Source of the DNA: Escherichia phage vB_EcoM_SHAK7163
Strand: one strand, 5' to 3'
DNA length: 44,656 bases
Sequence record: OR594179
Shown here: one piece after another, positions 1 through 44,656 of the stretch
How the letters are laid out: each line of letters begins with the position of its first letter
Numbering within the stretch: the stretch's first letter is position 1
Notes under the pieces: generated by a model
What the model was told of the DNA's origin: nothing
Seen by the model: the letters and a program-made list of their open reading frames with translations, nothing else
Database searches by the model: none
Made by a program: the position numbers and the translations under genes

Positions 1-332
1 CCTAGGTTATAGCTTAGTAGACTACCTAGGTTGTACTTAGTTGGGTGGCTTAGTAACAGCTTAGTAATGTACCTTAGTTAGTCTTAGTGTCAGACCTCAG
101 TGATTGCACATGCAAGCATGTAAGATGCTAATAGGTCGCGGTCGGTAGACCGCTAAGAAGAAGTAATAGTAATAAGATGCAGTAGGAGGAACACCAGAAA
201 CCTAGCCAACCTAGCCTATCCTAGCTCTGTATCTCTTGCTTCTTCCTTAGTCTCACATGTTAGACAACCTAGGTTTACCTTAGTAGTTGTGACATGTATC
301 ACATAAATAATCTATCTTAGTGAAACTTAGTG

Positions 333-361
333 TTGACACAGGCAATCAACAAGTATACATT
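333..361 (+). promoter_or_regulatory. candidate host sigma70-type early promoter (TTGACA-N17-TACATT)
   Basis: TTGACA at 333-338, 17-bp spacer, TACATT at 356-361, upstream of the first early ORFs; T7-like phages start infection from host-RNAP promoters at the left end. Confidence 0.4.
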
Positions 362-510
362 AGCAATCACTGAGACGGACCTAGCAAGCTGTCTCAGGTT
401 ATAAGCAGGAGAATTGATGCGTAAGCCATAGCTAGTGGATGTAGTCGCATGAAGGCTTGAGTAAGGGCCGTTTAATACCTTCTTCCTCTGGAGACAACGC
501 TTATAACACC

Positions 511-526
511 GCTCTTTAACAATCTG
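511..526 (+). repeat. conserved early-intergenic motif GCTCTTTAACAATCTG, copy 1 of 4 (candidate RNase III processing site)
   Basis: Near-identical 16-17 nt motif present once in each of four consecutive early intergenic regions, each flanked by complementary arms. Confidence 0.4.
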
Positions 527-581
527 CTTAGTGTAACCTATGTATGCCGTGGTTAATTACTTATTGAATGAGGTATTAACT

Positions 582-713
582 ATGAGTTTAGCAACGCTGA
601 GTTATGAAGAAATGTATGCAGCCTACTACAACGCATTAGATGAAGGAGAAGAAGCATTGACCTTCGCTGAGTTTATGGAGGCTTTATGGAGTTTCTATCA
701 TGACTCTAAATAA
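582..713 (+). CDS. hypothetical early protein (43 aa)
   Basis: ATG preceded by GAGGT SD-like sequence; below the 60-aa cutoff of the ORF track; acidic small protein. Confidence 0.35.
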   Translation: MSLATLSYEEMYAAYYNALDEGEEALTFAEFMEALWSFYHDSK

Positions 714-876
714 CCGTGAACTATCCGTTCTCTTCACTCTGTTATGTTACATGATTCGTAATAACGAATTACTTACAGATGACGAGATGGCACTATATCA
801 CCGCTTTCTTAACGAAGGTTGGACAGATACAGTTAACCAGAAACGTGACTTGATGAAGGAGTTAGGCAATGTATAA
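700..876 (+). CDS. hypothetical early protein (58 aa)
   Basis: ORF overlapping neighbours by a few codons, typical of packed T7-like early regions; weak SD. Confidence 0.3.
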   Translation: MTLNNRELSVLFTLLCYMIRNNELLTDDEMALYHRFLNEGWTDTVNQKRDLMKELGNV

Positions 877-1078
877 GCATGAGATTTACACGGCTTGCAA
901 TAAATCGGCTAAGGTTATCATTGAGATGTACAAGGCAGAATGTCAGGCGTACAACCTCAATGATGGTACCGAGATGTTTTATCTTCAGTTTGAAAGCAAG
1001 TTATCTCACAAACGAGTGATTAGCAGTCTTAATCAACACTCTTTAGATTGGGAAGAAGTGAACAGCAATAAACTTTAA
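869..1078 (+). CDS. hypothetical early protein (69 aa)
   Basis: ORF with AGGAG SD 7 nt upstream. Confidence 0.5.
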   Translation: MYKHEIYTACNKSAKVIIEMYKAECQAYNLNDGTEMFYLQFESKLSHKRVISSLNQHSLDWEEVNSNKL

Positions 1079-1148
1079 ATTAACTATTGACAGCCACGGC
1101 ATACAAGGTTACATTAAGCATCAAGACGGCGACGTCTTTAAACATCCC

Positions 1149-1165
1149 GCTCTTTAACAATCTGG
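1149..1165 (+). repeat. conserved early-intergenic motif, copy 2 of 4
   Basis: GCTCTTTAACAATCTGG; preceded by hairpin AAGACG-GCGA-CGTCTT. Confidence 0.4.
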
Positions 1166-1204
1166 CTAGTGCCTTGGTAGGCTAACTACTTACTAAGGTG
1201 AACT

Positions 1205-1417
1205 ATGAACTACTGCGACATCGCTCACGAATTACGCATGGAACGTGAGAAACAAGAAAGGCGTATTATCAAGAAGATGGCTGTACTGCTTGCACACTAT
1301 AAGGCAGACAAACAGCCAACACATGATGAGTTCGTTGACTTCTGTAACATGTATCTTAATGTGAGTAAGGCCACTGGTTACAGATGGCTTAAAGCACTGA
1401 ATGATGGAGAATTGTAG
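1205..1417 (+). CDS. hypothetical early protein (70 aa)
   Basis: ORF with AAGGTG SD; follows conserved intergenic motif. Confidence 0.5.
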   Translation: MNYCDIAHELRMEREKQERRIIKKMAVLLAHYKADKQPTHDEFVDFCNMYLNVSKATGYRWLKALNDGEL

Positions 1418-1460
1418 TAATAAGCCAGCTTAATAGCTGGCCTATCAAGGCACTAACCTA

Positions 1461-1477
1461 GCTCTTTAACAATCTGG
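1461..1477 (+). repeat. conserved early-intergenic motif, copy 3 of 4
   Basis: GCTCTTTAACAATCTGG lying in the loop between complementary arms CCTATCAAGGCAC and GTGTCTTGATAGG. Confidence 0.45.
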
Positions 1478-1516
1478 TTTGTGTCTTGATAGGCTTACTA
1501 ACAAAGGTGAACTATC

Positions 1517-1681
1517 ATGACTAACGCACAACGTAAACGCTATGATGCATTGCAAGAGAAACTTGCTGTTGCTTATGCCGCTTGGCAAGCTAACACAGAC
1601 AAGAGCAAACACGATAAACTTTATAGTAAAGTGGTTGCAATTAATGCTAAAATAGATAAACTTGTGAATAGTATCTTATAA
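1517..1681 (+). CDS. hypothetical early protein (54 aa)
   Basis: ATG after AAAGGTG SD; below ORF-track cutoff. Confidence 0.4.
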   Translation: MTNAQRKRYDALQEKLAVAYAAWQANTDKSKHDKLYSKVVAINAKIDKLVNSIL

Positions 1682-1723
1682 GATAGTTGCTGGCACTAGC
1701 CAGCCTATCAAGGCACAAGCCAC

Positions 1724-1740
1724 GCTCTTTAACAATATGG
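1724..1740 (+). repeat. conserved early-intergenic motif, copy 4 of 4
   Basis: GCTCTTTAACAATATGG preceded by hairpin GCTGGC-ACTA-GCCAGC and arm CCTATCAAGGCAC. Confidence 0.4.
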
Positions 1741-1830
1741 GTAGTCGCTTCTTAGTCTGGATAGGTTAAACCTAGGGTGTTCTTTTGAGTGCCCTATAAT
1801 GTAACCTAACTAACTAATGAGGATTAAATC

Positions 1831-2160
1831 ATGGAACGTAACGCTAACGCTTACTACAACCTTCTGGCTGCAACTGTTGAAGCATTCAACGAGCGCATCA
1901 AGTACGATGAGATTCGTGAAGATGATGATTACTCTGATGCACTGCATGAGGTTGTAGATAGCATGGTGCCAGTTTATTACAGCGAAATCTTTACTGTGAT
2001 GGCTGCTGATGGCATTGATGTTGATTTTGAAGATGCTGGTTTGATTCCTGATACGAAGGATGTAACCAAGATTCTACAAGCTCGCATCTATGAAGCTCTT
2101 TATAATGATGTACCAAATGACAGCGATGTAGTTTGGTATGAAGGCGAAGAAGAGGAATAA
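1831..2160 (+). CDS. ocr: Ocr-like anti-restriction protein (T7 gene 0.3 homolog, DNA mimic)
   Basis: 109 aa; IKYDEIREDDDYSDALHE...YYSEIFTVMAADGIDVDFEDAGLIPDTKDVTKILQARIYEAL matches remembered T7 Ocr (IRYDDIRDTDD...PDTKDVIRILQARIYEQL); strongly acidic with EGEEEE terminus. Confidence 0.85.
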   Translation: MERNANAYYNLLAATVEAFNERIKYDEIREDDDYSDALHEVVDSMVPVYYSEIFTVMAADGIDVDFEDAGLIPDTKDVTKILQARIYEALYNDVPNDSDVVWYEGEEEE

Positions 2161-2354
2161 TAAGATGGAAAGGCAATATAACTTCATATTTTCAGACGGT
2201 GTAACCCTGAAATGTTCCTTACGATTTGCGCAGATTCGTGAGGAAGTGCTAGGTACTACATACAAACTATTTAGCTGACACTATAAGAGAAGGCTTAACA
2301 AGGCGTTGCTACGGTAGCGCCTGATTAAACTTTCACTTACTAGGAGTTAAGATT

Positions 2355-2582
2355 ATGGATTTAGATAGCATCATTATGGCGTTTGCTCTTATTGGCTTAA
2401 GCTGGTGCTCCTATCACCTTTACCGTGAGTTCTTATTTGATAAAGCTAAACGCAAACTAAGAAAGGAAGGCGGTAATTACCTTTGTGTAAGAGGTGGGCT
2501 TGTAGAATACATTGCACCTAACGGCACGGAATGCGCCATTAGCAAAGATGTATTTATAGAAACGTGGCATTACATCAAGTAA
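2355..2582 (+). CDS. small early membrane protein (75 aa)
   Basis: Strong SD TAGGAG; hydrophobic N-terminal segment IIMAFALIGLSW. Confidence 0.55.
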   Translation: MDLDSIIMAFALIGLSWCSYHLYREFLFDKAKRKLRKEGGNYLCVRGGLVEYIAPNGTECAISKDVFIETWHYIK

Positions 2583-2646
2583 CTAGCCTATAGCCTGCAT
2601 GTGTGGGCTATGTGATATTTACTTATCACTATATAAGGTGACTATT

Positions 2647-3570
2647 ATGACTACTGAAAACATCCTCCTGTCTGTCCGTGAAGCTGCAACCGCTGAGATT
2701 AAGCAGCATTTGGATAATATCGGTACTTCTTACATCAAAGTTGGCGCTTGTCTGAATGAATTACGCGGTGATTTCGAAGGTCAAAAAGACTTTTTAGCTT
2801 ATGTAGAATCAGAGTTCGGCATCAAGAAAGCACAATGCTACAAGCTGATGAGTGTAGCCCGTGTCTTTGAAGGAGACGAACGCTTTAAAGGTGTGGCTAT
2901 GCGTGTAATGCTGGCGCTTGTTCCTTTCGCTGATGAAAATATAATCATGGAGAAGGCCGCAGAACTCGCCGCAGATGGCAAGCTGGACACTAACGCCGTA
3001 AACGCCCTGATTGATCCTAAGAAAGAGACAAAGACTGAAACGGTACAATCTAAGGCTGAGGCGGTAAAACCGCAGGAGAATGCGAATGAGGCCGCAGAAA
3101 CTATGCAAGGACATGCGACCTTTGAGAATTTCATCTTAGAGAAGGCGAAAGAGGAGTTACAAAGTGTGCCGCCAGTAAGTGAGTCGGGTAACGACGAATC
3201 CGCACCGTGGGATGAGGAAAGCAAGCCGGAAGCGCCAAAGGCAGCGCCGCTGGATAACACGGCTAATACCGAAAACGCCGCTATGGCTAGCCTCTTAGCA
3301 CAAATTAAGGCACTGACTGAGCAATTACAGGCAGCTAATGACCGCATCGCCTCCTTAAGTAGCGCACGCGAAAGCAAGAAGGCAGCCGCACCTATGCTGC
3401 CGCAATTCAAATCTTCCTGCTTCTATGCTCGCTTAGGTTTAAGCGCTGAGGAGGCAACGAAGAAAACAGCAGTTAACAAGGCACGCCGCGAACTGGTTAA
3501 GCTAGGCTATGGTGAAGGCCATGAAGCATGGCCCTTAATCTCTGAGGCAGTAGAAGAGTTGACTAAGTAA
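2647..3570 (+). CDS. hypothetical early protein (307 aa), function unknown
   Basis: ATG with AAGGTG SD (track ORF starts upstream at 2599 without SD); low-complexity A/E/K-rich central region; occupies the slot just before the RNAP gene. Confidence 0.55.
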   Translation: MTTENILLSVREAATAEIKQHLDNIGTSYIKVGACLNELRGDFEGQKDFLAYVESEFGIKKAQCYKLMSVARVFEGDERFKGVAMRVMLALVPFADENIIMEKAAELAADGKLDTNAVNALIDPKKETKTETVQSKAEAVKPQENANEAAETMQGHATFENFILEKAKEELQSVPPVSESGNDESAPWDEESKPEAPKAAPLDNTANTENAAMASLLAQIKALTEQLQAANDRIASLSSARESKKAAAPMLPQFKSSCFYARLGLSAEEATKKTAVNKARRELVKLGYGEGHEAWPLISEAVEELTK

Positions 3571-3633
3571 CCTTATCGGTGGCATCTTCTTAGGTGTCAC
3601 CTATTAAGGTTTCTTTCACTAGGAGTAAACAAG

Positions 3634-6261
3634 ATGCAAGACCTACACGCTATTCAACTTCAACTTGAAGAAGAAATGTTTAACGGCGGTATCCGTCGCT
3701 TTGAAGCGGACCAACAACGCCAGATTGCATCCGGTAATGAATCAGACACGGCATGGAATCGCCGCTTATTGTCCGAACTAATCGCACCTATGGCGGAAGG
3801 TATTCAGGCTTACAAGGAAGAATACGAAGGCAAGAGAGGTCGTGCACCACGTGCATTAGCTTTCATTAACTGCGTAGGAAACGAAGTGGCAGCATATATC
3901 ACCATGAAAATCGTTATGGATATGCTGAACACAGACGTTACCTTACAAGCAATCGCTATGAATGTAGCGGACCGCATCGAAGACCAAGTACGTTTTAGCA
4001 AGCTGGAAGGTCACGCAGCTAAGTACTTTGAGAAAGTGAAGAAGTCACTTAAGGCTAGCAAGACTAAATCTTATCGTCATGCGCACAACGTAGCGGTAGT
4101 AGCTGAGAAATCTGTTGCTGACCGTGACGCGGATTTCTCCCGTTGGGAGGCATGGCCTAAAGACACCTTGCTGCAAATCGGTATGACCTTGCTCGAAATA
4201 TTGGAGAATAGTGTATTCTTCAATGGTCAACCTGTCTTCCTTCGTACCTTGCGCACTAACGGCGGAAAGCATGGTGTTTACTATTTACAGACCAGTGAAC
4301 ATGTTGGAGAGTGGATAACTGCATTTAAGGAACATGTAGCGCAGCTCAGCCCTGCCTATGCACCTTGCGTTATACCTCCCCGCCCTTGGGTATCACCTTT
4401 TAACGGTGGGTTTCATACTGAGAAAGTAGCAAGCCGTATTCGTCTGGTAAAAGGCAATCGTGAGCACGTCCGCAAGCTGACCAAAAAGCAAATGCCAGCC
4501 GTTTATAAGGCTGTTAACGCTTTGCAGGCAACGAAGTGGCAGGTTAATAAAGAGGTTTTACAGGTTGTGGAGGACGTTATACGTCTAGACCTCGGCTATG
4601 GTGTGCCTTCCTTTAAACCACTCATCGACCGTGAGAACAAGCCAGCTAATCCAGTGCCGTTAGAGTTCCAGCACCTGCGAGGCCGTGAACTTAAAGAGAT
4701 GCTAACGCCGGAACAATGGCAAGCCTTCATCAACTGGAAAGGCGAATGTACCAAGCTGTATACCGCTGAAACTAAGCGCGGCAGCAAATCGGCGGCGACC
4801 GTCCGCATGGTTGGGCAGGCACGTAAATACAGCCAGTTTGACGCCATCTACTTCGTGTATGCACTGGACAGCCGCAGCCGCGTCTACGCGCAATCTAGCA
4901 CGCTCTCTCCGCAATCAAACGACTTAGGCAAGGCATTGCTCCGTTTTACCGAAGGGCAGCGCCTTGATAGCGCTGAGGCGCTTAAATGGTTTTTGGTGAA
5001 CGGGGCTAATAACTGGGGTTGGGATAAGAAAACTTTTGACGTGCGCACCGCTAACGTGATGGATAGTGAATTTCAAGACATGTGCCGTGACATTGCAGCG
5101 GATCCGCTAACCTTCACTCAATGGGTAAATGCCGACTCCCCTTACGGCTTCCTTGCATGGTGCTTTGAATATGCGCGTTATCTGGATGCACTGGATGAAG
5201 GCACGCAAGACCAATTCATGACGCACCTCCCAGTCCATCAAGATGGTAGTTGTTCTGGTATACAGCACTACAGTGCTATGCTACGCGATGCAGTAGGTGC
5301 GAAAGCGGTAAACCTTAAGCCCTCTGACTCTCCTCAAGATATTTATGGTGCCGTTGCGCAGGTAGTAATTCAGAAGAATTATGCATACATGAATGCAGAG
5401 GATGCGGAAACCTTCACTTCTGGCAGCGTGACTTTAACAGGTGCGGAACTGCGTAGTATGGCTAGTGCGTGGGATATGATAGGAATCACTCGCGGCCTAA
5501 CCAAAAAGCCCGTAATGACACTACCTTATGGCAGCACACGTCTAACCTGCCGTGAGTCAGTGATTGATTATATCGTTGATTTAGAAGAAAAAGAGGCCCA
5601 ACGGGCTATTGCGGAAGGGCGTACCGCCAATCCTGTACACCCTTTTGATAATGACCGTAAAGACAGCCTTACACCTAGCGCAGCTTATAACTATATGACA
5701 GCTTTAATCTGGCCTTCTATTTCGGAAGTGGTTAAAGCTCCTATAGTGGCAATGAAAATGATTCGTCAGCTTGCCCGTTTCGCAGCTAAAAGGAATGAAG
5801 GCTTAGAGTATACCCTGCCTACTGGCTTCATCTTGCAACAAAAGATTATGGCTACTGATATGCTCCGCGTATCTACTTGCTTGATGGGAGAAATCAAGAT
5901 GAGTCTACAGATTGAAACGGACGTAGTAGATGAAACGGCAATGATGGGCGCTGCTGCTCCTAACTTTGTGCATGGTCATGATGCCAGCCACCTTATCTTA
6001 ACAGTCTGCGACCTTGTTGATAAAGGGATTACATCTATCGCAGTTATTCATGATTCTTTTGGCACTCATGCAGGCCGTACAGCCGACCTTCGTGATAGCT
6101 TAAGGGCAGAAATGGTGAAGATGTATCAAGGCCGTAATGCACTGCAAAGCCTGCTAGATGAGCACGAAGAACGCTGGTTAGTTGATACCGGAATACAAGT
6201 ACCAGAGCAAGGGGAGTTTGACCTTAACGAAATCTTAGTTTCAGACTATTGCTTCGCATAA
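3634..6261 (+). CDS. T7-type single-subunit DNA-dependent RNA polymerase
   Basis: 875 aa; motifs [43 protein letters not shown] and C-terminal ...SDYCFA closely match remembered T7 RNAP ([22 protein letters not shown], ...FAFA). Confidence 0.97.
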
Positions 6262-6269
6262 TATTAATA

Positions 6270-6302
6270 GGCCATTCCTTCGGGAGTGGCCTTTCTTTTA
6301 CC
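6270..6302 (+). terminator. intrinsic terminator after RNAP gene (early terminator)
   Basis: GGCCATTCC-TTCG-GGAGTGGCC hairpin (9-bp stem, UUCG tetraloop) followed by TTTCTTTT. Confidence 0.65.
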
Positions 6303-6333
6303 TACTACCTGTAACATTTCATTAACATAAAGT

Positions 6334-6349
6334 GTCTCACATGTGAGAC
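6334..6349. repeat. 16-bp perfect palindrome GTCTCACATGTGAGAC (copy 1)
   Basis: Exact palindrome 3 bp upstream of promoter at 6352. Confidence 0.9.
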
Positions 6350-6351
6350 TT

Positions 6352-6374
6352 ATTTACCGGACACTATAGGATAG
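6352..6374 (+). promoter_or_regulatory. phage RNAP promoter
   Basis: ATTTACCGGACACTATAGGATAG; matches the window-wide 23-bp consensus; +1 G predicted at 6369. Confidence 0.75.
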
Positions 6375-6516
6375 CCGTCGGAGACGGGAAAGAAAGGGAA
6401 GATAAAAGGATATAAAAGGAAGTAATAGGTATTAAAGGTTATATAGGTTATCTAGGAATACCTATTACCTTCTTCCTTCCTCTTATTACCAATTAGAGGA
6501 AGGGCAGATCTAGGTT

Positions 6517-6532
6517 GTCTCACATGTGAGAC
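6517..6532. repeat. 16-bp perfect palindrome GTCTCACATGTGAGAC (copy 2)
   Basis: Exact palindrome 6 bp upstream of promoter at 6538. Confidence 0.9.
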
Positions 6533-6537
6533 TTCGT

Positions 6538-6560
6538 ATTTACCGGACAGTATAGATAAG
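6538..6560 (+). promoter_or_regulatory. phage RNAP promoter (variant)
   Basis: ATTTACCGGACAGTATAGATAAG; one substitution in the core (CAGTATAG). Confidence 0.55.
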
Positions 6561-6585
6561 ACTAACTTACTTTGGAGATTTAACC

Positions 6586-6714
6586 ATGCGTAACTTTGAG
6601 AAGATGACCCGTAAAGCTAACCGTTTTGACATGGAAGAAGGGCAGAAGAAAGGCAAGAAGCTGAATAAACCTGTCCGTGACCGTGCATCTAAACGCGCTG
6701 CGTGGGAGTTCTAA
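6586..6714 (+). CDS. gp1.1-like small basic protein
   Basis: 42 aa MRNFEKMTRKANRF...KKLNKPVRDRASKRAAWEF resembles remembered T7 gp1.1 (MRNFEKMTKRSNRNARDFE...). Confidence 0.65.
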   Translation: MRNFEKMTRKANRFDMEEGQKKGKKLNKPVRDRASKRAAWEF

Positions 6715-6717
6715 GTT

Positions 6718-8706
6718 ATGGCTATTATTCAGAATGTACCGTGTCCTGCCTGTCAAAAGAATGGACATGATATTACTGGCAACCATCTCATGATATTTGA
6801 TGATGGTGCTGGCTACTGTAATCGTGGACACTTTCATGATAATGGTAGACCTTACTATCACAAGCCGGAAGGTGGCATCGAGATAACCGAGTTACCTATT
6901 ACTGGCAATATCAAATATACACCTTCTCAATTCAAAGAAATGGAGAAGGAAGGGAAGATAAGCGACCCTAAATTACGTGCCATCGCACTTGGTGGTATGC
7001 GTATGAAAGACCGTTGGGAGGTCATGAATGAACAAGAAAGGGCAGAGCAAGAAGCAGAGTGGAAACTTGATGTTGAATGGTTCCTCACGCTTAAGCGTAA
7101 GAACCTTGTTTCCCGACACATTCGCGGCGACATTTGCGCATTGTATGATGTACGTGTCGGACACGATGAAGAGGGTAGAGTCTCGCGGCATTACTATCCA
7201 CGCTTCGAGAAAGGCGAGCTAGTAGGTGCTAAGTGTCGCACATTACCTAAAGACTTTAAGTTTGGTCATTTAGGTAAACTCTTTGGTATGCAAGATCTTT
7301 TCGGGATGAATACTTTGTCTCACGTGTTAGACAAGGGAAGACGAAAGGATTGCTTGCTTATTGTGGGTGGGGAACTGGATGCGCTAGCAGCGCAGCAGAT
7401 GCTCCTTGATTCTGCCAAGGGTACTAAGTGGGAAGGTCAACCTTACCATGTATGGTCTGTTAACAAAGGGGAGTCTTGCCTTGAAGAGATTGTGCAGAAC
7501 CGTGAACACATCGCCCAATTCAAGAAGATTATTTGGGGCTTCGATGGGGATGAGGTAGGGCAGAAGCAGAACCAGCAAGCGGCTCGCCTGTTTCCTGGCA
7601 AATCCTATATCCTTGAGTACCCTTCTGGTTGCAAAGATGCCAACAAGGCATTGATGGCTGGCAAGGCTAAAGAGTTTGTTGATGCATGGTTTAATGCCAA
7701 GTCATCTGATGAAGTCTTTGGTAGCCAGATTAAATCTATCGCATCTCAAAGGGATAAGCTCAAGGCTGCACGTCCAGAGCAAGGACTATCATGGCCTTGG
7801 CCTAAGCTGAACAAGGTAACGCTAGGTATTCGTAAGAACCAGCTTATCATTGTAGGTGCAGGGTCTGGTGTAGGTAAGACTGAGTTCCTTCGTGAAGTAG
7901 TTAAGCACCTCATTGAAGAACACGGTGAATCTGTGGGCATCATTTCTACAGAAGACCCGATGGTCAAGGTGTCCCGTGCTTTTATCGGCAAGTGGATTGA
8001 TAAGCGTATTGAGTTACCTCCAACCAACGACCCGAAAGAAGATGGATACCGCGAGGTGTTCGACTATACCGAGGAAGAAGCTAACGCCGCCATTGATTAT
8101 GTAGCTGATACAGGTAAGCTGTTTGTAGCTGACCTAGAGGGTGACTATTCGATGGAAAAGGTAGAGCAAACTTGCCTAGAGTTTGAGGCTATGGGTATTT
8201 CTAATATCATCATTGATAACTTAACGGGGATTAAATTAGATGAGCGTGCTTTTGGTGGGAAGGTTGGTGCACTTGATGAATGCGTCAAGCGGATTGGTAC
8301 TATCAAAGACCGACACCCGGTTACTATATTCCTTGTATCACACCTTACACGTCCCCCGGCAAACCGTACCCAACACGAAGAAGGTGGCGAAGTTATCCTT
8401 TCTGACTTCCGAGGCTCAGGCGCTATCGGATTCTGGGCATCTTACGCCTTGGGGATTGAGCGTAATACAAGAGCTGAAACGCTTGATGAAAGGACTACCA
8501 CGTACATCTCGTGTGTCAAAGACCGCGATCAAGGTATCTACACTGGAACCAAGGTCATGCTTAAAGGTGACATTCAGACCGGACGTTTGATGGAACCACA
8601 AGCCCGTACTAAGTCATTTGATACAGGTGAAGCAAGGCAGCAAGAGGTGCCTGATTTACCGGACACTATAGAAGAGACAAACTTTGAAGATGAACAGGAG
8701 TTTTAA
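6718..8706 (+). CDS. DNA primase/helicase
   Basis: 662 aa; N-terminal zinc-binding CPACQ...CNRGH, helicase Walker A GAGSGVGKTEF, acidic C-terminus ending EDEQEF. Confidence 0.9.
   Translation: MAIIQNVPCPACQKNGHDITGNHLMIFDDGAGYCNRGHFHDNGRPYYHKPEGGIEITELPITGNIKYTPSQFKEMEKEGKISDPKLRAIALGGMRMKDRWEVMNEQERAEQEAEWKLDVEWFLTLKRKNLVSRHIRGDICALYDVRVGHDEEGRVSRHYYPRFEKGELVGAKCRTLPKDFKFGHLGKLFGMQDLFGMNTLSHVLDKGRRKDCLLIVGGELDALAAQQMLLDSAKGTKWEGQPYHVWSVNKGESCLEEIVQNREHIAQFKKIIWGFDGDEVGQKQNQQAARLFPGKSYILEYPSGCKDANKALMAGKAKEFVDAWFNAKSSDEVFGSQIKSIASQRDKLKAARPEQGLSWPWPKLNKVTLGIRKNQLIIVGAGSGVGKTEFLREVVKHLIEEHGESVGIISTEDPMVKVSRAFIGKWIDKRIELPPTNDPKEDGYREVFDYTEEEANAAIDYVADTGKLFVADLEGDYSMEKVEQTCLEFEAMGISNIIIDNLTGIKLDERAFGGKVGALDECVKRIGTIKDRHPVTIFLVSHLTRPPANRTQHEEGGEVILSDFRGSGAIGFWASYALGIERNTRAETLDERTTTYISCVKDRDQGIYTGTKVMLKGDIQTGRLMEPQARTKSFDTGEARQQEVPDLPDTIEETNFEDEQEF
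8654..8676 (+). promoter_or_regulatory. phage RNAP promoter embedded in 3' end of primase/helicase gene
   Basis: ATTTACCGGACACTATAGAAGAG inside coding sequence (encodes ...LPDTIEE...). Confidence 0.65.
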
Positions 8707-8867
8707 TGGAAATTATTAAACCAGTATTGAATATCGGTATTGAGATCCTATTCATGCTTGTGGTCGCAGATTATGCTGCACGATATGGATTCAAGAAAGC
8801 TGTGAAACTTATCGTTGCATCTGGTTTTATTATGTCAATGTTCTTTATTGTAACACGCCTTATCTAG
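8706..8867 (+). CDS. small membrane protein (53 aa)
   Basis: ATG overlapping helicase stop (TAATG); hydrophobic MEIIKPVLNIGIEILFMLVV...; below ORF-track cutoff. Confidence 0.35.
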   Translation: MEIIKPVLNIGIEILFMLVVADYAARYGFKKAVKLIVASGFIMSMFFIVTRLI

Positions 8868-8884
8868 TGTATTTATCAGGGCTT

Positions 8885-8900
8885 GTCTCACATGTGAGAC
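8885..8900. repeat. 16-bp perfect palindrome GTCTCACATGTGAGAC (copy 3, extended stem)
   Basis: Flanks extend complementarity (CTTGTCTCACATGTGAGACAGG), followed by CTCTTATT. Confidence 0.9.
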
Positions 8901-8939
8901 AGGCTCTTATTAAGTACATTAAATAACTGGAGATTGATT

Positions 8940-9662
8940 ATGTATAAATTAGTGTTGAATGTAGGTGACTTTGTACGAAACATCAAGAAAGATTCAAGTC
9001 GCTATCTTTGCCGTGGTGTTGTAACCTTTGTAGGTGAGAACCTGTATTATGTAGAATATCACAGTGGTGTTAAGCAATATTACCACAAAAAGACAGCACA
9101 TAAATATCTTGAAAAGATTGTAGAGGTAAACAATCAATGTAAGTGCATATATGATGAGGTTTGCGATAAGTGCAAACGTCAGGCAATTAAAGCCTTTACC
9201 TTTGCTCAACGCTATGGTTCTATGTATGGTGCTGGTCACAAGACCGTTGCAGAAGCAGCTTGGAAGACATTGCAGTTTGAGAGTTCAAATGGACGACGCA
9301 CCACACTCAAGAAAGAGCGTCGCAATGTAATCACCGGTAAGACTCAAAGTGAGATGATTAAGCAATGTGGCACTGCATTAGGTGTTACACAGTTTAATAC
9401 TCGTGCATTGGGTAAATCCACAGGACAAGCTATGGTAAAGATTGGAGAAGCCATGATGCATCCAAATGTACCTGTGCGAATCATGGATGTTGACCATGCA
9501 ATCACAGAACAAGGTACGCAACGACGTGTAATTAATAAGCATTTTGCCGACACTATAGAAGGCATTATTCGTAAGCAAGGGTTGAAAGGTCTTCACATCT
9601 TAAATGGTGAAGAATTACTGTACCTACCTATCGTTACTGAAGAAACATACGTGAATATCTAA
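8940..9662 (+). CDS. hypothetical protein (240 aa)
   Basis: First ATG after GGAG SD (track uses TTG at 8934); no recognisable motifs. Confidence 0.55.
   Translation: MYKLVLNVGDFVRNIKKDSSRYLCRGVVTFVGENLYYVEYHSGVKQYYHKKTAHKYLEKIVEVNNQCKCIYDEVCDKCKRQAIKAFTFAQRYGSMYGAGHKTVAEAAWKTLQFESSNGRRTTLKKERRNVITGKTQSEMIKQCGTALGVTQFNTRALGKSTGQAMVKIGEAMMHPNVPVRIMDVDHAITEQGTQRRVINKHFADTIEGIIRKQGLKGLHILNGEELLYLPIVTEETYVNI
9541..9563 (+). promoter_or_regulatory. possible weak phage promoter inside coding sequence
   Basis: ATTTTGCCGACACTATAGAAGGC; core GACACTATAGAAG conserved, upstream part diverged. Confidence 0.3.
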
Positions 9663-9672
9663 GGAGTTAATC

Positions 9673-9891
9673 ATGACTAAGGTATTAATTTATATGCGTG
9701 GACCTCATAAATGCTATGCAGTTGTAGCACCAGATGGTGTTAAGCCCTATGGTACTTCAAAGGGGTTTGCATTAATAGGTGCTAGTAGTAGTGCAAGTTT
9801 TCAGATGGAACTTTTCGGTCATTTGACTGAAAAAGAGTTCCGTGAGGAGTTTAATGTAATCGGCAGCTTTATGGTGAAACATGCAGAATAA
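9673..9891 (+). CDS. hypothetical protein (72 aa)
   Basis: Strong SD AAGGAG 7 nt upstream. Confidence 0.5.
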   Translation: MTKVLIYMRGPHKCYAVVAPDGVKPYGTSKGFALIGASSSASFQMELFGHLTEKEFREEFNVIGSFMVKHAE

Positions 9892-10090
9892 ACATAGTCT
9901 TAAAATGTTCGATGGTCATGAAGACCTGCAAGCCAAGATTACTAACCAAGCCTTCCTGTTCGCACAGTTAACTATGGCTGAAGCAAAGAAGAATAGCCTG
10001 ACGCGTGAACAGGTTATCAAGGAGGCAACTTGGGAGCCACACCAAGGTAAGTATATGGGGCAGAAGGTAACTGTAACACGCAGTCGATAA
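9881..10090 (+). CDS. hypothetical protein (69 aa)
   Basis: ORF overlapping previous stop by 11 nt. Confidence 0.45.
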   Translation: MQNKHSLKMFDGHEDLQAKITNQAFLFAQLTMAEAKKNSLTREQVIKEATWEPHQGKYMGQKVTVTRSR

Positions 10091-10100
10091 GTCAAGGGTT

Positions 10101-10116
10101 GTCTCACACGTGAGAC
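10101..10116. repeat. 16-bp perfect palindrome GTCTCACACGTGAGAC (copy 4, CACGTG centre)
   Basis: Extended by GGTT/AGCC flanks; followed by TTTCATCAT. Confidence 0.9.
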
Positions 10117-10147
10117 AGCCTTTCATCATATTGATTGGAGGTGCATT

Positions 10148-10255
10148 ATGCCACGTGATTATGATTCTGATTGGGATTTCCAAGATTCAATGAATCCAAA
10201 ACCAGAACGTTCAGATGATTACTACGAAACAGAGGCAATGTATGAAGACTATTAA
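10148..10255 (+). CDS. hypothetical small acidic protein (35 aa)
   Basis: Strong SD GGAGGTG then ATG; below track cutoff. Confidence 0.3.
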   Translation: MPRDYDSDWDFQDSMNPKPERSDDYYETEAMYEDY

Positions 10256-10460
10256 ATTAAGCAAGGTTTGCTCTTGCGGTAAAGGTTATCGCAGTCGTAT
10301 TGATGGTAAGTGTGGGCATTGCAGGTCTAAGAAAGAGGCTGCTTTGTTTGATAAGTACCACAATGAATTAGCATATAACTATCCTCATCTAACACCTAAT
10401 TCTTTATTAGGACTTGGTTATAGGGTTAAATACTTTGGAGCAATCTATGAAATCAATTGA
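10242..10460 (+). CDS. hypothetical zinc-ribbon-like protein (72 aa)
   Basis: ATG after AGAGG; CSCG...CGHC cysteine pairs. Confidence 0.45.
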   Translation: MKTIKLSKVCSCGKGYRSRIDGKCGHCRSKKEAALFDKYHNELAYNYPHLTPNSLLGLGYRVKYFGAIYEIN

Positions 10461-12993
10461 TTGGAAGAAGGAGGCAGAAGGTCGTATCCTCGTGATGGAT
10501 GCGGAAGCTAAAGGACTCCTTGACGCTATCCGATATGGACACCGTGAAGATGTGCATATCATTTGCTGCATGGACTTGCTTACTACCGAGGAGTTTCTCT
10601 TCTTTGACCCGTATGAGATGCGTGACCCTGAAGCAAGAGAACGCCTGAAGGAATGGGAAGGTCATCAAGATGGTGACTTGGTTGATGGTGTTAACTTCCT
10701 GAAGCACTGTGAGGCTATTGTGTCGCAGAACTTCCTAGGGTATGACGGTCTTCTCTTTGAGAAAGCATTTCCTGATATATGGAAAGGCTTTAATTACACA
10801 GAGAAGCGTGGCAAGGGCAGGCTCCGTGCCGACCTGTGTCCTGTGCGAGTCATGGACACGCTGGTGATGAGCCGCCTGTTAAACCCTGATAGACGCCTCC
10901 CTCCGCAAGCATATGCCAAAGGCATGGGTAACGTCGCCCCTCACTCAATTGAGGCGCACGGCATCCGTATAGGCCGCTATAAGCCGGAGAATGAGGATTG
11001 GTCTAAACTAACTGATCACATGGTTCACCGTGTACGTGAGGACGTGGCGATTGGTCGTGACCTGTTCCTCTGGCTCTTTAACGGGGAATGGATGGAGCAC
11101 AAACGCCGTGGAGTGAACAAACGTACTGGCCTAGGGATTGAGACAGCCTTCCACATGGAGTCCATTGTGGCGCTGGAGATGAGCCGTCAGGCAGAGCGTG
11201 GATTCCGTCTGGATATCGACAAGGCGTTAGCACGATGCGAGGAATTGGACGCTAAGATTGATGAGACAGTCGCAGCGTTCCGTCCGCACATGCCTATGCG
11301 TATCAAGTCTAAACCTTTTAAACCGGAAGAAAAGAATGAAGTATGCCAACGCGCAAATGAGTATGGAGCTAGCAACAATATACCTACTGTCCTTGACCCC
11401 TCTCACTTTCTTCACGCAGAGAGACGAGGAGATCGCAAGACAGTATGGAGTGTCACTACTAAGTCTGGTGATTGGTCGGCTAGCGTCAAGAAAGACTTTC
11501 CTCACCTTAGAGGAAACCGTAATGACACGCCAAGTATCAAGTGGATTGGCGCTTACTCGCCTGTTACTTTCGAAGAGATTCCCTTGGGTAACAGGGATAC
11601 AGTTAAGCAAGTGCTCTATGATTATGGATGGAAGGGTGTTGAATTTAATGATACCGAGCAAGCGCATCTCGATGAGTATGGAGTGTTACCCAAGCCTTGG
11701 AGTGGGAAGATAAATGAAAAGTCCCTTACTTTATGGCAAGAGAGAGCCGCACGTGAAGGTAAAACAGTCCCTGATTGGTGCTTGGGTATCGCTGCATGGT
11801 ACATACTCGTATCCCGTCGTGGTCAGATCCTCAACCGTGGTGACGTTGAAGCCTTCGACCAGAAGGGGGTGTGGCCTTCGCAAGCTGGTATACGAAAGTG
11901 TCGCGGCCTTGTACCTGTAGCATTTAACAAGGAGTTAGGAATCAATGCGCAGCAATACTACGAAAGGTACGGATGCTGGCCTACGTCAGACAAGGATGAC
12001 GGAGAATGGCGTGTGCCAGCTATTGCTATTAGTATTGGAACTTCTACGTTCCGTATGCGTCATCGTAACGTGGTTAATATTCCTGCCCGTGGTTTGTATC
12101 CTTTACGTGATTTATTCATAGCCGGTAAAGGTAAGCTAATCCTTGGTTGTGATGGTGCTGGTCTTGAACTACGTGTACTGTCTCACTTCATGAATGACCC
12201 TGAATATCAAGATATTGTACTGCATGGTGACATTCACACCCATAATCAAATGAAGGCTGGTCTTCCTAAGCGTGACATGGCGAAGACATTTATATATGCC
12301 TTCCTATATGGGTCTGGTATAGCTAACCTTGCAGCAGTATGTGGTGTTACTGAGGAAGAAATGGAGGAAGTTGTGGCAAGATTTGAGGTTGAACTACCAT
12401 CTCTTGCACGCCTTCGTGAGAATGTTATCGCACAAGGTAACAAGTTTGGCTACCTACAAGCACCTGATGGTCATTGGGGTCGCATCCGTATGTCTGGTGG
12501 TGAACTTAAAGAGCACACTATGCTTAACGTACTACTCCAGATGACTGGTTCTCTGTGTATGAAATACGCATTGGTCAGAGCGTTTGCAGTGATGCGCAAG
12601 GAAGGTGTGGCCTTAGATAGTATGGGAAACCCTTGCGGTATAGCTAACGTGCACGATGAAATCCAGATGGAAGTCCCTGAAGATGAGGTCTTGTATCTCA
12701 ACTACGACTTGCCTTTCACCTTAGAAGGGTTCGAAACAGAGAAGGCTGCTGTGAAAGCAGTGTTCGATGCAGAGGAGAAACGTGTTCATGTGGATTCTGA
12801 AGGACGTATGTGGTCTGCTGCAAATCTCGTTAGCGTTGATGCTGATGCTGGTGTACTTCATTGCCAGCGTCGTTATCACCGTGCAGGGCATATCATTGCC
12901 GATGCAATGACTTGGGCTGGTCATTATTTGAAGATGCGTTGTCCGATGGCAGGTGAGTATAAGATTGGTGCAAGCTGGAAGGAAACACACTGA
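10447..12993 (+). CDS. DNA polymerase, family A, with 3'-5' exonuclease domain
   Basis: 849 aa from ATG with GGAG SD (track ORF begins at TTG 10414); exo motif ILVMDAEAKGL; pol motifs GCDGAGLELRVLSHF, KTFIYAFLYGSG, VHDEIQMEV. Confidence 0.93.
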   Translation: MKSIDWKKEAEGRILVMDAEAKGLLDAIRYGHREDVHIICCMDLLTTEEFLFFDPYEMRDPEARERLKEWEGHQDGDLVDGVNFLKHCEAIVSQNFLGYDGLLFEKAFPDIWKGFNYTEKRGKGRLRADLCPVRVMDTLVMSRLLNPDRRLPPQAYAKGMGNVAPHSIEAHGIRIGRYKPENEDWSKLTDHMVHRVREDVAIGRDLFLWLFNGEWMEHKRRGVNKRTGLGIETAFHMESIVALEMSRQAERGFRLDIDKALARCEELDAKIDETVAAFRPHMPMRIKSKPFKPEEKNEVCQRANEYGASNNIPTVLDPSHFLHAERRGDRKTVWSVTTKSGDWSASVKKDFPHLRGNRNDTPSIKWIGAYSPVTFEEIPLGNRDTVKQVLYDYGWKGVEFNDTEQAHLDEYGVLPKPWSGKINEKSLTLWQERAAREGKTVPDWCLGIAAWYILVSRRGQILNRGDVEAFDQKGVWPSQAGIRKCRGLVPVAFNKELGINAQQYYERYGCWPTSDKDDGEWRVPAIAISIGTSTFRMRHRNVVNIPARGLYPLRDLFIAGKGKLILGCDGAGLELRVLSHFMNDPEYQDIVLHGDIHTHNQMKAGLPKRDMAKTFIYAFLYGSGIANLAAVCGVTEEEMEEVVARFEVELPSLARLRENVIAQGNKFGYLQAPDGHWGRIRMSGGELKEHTMLNVLLQMTGSLCMKYALVRAFAVMRKEGVALDSMGNPCGIANVHDEIQMEVPEDEVLYLNYDLPFTLEGFETEKAAVKAVFDAEEKRVHVDSEGRMWSAANLVSVDADAGVLHCQRRYHRAGHIIADAMTWAGHYLKMRCPMAGEYKIGASWKETH

Positions 12994-13109
12994 TGGACAG
13001 GTTTGATGTTGTTTGCCTATTCTCTATCTTCTTTCTTATATTCCTTATGCTTGCTTGCTATGGAAGTATGCGATTAGATATACCTGATGAAGAGGAGGGT
13101 TACGATTGA
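12993..13109 (+). CDS. small hydrophobic protein (38 aa)
   Basis: ATG overlapping polymerase stop (TGATG); single predicted TM segment. Confidence 0.3.
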   Translation: MDRFDVVCLFSIFFLIFLMLACYGSMRLDIPDEEEGYD

Positions 13110-13207
13110 TGCAAACTGCTTTTATCATTCTTGGGATCATATTATTTATGGTAGTATTCTGGGCTTTCTCTGGCATTGACCCAGATTGTGATGGTAACTA
13201 CGACTGA
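13109..13207 (+). CDS. small hydrophobic protein (32 aa)
   Basis: SD GAGGAGGG upstream; TM-like FIILGIILFMVVFWAF. Confidence 0.3.
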   Translation: MQTAFIILGIILFMVVFWAFSGIDPDCDGNYD

Positions 13208-13275
13208 GTTATACTCAAGGTCACTTACGAGTGGCCTTTATGAATAACTTATTCCTACTTATTTTGTCTAACATG

Positions 13276-13298
13276 ATTTACTGGACACTATAGAAGGA
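13276..13298 (+). promoter_or_regulatory. phage RNAP promoter
   Basis: ATTTACTGGACACTATAGAAGGA. Confidence 0.75.
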
Positions 13299-13362
13299 AA
13301 GCCTAGGTAATCTAGGTTTATAAGGTAGTATAGGTAATTAAGTAAATATAGGAGATATAAAT

Positions 13363-13740
13363 ATGTCTATGGTAACTACTCTGGTATTCGTGGCTCAATA
13401 CTTTCGTGGTCTTGCTAATAAGTTCAAGTCCAAGGCTATCAAAGCTATTGAGGCTCGCATCGAAGCAGTACAGGCAGAGCAAGTTAAAGTTGAAGAACAT
13501 CGTAGTTCTCAAATGATTGACTGTCATAACCGCTACTATGCATCTCGTGATGAACTAAATGCACGTCAAGTCAAAGAGGTAGAAGATATGCTGGCACGTC
13601 ACCAGCAAGAGCGTGACAGCCTGAAAGCTGAATTTGAAGAGAACAAGGCATCAATTGCTCTTGTAAATCAAGCTGCATCTGACAGCCTGAAGAAAGAGAT
13701 TGTTATGCTGGAAATAGAACTGGACAACTTGACTAAATAA
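13363..13740 (+). CDS. hypothetical protein (125 aa), predicted coiled coil
   Basis: SD TAGGAG; heptad-like charged sequence. Confidence 0.55.
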   Translation: MSMVTTLVFVAQYFRGLANKFKSKAIKAIEARIEAVQAEQVKVEEHRSSQMIDCHNRYYASRDELNARQVKEVEDMLARHQQERDSLKAEFEENKASIALVNQAASDSLKKEIVMLEIELDNLTK

Positions 13741-13746
13741 GGGGTT

Positions 13747-14046
13747 ATGATGGAAGAAGTGATTCAAGCTAAACATGTAGGTATCATCTTTCGTGATCTA
13801 GAGCAGCGTAAAGTTGCAGGTCACACTCGTCTGGCTAAAGAAGACGATACAGCAATCACTACTGTGGAACAAGCAGATGCCTATCGTGGTCCAGAGTTTA
13901 CTCAAGGTGAAACTTGTCATCAATTGAGCCTTTCACTTTGTGACACTATGGCTAGTGTAAATGTACAAGAGGTTGAAGATGGTGAATGTGTTAGTTATGT
14001 CTACCCTCTCGATACTATTGCACGTATTAAGGTAGTTCATAAGTAA
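13747..14046 (+). CDS. hypothetical protein (99 aa)
   Basis: ORF with AAGGGG upstream. Confidence 0.5.
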   Translation: MMEEVIQAKHVGIIFRDLEQRKVAGHTRLAKEDDTAITTVEQADAYRGPEFTQGETCHQLSLSLCDTMASVNVQEVEDGECVSYVYPLDTIARIKVVHK

Positions 14047-14067
14047 TTACTGGACACTATAGAACAA
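14045..14067 (+). promoter_or_regulatory. phage RNAP promoter
   Basis: AATTACTGGACACTATAGAACAA. Confidence 0.65.
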
Positions 14068-14123
14068 TAGGTCGGCTTAGTTCGGCCTATGATTGTGTAG
14101 TGTAACAATAGGAGACTAAATAA

Positions 14124-14930
14124 ATGGCACGTGGTGATTTTGATTTTGGTGCTCAGGTTACTAAATCTGAAGGTAAAGTCTTTAAGAATCCAGAAGTAGG
14201 TGATCATGAAGCAGTAATCTCTGGCATCATTCATGTTGGTTCCTTCCAAGACATCTTTAAGAAAGGTAATACCACTGAAGTTAAGAAGCCAGCAAACTTT
14301 GTTCTGGTTAAGATTGTCCTGATGGGTGACGATGACAAGAACGAAGATGATTCTCGCATGGAACAATGGATGGCTGTGCCTCTGAAGTCTGGTGATAAGG
14401 CAACACTGACTAAGTTCCTGAATGCAGTTGACCCTAAAGAGTTGCTGGGTGGCTTTGATGATTTTATCGGTGAATGTCTGACTGCAACTATGGTTGGCTC
14501 TGGCGACAAGAATGATGATGGTACTTTCAAGTATGTTAACTGGAAAGGCTTTGGCGGTATGCCTGATAAGTTGAAGAAGCTTGTACTGGCTCAGGTAGAA
14601 GAGGAAGGTCTGTCTATGACAGGTCATATAACCTTCGACAAGCTGACCAAAGAAATCCTTGATGACATCCCAGCTAACTTGGTACGTCAATACTTCCTGA
14701 ACGAGACACCTCGTGGTAAGAACCTGTCTGTTGCTGGCTCTCACGTAGAAGCTATTATCAAAGCTGCTCGTGAAGAAGACCCTGAATGGAAGAAGGCTAA
14801 GAAGAAAGACGAGGAAGATGCTACCCCAGCTAATCGTAAATCTCTGGATACTGGTGAGTCTGTTCCACAGGAAGTACCTGAAGCAGAAGACACTCCTGCA
14901 CCGGAGATGGATGAGGACGCGGAATATTAA
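14124..14930 (+). CDS. putative ssDNA-binding protein (gp2.5-like by position and acidic C-tail)
   Basis: 268 aa; SD TAGGAG; C-terminal tail EDTPAPEMDEDAEY is acidic with a terminal aromatic residue as in T7 gp2.5; no direct sequence match recalled. Confidence 0.5.
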   Translation: MARGDFDFGAQVTKSEGKVFKNPEVGDHEAVISGIIHVGSFQDIFKKGNTTEVKKPANFVLVKIVLMGDDDKNEDDSRMEQWMAVPLKSGDKATLTKFLNAVDPKELLGGFDDFIGECLTATMVGSGDKNDDGTFKYVNWKGFGGMPDKLKKLVLAQVEEEGLSMTGHITFDKLTKEILDDIPANLVRQYFLNETPRGKNLSVAGSHVEAIIKAAREEDPEWKKAKKKDEEDATPANRKSLDTGESVPQEVPEAEDTPAPEMDEDAEY

Positions 14931-14939
14931 GGAGAACGG

Positions 14940-15158
14940 ATGAAAGTACAAATCGTAACTCTGCATTGCAAGAAAGGAATCACCACACTTGGCGGCAATA
15001 CTTTTCACTCCTTCTCTGAAGGGGAGACATACGCCGACCTTCACTATATCTGGCGTGACGGGCAGCACGTGGTGAACTACAGCGACCCTGCGACTGGTAA
15101 ACGCCACGGCGTGTCGCTTCCGGCGCATGACATTGCTCAGGTGAACACAGTTTTATAA
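14940..15158 (+). CDS. hypothetical protein (72 aa)
   Basis: SD AAGGAG. Confidence 0.5.
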   Translation: MKVQIVTLHCKKGITTLGGNTFHSFSEGETYADLHYIWRDGQHVVNYSDPATGKRHGVSLPAHDIAQVNTVL

Positions 15159-15159
15159 A

Positions 15160-15175
15160 GTCTCACGTGTGAGAC
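15160..15175. repeat. palindrome-family element GTCTCACGTGTGAGAC (copy 5, one mismatch)
   Basis: Single substitution relative to consensus; 15 bp upstream of promoter at 15191. Confidence 0.8.
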
Positions 15176-15190
15176 AAATCGGTGTCCGGT

Positions 15191-15213
15191 ATTTACTGGA
15201 CACTATAGAAGAG
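15191..15213 (+). promoter_or_regulatory. phage RNAP promoter
   Basis: ATTTACTGGACACTATAGAAGAG (exact consensus). Confidence 0.8.
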
Positions 15214-15263
15214 AAGAATTTTAATCGGCGATAATGCCATAACCAACAAAAGGAGAATTTAAT

Positions 15264-15635
15264 ATGTTCAAGATTGAAACTATCGTAAACCGTGTTGTTA
15301 AAGGTGCTACTCTGGTATCCGTTGAGTCTTTCATTATCGTCGATGAAGCTGATCAACTGGTAGCTGGTACTAAGGCTTACGATACCCGTGAAGAAGCTCA
15401 GGCTAAGATTGACAGCATGGGTAACTTCGCTGCTGGTCTGGAGTTCGCTCGTGCTTGCTTCCCTGAGCAGGCTGACAAAGCCCAGATCGGGAAGGCTAAC
15501 ATCGTAGCTGAATATCTGGATTGGATTGCTGCTGGTAAACCAGTGAAAGAAGTTAAAGCTGCTGAAGAAGCTGAATCTCCTGCAGTAGAAGTGTCTGCAC
15601 CGGAAGCTCCGGTTAGCGAAGAGGAAGAGTTTTGA
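15264..15635 (+). CDS. hypothetical acidic protein (123 aa) with C-terminal ...SEEEEF
   Basis: SD AAAGGAG; own promoter upstream and own terminator downstream. Confidence 0.65.
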   Translation: MFKIETIVNRVVKGATLVSVESFIIVDEADQLVAGTKAYDTREEAQAKIDSMGNFAAGLEFARACFPEQADKAQIGKANIVAEYLDWIAAGKPVKEVKAAEEAESPAVEVSAPEAPVSEEEEF

Positions 15636-15693
15636 TAATAGCAGGTGTAGCCTCTGTTAGTCCTAGTTGACTATCACGCTCACCTCATCTAAT

Positions 15694-15727
15694 GCCCTGT
15701 CTGCCTTAGTGTAGGCAGGGTCTTTTG
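15694..15727 (+). terminator. hairpin + U-run terminator
   Basis: GCCCTGTCTGCC-TTAGTG-TAGGCAGGGTC followed by TTTTG. Confidence 0.65.
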
Positions 15728-15752
15728 CGTAATAGTTATTGGAGAATGAATT

Positions 15753-16025
15753 ATGCCGACTATTGAATCTCGAATTGAACTGGACATTAGCTACAATGCA
15801 ATCACCAGGCAGTATATTGGGGTTGCCTATGATTACAAAACTGGTGAGAAGCTAGTGGAGGTGAGACAATGGGATGACTATTGGTTAAGACAGAACCTCC
15901 ATGATGCGGTGTCCTCCTTCTTGAAGGAGTGGCCTACATGCGACCAAACTTCGACTTCGGAGCTACAGTATCGGAAGACAATAATCTCATCCTGTGGCCG
16001 ACTGAAGGTAATCGAATCGCTTTAA
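15753..16025 (+). CDS. hypothetical protein (90 aa)
   Basis: SD GGAGAATGA; overlaps start of exonuclease gene by about 88 nt in another frame. Confidence 0.4.
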   Translation: MPTIESRIELDISYNAITRQYIGVAYDYKTGEKLVEVRQWDDYWLRQNLHDAVSSFLKEWPTCDQTSTSELQYRKTIISSCGRLKVIESL

Positions 16026-16966
16026 TAGATGCTGATATGTTACCCTACATCGTAGGTTATACAATCAGTGACATGACTTATTTACGAGCCACAACTCGTG
16101 CTAAGTCAGGACAAGTCCCATCAATCAAAGATACACCTGAGTGTAAGCAAGCATGTGACCGTGTGAACTCCTTGCTTAACTCTTGGGTGTATGCAGCAGA
16201 GTGTGATGCAGCTAAGCTATTCATGACGAAATCAGAAGCTAACTTCCGTGTCCGCCTAGCATTCACAAAGCCTTATAAGGGTCAACGTAAGACCGAGAAG
16301 CCTCCGTTCTTCTATGAATTGCGAGAGCATCTCTTAGAGGTTCACGGTGCAATCTTGGCAGATGGTGAGGAAGCTGATGACCTCATGAGCATCGCACAAT
16401 GGGACAGCCACCGCCGCTTCCAGCAAGATACAGGTAACGAGTTCCCTATCGGTAGTCCAGAGCATAAAGCATTCTCTGATACTTGCATCGTTTCCTTGGA
16501 TAAGGATTTGATGATTGTTCCCGGTTGGCATCTACAGCCGGGTCAAGAGAAGAAGTGGGTAGAGCCTATGGGCTGGCTTGAGTTACGCCGCAAAGCTAAT
16601 GGTCAAGTCAAAGACCTAAAAGGTGCTGGCCTTATGTTCCATTATGCACAGATGATTATCGGTGATGATATTGATAACTATGCTGGCATACCTGGTCGTG
16701 GTGCTAAATATGCCTATGATCTTCTCAAAGGTTGTAAGACAGAGAAAGAATTGTACATGGCAGTGCTTGGTGCTTACAAAGATAAGTTCGGTCATGGACA
16801 GGTTAAGATTAAGAATTACCGAGGTGGTTATCGGGTGGGCAAAGCCTTTGACCTTATGCTTGAATGCGGTCGCTTAGCTCACATGGCTAGGTTCAAAGGT
16901 GATATATGGCGAGCCGATAAGAACCCAATCTTGTGGGGAGATGATGCGGAATGGTTAGCAAATTAA
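15938..16966 (+). CDS. 5'-3' exonuclease (T7 gene 6-like, FEN family)
   Basis: IALIDADMLPY N-terminal acidic motif; SLDKDLMIVPG and YAGIPGRGAKYAYDLL resemble remembered T7 gp6 (SCDKDFKTIP, YSGIAGWG). Confidence 0.85.
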   Translation: MRPNFDFGATVSEDNNLILWPTEGNRIALIDADMLPYIVGYTISDMTYLRATTRAKSGQVPSIKDTPECKQACDRVNSLLNSWVYAAECDAAKLFMTKSEANFRVRLAFTKPYKGQRKTEKPPFFYELREHLLEVHGAILADGEEADDLMSIAQWDSHRRFQQDTGNEFPIGSPEHKAFSDTCIVSLDKDLMIVPGWHLQPGQEKKWVEPMGWLELRRKANGQVKDLKGAGLMFHYAQMIIGDDIDNYAGIPGRGAKYAYDLLKGCKTEKELYMAVLGAYKDKFGHGQVKIKNYRGGYRVGKAFDLMLECGRLAHMARFKGDIWRADKNPILWGDDAEWLAN

Positions 16967-17364
16967 AAGCATCGGAGGTGGCAGCTTATAAGAAGGAATT
17001 GCTAGATAAGCAAGGATGGAAATGCCCTCTGTGTGGTGGCAGTCTCAAAGCTGTCACACCTGTAAACCGTGTACTTGACCATGACCATGAGACAGGATTC
17101 TGCCGTGCTGTTGTATGCCGAGGTTGCAATGGTGCGGAAGGGAAGATTAAGGGTGTTATCTCTGGTTATGGCAAGGCGGGTAATAACCGTTACTTCCAGC
17201 TTCAATGGTTAGAGAGATTGTATGAATACTGGAAGTTACATAGTAAGCCTCAGACTGATAAGATTTATCATAAACATCAAACGGAGGCAGAGAAGCGCGA
17301 GGCTAAGAACCGTAAGGCACGCCTTGCTTATGCAAGAAAGAAGAAGGAGGTTAAAGTTGGGTAA
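16951..17364 (+). CDS. endonuclease VII-type Holliday junction resolvase
   Basis: CPLCGG...LDHDHETGFCRAVVCRGCN matches the Endonuclease_7 zinc/HNH-like motif (C..C...DHDH.TG..R...C..CN). Confidence 0.75.
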   Translation: MVSKLKASEVAAYKKELLDKQGWKCPLCGGSLKAVTPVNRVLDHDHETGFCRAVVCRGCNGAEGKIKGVISGYGKAGNNRYFQLQWLERLYEYWKLHSKPQTDKIYHKHQTEAEKREAKNRKARLAYARKKKEVKVG

Positions 17365-18364
17365 GCTTCGCAGCTTGTACAAAGACTCCGAGGTACTTGA
17401 TGCAATCGAGCAAGCTACCGACGAGAAAGGTAATGTTAACTACAACGAGATGGCACGGGTATTATCGTGTCACCCTGTGGGTAAGAAGATTACCCGCCAG
17501 TTGGCTCGATACTGGCATGGTCAATTCAAGAAGACCAAGAAGAATGGTGATTACTACCAGACCCTTCTGCAAGAGGATAAGCGTATCAAGGAAGAGCGTA
17601 AGCTCAGGACTCCTGACCGCTACGAGGATTTGGCTATTGTACCATTGCCTGACTCGCCTCATCGAAGTGTACTGGTAATCCCTGATACCCATGCACCGTA
17701 TGAGCACCCAGATACCTTAGAGTTCCTTGCAGCAGTGGCAGCACGTTACCGTCCTGATACGGTGGTTCATCTTGGAGATGAGGCAGACAAACATGCCTTA
17801 TCGTTCCACGATTCGGACCCAAATCTGGACAGTGCTGGCATGGAATTAGAGAAGGCTCGTGTCTTCATGCACAAGTTGCACAAGATGTTTCCTGTGATGC
17901 GCCTGTGTCATTCTAATCACGGCTCTATGCACTTCCGTAAGGCAAGCGCCAAGGGTATTCCAGTGCAATATCTTCGTACATACCGTGAAGTCTTCTTCCC
18001 AAATGGAGGTGGCGACCAGTGGGATTGGCAACATACACACGTACTTGAGTTGCCGAATGGTGAACAGGTAGCATTCAAGCATCAACCTGCTGGCTCTGTC
18101 TTAGCAGATGCAGCGCATGAGCGTATGAACCTTGTGTGTGGTCACTTGCATGGTAAGATGTCTGTGGAGTACGCACGTAATACACATGAACAGTATTGGG
18201 CTGTGCAGGGCGGCTGTTTGATTGATGAGTCATCTCGTGCATTTGCCTATGGTCGTGAGTCCAAATACAAGCCAGCATTAGGTTGTGTGGTTATTCTGGA
18301 GGGTGTGCCGCACATTGTCCCGATGCAGACCAATAGTGACAATCGCTGGATTGGTAAGATTTAG
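17357..18364 (+). CDS. calcineurin-like metallophosphoesterase
   Basis: TTG start 6 nt after AGGAGG (alternative ATG at 17450); metallophosphatase motifs IPDTHAPY, HLGDEAD, HSNHG. Confidence 0.7.
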   Translation: MGKLRSLYKDSEVLDAIEQATDEKGNVNYNEMARVLSCHPVGKKITRQLARYWHGQFKKTKKNGDYYQTLLQEDKRIKEERKLRTPDRYEDLAIVPLPDSPHRSVLVIPDTHAPYEHPDTLEFLAAVAARYRPDTVVHLGDEADKHALSFHDSDPNLDSAGMELEKARVFMHKLHKMFPVMRLCHSNHGSMHFRKASAKGIPVQYLRTYREVFFPNGGGDQWDWQHTHVLELPNGEQVAFKHQPAGSVLADAAHERMNLVCGHLHGKMSVEYARNTHEQYWAVQGGCLIDESSRAFAYGRESKYKPALGCVVILEGVPHIVPMQTNSDNRWIGKI

Positions 18365-18381
18365 TTGACACTATAGAACAA
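18359..18381 (+). promoter_or_regulatory. phage RNAP promoter (SP6-like variant)
   Basis: ATTTAGTTGACACTATAGAACAA. Confidence 0.65.
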
Positions 18382-18432
18382 AGGGTAGGTATTAGCTTAC
18401 CCTTGATTGTATAGTGAATGGAGGAATTAATT

Positions 18433-18903
18433 ATGTCAAAGATTTATATTGGCGAATACGTCGTACGCCGTGCAGCTTACCGAGATGCCATCTGGAATAA
18501 ACTGTGTGAAAGCCTAGGCAAGAAACCAGATGGGGTGTTCAAAGTATCCCGTGCAGAACCTAATTATAACTCTATTATGTTAGAAGGTGTTGAGAAGCGC
18601 GAATGGTATGCACCTTACTTCAAGGTTGTTGACTCATTGCAAGATGAAGATCCTAGCACGTTGGACAACAATATGGTTACTAAGCCTAAGCACTATGAGT
18701 TCTTCGATGGGGTAGAGGTAATCACTATCATTGCTCGTAGTATGACCGAGAAGCAATTTGCTGGATATTGCATGGGTAATGCTTTGAAGTATCGTCTGCG
18801 TGCAGGGAAGAAATTCAACACGGAAGAAGATCTGAAGAAAGCAGACTACTACAAAGAGCTATTCCAGAAGCATCGTCACGAATGTATTGATGAGGATATT
18901 TAA
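18433..18903 (+). CDS. gp1.7-like nucleotide kinase (DUF3310 family)
   Basis: KPKHYEFFDGVEVITIIARSMTEKQFAGYCMGNALKYRLRAGKK...KADYYKELFQKH closely resembles remembered T7 gp1.7 (KPSHYMLFDDIEAIEVIARSMTVEQFKGYCFGNILKYRLRAGKK). Confidence 0.8.
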   Translation: MSKIYIGEYVVRRAAYRDAIWNKLCESLGKKPDGVFKVSRAEPNYNSIMLEGVEKREWYAPYFKVVDSLQDEDPSTLDNNMVTKPKHYEFFDGVEVITIIARSMTEKQFAGYCMGNALKYRLRAGKKFNTEEDLKKADYYKELFQKHRHECIDEDI

Positions 18904-18904
18904 T

Positions 18905-19021
18905 ATGACTTGTCCTAATTGTGGAAGTGAAGAAACAGAACATGTAGTTATGTCAGATACTTATCATTTCTACTTCTGTCATAGCTGCGACACCACCATT
19001 GAAGAGGAAGAAGCTGTATGA
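18905..19021 (+). CDS. zinc-ribbon mini-protein (38 aa)
   Basis: MTCPNCGSE...FCHSCDT; stop overlaps ligase start; below track cutoff. Confidence 0.35.
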   Translation: MTCPNCGSEETEHVVMSDTYHFYFCHSCDTTIEEEEAV

Positions 19022-19965
19022 ATATATTCCAATTCCTAGGTCTTCCAGAAGACCACCGCAATCACCCATTCATGCTGGTGAAACATCGCGGTGAAGTACC
19101 TGAGAAGAAATTAACTTTTCCATGTTATGCACAGGTAAAACGAGATGGTATATTTAGTGCTGTGGTTGTTCGCAACGATGGTGTCGTTGGTGTCTTTGGA
19201 CGCACTGGAAAGAAACTGGCTAACACGGAAACCTTGGAAGAATCTTATTCAGCTTTCCCTACTGGCATTTATCTCGGTGAGTTGCAATCTATGGCTATTG
19301 ATGTCTACCTTGAAGCACTTTCTGGAGTAGTTAACCCTAACCGCACTGAGCCACTGGATTTCATAGGCCAGCAGATTAAAGACAACCTGTATATTGACTT
19401 CTTCGATATGTTAACTATTAAGGCATTCCATGATGGATTCACTGATGTTTCTTATCTCAAACGTTACGATGCTTTACATCGTCGCATCGGCGCTCATCTT
19501 AGCGGGTACAACGCTATCCTTCCTATTACTCCTTGCCATAATGAGCGAGAAGTTGAAGCGTTTGCGCAAGAGCAAATAGACGCAGGCCGAGAGGGTGCTG
19601 TGTTTAAACTGGACTGTGATTATGAAGCAGGCCACAAAGGTTATCGTCAGACTAAAGAAGTCCGTAAGGTAACTTATGACCTTACTTGTATTGGCTTTGA
19701 AGAAGGCAAAGGTAAGTACAAAGGTAAGGTAGCTAACCTCATTTTCAAATGGAAAGGAGGCAAGACAATCAAAGCTATGTTAGGTAAAGGGTGGACTCAT
19801 GCAGATGCAGAACAGATGTTCCACGATATTAAACATGGTGGACGATTGAATGTCATTGGTAAAATCTTTGAAGTAAAAGGTCTTCAGGATTCAAGCAAGG
19901 GCAACATTCGTCTGCCCAAAGCGGGAGAATTAAGACATGACAAAGATGAACCAGATTTCTTTTGA
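19018..19965 (+). CDS. ATP-dependent DNA ligase
   Basis: 315 aa; adenylation motif I KRDGI (KxDG) at AQVKRDGIFSAVV. Confidence 0.8.
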   Translation: MNIFQFLGLPEDHRNHPFMLVKHRGEVPEKKLTFPCYAQVKRDGIFSAVVVRNDGVVGVFGRTGKKLANTETLEESYSAFPTGIYLGELQSMAIDVYLEALSGVVNPNRTEPLDFIGQQIKDNLYIDFFDMLTIKAFHDGFTDVSYLKRYDALHRRIGAHLSGYNAILPITPCHNEREVEAFAQEQIDAGREGAVFKLDCDYEAGHKGYRQTKEVRKVTYDLTCIGFEEGKGKYKGKVANLIFKWKGGKTIKAMLGKGWTHADAEQMFHDIKHGGRLNVIGKIFEVKGLQDSSKGNIRLPKAGELRHDKDEPDFF

Positions 19966-20152
19966 TAGCATGAAGGCAACTCGTGCAGTTGAGGTAGCAG
20001 AAGCTATCTTTGAAACTTTATCCTGTGGCATGGAATTGCCGTATACTTTACTGGCTGATGCAGAAGAGCTTGGTCTTTCTGTAGAAGCTATCCAAGAGAA
20101 GGTTGAAGAACTCTATGGTACAGACGAAGAAGAAACCGACGATTTCATTTGA
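19937..20152 (+). CDS. hypothetical acidic protein (71 aa)
   Basis: ORF overlapping ligase 3' end. Confidence 0.4.
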   Translation: MTKMNQISFDSMKATRAVEVAEAIFETLSCGMELPYTLLADAEELGLSVEAIQEKVEELYGTDEEETDDFI

Positions 20153-20285
20153 GGGTATGGAGATGCTTGAGATGATTCTCAAGCCTTCTTCTCCGAAGGT
20201 GACTAAGACCCACGAAGAATTAATCGTAGATGAAGTTAAGCGTTACATAATGGATTGTGTCAGAGCACAACTGGTGGTCCAATGA
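20103..20285 (+). CDS. hypothetical protein (60 aa)
   Basis: ORF only; overlaps both neighbours. Confidence 0.3.
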   Translation: MKNSMVQTKKKPTISFEGMEMLEMILKPSSPKVTKTHEELIVDEVKRYIMDCVRAQLVVQ

Positions 20286-20743
20286 TACGTCCAGCTTCAT
20301 TCCTAGATATTCCTGAGATTATAAACCTTGGGAATAAGTATGTGGAAGAGGAAGTCAAGGTTGTAGCCCATCACTCAGCCTCATGGAATGCAGAACAAAG
20401 TGCACATAACCTTTGTGCATCTCTTAGTAGAGAAGATTTATTCCTATGGGTTGCTGTAGATGAAGGGCGGATTGTAGGGTTCCTGTGGGCTGGCTATCAC
20501 GAGTTGGCCCCTTGGACACCTGTAATGGTTGCCTCTGACATTCTCTTTTATATTATACCAGAGAAGCGAGGAACCCTACTTGGTATGCGTCTCATCAAAG
20601 CCCTAAAGCAATGGGCTAGTGATAATGAATGCTCTGAGGTTCGCCTGTCTATCGCCTCTGGTATTAATGAAGAACGTGTCGGACGTATGTATAAGCGACT
20701 TGGCTTTGAACCGTTTGGCACTGTGTATAACCTGAAGTTCTAA
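20282..20743 (+). CDS. GNAT-family N-acetyltransferase
   Basis: 153 aa from first ATG; acetyl-CoA binding-like motif EKRGTLLGMRLIKAL and C-terminal YKRLGFEP. Confidence 0.6.
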   Translation: MIRPASFLDIPEIINLGNKYVEEEVKVVAHHSASWNAEQSAHNLCASLSREDLFLWVAVDEGRIVGFLWAGYHELAPWTPVMVASDILFYIIPEKRGTLLGMRLIKALKQWASDNECSEVRLSIASGINEERVGRMYKRLGFEPFGTVYNLKF

Positions 20744-20752
20744 GGAGATAAC

Positions 20753-20959
20753 ATGGGTGTTGTAAAGAAAGCATTTAAGGCTATCGGTCTTGCTCAAGAT
20801 GCACCACGTATTGAAGCCAAAGTCCCAGCACAGCAGCTTGAGCGTAAGCCTGAGACTGAAGCTGAAGATATTCAAATTGGTGCAGGGGATGATGCTACTG
20901 CATCTGCAAAAGGTAAGCGTGGCCTTGTCCGTCCGGTAGCTTCTAGCTTGAAGGTGTAA
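20753..20959 (+). CDS. hypothetical small protein (68 aa) preceding portal gene
   Basis: SD TAAGGAG; position equivalent to small virion/assembly genes upstream of the T7 portal. Confidence 0.5.
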   Translation: MGVVKKAFKAIGLAQDAPRIEAKVPAQQLERKPETEAEDIQIGAGDDATASAKGKRGLVRPVASSLKV

Positions 20960-20960
20960 T

Positions 20961-22511
20961 ATGAAACAGAGCACAGATTTGGAGTATGGAGGTAAGCGGT
21001 CTAAGATACCTAAGCTATGGGAGAAGTTCTCCACTAAACGTAGCTCTTTCCTTGATAGGGCGAAGCATTACTCCAAATTAACCTTGCCCTATCTGATGAA
21101 TGACAAAGGTGATAACGAGACTTCGCAGAATGGATGGCAAGGTGTAGGTGCTCAGGCAACTAATCATCTAGCCAACAAGCTAGCGCAAGTACTATTCCCT
21201 GCACAGCGTTCCTTCTTCCGTGTAGACTTAACTGCACAAGGTGAGAAGGTTCTTAATCAGCGTGGCCTGAAGAAGACAGAGCTAGCTACCATCTTCGCTC
21301 AAGTGGAAACACGGGCAATGAAAGAGTTAGAGCAACGTCAATTCCGGCCTGCTGTAGTAGAAGCATTTAAGCATCTTATTGTTGCTGGCAGCTGTATGCT
21401 ATACAAGCCGAGCAAAGGTGCAATCAGTGCTATCCCAATGCATCACTACGTAGTTAACCGTGATACCAATGGCGACCTGTTAGACATTATCTTGCTACAA
21501 GAGAAAGCCTTACGTACCTTTGACCCAGCTACACGTGCGGTAGTAGAGGTTGGCCTGAAAGGTAAGAAGTGCAAGGAAGATGACAGCGTTAAGCTGTACA
21601 CACATGCTAAGTATCTTGGTGATGGATTTTGGGAACTCAAGCAATCTGCTGATGATATCCCTGTGGGTAAGGTGAGTAAAATCAAATCAGAAAAGCTACC
21701 TTTCATCCCATTAACTTGGAAGCGAAGCTATGGTGAGGATTGGGGTCGCCCTCTTGCAGAGGATTACTCCGGTGATTTATTCGTTATCCAATTCTTATCT
21801 GAAGCGGTTGCCCGTGGTGCTGCGCTGATGGCAGATATCAAGTACCTGATTCGTCCGGGTGCTCAAACTGATGTTGACCACTTTGTTAACTCTGGCACTG
21901 GTGAGGTTGTCACTGGTGTAGAAGAAGACATCCATATTGTACAGTTAGGTAAGTACGCAGACCTCACACCTATTAGCGCGGTTCTAGAGGTATACACTCG
22001 CCGTATCGGTGTTGTCTTCATGATGGAGACAATGACACGCCGTGACGCCGAACGTGTTACTGCTGTAGAAATCCAGCGAGATGCGTTAGAGATTGAGCAG
22101 AACATGGGTGGTGTATACTCCCTCTTTGCTACTACTATGCAATCGCCAGTAGCGATGTGGGGTCTGCTGGAGGCAGGGGAGTCCTTCACTAGTGACTTAG
22201 TGGACCCTGTGATTATCACAGGTATTGAAGCTTTAGGACGCATGGCTGAGTTGGATAAACTGGCTAACTTTGCTCAGTATATGTCACTGCCACTACAATG
22301 GCCTGAGCCTGTCCTAGCTGCTGTGAAATGGCCTGACTATATGGATTGGGTGCGTGGTCAAATCTCTGCTGAACTGCCGTTCCTTAAATCGGCTGAAGAG
22401 ATGGCACAAGAACAGGAAGCACAGATGCAAGCACAGCAAGCACAGCTGCTTGAAGAAGGTGTGGCTAAGGCCGTGCCGGGTGTAATTCAACAAGAACTTA
22501 AGGAGGCGTAA
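20961..22511 (+). CDS. portal (head-tail connector) protein
   Basis: 516 aa; WQGVGAQATNHLANKLAQVLFP and GERVTAVEIQRD...GGVYSLFA resemble remembered T7 gp8 (WQAVGARGLNNLASKL..., GERVTAEEIRY...GGVYSIL). Confidence 0.9.
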   Translation: MKQSTDLEYGGKRSKIPKLWEKFSTKRSSFLDRAKHYSKLTLPYLMNDKGDNETSQNGWQGVGAQATNHLANKLAQVLFPAQRSFFRVDLTAQGEKVLNQRGLKKTELATIFAQVETRAMKELEQRQFRPAVVEAFKHLIVAGSCMLYKPSKGAISAIPMHHYVVNRDTNGDLLDIILLQEKALRTFDPATRAVVEVGLKGKKCKEDDSVKLYTHAKYLGDGFWELKQSADDIPVGKVSKIKSEKLPFIPLTWKRSYGEDWGRPLAEDYSGDLFVIQFLSEAVARGAALMADIKYLIRPGAQTDVDHFVNSGTGEVVTGVEEDIHIVQLGKYADLTPISAVLEVYTRRIGVVFMMETMTRRDAERVTAVEIQRDALEIEQNMGGVYSLFATTMQSPVAMWGLLEAGESFTSDLVDPVIITGIEALGRMAELDKLANFAQYMSLPLQWPEPVLAAVKWPDYMDWVRGQISAELPFLKSAEEMAQEQEAQMQAQQAQLLEEGVAKAVPGVIQQELKEA

Positions 22512-23431
22512 TGTCTTTCTCATTTACTGAACCGTCAACCACTCACCCTACTACTGAAGAGGGTCCGGTAGAAACCAAGGAGGTAACAACTGATGCTGCT
22601 ACTACTGATGCTCCTGCTGACGCTGGCACTGCTGTACAAGATGACAATGCTGGTGCACAACCTACTGAAGACACCGGAGGAGAAGCTTCTGGACAGCCTT
22701 CAGAAAAAGGAGACAATGGCGGAGAGAATGGTGAACCTAAGCCAGATGATACCGCGACCGACACTGAGGAAGTGCAATACTTCTTCGGAGAACATGAAGT
22801 AACAATAGACATCCCACAGGATGTAACTGACAGCCTTAAAGAGAAAGGCATTGATGCCAAGCAGGTTGCCAAGGAACTCTATTCCAAAGGTGGCAAGTTT
22901 GAACTGTCAGATGCAACCAAGCAGAAATTGTATGATGCTTTTGGCAAGTTTGCAGTAGATGCCTACCTGTCTGGTCTTAAAGCACAGAATGAAGCCTTCT
23001 TCCTGAAGGAAGCTAACGCAGCTAAAGAGCGGGACGCAGCTAACACTCAGCGCTTCTCTGATGTCTCTAAGGAAGTTGGTGGTGAAGAGGGGTGGTCACG
23101 TCTTGAGGCGTGGGCGCTTGAAACGCTATCCGATGACGAACTCACGGCATTCAATGCGGTGATGGAGTCTGGCAACCAGTACCTCCAGCAGTACGCTGTG
23201 CGTGAACTGGAGAGCCGCCGTAAGGCTGCACAGGGTGATGACAAACCAAACCTGATTGAACCCTCTGCACCTGCTGCTGCATCTGAAGATAATGGCCCAC
23301 TGACGCGAGATCAGTACGTTCAAGCAATCGCAACTCTTAGCCAGAAGTACGGCAATGACCGTAAAGCTATGGCAGAAGCTCAGGCTAAACTGGACGCCCG
23401 TCGCCGTGCTGGCATGGCTCGCGGTATCTAA
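22511..23431 (+). CDS. capsid assembly scaffolding protein
   Basis: 306 aa, acidic/low-complexity, between portal and capsid genes as T7 gp9. Confidence 0.75.
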   Translation: MSFSFTEPSTTHPTTEEGPVETKEVTTDAATTDAPADAGTAVQDDNAGAQPTEDTGGEASGQPSEKGDNGGENGEPKPDDTATDTEEVQYFFGEHEVTIDIPQDVTDSLKEKGIDAKQVAKELYSKGGKFELSDATKQKLYDAFGKFAVDAYLSGLKAQNEAFFLKEANAAKERDAANTQRFSDVSKEVGGEEGWSRLEAWALETLSDDELTAFNAVMESGNQYLQQYAVRELESRRKAAQGDDKPNLIEPSAPAAASEDNGPLTRDQYVQAIATLSQKYGNDRKAMAEAQAKLDARRRAGMARGI

Positions 23432-23437
23432 TTCAGT

Positions 23438-23460
23438 ATTTACTGGACACTATAGAAGGG
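23438..23460 (+). promoter_or_regulatory. phage RNAP promoter upstream of capsid gene
   Basis: ATTTACTGGACACTATAGAAGGG. Confidence 0.8.
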
Positions 23461-23510
23461 AGAAAAGTTCTCCCTAGTTATCAATTTGATTTATAAGGAG
23501 ATTATAATAC

Positions 23511-24719
23511 ATGTCTACACCGAATACTCTGACTAACGTTGCTGTATCTGCGTCCGGTGAGGTTGACAGCCTTCTCATTGAGAAGTTTAATGGTAAGGTC
23601 AATGAGCAGTACCTGAAAGGTGAGAACATTCTGTCCTACTTTGATGTACAAACTGTTACTGGCACTAACACAGTGAGCAACAAATATTTGGGCGAAACTG
23701 AGTTGCAGGTGCTAGCACCGGGTCAGTCTCCTAATGCCACCCCTACTCAGGCGGATAAAAACCAGTTGGTAATTGATACCACTGTCATTGCTCGTAACAC
23801 TGTGGCTCACATCCACGATGTACAAGGTGACATCGATAGCCTGAAACCAAAACTGGCTATGAACCAAGCCAAGCAACTGAAACGTCTGGAAGACCAGATG
23901 GCAATTCAGCAGATGCTGTTAGGTGGTATCGCTAACACCAAGGCCAAACGTAACAAGCCGCGTGTTAAAGGGCATGGCTTCTCTATCAACGTTAACGTAA
24001 CTGAGAGTGAAGCACTGGCTAACCCTCAGTATGTTATGGCTGCGGTAGAGTATGCTCTGGAGCAACAGCTTGAGCAGGAAGTGGACATCTCTGATGTAGC
24101 TATCATGATGCCGTGGAAGTTCTTCAATGCTCTGCGTGATGCAGACCGAATTGTAGATAAGACTTACACTATCAGCCAGTCTGGTGCAACCATTAATGGC
24201 TTCGTTCTCTCTTCTTATAACTGCCCTGTGATCCCGTCTAATCGATTCCCTACCTTCGCTCAGAATCAGGCTCACCACCTGTTGTCTAATGAAGATAACG
24301 GCTATCGTTATGACCCTATCGCAGAGATGAATGGTGCAGTTGCTGTTCTGTTCACTGCCGACGCACTGCTGGTGGGTCGTACCATTGAAGTGACTGGTGA
24401 CATCTTCTATGAGAAGAAAGAGAAGACTTATTACATTGACACCTTCATGGCTGAGGGTGCAATCCCTGACCGTTGGGAAGCAGTGTCTGTAGTTACCACT
24501 AAACGTAATGCAGCTACTGGTGCTGCTGAAGGTTCTGGTGATGATCACGCAACCGTACTGGCTCGTGCACAGCGTAAGGCTGTATATGTCAAAACCGAAG
24601 GTGCTGCGGCTGCATTCTCTGCTGCCCCAGCAGGTATCCAAGCGGAAGACCTTGTAGCGGCGGTACGTGCTGTAATGGCAAATGACATCAAGCCGACTGC
24701 AATGAAACCTGCTGAGTAA
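23511..24719 (+). CDS. major capsid protein
   Basis: 402 aa; strong SD TAAGGAG; own promoter and strong terminator as for T7 gene 10. Confidence 0.85.
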   Translation: MSTPNTLTNVAVSASGEVDSLLIEKFNGKVNEQYLKGENILSYFDVQTVTGTNTVSNKYLGETELQVLAPGQSPNATPTQADKNQLVIDTTVIARNTVAHIHDVQGDIDSLKPKLAMNQAKQLKRLEDQMAIQQMLLGGIANTKAKRNKPRVKGHGFSINVNVTESEALANPQYVMAAVEYALEQQLEQEVDISDVAIMMPWKFFNALRDADRIVDKTYTISQSGATINGFVLSSYNCPVIPSNRFPTFAQNQAHHLLSNEDNGYRYDPIAEMNGAVAVLFTADALLVGRTIEVTGDIFYEKKEKTYYIDTFMAEGAIPDRWEAVSVVTTKRNAATGAAEGSGDDHATVLARAQRKAVYVKTEGAAAAFSAAPAGIQAEDLVAAVRAVMANDIKPTAMKPAE

Positions 24720-24726
24720 TACCTAT

Positions 24727-24760
24727 GCCCTATCTACCTTGCGTAGGTAGGGTTATTTTT
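24727..24760 (+). terminator. hairpin + U-run terminator after capsid gene
   Basis: GCCCTATCTACC-TTGCG-TAGGTAGGG followed by TTATTTTTG; same family as the terminator at 15694. Confidence 0.7.
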
Positions 24761-24773
24761 GTTAGGAGGATTC

Positions 24774-25511
24774 ATGCCTGTAATTAGACAAACCAGTAAA
24801 GTAGGACACATGATGGAAGATGTGGCCTTCCAGATTATTGATAGTAAACTTGAAGCGGTCAACCTGTGTATGCGAGCTATTGGTCGTGAGGGTGTGGATT
24901 CTCTCGACTCAGGGGACTTGGACGCAGAAGATGCAAGCAAGATGATCGACATCGTATCCCAGCGGTTCCAGTACAACAAAGGGGGTGGCTGGTGGTTCAA
25001 TCGTGAACCAAACTGGCAGATTGCACCTGATACCAATGGTGAAGTCAATTTACCTAACAACTGCCTAGCAGTATTGCAGTGTTATGCTTTAGGTGAAAAG
25101 AAAGTACCTATGACTATGCGAGCAGGTAAGCTCTACTCTACTTGGAGTCACACCTTTGATATGCGTAAGCATGTTAATGCGAATGGTATGATTCGTCTTA
25201 CCTTACTCACCTTACTACCCTACGAGCATTTACCTACAAGTGTAATGCAGGCTATTGCCTATCAAGCTGCTGTAGAGTTTATTGTGTCTAAGGATGCAGA
25301 TCAGACTAAGCTAGCCACTGCGCAGCAGATAGCCACTCAGCTTCTTATGGATGTACAATCTGAGCAAATGTCACAGAAGCGATTAAACATGCTGGTACAT
25401 AACCCCACTCAGCGTCAGTTTGGTATCATGGCAGGTGGTTCTCAGAATGTACCTGCTTACTCTCATTCACCATATGACAGTTGGGCACTTCGTCCGTGGG
25501 AGGATCGTTAA
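24774..25511 (+). CDS. tail tubular protein A (gp11-like)
   Basis: ATG 3 nt after AGGAGGA; position and W.FNRE-type motif as T7 gp11. Confidence 0.75.
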   Translation: MPVIRQTSKVGHMMEDVAFQIIDSKLEAVNLCMRAIGREGVDSLDSGDLDAEDASKMIDIVSQRFQYNKGGGWWFNREPNWQIAPDTNGEVNLPNNCLAVLQCYALGEKKVPMTMRAGKLYSTWSHTFDMRKHVNANGMIRLTLLTLLPYEHLPTSVMQAIAYQAAVEFIVSKDADQTKLATAQQIATQLLMDVQSEQMSQKRLNMLVHNPTQRQFGIMAGGSQNVPAYSHSPYDSWALRPWEDR

Positions 25512-27913
25512 TGGAAGTACAAGGTTCATTAGGTAGACAAATCCAAGGGATTAGCCAGCAGCCGCCAGCGGTACGCTTGGATGGTCAGTGCACAGCTATG
25601 GTTAATATGATACCTGATGTAGTGAATGGTACTCAATCACGCATGGGTACAACTCATATTGCAAAGATACTTGATGCGGGGACTGATGACATGGCTACTC
25701 ATCATTATCGCAGAGGTGATGGTGATGAAGAGTATTTCTTCACGTTGAAGAAAGGACAAGTTCCTGAGATATTTGATAAGTATGGGCGCAAATGTAATGT
25801 GACTTCACAAGATGCACCTATGACCTACCTATCTGAGGTTGTTAATCCAAGGGAAGATGTGCAATTCATGACGATAGCTGATGTTACTTTTATGCTTAAC
25901 CGTAGGAAAGTGGTTAAAGTTAGTAATAGGAAGTCACCTAAAGTTGGAGATAAAGCCATTGTGTTTTGTGCATATGGTCAATACGGTACATCTTATTCTA
26001 TCATAATTGATGGAACTACAGCTGCTAGTTTTAAAACACCAGATGGGGGAAGTGCAGACCATGTTGAACAAATTCGAACTGAACGTATCACTTCTGAATT
26101 GTACTCTAAGTTGCAGCAATGGAGCGGTGTGAGTGACTATGAAATACAAAGAGACGGTACTAGTATATTTATCGAGAGACGGGATGGTGCTAACTTTACA
26201 ATAACAACCACCGATGGTGCAAAAGGTAAGGACTTAGTGGCTATCAAGAATAAGGTTAGCTCTACTGACCTACTCCCTTCTCGTGCGCCTGCTGGTTATA
26301 AAGTACAAGTGTGGCCTACTGGCAGCAAACCTGAGTCTCGTTACTGGCTGCAAGCTGAGCCTAAAGAGGGAAACCTTGTGTCTTGGAAAGAAACAATAGC
26401 TGCTGATGTATTACTTGGGTTTGATAAAGTCACAATGCCTTACATTATTGAACGTACAGGTATCATCGACGGCATAGCTCAATTCAAGATAAGACAAGGT
26501 GATTGGGAAGATCGTAAAGTAGGGGATGACTTGACTAACCCTATGCCCTCTTTTATTGATGAGGAAGTACCCCAGACAATAGGTGGAATGTTCATGGTGC
26601 AGAACCGCCTATGCTTTACAGCAGGTGAAGCGGTTATTGCTTCTCGTACATCATACTTCTTCGATTTCTTTCGTTATACGGTTATCTCTGCATTGGCAAC
26701 TGACCCATTTGATATCTTCTCAGATGCTAGTGAAGTCTACCAGCTAAAACATGCAGTGACCTTAGATGGCGCTACCGTGTTGTTTTCTGATAAGTCACAA
26801 TTCATACTGCCAGGCGATAAGCCTTTAGAGAAGTCAAATGCACTGCTTAAGCCTGTTACAACATTTGAAGTGAACAATAAAGTGAAGCCAGTAGTAACTG
26901 GTGAATCGGTAATGTTTGCCACTAACGATGGTGCTTACTCTGGTGTCCGAGAGTTCTATACAGACTCTTATAGTGACACTAAGAAGGCACAAGCAATCAC
27001 AAGTCATGTGAATAAGCTTATCGAAGGTAACATTATCAACATGGCAGCAAGTACCAATGTCAACCGATTGCTTGTCACTACTGATAAGTATCGTAACATA
27101 ATTTATTGCTATGATTGGTTATGGCAAGGTACAGACCGTGTACAATCAGCATGGCATGTATGGGAGTGGCCTATGGGTACAAAGGTGCGAGGTATGTTTT
27201 ATTCTGGTGAATTACTTTATCTACTCCTTGAGCGAGGCGATGGCGTCTATCTGGAGAAGATGGACATGGGTGATGCACTAACCTATGGTTTGAATGACCG
27301 CATCAGAATGGATAGGCAAGCAGAGTTAATCTTCAAGCATTTTAAAGCAGAAGATGAATGGATATCTGAACCACTTCCTTGGACTCCTACTAACCCAGAA
27401 CTTTTGGATTGCATCTTAATAGAAGGGTGGGATTCATATATTGGAGGTTCTTTCCTGTTCAAATATAACCCTAGTGATAACACCTTGTCTACAACCTTTG
27501 ACATGCATGATGATAACCACGTAAAAGCGAAGGTTATTGTTGGTCAGATTTACCCTCAGGAGTTTGAACCTACACCTGTAGTTATCAGAGATAGGCAAGA
27601 TCGTGTATCCTATATTGATGTACCTGTTGTGGGGTTGGTTCACCTTAATCTTGATATGTATCCTGATTTCTCTGTGGAAGTTAAGAATGTGAAGAGTGGT
27701 AAAGTACGCAGGGTGCTAGCGTCAAACCGTATAGGTGGTGCTCTCAACAACACAGTAGGTTATGTTGAACCAAGGGAGGGTGTCTTCAGATTCCCACTGA
27801 GGGCTAAGAGTACGGATGCTGTTTATCGTATTATTATAGAATCACCTCATACATTCCAGCTTCGCGATATTGAGTGGGAAGGGAGCTACAATCCAACCAA
27901 AAGGAGGGTCTAA
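25511..27913 (+). CDS. tail tubular protein B (gp12-like)
   Basis: 800 aa; N-terminal QIQGISQQPPAVRLDGQC resembles T7 gp12 N-terminus (NLKGGISQQPDILRYPDQG). Confidence 0.85.
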   Translation: MEVQGSLGRQIQGISQQPPAVRLDGQCTAMVNMIPDVVNGTQSRMGTTHIAKILDAGTDDMATHHYRRGDGDEEYFFTLKKGQVPEIFDKYGRKCNVTSQDAPMTYLSEVVNPREDVQFMTIADVTFMLNRRKVVKVSNRKSPKVGDKAIVFCAYGQYGTSYSIIIDGTTAASFKTPDGGSADHVEQIRTERITSELYSKLQQWSGVSDYEIQRDGTSIFIERRDGANFTITTTDGAKGKDLVAIKNKVSSTDLLPSRAPAGYKVQVWPTGSKPESRYWLQAEPKEGNLVSWKETIAADVLLGFDKVTMPYIIERTGIIDGIAQFKIRQGDWEDRKVGDDLTNPMPSFIDEEVPQTIGGMFMVQNRLCFTAGEAVIASRTSYFFDFFRYTVISALATDPFDIFSDASEVYQLKHAVTLDGATVLFSDKSQFILPGDKPLEKSNALLKPVTTFEVNNKVKPVVTGESVMFATNDGAYSGVREFYTDSYSDTKKAQAITSHVNKLIEGNIINMAASTNVNRLLVTTDKYRNIIYCYDWLWQGTDRVQSAWHVWEWPMGTKVRGMFYSGELLYLLLERGDGVYLEKMDMGDALTYGLNDRIRMDRQAELIFKHFKAEDEWISEPLPWTPTNPELLDCILIEGWDSYIGGSFLFKYNPSDNTLSTTFDMHDDNHVKAKVIVGQIYPQEFEPTPVVIRDRQDRVSYIDVPVVGLVHLNLDMYPDFSVEVKNVKSGKVRRVLASNRIGGALNNTVGYVEPREGVFRFPLRAKSTDAVYRIIIESPHTFQLRDIEWEGSYNPTKRRV

Positions 27914-28635
27914 TGGCTATAGGTTCAGCCGTTATGGCTGGTATGTCTTCTATTGGTAGCATGTTTGCAGGCAGTGGTGCAGCAGCCGCTGCTGGAGGTG
28001 CTGCCGCAGGTGGCGGAGGTTTGCTAGGTTCACTAGGTGGATTCCTAAGTGGCTCTACTGCTGGTTTCTCTAATGCTGGCCTTCTTGGTGCTGGCCTTCA
28101 AGGGTTAGGCTTGATTGGTGATCTATTTGGTGGAAGTGATGAAGCCAAGGCGATGAAGAAAGCACAAGAAGAGCAATGGCGGCAGCAGCTTATTGCTACA
28201 CAAGAGGCGTACAAGACAGTGGCAGACGCAGAACGTTCTGCTGCTAAACAATATCATGCAGATGCAATCAGTAATCAGGCTTCACTGCTACAGCAGCGAG
28301 CACAGGTTGCATTACTTGCTGGGGCTACTGGTACTGGTGGTAATTCTGTGTCCTCTATGCTTAATGACTTAGCAGCAGATGGCGGCAGGAACCAGAGTAC
28401 TATCATTGATAACTATGAGAATCAGAAGATTAATTTCACCAACCAGCTTAAATCTATCCAACGTGGTGGTCAGATGCAGATGCGTGAGTTTAAGAAGCCT
28501 TCTGCTATGAATACCTTGGTTAAAGGTATTCCAAGTCTGGCATCTGCCTATGTAACTGGTAGTAAGTCTGGCAAGGCATTGGGTAAAGCCTTAACTGATT
28601 CTCGCACATATTCATCTGGAACAAGGGGTATTTAA
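27913..28635 (+). CDS. internal virion protein (gp13/gp14-like), Gly/Ala-rich
   Basis: ATG overlapping upstream stop; N-terminal Gly/Ala-rich low-complexity segment; position. Confidence 0.6.
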   Translation: MAIGSAVMAGMSSIGSMFAGSGAAAAAGGAAAGGGGLLGSLGGFLSGSTAGFSNAGLLGAGLQGLGLIGDLFGGSDEAKAMKKAQEEQWRQQLIATQEAYKTVADAERSAAKQYHADAISNQASLLQQRAQVALLAGATGTGGNSVSSMLNDLAADGGRNQSTIIDNYENQKINFTNQLKSIQRGGQMQMREFKKPSAMNTLVKGIPSLASAYVTGSKSGKALGKALTDSRTYSSGTRGI

Positions 28636-31583
28636 TGGCAATTGAGCGACAAGCAATACAAGGTCTGCCACAAGTGCAGGCCACTTCTCCTAATGTCATG
28701 ACCTTTGCACCTCAACAAGTGGGAGGTGTGGAGGCTGGCGTGGCTTCTACCTCCGGTAGTAGATTTATCGAAGACCTTATTCGTGCAGCAAGCAGCGTGG
28801 CTGATGTTACCACTGGTATCCTTAATCAGAAGATTGAGGAAGATAAGGTTGTTCAAATGGAACGGGCATATAACGGATTAATGCCTTCTGAGGATGCAAC
28901 TCGTGGTGGCGCTCGTGCTAACATGCTTGTCAAAGCTCAACTGCTAGCTAATGATGAAGCAGCACGAATGAAAGACATGGCTACTCGTTTCCAAGGGACG
29001 GATGACGAGTGGACACAACTTATGGTTGACTCTCGTAATGAGATGCAGAATAAGCTGTTCCAGCAATACCCTGAGTTGCAAGGTGACAAAGATACTATGC
29101 GTATGGTCACTAATGTCTTCCAAGAACAGCAGCCTCAGATTTGGGCTACACGGACCCAGCATAAACTTGACCGTGAACAAGCAGACCGTGAGGACACCTT
29201 TGACGGGCGAGTGGCTTCTACTTGGGATTCTAATATTGACCCTGAAGCTTCTGGCTATGCTTTACAGGAACGAATCCGCGAAGGTCTTACTCAAGGGTTA
29301 CTACCTGAACAGATGTACAAGAAGTTAGTCCAGCGAGCAATTTCACTTGCACAAGGCGGTGATGTTAGCATGGCTGAAGCCCTGAAGTATGTGAAGGACG
29401 ATAAGGGTGTTTCTGTTTATGCTAAGAATCCACAGCTTATCACAGCCATCACTAGTGGTAATGCAGTTTGGGCTAGGAATAATGTAGCTGATGTAACTCG
29501 TATGTCTTTCGAAGTTAAAGAATCCTACCTTGCAGGTGATTTAACTGATGAAGAATTGTTGGAACGAGCACAGCACATTAATAATCTGACAGGTAACTCT
29601 GTCTTCTCTAATCCAGAACTAGAGGCACTGATGCGCCAACGGGCTAAGCAGAATGCAGAGCTAGGTGCAATGCAGGATATGCGACGTGAGCTTTACTCCG
29701 ATCGCCTGACTGGCTTCCAAGGTAAGACTGACAAAGAGAAGAAGGCTTACATTGATGTTATCAAACAGGATAGCCAACTTTATGCAGACCAGCAAATCAA
29801 ACAACGTGGCTTGGACCCTTACAGTCAAGAGGCTGAAGCTATTCGTGGTGCAGTGGAAGTGCAGCGCCTGCAATTCATGAACTCCAAAGGCTTAGTGGAT
29901 GATACCTTTGAGTCTCGTATCAAAGCCATGGAATCTATGCTATCGCCTGAGCACTTTGCCAAGGGCGAACCACAGGAGTTGATGACTATTCGCCAGTTGT
30001 GGGAACAGTTACCAGAAGAGAGCCGAGGTGTCTTTGGTGACACGGTGAATGGCTATATGGATAACTACAACACTGCACTACAAATGGGAGAGACACCTTT
30101 GCAGGCTGCAAGGTTTGCGCGTGAAGCACAGCAGAAATTCTCTCGTACTGAGAAGGAAACCAAGAAGTTCAACTCAGCTATTGGAGATGCACTGGATGAG
30201 GTATCTGGTGCTGGCTGGTTTGATGGTAAAACCGAAGTGTCAGACTTAGGTAAAGCTATTGCGGAAGAAGAGTTACGAGCTAAGGCCAATATGTTGTGGT
30301 CTAGTGGTATGCGTAACATGGACTCCATCAAGAAGGCTTTAATTACTTGGGGCAATAAACGCTACACTCAATCAGAGGATGCAAAGACTTCCGGTGGCTA
30401 TTTCATTAAAGGTGATTACACTTCTGCATCTGATATGCTTATGTCAGTTGGGAAAGGCGTAAACCCTACCGATGTACCTCTGGCGCTTGGTAGATATGTA
30501 GAAACACAGATGCCAGAATTGAAGAAGGAGCTTCAAGAGTGGGAAACTAAAGATGATATATACATTGATTACAATGAACAGAAAGGAACTTTTGTGATTC
30601 GTGCTGGTGCAGCAGGTCGCCCTCTTTCTGGAGTAATCCCTGTAACCTCTTTAGATACTACTTCACTACTAGATTCTGCCTATCAGAAGAAAGTAGAGGA
30701 ACGAGATAAAGGCGAGTATGTTCACCCGTATCGTACAGATATTGGTGCACAAGAGTCTATGCCAGCTAAACCAACTGCCAAAGATATTGGTAAATTTGGA
30801 CTAGCTAACTTCCTCATGTCTTCTGCTTTTGCTTCTGGTGAGAATCTGCCTTCTAACTTCGAGATTAACTATCGAGGTAATATGCAACAATTCTATGACA
30901 AGCTAGCTATGGATGAGAATAAAGATAAAGTTGGCTTTAATAAGGCAACTGGAACCTTTACTCCATATAAAGACGCTCACGGTGAGTCTATCGGTTACGG
31001 TCATTTCTTAACGGAAGAAGAGAAGCGAAACGGGTATATTAAGATTGGCGATGAACTAGTTCCCTATCGAGGGTCTATGTCTCAGCTTACAGAGAGCAAG
31101 GCTCGCGCTCTTATGGAGCAAGATGCTAAGAAGCATGTGCCTCCTACTCGTGACTGGAAGATTCCGTTTGACCAGATGCATCCTGCACAGCAACGTGGCT
31201 TGATGGATTTAACCTACAATTTAGGTAAAGGTGGAATCCAGAACTCACCGCGTGCTCTTGCTGCATTCAAAGCTGGTAAGCTTACGGAAGGCTTTATCGA
31301 AATGCTGGGCACTGCATCAAGTGAAGGTAAGCGTATTCCTGGCCTATTGAAGCGACGCGCTGAGGCATACAATATGGCATCTGCTGGTGGTGTGCCTAAG
31401 ATTACCGAAGTGGAGACTCGTGAAGATGGCTCCATGTGGGTTAGGTTTGGTGGACCTATGCCAGCAGGTTCTGTCTCGGCATGGACTCATAAACGTATTG
31501 GCGAGGATGGTTGGTATCAGGTTTATGAGGCTGCACCTACCAAGTTAGCTAAAGGTTCTAAGGTAGGTAAAGTTAAGTTGTAG
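28635..31583 (+). CDS. internal virion (ejection) protein with C-terminal lysozyme-like muralytic domain
   Basis: 982 aa; C-terminal region GESIGYGHFLTEEE...LMDLTYNLGKGG...GLLKRRAEAY resembles T4-lysozyme-type motifs (TIGIGHLLTK, ALINMVFQMGETG). Confidence 0.8.
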   Translation: MAIERQAIQGLPQVQATSPNVMTFAPQQVGGVEAGVASTSGSRFIEDLIRAASSVADVTTGILNQKIEEDKVVQMERAYNGLMPSEDATRGGARANMLVKAQLLANDEAARMKDMATRFQGTDDEWTQLMVDSRNEMQNKLFQQYPELQGDKDTMRMVTNVFQEQQPQIWATRTQHKLDREQADREDTFDGRVASTWDSNIDPEASGYALQERIREGLTQGLLPEQMYKKLVQRAISLAQGGDVSMAEALKYVKDDKGVSVYAKNPQLITAITSGNAVWARNNVADVTRMSFEVKESYLAGDLTDEELLERAQHINNLTGNSVFSNPELEALMRQRAKQNAELGAMQDMRRELYSDRLTGFQGKTDKEKKAYIDVIKQDSQLYADQQIKQRGLDPYSQEAEAIRGAVEVQRLQFMNSKGLVDDTFESRIKAMESMLSPEHFAKGEPQELMTIRQLWEQLPEESRGVFGDTVNGYMDNYNTALQMGETPLQAARFAREAQQKFSRTEKETKKFNSAIGDALDEVSGAGWFDGKTEVSDLGKAIAEEELRAKANMLWSSGMRNMDSIKKALITWGNKRYTQSEDAKTSGGYFIKGDYTSASDMLMSVGKGVNPTDVPLALGRYVETQMPELKKELQEWETKDDIYIDYNEQKGTFVIRAGAAGRPLSGVIPVTSLDTTSLLDSAYQKKVEERDKGEYVHPYRTDIGAQESMPAKPTAKDIGKFGLANFLMSSAFASGENLPSNFEINYRGNMQQFYDKLAMDENKDKVGFNKATGTFTPYKDAHGESIGYGHFLTEEEKRNGYIKIGDELVPYRGSMSQLTESKARALMEQDAKKHVPPTRDWKIPFDQMHPAQQRGLMDLTYNLGKGGIQNSPRALAAFKAGKLTEGFIEMLGTASSEGKRIPGLLKRRAEAYNMASAGGVPKITEVETREDGSMWVRFGGPMPAGSVSAWTHKRIGEDGWYQVYEAAPTKLAKGSKVGKVKL

Positions 31584-31600
31584 TACCTAACTCAAGGCTT

Positions 31601-31616
31601 GTCTCACATGTGAGAC
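31601..31616. repeat. 16-bp perfect palindrome GTCTCACATGTGAGAC (copy 6, extended stem)
   Basis: GCTTGTCTCACATGTGAGACAGGTC then CTTTATG; lies between two internal virion protein genes. Confidence 0.9.
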
Positions 31617-31647
31617 AGGTCTTTATGATAGGCACTATGGAGGAATT

Positions 31648-34600
31648 ATGGAACAAGACATTAAGACTAATTGGGCTGGATATGTCCAGTCTACTCCTGA
31701 GCCGTTTTCTATTGAGGCGGCTCCGGTATCGGCTCCTACGATACGCCAGCGTAATGAGTTACAAGAGCAAGTTCTTGAAGCTAAAGCTGACGCTGATATT
31801 TTAGGTGCTGTAGGTGCTGCCTTCCAGAATGAGTGGTTGGCATTCGGAGGCAAGCGGTGGTATGACCGTGCCACTGCTGATTTCACACCTCAACCAGACT
31901 TTGAGATACAACCTGAGCAACGTGAAGCACTACGTTTCAAATATGGTACGGATATGATGCAGACAATCACTGAGGGTGTTCGTTCTGAGGATGAATTGAA
32001 CTTCCGTATTCAGAATGCTGATGAAGACCTTGAGCGCAATAAGCGCATTGCTCAGGCTGGCTGGGTTGGCTCTGTGGCGACGATTGGCGCTGCTGTGCTT
32101 GACCCTGTGGGATGGGTTGCCTCTATTCCAACCGGCGGTGCCGCTAAAGTTGGACTCGTAGGCCGTGCTGTGCGTGGCGCTATCGCCGCTGGCGTGAGTA
32201 ATGCCGCTATTGAATCCGTATTGGTCCAAGGTGACATGACTCGTGATTTAGATGACATTATGGTAGCACTAGGCTCCGGTATGGCTATGGGTGGCGTTAT
32301 TGGCGCTGTAGCGCGTGGTAGGGCCACTAAGCTCAGTGAGCAAGGTGATGACAGGGCTGCGAGCGTTGTGCGCAGTGCAGACGCAGGGGACCGCTATGTG
32401 CGTGCTGTTGCTGATGACAGTATCGGTGCGATGCGTGTTAAGGGTGAAGAGGTACTCACTGAGGGTGCATTCGATATCTCTAGCAAAGGTGAAGATTTGC
32501 TGAAAACCCTACAGCGGGAAGGTAATGCAATTGATATGACACCTCGCCGCTGGGCCGGAACTATGTCTGCCCTTGGGACTGTCGTGCACTCCTCTCAGGA
32601 TGCTAGTGTACGTGGCCTAGGTGCTCGCCTGTTTGAGTCTCCGCAAGGCTTAGGTATGCAGAAGGCCTCTGCTAGTCTCATGCAGAATACTAATTTGAAC
32701 CGTCTGAAATCTGCTGATATGAACCGCTTCAATGATGGGTTTGATTTGTGGCTTAAAGAGAATAATATCAATCCAGTGTCAGGACATACCAACTCTCACT
32801 ATGTGCAGCAATATAATGAGAAGGTATGGGAAGCTGTACGCATCGGTATGGATGAGTCTACGCCTAAGTCTATCCGTATGGCAGCAGAGGGGCAGCAAGC
32901 TATGTATCGTGAAGCATTAGCATTACGGAAGCGCTCTGGTGAAGCTGGTTTTGAAAACATTAAAGCAGATGATAAGTATATGCCTGATATCTTTGACACT
33001 ATGAAAGCTCGCCGTCAATTTGATAGGATAGGAAAGGATATAGATAAAGAAGACATCATCGAACTTTTCTCTCGTGCCTACCAGAATGGTTCTCGTAAGA
33101 TTCCAAAGGAAGTGGCTGATGATATTGCACGAGCACAAGTAAACCGCGTTGCTGATGCCACCTTGACCGGACAGCTTAGCTTTGAAAAGGCTATGTCTGG
33201 TCAAACCAAAGCAGAATATGAAGCACTCATGCGCAAAGCAGGCTTTAGTGATGAAGAGATTGAAAAGATGGTAGAAGCTCTGGATAATAAAGAAACCAGA
33301 GATAATATCTCTAACCGAGCTAAGATGAGTTTAGGCTTAGATGTTACTCAAGAGTACAATGGTATTCGTATGCGTGACTTTATGAACACTAACGTGGAAG
33401 AGTTAACAGATAACTACATGAAGGAAGCGGCAGGTGGTGCTGCCTTGGCTCGTCAAGGTTTCTCTACCTATCAGGCTGCACTTAATGCAATTGATCTTGT
33501 AGAGCGAAATGCACGAAATGCAGCTAAAGATACAAAAGCACACGCACAATTTGAAGCGGAGTCGGCTAAGATCCGTCAATCAGAGCCTGATTACAAGAAG
33601 GCACAAGAGAAGATTGAAGAGTTAAAGAAGCAACTTAAATTGAAAGAGAAAGATGAAGCAGCGGGTCTGGCTATTGATGAAGAAATCCGTCAGATGCGAG
33701 AAGGGCTTCGCTTAATTATGGGTAAATCTATCGATGCAGACCCACAGGCTTTATCTACTAAAATGCTGCGTCGTGGTCGTGACATTACAGGTGTACTTCG
33801 CTTAGGTCAAATGGGCTTCGCACAGCTAGGTGAACTTGCTAACTTCATGGGTGAGTTTGGTATTGCTGCAACCACTATAGCTTTAGGTAAGCAATTCCGC
33901 TTTACATCTAAGGCTTTGCGGAGCGGTGATGGCTTCTTCCGAGATAAGAACTTGGCAGAAGTAGAGAGGATGGTAGGTTACATTGGTGAAGACAACTGGC
34001 TAACAACTAAGGGTGCGCGTCCAGATGAGTTTGGTGATGTAACCACAGTGCGAGGTATGATGGCTCACTTTGACCAATCCATGAACTCAATACGTCGTGC
34101 TCAAACCAACCTATCACTCTTCCGCATGGCACAGGGTTCTCTGGAGCGAATGACCAATAGGCAAATAGCTTTGTCTTTCATTGACCACCTTGAAGGCAAG
34201 AAGATTATTCCTCAGAAGAAACTGGAGGAACTTGGTCTTACTCAGGAGTTCATGACTAACCTACAGAAGCACTATGATGCTAACTCTAAAGGTTCTGGCT
34301 TGCTTGGCTTTGATACAATGCCTTATGCCATGGGTGAAACTTTAGCTAATGCTATTCGTCGTAAGTCAGGTCTAATTATCCAACGTAACTTCATTGGTGA
34401 TGAAGGTATCTGGATGAACAAAGCACTAGGTAAGACATTTGCACAGCTTAAGTCATTCTCTCTTGTATCTGGTGAGAAGCAATTTGGTCGAGGGATTCGC
34501 CACGATAAAATTGGTCTTGCTAAGAAGACAGCTTACGGGTTTGCTTTGGGTTCAATAGTGTATGCGGCAAAAGCCTATGTGAACTCTATTGGGCGAGAAG

Positions 34601-34968
34601 ACCAAGATGAATACTTGGAAGAGAAGTTATCGCCTAAAGGGTTGGCCTTTGGTGCAATGGGTATGATGAGTACAACTGCTGTATTTAGTCTAGGTGGAGA
34701 TTTCTTAGGTGGCCTAGGTGTTCTGCCCTCTGAGTTAGTACAATCCCGTTATGAGGCTGGCTTTCAGACTAGGGGTTTGATAGACCAAATACCACTAGTA
34801 GGTGTTGGTCAAGATGCATATCGTTTAGCAGATTCTATAACTAAATATGCAGAGGGTGATACAGAAGGTGTAGATGTGGCACGTAGGGCTTTACGCTTAG
34901 TGCCTCTAACTAATGTAATAGGAATACAGAACGCATTGCGTTATGGCTTAGATGAACTGGAGGATTGA
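31648..34968 (+). CDS. internal virion protein (gp16-like, large)
   Basis: 1106 aa, positional equivalent of T7 gp16; no lytic transglycosylase motif recognised. Confidence 0.7.
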   Translation: MEQDIKTNWAGYVQSTPEPFSIEAAPVSAPTIRQRNELQEQVLEAKADADILGAVGAAFQNEWLAFGGKRWYDRATADFTPQPDFEIQPEQREALRFKYGTDMMQTITEGVRSEDELNFRIQNADEDLERNKRIAQAGWVGSVATIGAAVLDPVGWVASIPTGGAAKVGLVGRAVRGAIAAGVSNAAIESVLVQGDMTRDLDDIMVALGSGMAMGGVIGAVARGRATKLSEQGDDRAASVVRSADAGDRYVRAVADDSIGAMRVKGEEVLTEGAFDISSKGEDLLKTLQREGNAIDMTPRRWAGTMSALGTVVHSSQDASVRGLGARLFESPQGLGMQKASASLMQNTNLNRLKSADMNRFNDGFDLWLKENNINPVSGHTNSHYVQQYNEKVWEAVRIGMDESTPKSIRMAAEGQQAMYREALALRKRSGEAGFENIKADDKYMPDIFDTMKARRQFDRIGKDIDKEDIIELFSRAYQNGSRKIPKEVADDIARAQVNRVADATLTGQLSFEKAMSGQTKAEYEALMRKAGFSDEEIEKMVEALDNKETRDNISNRAKMSLGLDVTQEYNGIRMRDFMNTNVEELTDNYMKEAAGGAALARQGFSTYQAALNAIDLVERNARNAAKDTKAHAQFEAESAKIRQSEPDYKKAQEKIEELKKQLKLKEKDEAAGLAIDEEIRQMREGLRLIMGKSIDADPQALSTKMLRRGRDITGVLRLGQMGFAQLGELANFMGEFGIAATTIALGKQFRFTSKALRSGDGFFRDKNLAEVERMVGYIGEDNWLTTKGARPDEFGDVTTVRGMMAHFDQSMNSIRRAQTNLSLFRMAQGSLERMTNRQIALSFIDHLEGKKIIPQKKLEELGLTQEFMTNLQKHYDANSKGSGLLGFDTMPYAMGETLANAIRRKSGLIIQRNFIGDEGIWMNKALGKTFAQLKSFSLVSGEKQFGRGIRHDKIGLAKKTAYGFALGSIVYAAKAYVNSIGREDQDEYLEEKLSPKGLAFGAMGMMSTTAVFSLGGDFLGGLGVLPSELVQSRYEAGFQTRGLIDQIPLVGVGQDAYRLADSITKYAEGDTEGVDVARRALRLVPLTNVIGIQNALRYGLDELED

Positions 34969-35930
34969 TGAGTTATACTTTCACAGAACATATAGCCAAC
35001 GGTACGCAAGTAACCTATCCCTTTAGCTTTGCTGGCAGGGATAAAGGCTATCTTCGTGCCTCAGATGTGATAGTGGAATCTCTTCAAGGTAACACTTGGA
35101 TTGAGATTACATCTGGCTGGCAATTAACTGGTACGCATCAAATCACTTTTGATGTAGCACCAGTTGCAGGTTTGAAGTTCCGTATTCGAAGGGAAGTACA
35201 AAAAGAATATCCATACGCTGAGTTTGACCGTGGTGTTACCTTGGATATGAAGTCTTTAAATGGTTCTTTCATTCATATACTGGAGATTACACAGGAGTTA
35301 CTTGATGGGTTTTATCCAGAAGGGTACTTCATTAAGCAGAATGTAAGCTGGGGCGGCAATAAGATTACTGACCTAGCTGATGGTGAGAATCCAAAAGATG
35401 CAGTAAATAAATCACAGCTAGATGCTATCGACAAGAAGCATACTGATTGGAACTCTGCACAAGATATAGAGATTGCTGGTATTAAGAGAGGGATGGTGTC
35501 TGGTGTATCGCATCGAACTATTCCTTGGTATATGGTTGCCTCCGGTGGAGAGCAAATCATTCGACCACCTTACTCCTTTGATGATGCTATGGTGTTTATA
35601 AACGGTGTATTCCAGCATGAACTAGCAGGTGCAGTATCCGTGGGGTATGATGTTATAACCCTGTCCGAGCCATTACAGGCTGGGGATGAAGTTTATGTGC
35701 TTATCGGTAGTCGCTTAACCCCACCTACAAGTGCGGATACTATCCTCTTTACACAAGCAGTGAGTGAAGGTACACAATCTATCGACATTGTAACGGCTTT
35801 CCAACGTCTTGATGTATATTTGGATGGACTGTATCAACCTAATAATACTTATGAAATCGTAGGCTCTACTATCACTTTCAGTGAGCCATTGCCTGAGTGT
35901 GTCGTAAGTATGAAGTTACAACTAGTGTAA
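34968..35930 (+). CDS. tail fibre adapter (T7 gp17 N-terminal domain-like, lacks receptor-binding part)
   Basis: 320 aa; KFRIRREVQKEYPYAEFDRGVTLDMKSLN...GNKITDLADGENPKDAVNKSQLDAI resembles remembered T7 gp17 N-terminus (ELRRVTSTTDRLVDFTDGSILRAYDLN...GRRIVNLANAVDDRDAVPFGQLKTM). Confidence 0.75.
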   Translation: MSYTFTEHIANGTQVTYPFSFAGRDKGYLRASDVIVESLQGNTWIEITSGWQLTGTHQITFDVAPVAGLKFRIRREVQKEYPYAEFDRGVTLDMKSLNGSFIHILEITQELLDGFYPEGYFIKQNVSWGGNKITDLADGENPKDAVNKSQLDAIDKKHTDWNSAQDIEIAGIKRGMVSGVSHRTIPWYMVASGGEQIIRPPYSFDDAMVFINGVFQHELAGAVSVGYDVITLSEPLQAGDEVYVLIGSRLTPPTSADTILFTQAVSEGTQSIDIVTAFQRLDVYLDGLYQPNNTYEIVGSTITFSEPLPECVVSMKLQLV

Positions 35931-35939
35931 GGAGGTGCA

Positions 35940-36134
35940 ATGATTAACTCCGAACTGGTAGATAGTGGTGTGAAGCTGGCGCCACCTGCATTAGTATCAG
36001 GTGGGTACTTCCTCGGTATCAGTTGGGATAATTGGGTGTTAATAGCAACATTCATTTATACCGTGTTGCAAATTGGAGACTGGTTTTATACCAAGATTAA
36101 ACTATGGAGGAGGAGCCGTGAGCGTACACAATAA
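35940..36134 (+). CDS. holin (T7 gp17.5-like)
   Basis: 64 aa; one TM; NWVLIATFIYTVLQIGDWFYTKIKLW resembles remembered T7 gp17.5 (EWFYVAAIAYTVVQIGAKVVDKMIDW); SD GGAGG. Confidence 0.75.
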   Translation: MINSELVDSGVKLAPPALVSGGYFLGISWDNWVLIATFIYTVLQIGDWFYTKIKLWRRSRERTQ

Positions 36135-36417
36135 ACATGCAGCTACGGAAGACGAGGTTGGCATTCTACATGGTGCTATTACCAAAATCTTTAATAAGAA
36201 AGCACAGGCAATACTGGACACTATAGAAGAAGACCCAGATGCAGCACTGCATTTAGTCTCTGGTAAAGACATTGGGGCTATGTGTAAGTGGGTTCTTGAT
36301 AATGGTATTACCGCTACACCCGCTGCACAGCAGGAGGAGTCCAAGCTATCTAAGCGCCTCAAGGCTATCCGAGAGGCATCAAGTGGCAAGATCATCCAAT
36401 TCACTAAGGAGGATTGA
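36118..36417 (+). CDS. putative terminase small subunit (gp18 position)
   Basis: GTG start 5 nt after GGAGGAGG (track ORF begins at upstream ATG 36073); located immediately before the large terminase gene. Confidence 0.5.
   Translation: MSVHNKHAATEDEVGILHGAITKIFNKKAQAILDTIEEDPDAALHLVSGKDIGAMCKWVLDNGITATPAAQQEESKLSKRLKAIREASSGKIIQFTKED
36209..36231 (+). promoter_or_regulatory. phage promoter-like sequence inside small-terminase coding region
   Basis: CAATACTGGACACTATAGAAGAA; core conserved, -17..-14 diverged; encodes ...ILDTIEE... Confidence 0.45.
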
Positions 36418-38312
36418 TGGCTAAGGCAAGAGAATCACAAGCGGAGGCTCTTGCCAGATGGGAGATGCTACAGGAGTTACAGCAGACTTTTCCGTATACG
36501 GCGGAAGGTTTGCTTCTCTTTGCAGATACAGTTATCCATAACTTGATTGCAGGCAACCCTCATCTGATTCGTATGCAGGCCGATATTTTAAAGTTTCTAT
36601 TCTATGGACATAAATATCGCCTCATCGAAGCGCCCCGTGGTATCGCTAAGACAACACTATCAGCAATCTATACGGTATTCCGTATTATTCATGAACCGCA
36701 TAAGCGTATCATGGTTGTGTCCCAAAACGCCAAGCGAGCAGAGGAAATCGCAGGCTGGGTAGTTAAAATCTTCCGTGGCTTAGACTTTCTTGAGTTTATG
36801 CTGCCGGATATCTACGCTGGGGACCGTGCATCCGTTAAGGCGTTTGAGATTCATTACACCCTACGTGGTAGTGATAAGTCTCCTTCTGTATCCTGTTACT
36901 CAATCGAAGCAGGTATGCAGGGTGCTCGTGCTGATATTATTCTAGCAGATGACGTAGAATCGATGCAGAATGCTCGTACAGCGGCAGGACGTGCCTTGCT
37001 TGAGGAACTGACCAAGGAGTTTGAATCTATTAACCAGTTTGGTGATATTATCTACCTTGGTACTCCTCAGAACGTAAACTCTATCTACAATAACCTACCT
37101 GCACGTGGTTACTCTGTTCGTATCTGGACTGCACGTTATCCCTCAGTGGAGCAGGAGCAATGCTATGGTGACTTCCTTGCACCTATGATTGTGCAGGATA
37201 TGAAGGACAACCCAGCACTTCGCTCAGGGTATGGCTTGGATGGCAATAGTGGTGCCCCTTGTGCACCTGAAATGTATGATGATGATGTGCTGATTGAGAA
37301 GGAAATCTCGCAGGGTGCGGCTAAGTTCCAGCTTCAGTTTATGCTTAACACTCGCATGATGGATGCTGACCGCTATCCGCTACGCCTGAACAACCTCATC
37401 TTCACTTCATTCGGTACAGAGGAAGTCCCTGTGATGCCTACATGGAGCAACGACTCTATTAACATCATTGGCGATGCACCGAAGTATGGCAATAAGCCTA
37501 CAGACTTTATGTATCGCCCTGTGGCCCGACCTTATGAGTGGGGCGCTGTTACCCGTAAGATTATGTATATTGACCCAGCGGGTGGCGGTAAGAACGGGGA
37601 CGAAACAGGCGTATCGATTGTCTTCCTGCACGGCACATTCATTTACGTGTACCAGTGCTTCGGTGTGCCAGGTGGATACCGAGAATCGTCCCTGAATCGC
37701 ATTGTGCAGGCCGCAAAGCAGGCAGGTGTTAAAGAGGTATTCATTGAGAAGAACTTTGGTCATGGCGCGTTTGAGGCCGTTATAAAGCCATACTTTGAAC
37801 GAGAGTGGCCTGTGACTCTGGAGGAAGATTACGCCACCGGACAGAAAGAGTTGCGTATCATTGAAACACTAGAGCCACTAATGGCGGCCCACAGGCTCAT
37901 CTTCAACGCAGAGATGGTCAAGTCTGATTTTGAGTCGGTACAGCACTATCCGCTTGAACTACGCATGTCATACAGCCTTTTCAATCAAATGTCGAACATC
38001 ACGATTGAGAAGAACAGCCTACGACACGATGACCGCTTAGACGCTCTGTATGGCGCTATACGGCAATTAACTTCTCAAATAGACTATGACGAGGTTACAC
38101 GGATTAATCGCCTCAGAGCGCAGGAGATGCGCGATTACATCCATGCTATGAACACACCTCACCTCCGTAGGGCAATGCTCTATGGAGATTATGGCACTGA
38201 GCGAAGAGTAACCAACACTTCCGTGGCTATGCAGCAAAGAGTATACGGTCAGAATTACAGGAGTAAATCGGCAAGCAGAAATACACTTTCTGCAAGGATT
38301 TCAAGGATTTAG
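36417..38312 (+). CDS. terminase large subunit (gp19-like)
   Basis: 631 aa from ATG overlapping upstream stop; Walker A-like EAPRGIAKTT; position. Confidence 0.9.
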   Translation: MAKARESQAEALARWEMLQELQQTFPYTAEGLLLFADTVIHNLIAGNPHLIRMQADILKFLFYGHKYRLIEAPRGIAKTTLSAIYTVFRIIHEPHKRIMVVSQNAKRAEEIAGWVVKIFRGLDFLEFMLPDIYAGDRASVKAFEIHYTLRGSDKSPSVSCYSIEAGMQGARADIILADDVESMQNARTAAGRALLEELTKEFESINQFGDIIYLGTPQNVNSIYNNLPARGYSVRIWTARYPSVEQEQCYGDFLAPMIVQDMKDNPALRSGYGLDGNSGAPCAPEMYDDDVLIEKEISQGAAKFQLQFMLNTRMMDADRYPLRLNNLIFTSFGTEEVPVMPTWSNDSINIIGDAPKYGNKPTDFMYRPVARPYEWGAVTRKIMYIDPAGGGKNGDETGVSIVFLHGTFIYVYQCFGVPGGYRESSLNRIVQAAKQAGVKEVFIEKNFGHGAFEAVIKPYFEREWPVTLEEDYATGQKELRIIETLEPLMAAHRLIFNAEMVKSDFESVQHYPLELRMSYSLFNQMSNITIEKNSLRHDDRLDALYGAIRQLTSQIDYDEVTRINRLRAQEMRDYIHAMNTPHLRRAMLYGDYGTERRVTNTSVAMQQRVYGQNYRSKSASRNTLSARISRI

Positions 38313-38313
38313 T

Positions 38314-38336
38314 ATTTACTGGACACTATAGGAGGA
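38314..38336 (+). promoter_or_regulatory. phage RNAP promoter
   Basis: ATTTACTGGACACTATAGGAGGA. Confidence 0.8.
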
Positions 38337-38469
38337 AGACCAAGAGAATAAAGGAATATTATAGGATAATATAGGATTACCTAGGTTATATAGGTACACC
38401 TTATTATGAGGGTACTCCTGTACCCTCTTCTTATCTACTTCATTATTTACTAGAAACAAGGAGTATAGA

Positions 38470-38751
38470 ATGGCTAATAATTATAGTGATCAACCACTAA
38501 CAGGTCGATATGATCGAAAGCAGGAGACGCCTGTAAGTGAAGCGTTAATGCTCCCTGTTGTTACAGAGGGGTCTATTAAGAAGAAAGCCAATGTTATCAA
38601 TGATGCAACCAAATCTGGTAAACAGAAAGCAGCAATGGTGTGTCGTCCTGTAGGTGGCACTCTTGAGATTGCCATTGCTACTGGCAGCAAAGAGGATGCA
38701 GATTGGTTGTCTGTTAAAATGGATGGCGTTGGTCTTATTACACCGGCTTAA
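38470..38751 (+). CDS. hypothetical protein, paralog 1 of a tandem triad (93 aa)
   Basis: SD AAGGAG; shares about 45-residue motif block (SGKQK.AMV...G....IAIA.GS...D.W) with the next two ORFs. Confidence 0.55.
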   Translation: MANNYSDQPLTGRYDRKQETPVSEALMLPVVTEGSIKKKANVINDATKSGKQKAAMVCRPVGGTLEIAIATGSKEDADWLSVKMDGVGLITPA

Positions 38752-38767
38752 TAAAGGAGAAGATAAT

Positions 38768-39055
38768 ATGTCTAAGTATGGCGATGCAGGTACTACTACT
38801 GGTCAGGCTTTTCGTGTAAAAGCAGTACAAACTATTGCAACTGCAATCCCTATGCCTATCGTGGCAGAAGCTGACCTTAAAAAGAAAGATCATCCAATTA
38901 ATATTGAATACCTATCTGGTAAGCAGAAAGGTGCTATGGTGGTTGTAGATAAAGGAGATAATAGCCTTTATATTGCTATTGCACGTGGTTCTGCACCAAC
39001 TGACCAGTGGGATGTAACTACTATGGAAGCTGAACCTGTAACACCAGGAGCTTAA
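38768..39055 (+). CDS. hypothetical protein, paralog 2 (95 aa)
   Basis: ATG after AAGGAGA (track ORF 38654 starts upstream inside paralog 1); LSGKQKGAMVVVDKGDNSLYIAIARGSAPTDQWDV. Confidence 0.55.
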   Translation: MSKYGDAGTTTGQAFRVKAVQTIATAIPMPIVAEADLKKKDHPINIEYLSGKQKGAMVVVDKGDNSLYIAIARGSAPTDQWDVTTMEAEPVTPGA

Positions 39056-39056
39056 T

Positions 39057-39749
39057 ATGCTGGGAGTAACAGGACAACGCAATAAGAATGTAGCCACCAA
39101 AGTAGTGGCTGATTTAGCTACTGCTGCTACTGTCGAGGAATTACGAGATCAACATAGCTCTATTAACCGTGCTGACCTTTCTGGTAAACAAGAAGGCTCC
39201 GCTGTTATTGTTAAGAAAGAAGATGGGAATTATTCTATCTTTGTAGCAACAGGAAGCAAGCCGACTGATGTGTGGAAAGAGTTGTCTCCAACAATACCAG
39301 AGCAAGAGATGCCTGCTGAATATATTGATATGATTGATGTTCAAATTCATCAAGATTCTGCAAGCAACTTACGTATAGACTCTTCTCGCACTAGTTTAAT
39401 ACAGACACCAATGTGGGATACTGAAGGTGAGTTGTTATTCCGTAATACACTAAGTGCAACATGTTCTTGTACTATTCTTGTTGTTGAGGGTGAGTCTGGT
39501 GTTCGTCAGGATTTTACTTTTAAGATTAATGGACTTTTAGAGCAGGAAGAGCAGTATTATGATATTGACACACTTATGTGCTCTATTCACTCTGCAACAA
39601 CAACTAATGGCCTTACTTTGTGTATGCCAGATGCTAAAAGTGCAAAGACTAATAAAGTGGTAGTTAAGATCGACACTATGCAGTCATTAGCTATGAGCTT
39701 TGATCTTAACTTCCTTGTAGAATGGACGTCACCAACGAGGTTACTATAA
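39057..39749 (+). CDS. hypothetical protein, paralog 3 with C-terminal extension (230 aa)
   Basis: SD AGGAG; N-terminal LSGKQEGSAVIVKKEDGNYSIFVATGSKPTDVWKEL paralogous to previous two; additional 150-aa C-terminal domain. Confidence 0.6.
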   Translation: MLGVTGQRNKNVATKVVADLATAATVEELRDQHSSINRADLSGKQEGSAVIVKKEDGNYSIFVATGSKPTDVWKELSPTIPEQEMPAEYIDMIDVQIHQDSASNLRIDSSRTSLIQTPMWDTEGELLFRNTLSATCSCTILVVEGESGVRQDFTFKINGLLEQEEQYYDIDTLMCSIHSATTTNGLTLCMPDAKSAKTNKVVVKIDTMQSLAMSFDLNFLVEWTSPTRLL

Positions 39750-40093
39750 TGCTAAATCAGTACTTCAAGCGTAAAGAATTTGCTTGCCGTTGTGGGTGCG
39801 GTACATCCACTGTTGATGCTGAGTTACTACAGGTAGTAACAGATGTGCGTGAGCACTTTGGTACTCCTGTTGTTATCACTTCTGGTCATCGCTGCGCCAA
39901 GCACAATGCTAATGTAGGTGGGGTTAATAACTCCATGCATCTTACTGGTAAGGCTGCTGACATTAAAGTGTCTGGCATATTACCTTCTGAAGTGCATAAG
40001 TATCTTACTAGCAAATACAAAGGCAAGTATGGTATCGGTAAGTATAACTCCTTCACCCACATCGATGTACGGGATGGTTGTGCGCGATGGTAA
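39749..40093 (+). CDS. endolysin, peptidase M15-type (zinc L-Ala-D-Glu/D-Ala-D-Ala peptidase fold)
   Basis: 114 aa; SGHRCAKHNANVGGVNNSMHLTGKAADI...FTHIDVRDG fits the M15 H..D..H zinc-binding signature; ATG overlaps upstream stop. Confidence 0.75.
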   Translation: MLNQYFKRKEFACRCGCGTSTVDAELLQVVTDVREHFGTPVVITSGHRCAKHNANVGGVNNSMHLTGKAADIKVSGILPSEVHKYLTSKYKGKYGIGKYNSFTHIDVRDGCARW

Positions 40094-40218
40094 GATGTGT
40101 TGAATGGTGTGAGCGTATGGTTGCCCAAGCTGCCGAGGATGGCAACTATGATGACTGGAAGAACTACTCTGACTTGTTAGCTCAATGGAAAGGGAGATGC
40201 AATGAAAAAGCTGTTTAA
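40087..40218 (+). CDS. hypothetical small protein (43 aa)
   Basis: ORF only; below track cutoff. Confidence 0.25.
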   Translation: MVRCVEWCERMVAQAAEDGNYDDWKNYSDLLAQWKGRCNEKAV

Positions 40219-40351
40219 GTCTAAGAAGGTTGTAGGTGCACTGGTTGCACTTGTTATTGCTCTTGTTTCTGTAGGTCTTGGTGTAGACCTTGGCTCTGGC
40301 ACGGAATCCTCTGTGACAGATGTGGTCTGCCAAGTGATTACCTGTGAATAA
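40202..40351 (+). CDS. small membrane protein (49 aa), lysis-cluster associated
   Basis: SD GGGAG; MKKLFKSKK then hydrophobic VVGALVALVIALVSVGLGV. Confidence 0.4.
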   Translation: MKKLFKSKKVVGALVALVIALVSVGLGVDLGSGTESSVTDVVCQVITCE

Positions 40352-40565
40352 GTTTCTAGAAGTGCTGGCAGGTCTTATTGGCCTGCTTGTCTCTGCTAAG
40401 AAGAAACAAGAAGAGAAGGAGGCACAAAGTGAAGCGAATCATGCTAGCGACAACCCTGCTGATTGGTTCGCTGATCATTTCAGGGTGTCAGACGGCGTTA
40501 CCAGAGAATCCAAAGGTGAAGCCTCTGAAGCCGACGCTTACGGCAGTCTACGAGGTGGACGATAA
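40344..40565 (+). CDS. candidate i-spanin (Rz-like), short
   Basis: GTG start; N-terminal TM FLEVLAGLIGLLVSA then charged periplasmic-like region; contains the lipoprotein ORF in another frame. Confidence 0.35.
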   Translation: MNKFLEVLAGLIGLLVSAKKKQEEKEAQSEANHASDNPADWFADHFRVSDGVTRESKGEASEADAYGSLRGGR

Positions 40566-40638
40566 AGTCTGCTTCAGTAAGCCTGACGCTACAAAATTAG
40601 GTCTGTACATTCTCTCGCTAGAACGAGGGTATAATTAA
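40429..40638 (+). CDS. candidate o-spanin (Rz1-like outer-membrane lipoprotein)
   Basis: GTG 7 nt after AGGAGG; signal peptide with lipobox LIISGC; proline-rich PENPKVKPLKPT; overlapped with the Rz-like ORF. Confidence 0.55.
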   Translation: MKRIMLATTLLIGSLIISGCQTALPENPKVKPLKPTLTAVYEVDDKVCFSKPDATKLGLYILSLERGYN

Positions 40639-40667
40639 TACATAGTTTTATGTATCAGTGTCTTACG

Positions 40668-40690
40668 ATTTACTGGACACTATAGAAGAG
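40668..40690 (+). promoter_or_regulatory. phage RNAP promoter upstream of tailspike module
   Basis: ATTTACTGGACACTATAGAAGAG (exact consensus). Confidence 0.8.
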
Positions 40691-40769
40691 ATAAGATAGT
40701 GCCGTTCTTTTGAGCGGCATATTACTAGCCAATCTTCATAGGGAGGATTGGGAAGTAATAGGAGAGTAT

Positions 40770-41105
40770 ATGGCTAAGTTAACTAAACCCAAGACAACTG
40801 GCTTACTACATAGAGATACTGTACTAGCTACATTATTGGACAATTTACTATCTAAAAGGCGTGTTACATTTGAAGGTGTAGTTCCAAGTGAAGATACTAA
40901 AATTGAGATAGAAGTACCTGCAACAGGAGATTTAGATTCTTCGTGGGCATCACTTGTATCATTAAGTACACCTACACTTTGTACAGCTTGGATTACTAAA
41001 GTGTCAGATACTAGATTAGAAGTACATGTGTTCCATACAGCACAAGTTGAAATAGACATAGATGTAGATGTTTACATTCTAGGTAAACACATTGTCAGTG
41101 CGTAA
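40770..41105 (+). CDS. hypothetical protein (111 aa) immediately upstream of tailspike
   Basis: ATG after GGAGAG (track ORF begins upstream at 40710); no motifs recognised. Confidence 0.55.
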   Translation: MAKLTKPKTTGLLHRDTVLATLLDNLLSKRRVTFEGVVPSEDTKIEIEVPATGDLDSSWASLVSLSTPTLCTAWITKVSDTRLEVHVFHTAQVEIDIDVDVYILGKHIVSA

Positions 41106-41172
41106 GCACTGCTTTTCGCGCAACTTTTCTTAAAGGTTATCATGATGGTAGCCTTTCAGAAAAGGAGGTTAT

Positions 41173-43608
41173 ATGATTCAAAGACTAGGTTCTTCATTAG
41201 TTAAATTCAAGAGTAAAATAGCAGGTGCAATCTGGCGTAACTTGGATGACAAGCTCACCGAGGTTGTATCGCTTAAAGATTTTGGAGCCAAAGGTGATGG
41301 TAAGACAAACGACCAAGATGCAGTAAATGCAGCGATGGCTTCAGGTAAGAGGATTGACGGTGCTGGTGCTACTTACAAAGTAACATCTTTACCTGATATG
41401 GAGCGATTCTATAATACCCGCTTCGTATGGGAACGTTTAGCAGGTCAACCTCTTTACTATGTGAGTAAAGGTTTTATCAATGGTGAACTATATAAAATCA
41501 CGGACAACCCTTATTACAATGCTTGGCCTCAAGACAAAGCGTTTGTATATGAGAATGTGATATATGCACCCTACATGGGTAGCGACCGTCATGGTGTTAG
41601 TCGTCTGCATGTATCATGGGTTAAGTCTGGTGACGATGGTCAAACATGGTCTACACCAGAGTGGTTAACTGATCTGCATCCAGATTACCCTACAGTGAAC
41701 TATCATTGTATGAGTATGGGTGTATGTCGCAACCGTCTGTTTGCCATGATTGAAACACGTACTTTAGCCAAGAACGAACTAACCAATTGTGCATTGTGGG
41801 ATCGCCCTATGTCTCGTAGTCTGCATCTTACTGGTGGTATCACTAAGGCTGCAAATCAGAGATATGCAACAATCCATGTACCAGATCACGGACTATTCGT
41901 GGGCGATTTTGTTAACTTCTCTAATTCTGCGGTAACAGGTGTATCAGGTGATATGACTGTTGCAACGGTAATAGATAAGGACAACTTCACGGTTCTTACA
42001 CCTAACCAGCAAACTTCAGATTTGAATAACGATGGAAAGAGTTGGCACATGGGTACTTCTTTCCATAAGTCTCCATGGCGTAAGACAGATCTTGGTCTAA
42101 TCCCTCGTGTCACAGAGGTGCATAGCTTTGCTACTATTGATAACAATGGCTTTGTTATGGGTTATCATCAAGGTGATGTAGCTCCACGAGAAGTTGGTCT
42201 TTTCTACTTCCCTGATGCTTTCAATAGCCCATCTAATTATGTTCGTCGTCAGATACCATCTGAGTATGAACCAGATGCGGCAGAGCCGTGCATCAAGTAC
42301 TATGACGGTGTATTATACCTTATCACTCGTGGCACTCGTGGTGACAGACTTGGAAGCTCTTTGCATCGTAGTAGAGATATAGGTCAGACTTGGGAGTCAC
42401 TGAGATTTCCACATAATGTTCATCATACTACCTTACCTTTTGCTAAAGTAGGAGATGACCTTATTATGTTTGGTTCAGAACGTGCAGAAAATGAATGGGA
42501 AGCAGGTGCACCAGATGATCGTTACAAGGCATCTTATCCTCGTACCTTCTATGCACGATTGAATGTAAACAATTGGAATGCAGATGATATTGAATGGGTT
42601 AACATCACAGACCAAATCTATCAAGGTGACATTGTGAACTCTAGTGTAGGTGTAGGTTCTGTTGTAGTTAAAGACAGCTACATTTACTATATCTTTGGTG
42701 GAGAAAACCATTTCAACCCAATGACTTATGGTGACAACAAAGATAAAGACCCATTTAAAGGTCATGGACACCCTACTGATATATACTGCTATAAGATGCA
42801 GATTGCAAACGACACTCGTGTATCTCGTAAGTTCACATATGGTGCAACACCTGGTCAGGCCATCCCTACTTTTATGGGTACTGATGGTGTACGAGATATT
42901 CCTGCACCTTTGTACTTCTCAAATGACATCACTACCGAGGATGCTAAAGTTGGACACTTGACTCTCAGAGCAACTACCAGTTCCAACATTAGGTCTGAAG
43001 TGCAGATGGAAGGTGAGTACGGCTTTATTGCTAAGGCTGTTCCAAAGACTAACCCATCAGGTCAACGTTTACTTCTTTGTGGTGGAGAAGGGACTTCATC
43101 TTCCACAGGTGCACAGATAACGTTGCATGGCGCTAATTCAAGTAATGCTAAGCGTATCACTTATAACGGAAGTGAGCACCTATTCCAAGGTGCACCAATC
43201 ATGCCTGCTGTAGATAACCAGTTTGCTGCTGGCGGACCTAGTAACCGATTCACTACTATCTACTTAGGTAGTGACCCTGTTACCACTTCCGATGCTGACC
43301 ATAAGTATGGTATCTCTGGTATTGACACCAAGGTATTAAAGGCTTGGAGTCGTGTTGGCTTCAAACAGTACGGTCTGAATAGTGAAGCAGAGAGGAACCT
43401 TGATAGCATACACTTCGGTGTCTTGGCTCAGGATATTGTAGCTGCTTTTGAAGCTGAAGGGTTGGATGCCATTAAGTATGGAATTGTGTCCTTCGAAGAA
43501 GGTAGATACGGTGTGAGATACAGTGAAGTTCTAACCCTAGAGGCTGCCTATACTCGCCATCGTCTTGATAAATTAGAGGAGATGTATACCACTAATAGAA
43601 TCAGTTAA
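41173..43608 (+). CDS. tailspike: sialidase-like (endosialidase-type) capsule depolymerase with C-terminal autoproteolytic chaperone domain
   Basis: 811 aa; SD AAAGGAGG; N-terminal DFGAKGDGKTND; two Asp-box/BNR motifs SGDDGQTW (41626-41649) and SRDIGQTW (42370-42393); S-D-x-x-x-K autocleavage-type motif TSDADHK at 43288-43305. Confidence 0.85.
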   Translation: MIQRLGSSLVKFKSKIAGAIWRNLDDKLTEVVSLKDFGAKGDGKTNDQDAVNAAMASGKRIDGAGATYKVTSLPDMERFYNTRFVWERLAGQPLYYVSKGFINGELYKITDNPYYNAWPQDKAFVYENVIYAPYMGSDRHGVSRLHVSWVKSGDDGQTWSTPEWLTDLHPDYPTVNYHCMSMGVCRNRLFAMIETRTLAKNELTNCALWDRPMSRSLHLTGGITKAANQRYATIHVPDHGLFVGDFVNFSNSAVTGVSGDMTVATVIDKDNFTVLTPNQQTSDLNNDGKSWHMGTSFHKSPWRKTDLGLIPRVTEVHSFATIDNNGFVMGYHQGDVAPREVGLFYFPDAFNSPSNYVRRQIPSEYEPDAAEPCIKYYDGVLYLITRGTRGDRLGSSLHRSRDIGQTWESLRFPHNVHHTTLPFAKVGDDLIMFGSERAENEWEAGAPDDRYKASYPRTFYARLNVNNWNADDIEWVNITDQIYQGDIVNSSVGVGSVVVKDSYIYYIFGGENHFNPMTYGDNKDKDPFKGHGHPTDIYCYKMQIANDTRVSRKFTYGATPGQAIPTFMGTDGVRDIPAPLYFSNDITTEDAKVGHLTLRATTSSNIRSEVQMEGEYGFIAKAVPKTNPSGQRLLLCGGEGTSSSTGAQITLHGANSSNAKRITYNGSEHLFQGAPIMPAVDNQFAAGGPSNRFTTIYLGSDPVTTSDADHKYGISGIDTKVLKAWSRVGFKQYGLNSEAERNLDSIHFGVLAQDIVAAFEAEGLDAIKYGIVSFEEGRYGVRYSEVLTLEAAYTRHRLDKLEEMYTTNRIS

Positions 43609-43806
43609 GCAATCTGCTGTACGCCAGAACACAGAAGAGCTTATTCAATCATGACGTGACCCTAAGCAAGCCTATGCGATTGCCAAGGATGTACAACGTC
43701 GTACCATGAAGAAACCTTCTGCATCTTCTGCGTAAGCAGGTTAATATCTTAGTGTACACAAGGGCAGACCTAGGTTTGCTCTTAGTGTATTTACAATGGA
43801 GGTCTT

Positions 43807-43887
43807 ATGTATATACCTATGGAAGCAATAGTAGGTGGCCTATGCTTGTTGATAGGTTTCGTTATAGGCTTAATAGCAAACCCTTAG
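43807..43887 (+). CDS. possible tiny hydrophobic peptide (26 aa)
   Basis: Strong SD GGAGG 5 nt before ATG; MYIPMEAIVGGLCLLIGFVIGLIANP; very short, unverified. Confidence 0.2.
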   Translation: MYIPMEAIVGGLCLLIGFVIGLIANP

Positions 43888-43942
43888 TCCTGTACAAGGA
43901 TTAACCAAAGTCAAAATTTTGATATAGGCGTGTGTCAGCTCT

Positions 43943-44252
43943 CTCGCCCTCGCCCTCGCCGGGTTGCCCCCCCCCCCCATAGGGTGGCCTGAGGGAATCC
44001 GTCTTCGACGGGCAGGGCTGATGTACTCCTTGTACTAGCTTAGTAGTACACAAGGGCTGGCCGTACTAGTTAGCTGGTACAGCCTAGTCTTTGCTCATGT
44101 ACTAGCAAGGTGGAACGCGGTAGACGGCCTAGGACAGCCTAGGAATGGCTTAGTGGTGGACAAGGTGATTACCTTAGTGAAGCCTCTTAGTGCATTCCTG
44201 AGGCCATTCAGGGCGTTTATGAGGGATTGACAGGGTGGGTGTGGGTGGGCTA
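43943..44252. repeat. 310-bp unit, copy 1 of exact tandem duplication (probable terminal repeat, right-end copy)
   Basis: 43943-44252 is identical base-for-base to 44253-44562; flanking bases differ immediately on both sides. Confidence 0.9.
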
Positions 44253-44562
44253 CTCGCCCTCGCCCTCGCCGGGTTGCCCCCCCCCCCCATAGGGTGGCCT
44301 GAGGGAATCCGTCTTCGACGGGCAGGGCTGATGTACTCCTTGTACTAGCTTAGTAGTACACAAGGGCTGGCCGTACTAGTTAGCTGGTACAGCCTAGTCT
44401 TTGCTCATGTACTAGCAAGGTGGAACGCGGTAGACGGCCTAGGACAGCCTAGGAATGGCTTAGTGGTGGACAAGGTGATTACCTTAGTGAAGCCTCTTAG
44501 TGCATTCCTGAGGCCATTCAGGGCGTTTATGAGGGATTGACAGGGTGGGTGTGGGTGGGCTA
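44253..44562. repeat. 310-bp unit, copy 2 of exact tandem duplication (probable terminal repeat, left-end copy)
   Basis: Identical to 43943-44252; contains C12 tract, (CTCGCC)3 and G-tract cluster GGGTGGGTGTGGGTGGG. Confidence 0.9.
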
Positions 44563-44656
44563 TCTGTTCGTTTCGCTACGCTTCACTCACTGCTCCTCAC
44601 TTCGTTCGTCGCTGCGGCAGCTTGATGTGTACCTTAAGTTATTCCTTGATGGATAG

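What the first reader, a model, noticed from the sequence alone, without database searches (positions are those of the whole stretch)
39749..40638. Lysis cassette with M15 peptidase endolysin and overlapped spanin pair, separate from the holin
The endolysin is a zinc peptidase (M15-type) rather than the amidase-type lysozyme of T7. It is followed by small membrane ORFs and a lipoprotein ORF (lipobox LIISGC, proline-rich) overlapped out-of-frame with a short TM-containing ORF, the typical Rz/Rz1 spanin arrangement. The gp17.5-like holin is encoded about 4 kb upstream at 35940, so lysis functions are split between two loci. The i-spanin candidate is unusually short (73 aa) and its start is uncertain.
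Basis: partly seen in the sequence, partly recalled or inferred. Interest (0 to 1): 0.45.

Follow-up and report, generated by a model that had tools for sequence, protein, structure and literature searches.

The report
Known K1E-type phage lysis cassette
This is the ordinary, already published lysis gene cluster of a K1E/SP6-like E. coli phage (zinc-peptidase endolysin plus an outer-membrane lipoprotein), but one small conserved gene overlapping the lipoprotein gene is left out of most annotations and its role is still unsettled.

Summary
Window 39749-40638 is the late lysis cassette of a K1E-like Vectrevirus: 96% identical to a GenBank phage and about 91% to K1E.

It encodes:
- a signal-less Peptidase_M15_3 endolysin (E=2e-32);
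- a 43-aa soluble protein;
- a 49-aa type-II membrane protein;
- a 73-aa GTG-started ORF;
- overlapping that ORF in the +1 frame, a 69-aa lipoprotein (lipobox IISG|C) already annotated as an o-spanin.

A T7 gp17.5-type holin (PF10746, E=5.5e-27) lies at 35940-36134, so the split layout is real. It is also already described for SP6-like phages.

New here:
- The 73-aa ORF is a genuine gene (pN/pS 0.30 in frame, against 1.7 and 3.1 out of frame).
- It belongs to a family of at least 72 clusters.
- It co-occurs with this lipoprotein family in all 47 loci examined, sampled from both sides.
- Family-wide its N-terminus is an amphipathic helix, not a canonical transmembrane domain, so calling it a "TM-containing i-spanin" is unproven.
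- Expert annotations instead call the 49-aa protein the i-spanin, yet that protein is homologous to two-TMD holin-like proteins.

Verdict: a known cassette, interpretation partly supported, low to moderate interest.

The parts
35940..36134 (+). T7 gp17.5-type holin (64 aa), between the T7-tail-fibre-like gene (34965-35930) and the small terminase gene (36073-36417)
   Evidence: PF10746 Phage_holin_2_2, E=5.5e-27. tblastn with T7 gp17.5 (sequence from memory): 34% identity, E=1.5e-6. Neighbours are PF03906 and PF11123.
38316..38336 (+). K1E-type phage RNA polymerase promoter that opens the transcription unit containing the cassette
   Evidence: 3-mismatch match to TTACTGGACACTATAGAAGAG. Nine matches in the window against 0 expected.
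39749..40093 (+). Endolysin: cytoplasmic LAS-type zinc peptidase (Peptidase_M15_3), 114 aa, with no signal or SAR sequence
   Evidence: PF08291, E=1.9e-32. phrog_894 endolysin, E=1e-43. Aligns to the zinc-site region of Streptomyces DD-carboxypeptidase 1LBU. H64-x6-D71 and H104-x-D106 are present. pN/pS 0.22.
40087..40218 (+). 43-aa soluble Cys-containing protein of unknown function (phrog_1312); its start overlaps the endolysin stop
   Evidence: phrog_1312, E=2e-18. pN/pS 0.24. About 40-aa counterparts with the C..WC....G...Y..L..W pattern occur in Aeromonas, Edwardsiella and Ralstonia phages.
40202..40351 (+). 49-aa type-II (N-in/C-out) membrane protein, the K1E gp44 homologue. It has a basic N-terminus, a 19-residue TMD and a 21-residue periplasmic tail ending C-x4-C-x. 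It is called 'holin' or 'i-spanin' depending on the annotator.
   Evidence: phrog_4712 'holin', E=3e-27. Strong TMD: KD19 2.76, with uncharged runs of 17-19 residues in all homologues. Labelled i-spanin in the Kongari 2018 supplement, LL11 and Premi. Homologous to two-TMD holin-like proteins (hhalign 95.7%, E=1e-8). pN/pS 0.26.
40344..40565 (+). 73-aa protein (phrog_9219, unannotated in K1E). It consists of an N-terminal amphipathic/weakly hydrophobic helix, a charged helix, the invariant N-P-x-D-W-F-x-D-H-F motif and an unconstrained tail. It is the obligate genomic partner of the o-spanin gene.
   Evidence: pN/pS 0.30 in frame, against 1.7 and 3.1 out of frame, in the 75-nt non-overlapped part; 0.21 in the motif part. 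Variable sites by codon position: 14/6/19 of 25 (Fisher p=5e-4). 72 family clusters. AF2: helix 2-36, helix 38-45, disordered 46-73. Annotated as gp48 in SP6 and orf53 in PP99.
40416..40422 (+). Shine-Dalgarno AAGGAGG for the o-spanin gene, lying inside the 73-aa ORF
   Evidence: Read directly from the sequence. Invariant across 24 loci except one G substitution.
40429..40638 (+). o-spanin: outer-membrane lipoprotein precursor (69 aa, mature 50 aa), the K1E gp45 homologue. It has a Pro-containing linker and a small C-terminal hairpin-plus-helix domain with a conserved Cys and the LGxYIxxLERGY motif.
   Evidence: phrog_8971 'Rz-like spanin', E=9e-39. Lipobox I-S-G-C20 with Q at +2, read from the sequence. 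UniRef and GenBank name it 'O-spanin'. AF2: strands 40-43 and 46-49, helix 51-64, pLDDT 92-96. pN/pS 0.12 in the non-overlapped part.
40670..40690 (+). Perfect K1E-type phage promoter immediately downstream; it marks the end of the cassette and drives the tailspike genes
   Evidence: 0-mismatch match. Conserved in all aligned loci; SP6 relatives carry the SP6 variant ATTTAGGTGACACTATAGAAGAG.

Best explanation
This is the standard late lysis cassette of a K1E/SP6-type podophage, transcribed from the phage promoter at 38316.

Shown:
- The endolysin is a small zinc peptidase of the M15_3 (LAS) fold with no export signal. It must therefore wait in the cytoplasm for the T7-type holin encoded at 35940 to open the inner membrane.
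- Downstream lie four tightly coupled small genes: a 43-aa soluble protein, a 49-aa N-in/C-out membrane protein, a 73-aa protein, and, overlapping the 73-aa gene in the +1 frame, an outer-membrane lipoprotein.
- The 73-aa ORF is a real gene under purifying selection.
- The 73-aa gene plus lipoprotein gene form an ancient, invariably linked overlapped pair.

Inferred:
- The lipoprotein is the o-spanin, and the 73-aa protein is its functional partner, i.e. the i-spanin equivalent.
- The partner probably contacts the lipoprotein's folded C-terminal domain through its NPxDWFxDHF motif, and contacts the inner membrane through its N-terminal amphipathic helix, possibly helped by the 49-aa membrane protein as an anchor.
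- After the endolysin removes the wall, the complex would disrupt the outer membrane.
- Because the partner lacks a canonical TMD or signal peptide, it may reach the periplasm only through the holin lesion. This last step is speculation.
For: Identity of the cassette:
- 96% identity to phage SHAK7704 and about 91% to K1E, where gp43, gp44 and gp45 are annotated endolysin, holin and Rz-like spanin.
- Endolysin.
- Holin.
- o-spanin: phrog_8971, lipobox read from the sequence, database names, Kongari 2018 supplement.

The 73-aa ORF is coding:
- The frame-specific pN/pS and codon-position pattern support coding in that frame.
- It is conserved at about 40% identity in Proteus, Klebsiella, Pseudomonas, Vibrio, Pectobacterium, Erwinia, Aeromonas, Edwardsiella and Ralstonia phages.
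- The exhaustive HMM search found 72 clusters.

Linkage of the pair:
- All 42 loci found through the 73-aa protein carry the overlapped lipoprotein.
- All 5 distant loci found through the lipoprotein carry the overlapped 73-aa-type ORF.
- The linkage holds whatever the endolysin type: M15_3, VanY, GH108, T4-type lysozyme, DUF5675 or transglycosylase.

Other points:
- In the overlap, selection follows the 73-aa frame over the motif (0.21 against 0.78) and the lipoprotein frame over the tail (0.50 against 0.87).
- One natural protein (P0080/L040) fuses a 49-aa-like TMD directly to the 73-aa-type domain. That gives a canonical i-spanin topology and still overlaps the lipoprotein gene.
- Kongari et al. 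themselves called the homologous ORF of UAB_Phi78 an overlapped i-spanin.
Against: - The 73-aa family has no canonical TMD. Positions 2, 3, 6, 9, 10, 13, 16 and 17 are charged in 22-59% of members, the periodicity is 95-100 degrees, and no uncharged run reaches 17 residues.
- In the window, three lysines follow the hydrophobic stretch, which by the positive-inside rule disfavours N-in/C-out.
- There is no signal peptide and no long coiled coil, and the C-terminal tail is unconstrained, whereas lambda Rz contacts Rz1 through its C-terminus.
- Spanin specialists annotate the 49-aa protein, not this ORF, as the i-spanin in K1-5, K1E, SP6, LL11 and Premi.
- A 49-aa homologue pairs with a different lipoprotein, without any 73-aa-type ORF, at the gene 18.5/18.7 position of Vibrio phage ICP3.
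- No experiment on any of these small proteins was found in the literature searched.
Confidence: 0.55

Rival explanations
1. Separated two-component spanin, which is the current expert annotation. The 49-aa type-II membrane protein would be the i-spanin and the lipoprotein the o-spanin. The 73-aa protein would be an accessory factor of another kind, for example a regulator.
For: - The 49-aa protein has a strong TMD with a highly basic N-terminus (N-in/C-out), plus two invariant periplasmic cysteines of the kind spanins use for disulfide-linked dimers.
- This is the assignment made by Kongari et al. 2018 and by the CPT annotations of LL11 and Premi.
- An ICP3/VP4 homologue sits with a lipoprotein exactly where T7 has genes 18.5/18.7.
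Against: - Only 21 periplasmic residues. Kongari's own notes read 'Too small?' and 'Too short'.
- The family is homologous to the N-terminal two-thirds of two-TMD holin-like proteins (hhalign 95.7%; PHROG cross-hits).
- It is absent from distant cassettes that keep the same lipoprotein family: L039, L043 and L044 have phrog_9685 proteins instead.
- The 73-aa-type gene, by contrast, is never absent.
Confidence: 0.25
2. The 49-aa protein would be a holin-family remnant (second holin, antiholin or holin cofactor). The 73-aa protein would be its cytoplasmic or peripheral partner acting at the inner membrane. Its overlap with the lipoprotein gene would then serve only for compact, coupled expression.
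For: - RefSeq and PHROGs label the 49-aa protein 'holin'.
- It is homologous to two-TMD proteins that occupy the holin position next to the endolysin in L046 and L048-L050.
- The 73-aa start is translationally coupled to the upstream membrane-protein gene in 38 of 42 loci.
- The 73-aa protein has an amphipathic helix followed by a basic patch and then an acidic region. That fits a cytoplasmic membrane-surface protein.
- A small extra membrane protein acting at the holin level has a precedent: Lcc6 of LambdaSo.
Against: - It leaves the o-spanin without an inner-membrane partner.
- It does not explain why the 73-aa gene tracks the lipoprotein family perfectly while its upstream neighbour changes family.
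- The TMD fusion in L040 places the domain on the periplasmic side.
Confidence: 0.17
3. The 73-aa ORF is a chance open frame lying over the lipoprotein gene and an intergenic spacer, as the K1E, K1-5, LL11 and Premi annotations imply.
For: - It is unannotated in many records.
- It has a GTG start with no obvious Shine-Dalgarno.
Against: - Coding signature in the supposedly intergenic 75 nt: pN/pS 0.30 in frame against 1.7 and 3.1 out of frame; codon-position p=5e-4.
- An invariant motif maintained at the expense of the lipoprotein's synonymous sites: 7 of 21 third positions variable, against 15 of 24 outside the overlap.
- Homologues down to about 25% identity in 72 clusters.
Confidence: 0.02

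Closest known systems
K1E gp43-gp45, K1-5 gp44/45 and SP6 gp46-gp48 lysis region (Vectrevirus/Zindervirus, Molineuxvirinae)
   Same: Same genes in the same order at 80-98% protein identity. The endolysin, 49-aa protein and lipoprotein are annotated in RefSeq. The 73-aa ORF is annotated as SP6 gp48.
   Different: Nothing substantive. The window is another isolate of this group. Annotations disagree among themselves about which small ORFs are genes and what they are.
Lambda Rz/Rz1 and T7 gp18.5/gp18.7 two-component spanins
   Same: An outer-membrane lipoprotein gene starts out of frame inside the gene of its presumed partner. The genes sit next to the endolysin in a lysis cassette. The lipoprotein has a conserved extra cysteine, as lambda Rz1 has C29 (established knowledge).
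   Different: No sequence similarity to T7 gp18.5 or gp18.7 (queries from memory).

The partner is 73 aa, against about 150 aa for Rz. It lacks a canonical TMD and a long periplasmic coiled coil.

The lipoprotein has a folded hairpin-plus-helix domain rather than an unstructured proline-rich chain.

The architecture is 'overlapped', not 'embedded' as in lambda and T7.
Kongari et al. 2018 spanin families 'K1-5, K1E, SP6' (separated) and UAB_Phi78 (overlapped)
   Same: Exactly these proteins. The lipoprotein is their o-spanin family (K1-5, K1E, SP6, UAB_phi78). The UAB_Phi78 overlapped i-spanin (69 aa) is the homologue of the 73-aa ORF.
   Different: For K1-5, K1E and SP6 they chose the 49-aa protein as the i-spanin, flagging it 'too small'. 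The analysis here shows that the overlapped ORF is present and under selection in those phages too, and is the component that always travels with the lipoprotein.
LAS/M15 zinc peptidases: Streptomyces albus DD-carboxypeptidase (PDB 1LBU) and E. coli MepK
   Same: H-x6-D ... H-x-D zinc site and a Pfam M15_3 match.
   Different: A minimal 114-aa catalytic domain with no binding domain. The bond it cleaves is unknown. The MepK model scores far below its cutoff (29.7 against 185 bits).
phiKT gp28 'disruptin' and T1 gp11 unimolecular spanin
   Same: Alternative small proteins that disrupt the outer membrane. Disruptin is also a short amphipathic-helix protein encoded in a lysis cassette (abstract of 10.1101/515445).
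   Different: Disruptin is cationic and works alone. The 73-aa protein is net acidic and always paired with a lipoprotein.

The lipoprotein has no C-terminal TMD, so it is not a u-spanin.

Membership tests
Peptidase_M15_3 (LAS zinc peptidase) endolysin | Profile match above the curated threshold | tested here: met
   PF08291: 112 bits against a 23.2-bit cutoff, E=1.9e-32, covering 2-108 of 108 profile positions.
Peptidase_M15_3 (LAS zinc peptidase) endolysin | Zinc ligands H-x6-D and a C-terminal H (H-x-D) | tested here: met
   H64-LTGKAA-D71 and H104-I-D106. The first motif aligns with the 1LBU zinc-site segment.
Peptidase_M15_3 (LAS zinc peptidase) endolysin | Peptidoglycan-cleaving activity and the identity of the bond cut | not testable with these tools
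   Needs a muropeptide assay.
Canonical (holin-dependent) endolysin | No signal peptide or SAR domain | tested here: met
   The N-terminus MLNQYFKRKEFACRCGCG has no hydrophobic stretch. Gajwadongvirus relatives, by contrast, have a secreted transglycosylase.
T7-type holin (Phage_holin_2_2) | Profile match; one hydrophobic segment and a charged C-terminus; gene between the tail fibre and small terminase genes | tested here: met
   PF10746, 93.7 bits against a 25.4-bit cutoff. Flanked by PF03906 and PF11123 genes. Sequence shown.
o-spanin (Rz1-like outer-membrane lipoprotein) | Lipoprotein signal peptide with a lipobox Cys, and a +2 residue that is not Asp | tested here: met
   MKRIMLATTLLIGSLIISG|C20-Q21 fits the PROSITE PS51257 pattern (pattern recalled from memory). 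The Cys is invariant in 49 family members.
o-spanin (Rz1-like outer-membrane lipoprotein) | Small mature periplasmic protein encoded in a lysis cassette, overlapping or adjacent to the partner gene | tested here: met
   50 mature residues, directly after the endolysin, overlapped with the 73-aa ORF.
o-spanin (Rz1-like outer-membrane lipoprotein) | Required for outer-membrane disruption; complements Rz1 defects | not testable with these tools
   No experimental report found.
i-spanin (Rz-like): the 73-aa ORF as candidate | N-terminal type-II transmembrane domain | tested here: not met
   Family-wide the segment is an amphipathic helix: median longest uncharged run 8, none of 17 or more among 71 representatives, with a polar face charged in 22-59% of members. 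The window's own variant is borderline: a 12-residue uncharged run, KD19 1.25, and KKK on the C-side.
i-spanin (Rz-like): the 73-aa ORF as candidate | Extended alpha-helical (coiled-coil) periplasmic domain | tested here: inconclusive
   AF2 gives one helix over 2-36 plus a short helix over 38-45, then disorder. Only about 18 helical residues lie beyond the hydrophobic part, far shorter than Rz.
i-spanin (Rz-like): the 73-aa ORF as candidate | Gene embeds or overlaps the o-spanin gene and always co-occurs with it | tested here: met
   47 of 47 loci, sampled from both sides.
i-spanin (Rz-like): the 73-aa ORF as candidate | Physical complex with the o-spanin | not testable with these tools
i-spanin (Rz-like): the 49-aa ORF as candidate | N-terminal type-II transmembrane domain | tested here: met
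   19-residue uncharged run, KD19 2.76, five Lys before the TMD.
i-spanin (Rz-like): the 49-aa ORF as candidate | Periplasmic domain long enough to reach the o-spanin; coiled coil | tested here: not met
   21 residues with no coiled coil. Flagged 'Too small?' by Kongari et al..
i-spanin (Rz-like): the 49-aa ORF as candidate | Co-occurrence with this o-spanin family | tested here: not met
   Present in Autographiviridae relatives. Replaced by two-TMD or phrog_9685 proteins in L037, L039, L043, L044 and L046-L050.
Unimolecular spanin (T1 gp11 type) | Lipoprotein signal plus a C-terminal TMD in one chain | tested here: not met
   The C-terminal hydrophobic stretch LGLYILSL is only 8 residues and is predicted to be part of a small folded domain.

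The most novel reading that the evidence does not exclude
The SP6/K1E-type 'mini-spanin' may not be a classical two-component spanin.

On this reading, its conserved core is an outer-membrane lipoprotein with a small folded domain, plus a roughly 70-aa partner that has no TMD and no signal peptide (phrog_9219). The partner would be made in the cytoplasm and could meet the lipoprotein only after the holin opens the inner membrane. Alternatively, it would be tethered by a separate small membrane protein, the 49-aa protein here, making a three-part spanin.

That would be a new architecture for outer-membrane disruption. It would be widespread (at least 72 protein clusters, several phage lineages and endolysin types) and currently mis-annotated even by spanin specialists.
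Probability: 0.35. Interest if true: 0.6.

Novelty: already known. Interest (0 to 1): 0.3.

Why it matters
As a genome feature it does not matter much. The cassette is the published K1E/SP6 one, and the split holin/endolysin layout is documented.

The useful residue is an annotation correction and a testable question. A conserved gene overlapping the o-spanin gene is missing from K1E, K1-5, LL11, Premi and many other records. It is the only component that always accompanies this o-spanin family.

If it is the true partner, the 'too small to span the periplasm' anomaly noted by Kongari et al. would be explained. A TMD-less i-spanin equivalent would also broaden the known ways phages breach the outer membrane. 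This is relevant to the engineering of K1- and K5-specific therapeutic phages.

Tried and rejected
- **Pfam and NCBIfam on the four small proteins.** No family found. Pfam on all 75 members of the 73-aa family gave only noise.
- **Single-sequence homologue search with the 73-aa protein.** Returned only close, unnamed relatives. The exhaustive profile search was needed to find the family.
- **Foldseek of both AF2 models against viral structures.** Only uncharacterized family members appeared; nothing informative.
- **tblastn of T7 gp3.5, gp18.5 and gp18.7 (sequences from memory) against the window.** No homologues, so there is no T7-type amidase or T7-type Rz/Rz1.
- **N-terminus of the 73-aa protein as a Sec signal peptide (VSA|KKK).** Rejected: the site is not conserved (LAY, LDA in relatives) and three lysines follow it.
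- **u-spanin and disruptin models.** Rejected; see the membership tests.
- **LambdaSo spanin preprint.** Read in case it described the same module. Its Rz is a normal 174-aa TMD protein and is unrelated.
- **Sigma-70 promoter and terminator scan of the cassette.** Nothing above the shuffled expectation.
- **Caveat.** The crude Hessa/Kyte-Doolittle sums (scales from memory) do not cleanly separate weak real TMDs such as T7 gp18.5 from the window's 73-aa N-terminus. The TMD argument therefore rests on the family-wide charge pattern.
Full report
**What the window is**

The 1.7 kb around the finding is 96.4% identical to Escherichia phage vB_EcoM_SHAK7704 and about 91% identical to phage K1E and many other K1-specific Vectrevirus genomes (Autographiviridae, Molineuxvirinae, the SP6 relatives). 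In RefSeq K1E, the corresponding genes 43, 44 and 45 are annotated endolysin, holin and Rz-like spanin. The 811-aa ORF downstream corresponds to the gene annotated 'tail spike endosialidase' in related records. The finding therefore concerns a published, annotated cassette.

**Check of the observation**

- *Endolysin (39749-40093, 114 aa).* It matches Pfam Peptidase_M15_3 over the whole profile (E=1.9e-32) and PHROG 894 'endolysin'. It aligns with the zinc-site segment of the Streptomyces DD-carboxypeptidase 1LBU. It carries H64-x6-D71 and H104-x-D106. It has no hydrophobic N-terminus, so it is a cytoplasmic, holin-dependent enzyme.
- *Holin (35940-36134, 64 aa).* It matches PF10746, the T7 holin family (E=5.5e-27). 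It lies between a T7-tail-fibre-like gene and the small terminase gene, as gene 17.5 does in T7.
- *The split layout is already known.* Holin next to the terminase, with endolysin and 'Rz/Rz1' several kb downstream, has been described for SP6-like phages (PMC4640515).

**The small genes**

Four small ORFs follow the endolysin.

1. *40087-40218 (43 aa).* Soluble; belongs to PHROG 1312, function unknown.
2. *40202-40351 (49 aa).* It has five lysines, then a 19-residue hydrophobic segment, then a 21-residue tail ending C-x4-C-E.
3. *40344-40565 (73 aa).* It starts at a GTG embedded in GTGAATAA, overlapping the previous stop.
4. *40429-40638 (69 aa).* It starts at a GTG 6 nt after AAGGAGG, in the +1 frame relative to ORF 3. 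It encodes MKRIMLATTLLIGSLIISG|CQ..., a textbook lipoprotein precursor with a non-Asp +2 residue. It belongs to PHROG 8971 'Rz-like spanin' and is named O-spanin in UniRef and GenBank.

A phage promoter match (3 mismatches to the consensus) at 38316 and a perfect copy at 40670 bracket the unit.

**Is the 73-aa ORF a gene?**

Yes.

- *Alignment set.* I aligned the region from 23 related loci plus the window.
- *Non-overlapped part.* The 75 nt that K1E annotation treats as intergenic (40353-40427) have pN/pS = 0.30 in the 73-aa frame, against 1.73 and 3.10 in the other two frames. That is comparable to the endolysin, at 0.22. Variable sites fall 14/6/19 on codon positions 1/2/3 (Fisher p=5e-4 for position 3 against position 2).
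- *Overlap, motif stretch.* Over the stretch that encodes the lipoprotein's signal peptide, selection follows the 73-aa frame (0.21 against 0.78).
- *Overlap, downstream part.* There selection follows the lipoprotein frame (0.50 against 0.87).
- *Synonymous sites of the lipoprotein.* These sites are depressed over the motif: 7 of 21 third positions vary there. Outside the overlap, 15 of 24 vary.
- *Wider conservation.* tblastn finds the ORF at about 40-50% identity in Proteus, Klebsiella, Pseudomonas, Vibrio, Pectobacterium, Erwinia, Aeromonas, Edwardsiella and Ralstonia podophages. It is annotated as gp48 in SP6 and orf53 in PP99.
- *Family size.* An exhaustive profile search of 1.8 billion representatives found 72 clusters of 49-95 aa proteins, apart from two N-terminally extended chimeras, with no Pfam family.
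- *Start codon.* Confirmed by ATG starts at the equivalent position in 8 loci, overlap with the upstream stop in 38 of 42 loci, and a constant distance of about 36 residues from the N-terminus to the motif.

**What the 73-aa protein looks like**

- *Consensus.* A leucine-rich N-terminal helix of about 18 residues, then a basic patch, then E-Q-x-x-A-Q-x-E-A-D, then the nearly invariant N-P-x-x-W-F-x-x-H-F-x-G, then a hydrophilic tail that is not conserved.
- *Predicted structure.* AF2 with a 75-sequence alignment gives a continuous helix over 2-36, a short helix over 38-45, and disorder from 46 on. pLDDT is 86-92 in the helix.
- *The N-terminal helix is amphipathic across the family.*
  - Positions 1, 4, 5, 7, 8, 11, 12 and 15 are never charged, and position 14 is charged in only 3% of members.
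  - Positions 2, 3, 6, 9, 10, 13, 16 and 17 are charged in 22-59% of members.
  - The periodicity peak is at 95-100 degrees.
  - The median longest uncharged run is 8 residues, and no member reaches 17.
- *The window's own variant.* FLEVLAGLIGLLVSA, followed by KKK, is the most hydrophobic kind, but it is still marginal. The positive-inside rule does not favour the N-in/C-out orientation an i-spanin needs.
- *Conclusion.* 'TM-containing' is therefore not established.

**Who is the o-spanin's partner?**

Three readings exist.

- RefSeq and PHROGs call the 49-aa protein a holin.
- Kongari et al. 2018 and the Center for Phage Technology call it a separated i-spanin in K1-5, K1E, SP6, LL11 and Premi. 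They comment 'Too small?' and 'Too short', and leave the 73-aa ORF unannotated.
- For UAB_Phi78, the same paper chose the homologue of the 73-aa ORF as an overlapped i-spanin.

I tested co-occurrence from both directions.

- *Found through the 73-aa protein.* Every locus reached this way has the lipoprotein ORF overlapping in the +1 frame: 42 loci, including six distant metagenomic cassettes.
- *Found through the lipoprotein.* A profile search with the lipoprotein found 127 proteins. All five of the most divergent ones that I looked up have an overlapped ORF with the NP..WF..HF motif.
- *Independence from endolysin type.* The pair persists next to M15_3, VanY/M15_4, GH108, T4-type lysozyme, DUF5675 and transglycosylase endolysins.
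- *A by-product of the overlap.* The 'LLIG' so common in these signal peptides is the +1-frame shadow of the D-W-F codons.

The gene upstream of the pair, by contrast, changes family.

- It is the 49-aa protein in Autographiviridae.
- It is a 58-68-aa two-TMD 'SKTxWGG' protein (PHROGs 34682 and 297, 'holin') in L037, L046 and L048-L050.
- It is a PHROG 9685 protein in L039, L043 and L044.
- Profile-profile comparison shows the 49-aa family is homologous to the first TMD and loop of the two-TMD family (hhalign 95.7%, E=1e-8). That weakens its reading as a dedicated i-spanin.

Two observations still connect the 49-aa family to the envelope-spanning function.

- One natural protein (P0080, locus L040) fuses a 49-aa-like TMD ending in 'WDLG' directly to the 73-aa-type domain. 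This gives a canonical i-spanin topology and still overlaps the lipoprotein gene.
- In Vibrio phage ICP3, a 47-aa homologue plus an unrelated lipoprotein, with no 73-aa-type ORF, sits between genes 18 and 19, where T7 has its spanins.

**The lipoprotein**

The mature protein is 45-52 residues across the family. It has an invariant lipid-attachment Cys, a P-(T/V)-K-P linker, a nearly invariant second Cys, and the C-terminal D-A-x-x-L-G-x-Y-I-x-x-L-E-R-G-Y. AF2 predicts a compact hairpin (40-43, 46-49) plus helix (51-64) at pLDDT 92-96. This is unlike the unstructured proline-rich lambda Rz1. It has no C-terminal TMD, so it is not a unimolecular spanin.

**Most likely mechanism**

- *Shown.* A signal-less M15 endolysin, a T7-type holin elsewhere in the genome, an outer-membrane lipoprotein, a real overlapped partner gene, and tight translational coupling of the four small genes.
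- *Inferred.* At the programmed time the holin permeabilizes the inner membrane and the endolysin degrades the wall. The lipoprotein together with the 73-aa protein then destroys the outer membrane. The 73-aa protein would bind the lipoprotein through its invariant motif and bind membrane through its amphipathic helix, possibly docking on the 49-aa protein.
- *Open.* How a protein without a TMD or signal peptide reaches the periplasm is unresolved. Release through the holin lesion is a possibility, not a result.
- *Probabilities.* About 0.55 for the 73-aa protein as the o-spanin's functional partner; 0.25 for the separated 49-aa/lipoprotein pair; 0.17 for a holin-side role of the 49-aa and 73-aa proteins; about 0.02 for a non-coding ORF.

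**Novelty and score**

- The cassette, its M15 endolysin, the o-spanin and the separate holin are all known. The window is one more isolate.
Its 'TM-containing i-spanin' claim, however, is not demonstrated.
- What remains interesting is the unresolved, testable possibility of a TMD-less or three-part spanin that is widespread and under-annotated.
- Overall interest: 0.3.

Noticed in passing
window 43943-44242 and 44253-44552: A perfect 300-nt direct repeat with 310-nt spacing lies near the right end, downstream of the tailspike gene. It looks like the phage's direct terminal repeat assembled twice (a concatemer junction or assembly artefact) rather than a biological tandem duplication.
   Followed up: no
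window 38470-38751, 38768-39055, 39057-39749: Three paralogous ORFs (93, 95 and 230 aa) sit just upstream of the endolysin. Homologues are labelled 'acetyl-CoA acetyltransferase' in RefSeq and PHROG 2725, but there is no Pfam support. Other records call them a duplication region or 'minor capsid protein with Ig-domain'. This is probably a propagated misannotation.
   Followed up: partly
window 40087-40218: The 43-aa soluble protein (PHROG 1312) has a C..WC...G...Y..L..W pattern and is translationally coupled to the endolysin. Counterparts of about 40 aa occupy the same position in Aeromonas, Edwardsiella and Ralstonia phages. Its function is unknown; it could be a lysis regulator.
   Followed up: partly
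window 6354, 8656, 13278, 14047, 15193, 23440, 36211, 38316, 40670 (+ strand): Nine K1E-type phage RNA polymerase promoters (TTACTGGACACTATAGAAGAG, 0-3 mismatches; 0 expected by chance). SP6-clade relatives carry ATTTAGGTGACACTATAGAAGAG at the position equivalent to 40670.
   Followed up: partly
window 1122-1183, 1434-1495, 1697-1758: Three copies of a 62-nt element sharing GCTCTTTAACAATCTGG lie in the early region, spaced 312 and 263 nt apart. They are possibly early promoters or regulatory sites.
   Followed up: no
L040 329-616 (protein P0080, TARA metagenome): A natural fusion of a 49-aa-like transmembrane segment (…TVWGALLAITATISQLFGWDLG…) to the 73-aa-type domain, still overlapped by the lipoprotein gene. 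It is the only N-terminally extended member among about 70 representatives.
   Followed up: partly
L045 1501-1841 (Vibrio phage ICP3, between genes 18 and 19): A 47-aa homologue of the 49-aa protein (PHROG 4712, E=7e-23) is followed directly by an unrelated acidic lipoprotein, with no 73-aa-type ORF. The pair sits at the position of T7 genes 18.5/18.7.
   Followed up: partly
proteins P0055 and P0056: Two database proteins carry the exact C-terminal 42 residues of SP6 gp48 behind unrelated N-termini. They are most likely ORFs called on cloning vectors that contain the SP6 promoter fragment.
   Followed up: no
window 40770-41105: A 111-aa ORF (PHROG 15083, unknown function; K1E gp46) lies between the promoter at 40670 and the endosialidase gene. 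An imperfect hairpin (gccgttc-tttt-gagcggc, 40703-40720) sits in its leader.
   Followed up: no

Follow-up and report, generated by a model that had tools for sequence, protein, structure and literature searches.

The closest described counterparts of the protein examined here are the gp47 endosialidases of phages K1E (endoNE, YP_425027) and K1-5 (YP_654148). These work with the adaptor gp37 (PMC6966330, PMC5696595), through which both gp46 and gp47 are attached to the virion (Leiman et al. 2007, as cited in PMC6966330). The two phages differ in host range, K1-5 infecting both K1 and K5 strains and K1E, whose gp46 is truncated and inactive, infecting K1 strains only (PMC6966330). The K1E enzyme, shown to cleave alpha-2,8-polysialic acid endolytically as a homotrimer, degrades the K1 capsule in vitro and aggregates as an 18-mer, and the recombinant protein runs at 76 kDa after proteolysis (PMC5696595).

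Another relative, endoNF of phage K1F (structures 1V0E, 3GVJ-L, 3JU4 and 3GW6), is a protein of 1064 aa that binds the tail directly through a T7 gp17-like N-terminal domain. Its active-site triad has been named as E581/R596/R647 (PMC2955717), and it is cut immediately N-terminal to S911, with K916 deprotonating the serine (PMC3828593). Other tail fibers with such a domain (phi29 gp12, 3GUD; T5 pb1, 4UW8; GA-1; MYRF) are related to the gp47 described below only in their C-terminal ~70–140 residues (E 1e-8 to 1e-12), and their passenger domains are unrelated; like gp47, however, they carry an S74 domain that directly follows a trimeric beta-helical stalk and has a Ser-x4-Lys dyad at its start.

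The window, that is, the whole stretch of DNA that was analyzed (44,656 nucleotides), is an entire genome of a Vectrevirus (SP6-like podophage), collinear at 93–97% with those of T145P2, K1E, ULINTec4, and others. By its sequence, the gp47 that it encodes is an ortholog of the K1E and K1-5 endosialidases ('endoNE' type). The three have in common their genus and their place after the lysis cassette and gp46 (in the window, genes for an M15 endolysin, a holin, and an Rz-like spanin lie upstream), as well as domain order, Asp-boxes, catalytic triad, and Ser706/Lys711.

Architecture and allele status of gp47

The gp47 open reading frame is preceded by a ribosome-binding site, AAGGAGG, at 41162–41168, and can be divided into the following features (window coordinates):

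41173..43608, + strand: gp47 endosialidase (endo-N-acetylneuraminidase) tailspike precursor, 811 aa, ATG start
41173..41286, + strand: short N-terminal segment, residues 1–38, preceding the crystallized part; presumed gp37 docking (after PMC6966330)
41287..41478, + strand: endosialidase N-terminal extension (End_N_terminal), residues 39–102; PF12218, E=4.2e-35
41479..42807, + strand: catalytic beta-propeller (End_beta_propel), residues 103–545; PF12217, E=7.9e-223
41812..42060, + strand: lectin-like beta-barrel (End_beta_barrel), residues 214–296, inserted in the propeller; PF12195, E=4.3e-47
42808..43287, + strand: stalk/tailspike domain (End_tail_spike), residues 546–705; PF12219, E=1.4e-81
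43288..43605, + strand: C-terminal intramolecular chaperone domain (Peptidase S74), residues 706–811; PF13884
42283..42285, 42328..42330 and 42481..42483, + strand: catalytic codons of E371, R386 and R437, respectively, from the endoNF alignment

All five endosialidase Pfam domains score above their gathering thresholds and stand in the canonical order. The propeller match reaches 739.5 bits against a cut-off of 24 and covers the whole profile (1–367), and the Peptidase_S74 match (residues 706–763) reaches 39.1 bits against a cut-off of 22. When PDB sequences were searched, residues 38–705 matched the catalytic part of endoNF (1v0e, 3gvj/k/l, 3ju4) with E=0, the stalk aligning with the C-terminal ~160 residues of the 1v0e/3gvl chain; the endoNF fragment that keeps the C-terminal chaperone domain (3gw6) was matched with E=8e-59, and residues ~640–800 gave weaker matches to the chaperone domains of phi29 gp12 (3gud), T5 pb1 (4uw8), and other tailspikes.

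An earlier note on this DNA had proposed a sialidase beta-propeller with the length and layout of the K1E and K1-5 endosialidases, and had suggested a protein search against such enzymes; the propeller and endoNF matches given above, together with the full-length alignments described below, bear out each of these points. The three motifs on which that reading was based also lie exactly where the note had placed them, in frame: the Asp-boxes SGDDGQTW (41626–41649, residues 152–159) and SRDIGQTW (42370–42393, residues 400–407), and SDADHK (43288–43305, residues 706–711). Two strict Asp-boxes (S.D.G..W) arise with a frequency of ~5e-5 among residue shuffles of gp47, and the six frames of the 44.6-kb window hold no further uninterrupted Asp-box. 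Neither the antisense open reading frames inside gp47 nor a minus-strand frame of 363 aa at 14037–15128 gave a family match, and all of these were treated as shadows of + strand genes.

Residues were mapped from gp47 to endoNF through a K1F-type homolog of 1064 aa (P0004). In this alignment, E371/R386/R437 of gp47 correspond to the endoNF triad E581/R596/R647, and the stalk residues R632, S643, and Q648 match endoNF R837, S848, and Q853; H140 and K200 are present as well. We take these last five to mark further functionally important residues of endoNF, those in the stalk binding polysialic acid. Gp47 thus combines the propeller, nested barrel, N-terminal extension, stalk, two Asp-boxes, and Glu/Arg/Arg set of the bacteriophage endosialidase family, which is presumably CAZy family GH58. 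Over the crystallized catalytic part, it is ~83% identical to endoNF at the amino acid level and resembles it in propeller, barrel, stalk, active-site residues, and the Ser-Lys self-cleavage dyad. The two proteins differ at their ends: gp47 has a 38-aa docking peptide that would need the gp37 adaptor in place of a gp17-like domain, and its chaperone domain of 106 aa (about 154 aa in endoNF) is only ~37% identical to that of endoNF. A five-residue insertion at 587–591 further distinguishes gp47.

Megablast against phage genomes aligned 100% of the gene at 95–96% nucleotide identity with T145P2, PhiNW-E1, AAPEc6, ULINTec4, K1-5, and K1E, and full-length matches at 95–96% include the original GenBank records of 'phage K1 endosialidase' as well. 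The protein is 96.8% identical to its ortholog in AAPEc6, 96.4% to that in T145P2, 95.8% to that in K1E, 95.4% to that in K1-5, and 93.8% to that in ACG-C91; all five orthologs are 811 aa long, with zero indels. A search of a collection of 15 billion proteins gave no identical entry, so that gp47 represents a new allele of a described gene. Its orthologs count among the most thoroughly studied phage depolymerases. The biology of such a protein is already known, since the enzyme family, structure, self-cleaving chaperone, and adaptor mounting have been worked out in orthologs that are at least 95% identical. What is new is minor, namely the unrecorded exact protein and a mosaic stalk segment. 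As an additional endosialidase allele for polysialic-acid tools, gp47 has modest practical value.

A mosaic stalk segment

Divergence of gp47 from K1E and K1-5 is uneven: the docking peptide and propeller differ by less than 2%, the stalk by 13–14%. There are 34 substitutions relative to K1E and 37 relative to K1-5, two thirds of which fall in the stalk and early chaperone domain; of the 34, 23 are in residues 546–705, and residues 1–38 are the same in all three proteins. The nucleotide identity profile delimits the following segment:

42797..43376, + strand: mosaic segment of ACG-C91-type ancestry, gene nt 1625–2204, aa ~542–735

Upstream of this segment, gene nt 1–1624 are 98–100% identical to K1-5, AAPEc6, and T145P2, and nt 1–116 are 100% identical to K1E, K1-5, AAPEc6, and T145P2 versus 67% identical to ACG-C91. 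Within nt 1625–2204, identity is 81–90% to K1E, K1-5, AAPEc6, and T145P2 versus 95–99% to ACG-C91, and the remaining 230 nt at the 3' end are mostly closest to K1E again. Besides the stalk, this segment includes the cleavage site and ~30 residues at the start of the chaperone domain. At the protein level, 22 residues of gp47, mostly stalk residues, are unlike all four of K1E, K1-5, AAPEc6, and T145P2; 19 of these 22 are common to ACG-C91, leaving T71, S667, and T806 as the only residues unique relative to the five orthologs. The endosialidase of vB_EcoP_ACG-C91 (YP_006987816) is, like that of the window, an 811-aa protein in a K1E-type context with a 111-aa gp46; it departs from the window gene over the first 1270 nt (67–90% nucleotide identity) and, within the docking segment, in 8 of the first 21 residues. 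The ACG-C91 endosialidase is itself annotated by similarity only.

Judged by this profile, the gp47 gene is a mosaic, nearest to ACG-C91 in the stalk segment and to K1-5 and AAPEc6 elsewhere, and it represents ordinary module shuffling among Vectrevirus endosialidases. A stronger reading would see a natural chimera, in which a K1-5/AAPEc6-type docking peptide and catalytic head sit on an ACG-C91-type stalk and cleavage site, with altered polysialic-acid binding, processivity, or trimer stability; we consider such a functional change improbable. The 18-mer aggregation of the K1E enzyme does make trimer stability a real variable, and if the stalk swap were to alter any of these properties, the protein would offer a ready-made natural experiment on the contribution of the stalk.

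A related alternative is that gp47 is an endosialidase homolog whose recombinant stalk has changed its substrate preference or processivity, for example, in its behavior on O-acetylated K1 or on the K92 polymer (alternating alpha-2,8/2,9). The origin of the stalk and of the first ~30 chaperone residues in another, ACG-C91-like lineage, as well as the concentration of differences from K1E in residues 546–705, speak for this idea. However, gp47 retains the counterparts of endoNF R837/S848/Q853 in its stalk, its propeller and barrel are 97–99% identical to those of K1E and K1-5, and ACG-C91 has the same architecture, all of which make such a change improbable.

Adaptor, gp46 slot, and predicted host range

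The elements of the window that bear on the mounting and expression of gp47 are as follows:

34968..35930, + strand: gp37 tail adaptor, 318/320 aa (99.4%) identical to K1E gp37
40668..40688, + strand: ATTTACTGGACACTATAGAAG, an SP6-like phage RNA polymerase promoter preceding gp46-gp47; function inferred
40770..41105, + strand: gp46 of the K1E type, 111 aa, a truncated remnant in the second tailspike slot; phrog_15083, E=2e-73
41096..41172, + strand: gp46/gp47 junction, 77 bp, with hairpin, CTTTT, and the ribosome-binding site AAGGAGG at 41162–41168

The predicted adaptor matches phrog_2710 (tail fiber, E=2.2e-149) and contains a T7 gp17-like N-terminal domain (Phage_T7_tail, PF03906; 27.8 bits against a cut-off of 25.2), a domain for which gp47 itself gave no Pfam match. 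The locus thus shows the components of a K1E-type, adaptor-mounted system—a gp47 without a gp17-like N-terminal domain, a separate gp37, and a gp46 of 111 aa—and has this 111-aa frame where the dual-specificity system of K1-5 has a full-length K5 lyase.

The SP6 promoter consensus is matched eight times in the window, each time on the + strand (chance expectation, 0), and a scan of 40000–44656 found sigma-70 promoters and intrinsic terminators no richer than in shuffles. Transcription of gp46-gp47 would accordingly be better explained by the SP6-like promoter at 40668 than by sigma-70. Between the two genes, a hairpin (CAGTGC-GTAA-GCACTG, 41096–41111) that holds the gp46 stop codon in its loop is followed by CTTTT. 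The junction is near-invariant across six phages (the window, K1E, K1-5, AAPEc6, T145P2, and ACG-C91) despite their differing upstream genes, and may be a cassette boundary or a terminator.

The gp46 of the window is 97% identical (108/111) to that of K1E, and resembles the 632-aa K5 lyase gp46 of K1-5 only in its first ~10 aa (MAKLTKP...). Since gp46 is a K1E-type stub and not a K5 lyase, the predicted host range is confined to K1-capsulated E. coli, like that of K1E, and does not extend to K5 strains as that of K1-5 does; the K1 host prediction of the earlier note is supported, with the refinement to K1 alone. In many of the records matched by megablast, the host is an E. coli K1 strain, and close relatives were isolated on K1 strains. 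The annotation would translate into a confident receptor and host call, namely E. coli K1, the capsule type of neonatal meningitis and ExPEC, and it assigns the phage to the K1E single-specificity type; such information is useful for the design of phage-therapy cocktails.

A dual K1 and K5 host range was considered and rejected on account of the 111-aa gp46. More generally, a phage of K1-5-like dual specificity would carry a second active depolymerase (a K5 lyase or other enzyme), with K1 making up only part of its host range. The closest relatives of gp47 do have a large second tailspike gene upstream, encoding a 632-aa K5 lyase in K1-5 and AAPEc6 and a different product of ~500 aa in T145P2. 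In the window, however, the slot is occupied by a near-copy of the inactive K1E stub, and no other tailspike-sized open reading frame lies between the lysis genes and gp47, so that a second specificity is very unlikely.

Predicted self-cleavage and proposed mechanism

The earlier note had also read SDxxxK as the dyad of a self-cleaving chaperone that would be released as a C-terminal fragment of about 12 kDa. As the string is present in ~18% of residue shuffles of gp47 (P about 0.18), it is weak by itself and needed independent support, which comes from two sides: the motif is position 1 of the Peptidase_S74 match (PF13884), and it aligns with residues 911–916 of 3gw6. In that alignment, T705, S706, and K711 (codon 43303–43305) of gp47 stand column for column with endoNF T910, 911, and 916, the ...PVTT-S-DADH-K... 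of gp47 lying opposite ...PIVT-A-NGER-K... of the uncleavable S911A mutant in 3gw6. T705 also occupies the column at which every mature crystallized endoNF chain ends. Gp47 thus presents both the domain homology of Peptidase S74 and a Ser-Lys dyad at the boundary between stalk and chaperone domain, and the proposed motif is upheld. The predicted scissile bond is T705|S706, with S706 as nucleophile and K711 as general base. By the alignment to endoNF S911, K1E endoNE would be cut at Ser706 as well.

The computed products are a mature chain of 705 aa (78.5 kDa) and a released fragment of 106 aa (11.97 kDa), the latter agreeing with the size that the earlier note had expected; these predicted masses are consistent with the 76-kDa band of the K1E enzyme after proteolysis. 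That the C-terminal domain instead stays uncleaved as a permanent distal receptor-binding knob, with a coincidental SDxxxK, is hardly credible: the frequency of the string in shuffles would allow it, but the motif opens a significant Peptidase_S74 match in register with the experimentally defined endoNF dyad, the crystallized mature endoNF chains stop precisely at the counterpart of T705, and the K1E enzyme runs at its post-proteolysis size (PMC5696595).

Almost certainly, then, gp47 would be the endosialidase tailspike of a K1E-like Vectrevirus, acting through precursor processing, docking on gp37, and cleavage of the K1 capsule, in steps that rest on orthologs 83–97% identical. The sequence itself offers no evidence to the contrary. 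The 811-aa precursor would trimerize with the aid of its C-terminal 106-aa chaperone domain. Once the trimeric stalk has folded, Lys711 is expected to activate Ser706 for attack on the Thr705-Ser706 bond, a step for which both motif and domain are present, and the cleavage would release the 12-kDa fragment and leave a stable mature chain of 78.5 kDa. By analogy with K1E, the short N-terminal segment would then dock the trimer on gp37, with six copies per tail, while the neighboring tailspike slot would, again as in K1E, be held only by the 111-aa gp46 stub, the genes for both being present. On the cell, alpha-2,8-polysialic acid would be bound by the beta-barrel and stalk and cut endolytically at the active site of the propeller (E371/R386/R437), so that the virion could tunnel across the K1 capsule and reach the outer membrane.

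Probable genome ends and terminal repeat

The right end of the window carries a perfect tandem duplication:

43943-44252, first 310-bp unit
44253-44562, second 310-bp unit

Alignment to the right end of phage K1E stops at base 44252 of the window, and bases 44430-44654 align with the left end of K1E (K1E bases 154-382), with the alignment resuming at window base 3. K1E itself possesses a direct terminal repeat of 288 bp. Because of this duplication, the two end alignments, and the terminal repeat of K1E, the window looks like a linear genome in circularly permuted form, with its real ends at 44252|44253 and its two 310-bp terminal repeats apparently fused head to tail.

Sequences flanking the tailspike genes

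One feature precedes the endosialidase gene, gp47, and another overlaps its end:

41096-41172, gp46-gp47 junction, containing the hairpin CAGTGC-GTAA-GCACTG followed by CTTTT, with the stop codon of gp46 (the upstream K1E-type stub) in the loop
43586-43735, ORF '48', SP6 gp51-like, broken in the window

The junction is conserved in six phages despite three different genes upstream, and it may represent a recombination boundary of tailspike cassettes, a transcriptional or RNA-processing signal, or both. In T145P2, the nearest relative of the window in whole-genome identity, the gp46 slot (within bases 1-3000 of the T145P2 sequence) holds an ORF of approximately 500 aa that shares the MAKxTKP N-terminus and differs in the remainder, presumably a second tailspike of other specificity.

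At the other side, phages K1-5, AAPEc6, and ACG-C91 carry ORF '48' as a 49-aa frame that overlaps the 3' end of gp47, whereas in the window it is disrupted by loss of the start codon (ATG to ATA) and by an internal TGA. A single base change accounts for both the lost start and T806, one of three gp47 residues unique relative to five orthologs. The K1E version likewise has a stop inside the ORF; ORF '48' is either dispensable or not a genuine gene.

Terminase region and the ORFs at 13-15 kb

Four further regions were catalogued:

36414-38312, large terminase, single uninterrupted ORF of 632 aa
38654-39749, gp41-like ORF and 230-aa ORF between terminase and endolysin (the latter at 39057-39749, phrog_32357)
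13363-13740, 125-aa ORF matching phrog_7450 over its full length
14037-15128, minus strand, 363-aa ORF; all other genes of the genome lie on the plus strand

The terminase gene is intact in the window and likewise unsplit in K1-5, whereas in K1E gene 40.5, which encodes a putative homing endonuclease, divides it into 40A and 40B. In the following interval, K1E and K1-5 encode gp41/gp42 proteins of approximately 92-96 aa (RefSeq label "acetyl-CoA acetyltransferase"). The 230-aa form, which had no match in Pfam, is common to some coliphages (G3A1, EEc4, and SHAK7704; 92-98% identity) and also occurs in Citrobacter phage CrRp3 (89% identity).

The 363-aa minus-strand ORF, for which Pfam and PHROG searches returned no match, overlaps a plus-strand gene (14124-14930) matching phrog_862, and is most likely a shadow ORF. 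The phrog_7450 label of the 125-aa ORF, "polysaccharide chain length determinant protein" (category moron/host-takeover), is odd for an early or middle gene in a capsule-targeting phage.

Follow-up and report, generated by a model that had tools for sequence, protein, structure and literature searches.

An exact 310-bp tandem duplication in a Vectrevirus genome record very probably represents its two direct terminal repeats placed side by side

The phages K1-5 (AY370674), K1E (AM084415) and VEc3 (MG251390) have linear genome records with exact repeats of 234 bp, 288 bp and 304 bp, respectively, at both ends, and the record of vB_Ro_P3a (PQ197423), although flagged circular, likewise carries an exact repeat of 283 bp at each end. 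The repeat of vB_Ro_P3a is annotated as a repeat_region and that of Mt1B1_P10 as a 'direct terminal repeat' (DTR). SP6 (NC_004831), a Zindervirus of the same subfamily that infects Salmonella, has a repeat of 174 bp, while the repeats of T7 (NC_001604) and T3 are 160 bp and 231 bp long. The genome ends of K1-5, K1E and SP6 were reportedly determined experimentally, by Scholl and colleagues in 2004, Stummeyer and colleagues in 2006 and Dobbins and colleagues in 2004, respectively.

Direct terminal repeats arise from extension synthesis at staggered nicks (PMC5557969). In concatemers, as well as in collapsed circular assemblies, each junction contains a single copy of the repeat (PMC5000459), the second one being produced in the course of packaging (PMC5000459; PMC5557969). 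Read assemblers collapse the repeat and begin the contig at an arbitrary base, while PhageTerm outputs genomes 'completed with repeats' (PMC5557969). PhageTerm and PAUSE recognise a repeat of this kind by a doubled read depth across it and by read starts and ends that accumulate at its borders. The heptamer ATCTGTT has been described in the literature as the strictly conserved core of the class II pause and termination signals for T7 RNA polymerase, and the T7 concatemer junction has one such signal, AUCUGUU in the transcript, at its right end.

The current study concerns a duplication in a 44,656-bp stretch of DNA, all of which was analysed and which is referred to below as the window. Positions 43943-44252 were identical, base-for-base, to positions 44253-44562 by direct reading, by string comparison and by Tandem Repeats Finder, which reported 43943-44562 with a period of 310, 2.0 copies, 100% matches, 0 indels and a score of 1240. 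The flanks of the pair differed immediately on both sides, with T at 43942 compared to A at 44252, and C at 44253 compared to T at 44563. The identity of the two copies and the abrupt divergence of their flanks, both claimed in an earlier note on this DNA, were thus borne out. There was no third copy of the unit in the window and string comparison found none of its 15-mers elsewhere in it. An exact match of 310 nt cannot be a chance event. The G+C content of the unit was 57%, as compared to 45% for the window. A terminal repeat is recognised as an exactly duplicated sequence with two copies per genome, which is what the 44,656-bp window sequence contained. The duplication has the following parts.

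43943..44252, plus strand: copy 1 of the unit, the putative right-end direct terminal repeat of the linear virion genome, identical to copy 2 and preceded by the conserved right-arm flank GGCGTGTGTCAGCTCT
44253..44562, plus strand: copy 2 of the unit, the putative left-end direct terminal repeat, which aligns over its full length to the left ends of K1-5, K1E and VEc3
44247..44258, no strand assigned: head-to-tail joint GGGCTA/CTCGCC (the slash marks the joint), the putative right physical end set against the left physical end, occurring once in the window
43922..43942, plus strand: unique flank ATATAGGCGTGTGTCAGCTCT, directly to the left of the right-end repeat, conserved in K1-5, K1E, VEc3, SP6 and the IMG/VR relatives

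The first 25 kb of the window was 96.5% identical to T145P2, 94.3% identical to K1E and 95.4% identical to K1-5, over 91-97% of its length, and the terminal region matched 116 phage records, nearly all of them K1E/K1-5/SP6-like. Pfam matches, all of which exceeded the gathering scores, identified an RNA polymerase, both subunits of a terminase, a DNA polymerase and an endosialidase.

3634..6261, plus strand: single-subunit phage RNA polymerase (Pfam RNA_pol, E 3.9e-90; RPOL_N, E 3.6e-31)
10414-12993: family A DNA polymerase (Pfam)
36073-36417, plus strand: terminase small subunit (Pfam DNA_Packaging_2, E 5e-16)
36414-38312, plus strand: terminase large subunit (Pfam Terminase-T7_RNaseH-like, E 5.5e-35)
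41173-43608: K1 endosialidase tailspike, as in K1E gp47 (Pfam)

The nucleotide identity and the Pfam gene set together indicate that the window is the complete genome of a K1-capsule-specific Vectrevirus (Autographiviridae, Molineuxvirinae); membership of the genus is defined by high identity to, and colinearity with, the type members, and both were found in the first 25 kb and in the terminal region. Moreover, the Pfam matches showed that terminase subunits of the T7 type and a single-subunit RNA polymerase are present, the enzymes that mark the DTR class and that the genome has in common with the T7 group.

From a comparison of the unit with the whole window and with OZ035747.1 (8300-9500; L168), the genome appeared to be a mosaic, in that its backbone was closest to T145P2 and K1E while its terminal repeat was closest to VEc3 and K1-5. 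T145P2 and K1E carry another type of repeat, with CCCC(C)ATATGGGG and a different middle, and the last 80 nt of the unit were only approximately 79% identical to T145P2 and 78% identical to a K1E record. Between the tailspike gene and the right-end repeat, where K1-5 has the small genes 48 and 49, there was an open reading frame for a strongly hydrophobic peptide of 26 aa, MYIPMEAIVGGLCLLIGFVIGLIANP (43807-43887, plus strand), and upstream of it a GC-poor stem-loop followed by T-rich sequence (43760-43783).

The 310-bp unit aligned from its first to its last base with the terminal repeats of K1-5, K1E, VEc3 and vB_Ro_P3a. Its left border was within ±2 nt of the DTR borders in these four phages and its right border coincided with theirs exactly, while agreement of the right border with SP6, T3 and T7 was within 1 nt. 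The left ends read CTCGCCCTCGCC in the window, VEc3 and vB_Ro_P3a, TCGCCCTCGCC in K1-5 and TCTCGCCCTCGCC in K1E, so that the starting points vary by 1-2 nt, TCTCGCC in K1E, CTCGCC in VEc3, vB_Ro_P3a and the window, and TCGCC in K1-5. Since the left starts of the relatives differ, the exact left end of the unit is certain only to ±2 nt. The left ends of SP6, T3 and T7 read TCTC, with SP6 beginning 3 nt further out than the unit. The right ends of the window, VEc3, vB_Ro_P3a, K1-5 and K1E all read ...GTGGGCTA. The borders of the unit therefore coincide with the terminal signals of the group, (T)CTC on the left and ATCTGTT on the right.

VEc3 had the closest repeat to the unit in both sequence and length. 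The unit and the repeats of VEc3, K1-5, K1E and vB_Ro_P3a have in common 1) the CTCGCC x3 left end, 2) a C-run-ATA(T)-G-run that begins at base 25-27, 3) internal CCTAGG/CTTAGT repeats, 4) the right end TTGACAGGGTG...GTGGGCTA, 5) ATCTGTT at the right border and 6) the same unique flanks on both sides. They differ in that the records of the four relatives have one copy of the repeat at each end, whereas in the window both copies are adjacent and internal. There were also differences within the repeat: a run of twelve C in the window, compared to TC4 in VEc3, K1-5, K1E and vB_Ro_P3a, accounted for most of the 6-nt excess over VEc3, approximately 70 nt of the middle was absent from K1-5, and K1E had a different middle and CCCCATATGGGG. 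In SP6 the left end carries TCTCTCGGCCTCGGCCTCGCCGG, CCCCATAGGG lies at base 29, the right end reads CTTGACAGCGTG...GTGGGCTA, ATCTGTT begins at base 174, and the right-arm flank, GGCGTGTGTCAGC, is the one present in the window, but the SP6 repeat is 136 nt shorter than the unit because the middle is almost entirely missing.

An alignment of 14 repeats, which took in six IMG/VR relatives and SP6, had near-invariant ends and an indel-rich middle, and it is the middle that accounts for a range in repeat length of 174-310 bp. The contention that a repeat of 310 bp would be longer than the T7 repeat of about 160 bp was correct as far as T7 is concerned, but the length is unremarkable in the genus, where the relatives have repeats of 234-304 bp. 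Judged from the alignment, 310 bp is at the top of the normal length range for the group and is no anomaly.

When the last 404 bases of the window were concatenated with its first 100 bases, the resulting sequence gave an unbroken alignment to the left ends of K1-5, K1E and VEc3. Since in three linear relatives the sequence at the end of the window runs colinearly into that at its start, the window is a circular permutation with an offset of 404 nt (44253 to 44656), which is less than 1% of the genome, and this colinearity across the wrap point also means that the window's own ends are not physical ends. The sequence TCTGTTCGTTTCGC, directly after copy 2, is the conserved start of the unique left arm, and GGCGTGTGTCAGCTCT is the right-arm flank that precedes the right-end repeat in K1-5, K1E, VEc3 and SP6 as well. 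The earlier note had placed the genome ends at 44252/44253 and the permutation at about 400 bp; the latter figure is 404 nt by colinearity with the linear relatives, and the former position is supported by the borders of the unit, which fall on the DTR borders of the relatives. We infer the positions of the physical ends in this isolate from this homology, and base 1 of the genome is proposed to be at 44253 (±2 nt).

The most conserved block at the left end was CTCGCC x3, which was almost invariant in the 14 sequences; SP6 has CTCGGCCTCGGCCTCGCC, with two substitutions. It was followed by a C-run-ATA-G-run, and a second conserved block ended the repeat.

43943..43960, and again 44253-44270, plus strand: hexamer CTCGCC three times in tandem, left terminus of the repeat (14-sequence alignment)
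43967..43984, and again 44277-44294, plus strand: C12-ATA-GGG element, a small hairpin-type inverted repeat (pattern scan)
44537..44562, also 44227-44252, plus strand: right-terminal conserved block TTGACAGGGTGGGTGTGGGTGGGCTA (14-sequence alignment)

The C12-ATA-GGG element, CCCCCCCCCCCCATAGGG, was present at both 43967-43984 and 44277-44294. A likeness of this motif to one in the T7 terminal repeat, pointed out in the earlier note, proved to be real, in that the T7 repeat holds GTTCCCCCATAGGGGGTACC at bases 23-40 and CCCCCATAGGGGG at bases 26-38. Counted from the left end, a C-run-ATA(T)-G-run begins at base 25-29 in T7 (CCCCCATAGGGGG), SP6, K1-5, K1E, VEc3 and the window, while the pattern scan gave none in the T3 repeat. 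The C-run was C12 in both copies of the unit (43967-43978 and 44277-44288), as compared to C4 in most relatives, C5 in one (L020) and C6 in another (L079). It was the sole homopolymer of at least 7 nt in the 44.6-kb window, and the long C-run version of the left end had no match in the IMG/VR or GTDB genomes. The C12 run could reflect real slippage in a hypervariable tract or it could be a sequencing or polishing error. Since it is common to both copies, it is uninformative as to how the second copy arose. An IMG/VR copy of Escherichia phage LL11 (L077) had a G-rich expansion, GGGGGAGGGGGGGGGGAGGGG, at approximately 13930-13960, immediately preceding GTGGGCT-ATCTGTT, in a place occupied by about 10 nt in other phages, which indicates that homopolymer expansions recur in the terminal repeats of Vectrevirus.

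At the right end, TTGACAG...GTGGGCT was kept in all 14 of the aligned repeats, including SP6, and a comparison by eye indicated that the right end of T7 is arranged similarly, as CTTGAGTG...GTCCCT. A perfect TTGACA (44227-44232 and 44537-44542) was present in every aligned repeat, SP6 among them, 17-18 nt upstream of CTATCTG. There was no good -10 element after this conserved TTGACA and the promoter scan made no call there. A 2026 preprint reported that the T7 concatemer junction works as an E. coli promoter by means of an extended -10 motif. From the T7 sequence, we take this motif to be TGTTACAGT, which is not conserved in the window, where the sequence is TGTTCGTTT.

The heptamer ATCTGTT lies across the right border of the left-end repeat, and arrays of a short direct repeat, CTTAGT, lie on both sides of the pair.

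44562..44568, plus strand: ATCTGTT, class II pause/termination signal, across the right border of the left-end repeat, at which it also lies in six reference phages
13..532, plus strand: array of the short direct repeat CTTAGT in 11 copies, unique left arm, a little inward of the repeat
43748..43888, plus strand: CTTAGT in three copies, located upstream of the repeat in the unique right arm

The polymerases of the SP6 group would be expected to recognise ATCTGTT as a class II signal and to pause there. The heptamer starts at base 161 in T7 (repeat length 160), 232 in T3 (231), 174 in SP6 (174), 234 in K1-5 (234), 288 in K1E (288) and 304 in VEc3 (304), so that its start is at the repeat length plus 0 or 1 in each of the six reference phages as well as in the window. 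There were only two copies on the plus strand of the window and six on both strands, with 7.6 expected, i.e. no over-representation. Since the count was below expectation, it is the position at the border in seven phages, and not the presence of the heptamer, that constitutes the evidence. In the case of CTTAGT, 22 of the 31 plus-strand copies fell within 43748-44501 and 13-532, and the total count was above that in every shuffle. The clustered copies were all in one orientation and were accompanied by several CCTAGG sites. T7 has 11 copies of CTAAAG in its first 600 bases, and the CTTAGT arrays around the repeat resemble these arrays at the T7 left end.

The coding content of the unit consisted of short low-complexity open reading frames of at most 50 aa, none of them credible. 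No Rfam family was found anywhere in the window. A promoter and terminator scan of 43500-44656 gave nothing inside the unit, and its counts were not above the shuffled expectation; one sigma-70-like site and one terminator-like site were found, both upstream of the unit. The inverted repeats in the unit were weak. A hidden gene or RNA in the unit was ruled out by these scans. Just inside the left end there were sigma-70 promoter-like sites at 333-361 and 289-318 on the plus strand and at 93-66 on the minus strand. The best of them, TTGACA-17-TACATT with 10 of 12 matches, is, by analogy, probably an early host-polymerase promoter like T7 A1, and the site at 93-66, which points leftward, is reminiscent of the T7/T3 promoter A0.

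The two-copy joint was sought elsewhere with a probe of 160 nt across GGGCTA/CTCGCC. No contiguous joint was found with this probe in 50,697 phage records. In all 37 of the related records that covered at least 80% of the probe, the two halves were one repeat-length apart, as the ends of a single copy would be. Several of these records had internal single copies, and one copy was directly confirmed in T145P2. A degenerate pattern for the joint had no match in IMG/VR, while in metagenomes it had 84 matches, none of which was related to the unit by BLAST; these are chance matches of a short GC-rich pattern. One record did contain the joint across its origin. PQ197423.1 (Raoultella phage vB_Ro_P3a; L008 and L167), which is flagged circular and has its exact 283-bp repeat at both record ends, reads GGGCTA/CTCGCC where the ends meet, the same twelve bases as in the window at 44247-44258. 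The combination of a circular flag with two terminal repeats is likely an annotation inconsistency, and the record is a precedent for the two-copy joint that rotating a finished sequence would produce.

The earlier note had attributed the tandem to a circularised assembly or a concatemer-derived contig. This part of its account needs correction, as such junctions contain one copy of the repeat (PMC5000459), and none of the 37 related records had the two halves of the probe contiguous. Since both concatemers and collapsed assemblies have one copy per junction, two adjacent copies point instead to in-silico joining and rotation, or to an artefact in which the ends were joined to one another. By comparison with the relatives, the unit is very probably the short exact DTR of a K1E/K1-5-like Vectrevirus of the SP6 group, the tandem having resulted when the finished linear genome was closed and then reopened 404 nt to the right of its left end. 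We infer that the joint originated in silico. On this same account the tandem would, in all probability, be a matter of representation and not a molecule made by the phage.

The virion would then contain a linear genome of 44,656 bp with one 310-bp copy at each end, base 1 being at about 44253 and the last base at 44252, and the non-redundant length would be 44,346 bp. By analogy with the T7 group, replication and recombination through the repeats would generate head-to-tail concatemers in which adjacent genome units are separated by one copy of the repeat. The phage RNA polymerase (3634-6261) is the enzyme expected to pause at the ATCTGTT on the right border of the concatemer copy, and the T7-type terminase (36073-38312), both subunits of which are encoded, is expected to cut at both borders of the repeat. 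DNA synthesis would duplicate the repeat, so that each packaged genome regains a copy at each end. CTCGCC x3, the C-run-ATA-G-run, TTGACAG...GGGCTA, ATCTGTT and the CTTAGT arrays are likely candidates for the recognition and processing signals.

T7 and T3 have the same architecture as the window and likely the same mechanism. Both phages have exact short DTRs with TCTC at the left end. T7 also has a C-run-ATA-G-run approximately 25 nt from the left end, as in the window, while none was detected in T3. ATCTGTT begins one base after the repeat in T7 and T3, whereas in the window it begins on the last base of the repeat. There are short direct-repeat arrays in and beside the repeat in both T7 and the window, made up of CTAAAG in the former and CTTAGT in the latter. 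However, T7 and T3 have no overall nucleotide similarity to the window beyond the short motifs, and the repeated heptamer differs.

Other explanations for the two adjacent copies place the joint in the laboratory or in an unrelated error. The virion ends may have been physically joined, for example through blunt-end ligation as the library was prepared or within long reads that were chimeric, and both copies then kept by the assembler in a circular contig. The DNA ends of the T7 group are expected to be blunt duplex, which would give exactly such a joint, and GGGCTA/CTCGCC is precisely the right end followed by the left end as deposited for VEc3 and vB_Ro_P3a. Nevertheless, no such joint was present in the related assemblies of the three collections, dozens of which were assembled from reads, and assemblers normally collapse an exact repeat of 310 bp (PMC5557969), which leaves this explanation improbable. 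If it were true, the history of the file alone would change and the repeat would still mark the true ends. An assembly or editing error that has nothing to do with the genome ends, for instance a mis-joined overlap of contig ends, is scarcely credible. Overlap artefacts are common at the ends of circular contigs and the duplication is 100-700 nt from the end of the window, but assembler overlaps occupy the two ends of a contig rather than an internal tandem, and their length is set by the k-mer or read length, whereas here both borders are the conserved DTR borders of seven reference phages. An assembly overlap of the CheckV type was rejected on the same grounds, as such overlaps are found at contig ends and lack biological borders.

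An in-silico joint and a real tandem have the same sequence, so the duplication could also be genuine, either as a true terminal repeat of 620 bp in a virion genome of approximately 45,276 bp or as an internal duplication in a genome whose ends are located elsewhere. On its outer sides the pair has the flanks of a natural concatemer junction, GTGTGTCAGCTCT to the left and ATCTGTT to the right, and cutting directed by these outer flanks would yield a 620-bp repeat. A virion genome of 45.3 kb would be within the range of the relatives (K1E, 45,251 bp; PDP21P3, 45,588 bp), and the length of the DTR is plastic in the genus (174-310 bp). However, the length variation in the relatives consists of indels in the middle of the repeat and not duplication of the whole unit, an exact 310-bp tandem would soon be lost through homologous recombination, and no such duplication was present in the relatives in any of the collections searched. 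Moreover, the borders match the repeat borders of the relatives, exactly on the right and to ±2 nt on the left, for which a random duplication has no reason, and ends located elsewhere are contradicted by the conserved terminal signals. A genuine duplication of either kind is thus quite unlikely, and its specific form, a real two-copy concatemer junction with a 620-bp repeat at each virion end, must be considered more unlikely still. Such a tandem could have originated when two mature genomes were joined end-to-end, as the phage encodes a DNA ligase, and were then packaged from the outer borders. If real, it would be a natural experiment on what directs the terminase to cut, the outer flanks or the repeat itself. 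In a lesser variant, the C12 run in the hairpin-like element would be a genuine hypervariable tract that tunes packaging.

On the preferred reading, in which a finished linear genome was closed and reopened, the unit belongs to a known class of elements, in a genus that is likewise known, and is displayed in an unusual way, that is, already-known biology combined with an artefact of representation. Since one copy of the repeat is all that a concatemer junction contains, it would be wrong to interpret the two-copy joint as such a junction. For annotation, the true ends would be at approximately 44252/44253 and the non-redundant genome would be 44,346 bp long, so the record should open at 44253, with its topology given as linear and a 310-bp repeat marked at either end. 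What looks like a 'tandem duplication' in a phage contig can be no more than two terminal repeats side by side. TCTC, the C-run-ATA-G-run and ATCTGTT at the right border, each already described for T7 and its relatives, make up a conserved set of genome-end elements that extends from T7 to the SP6 group.
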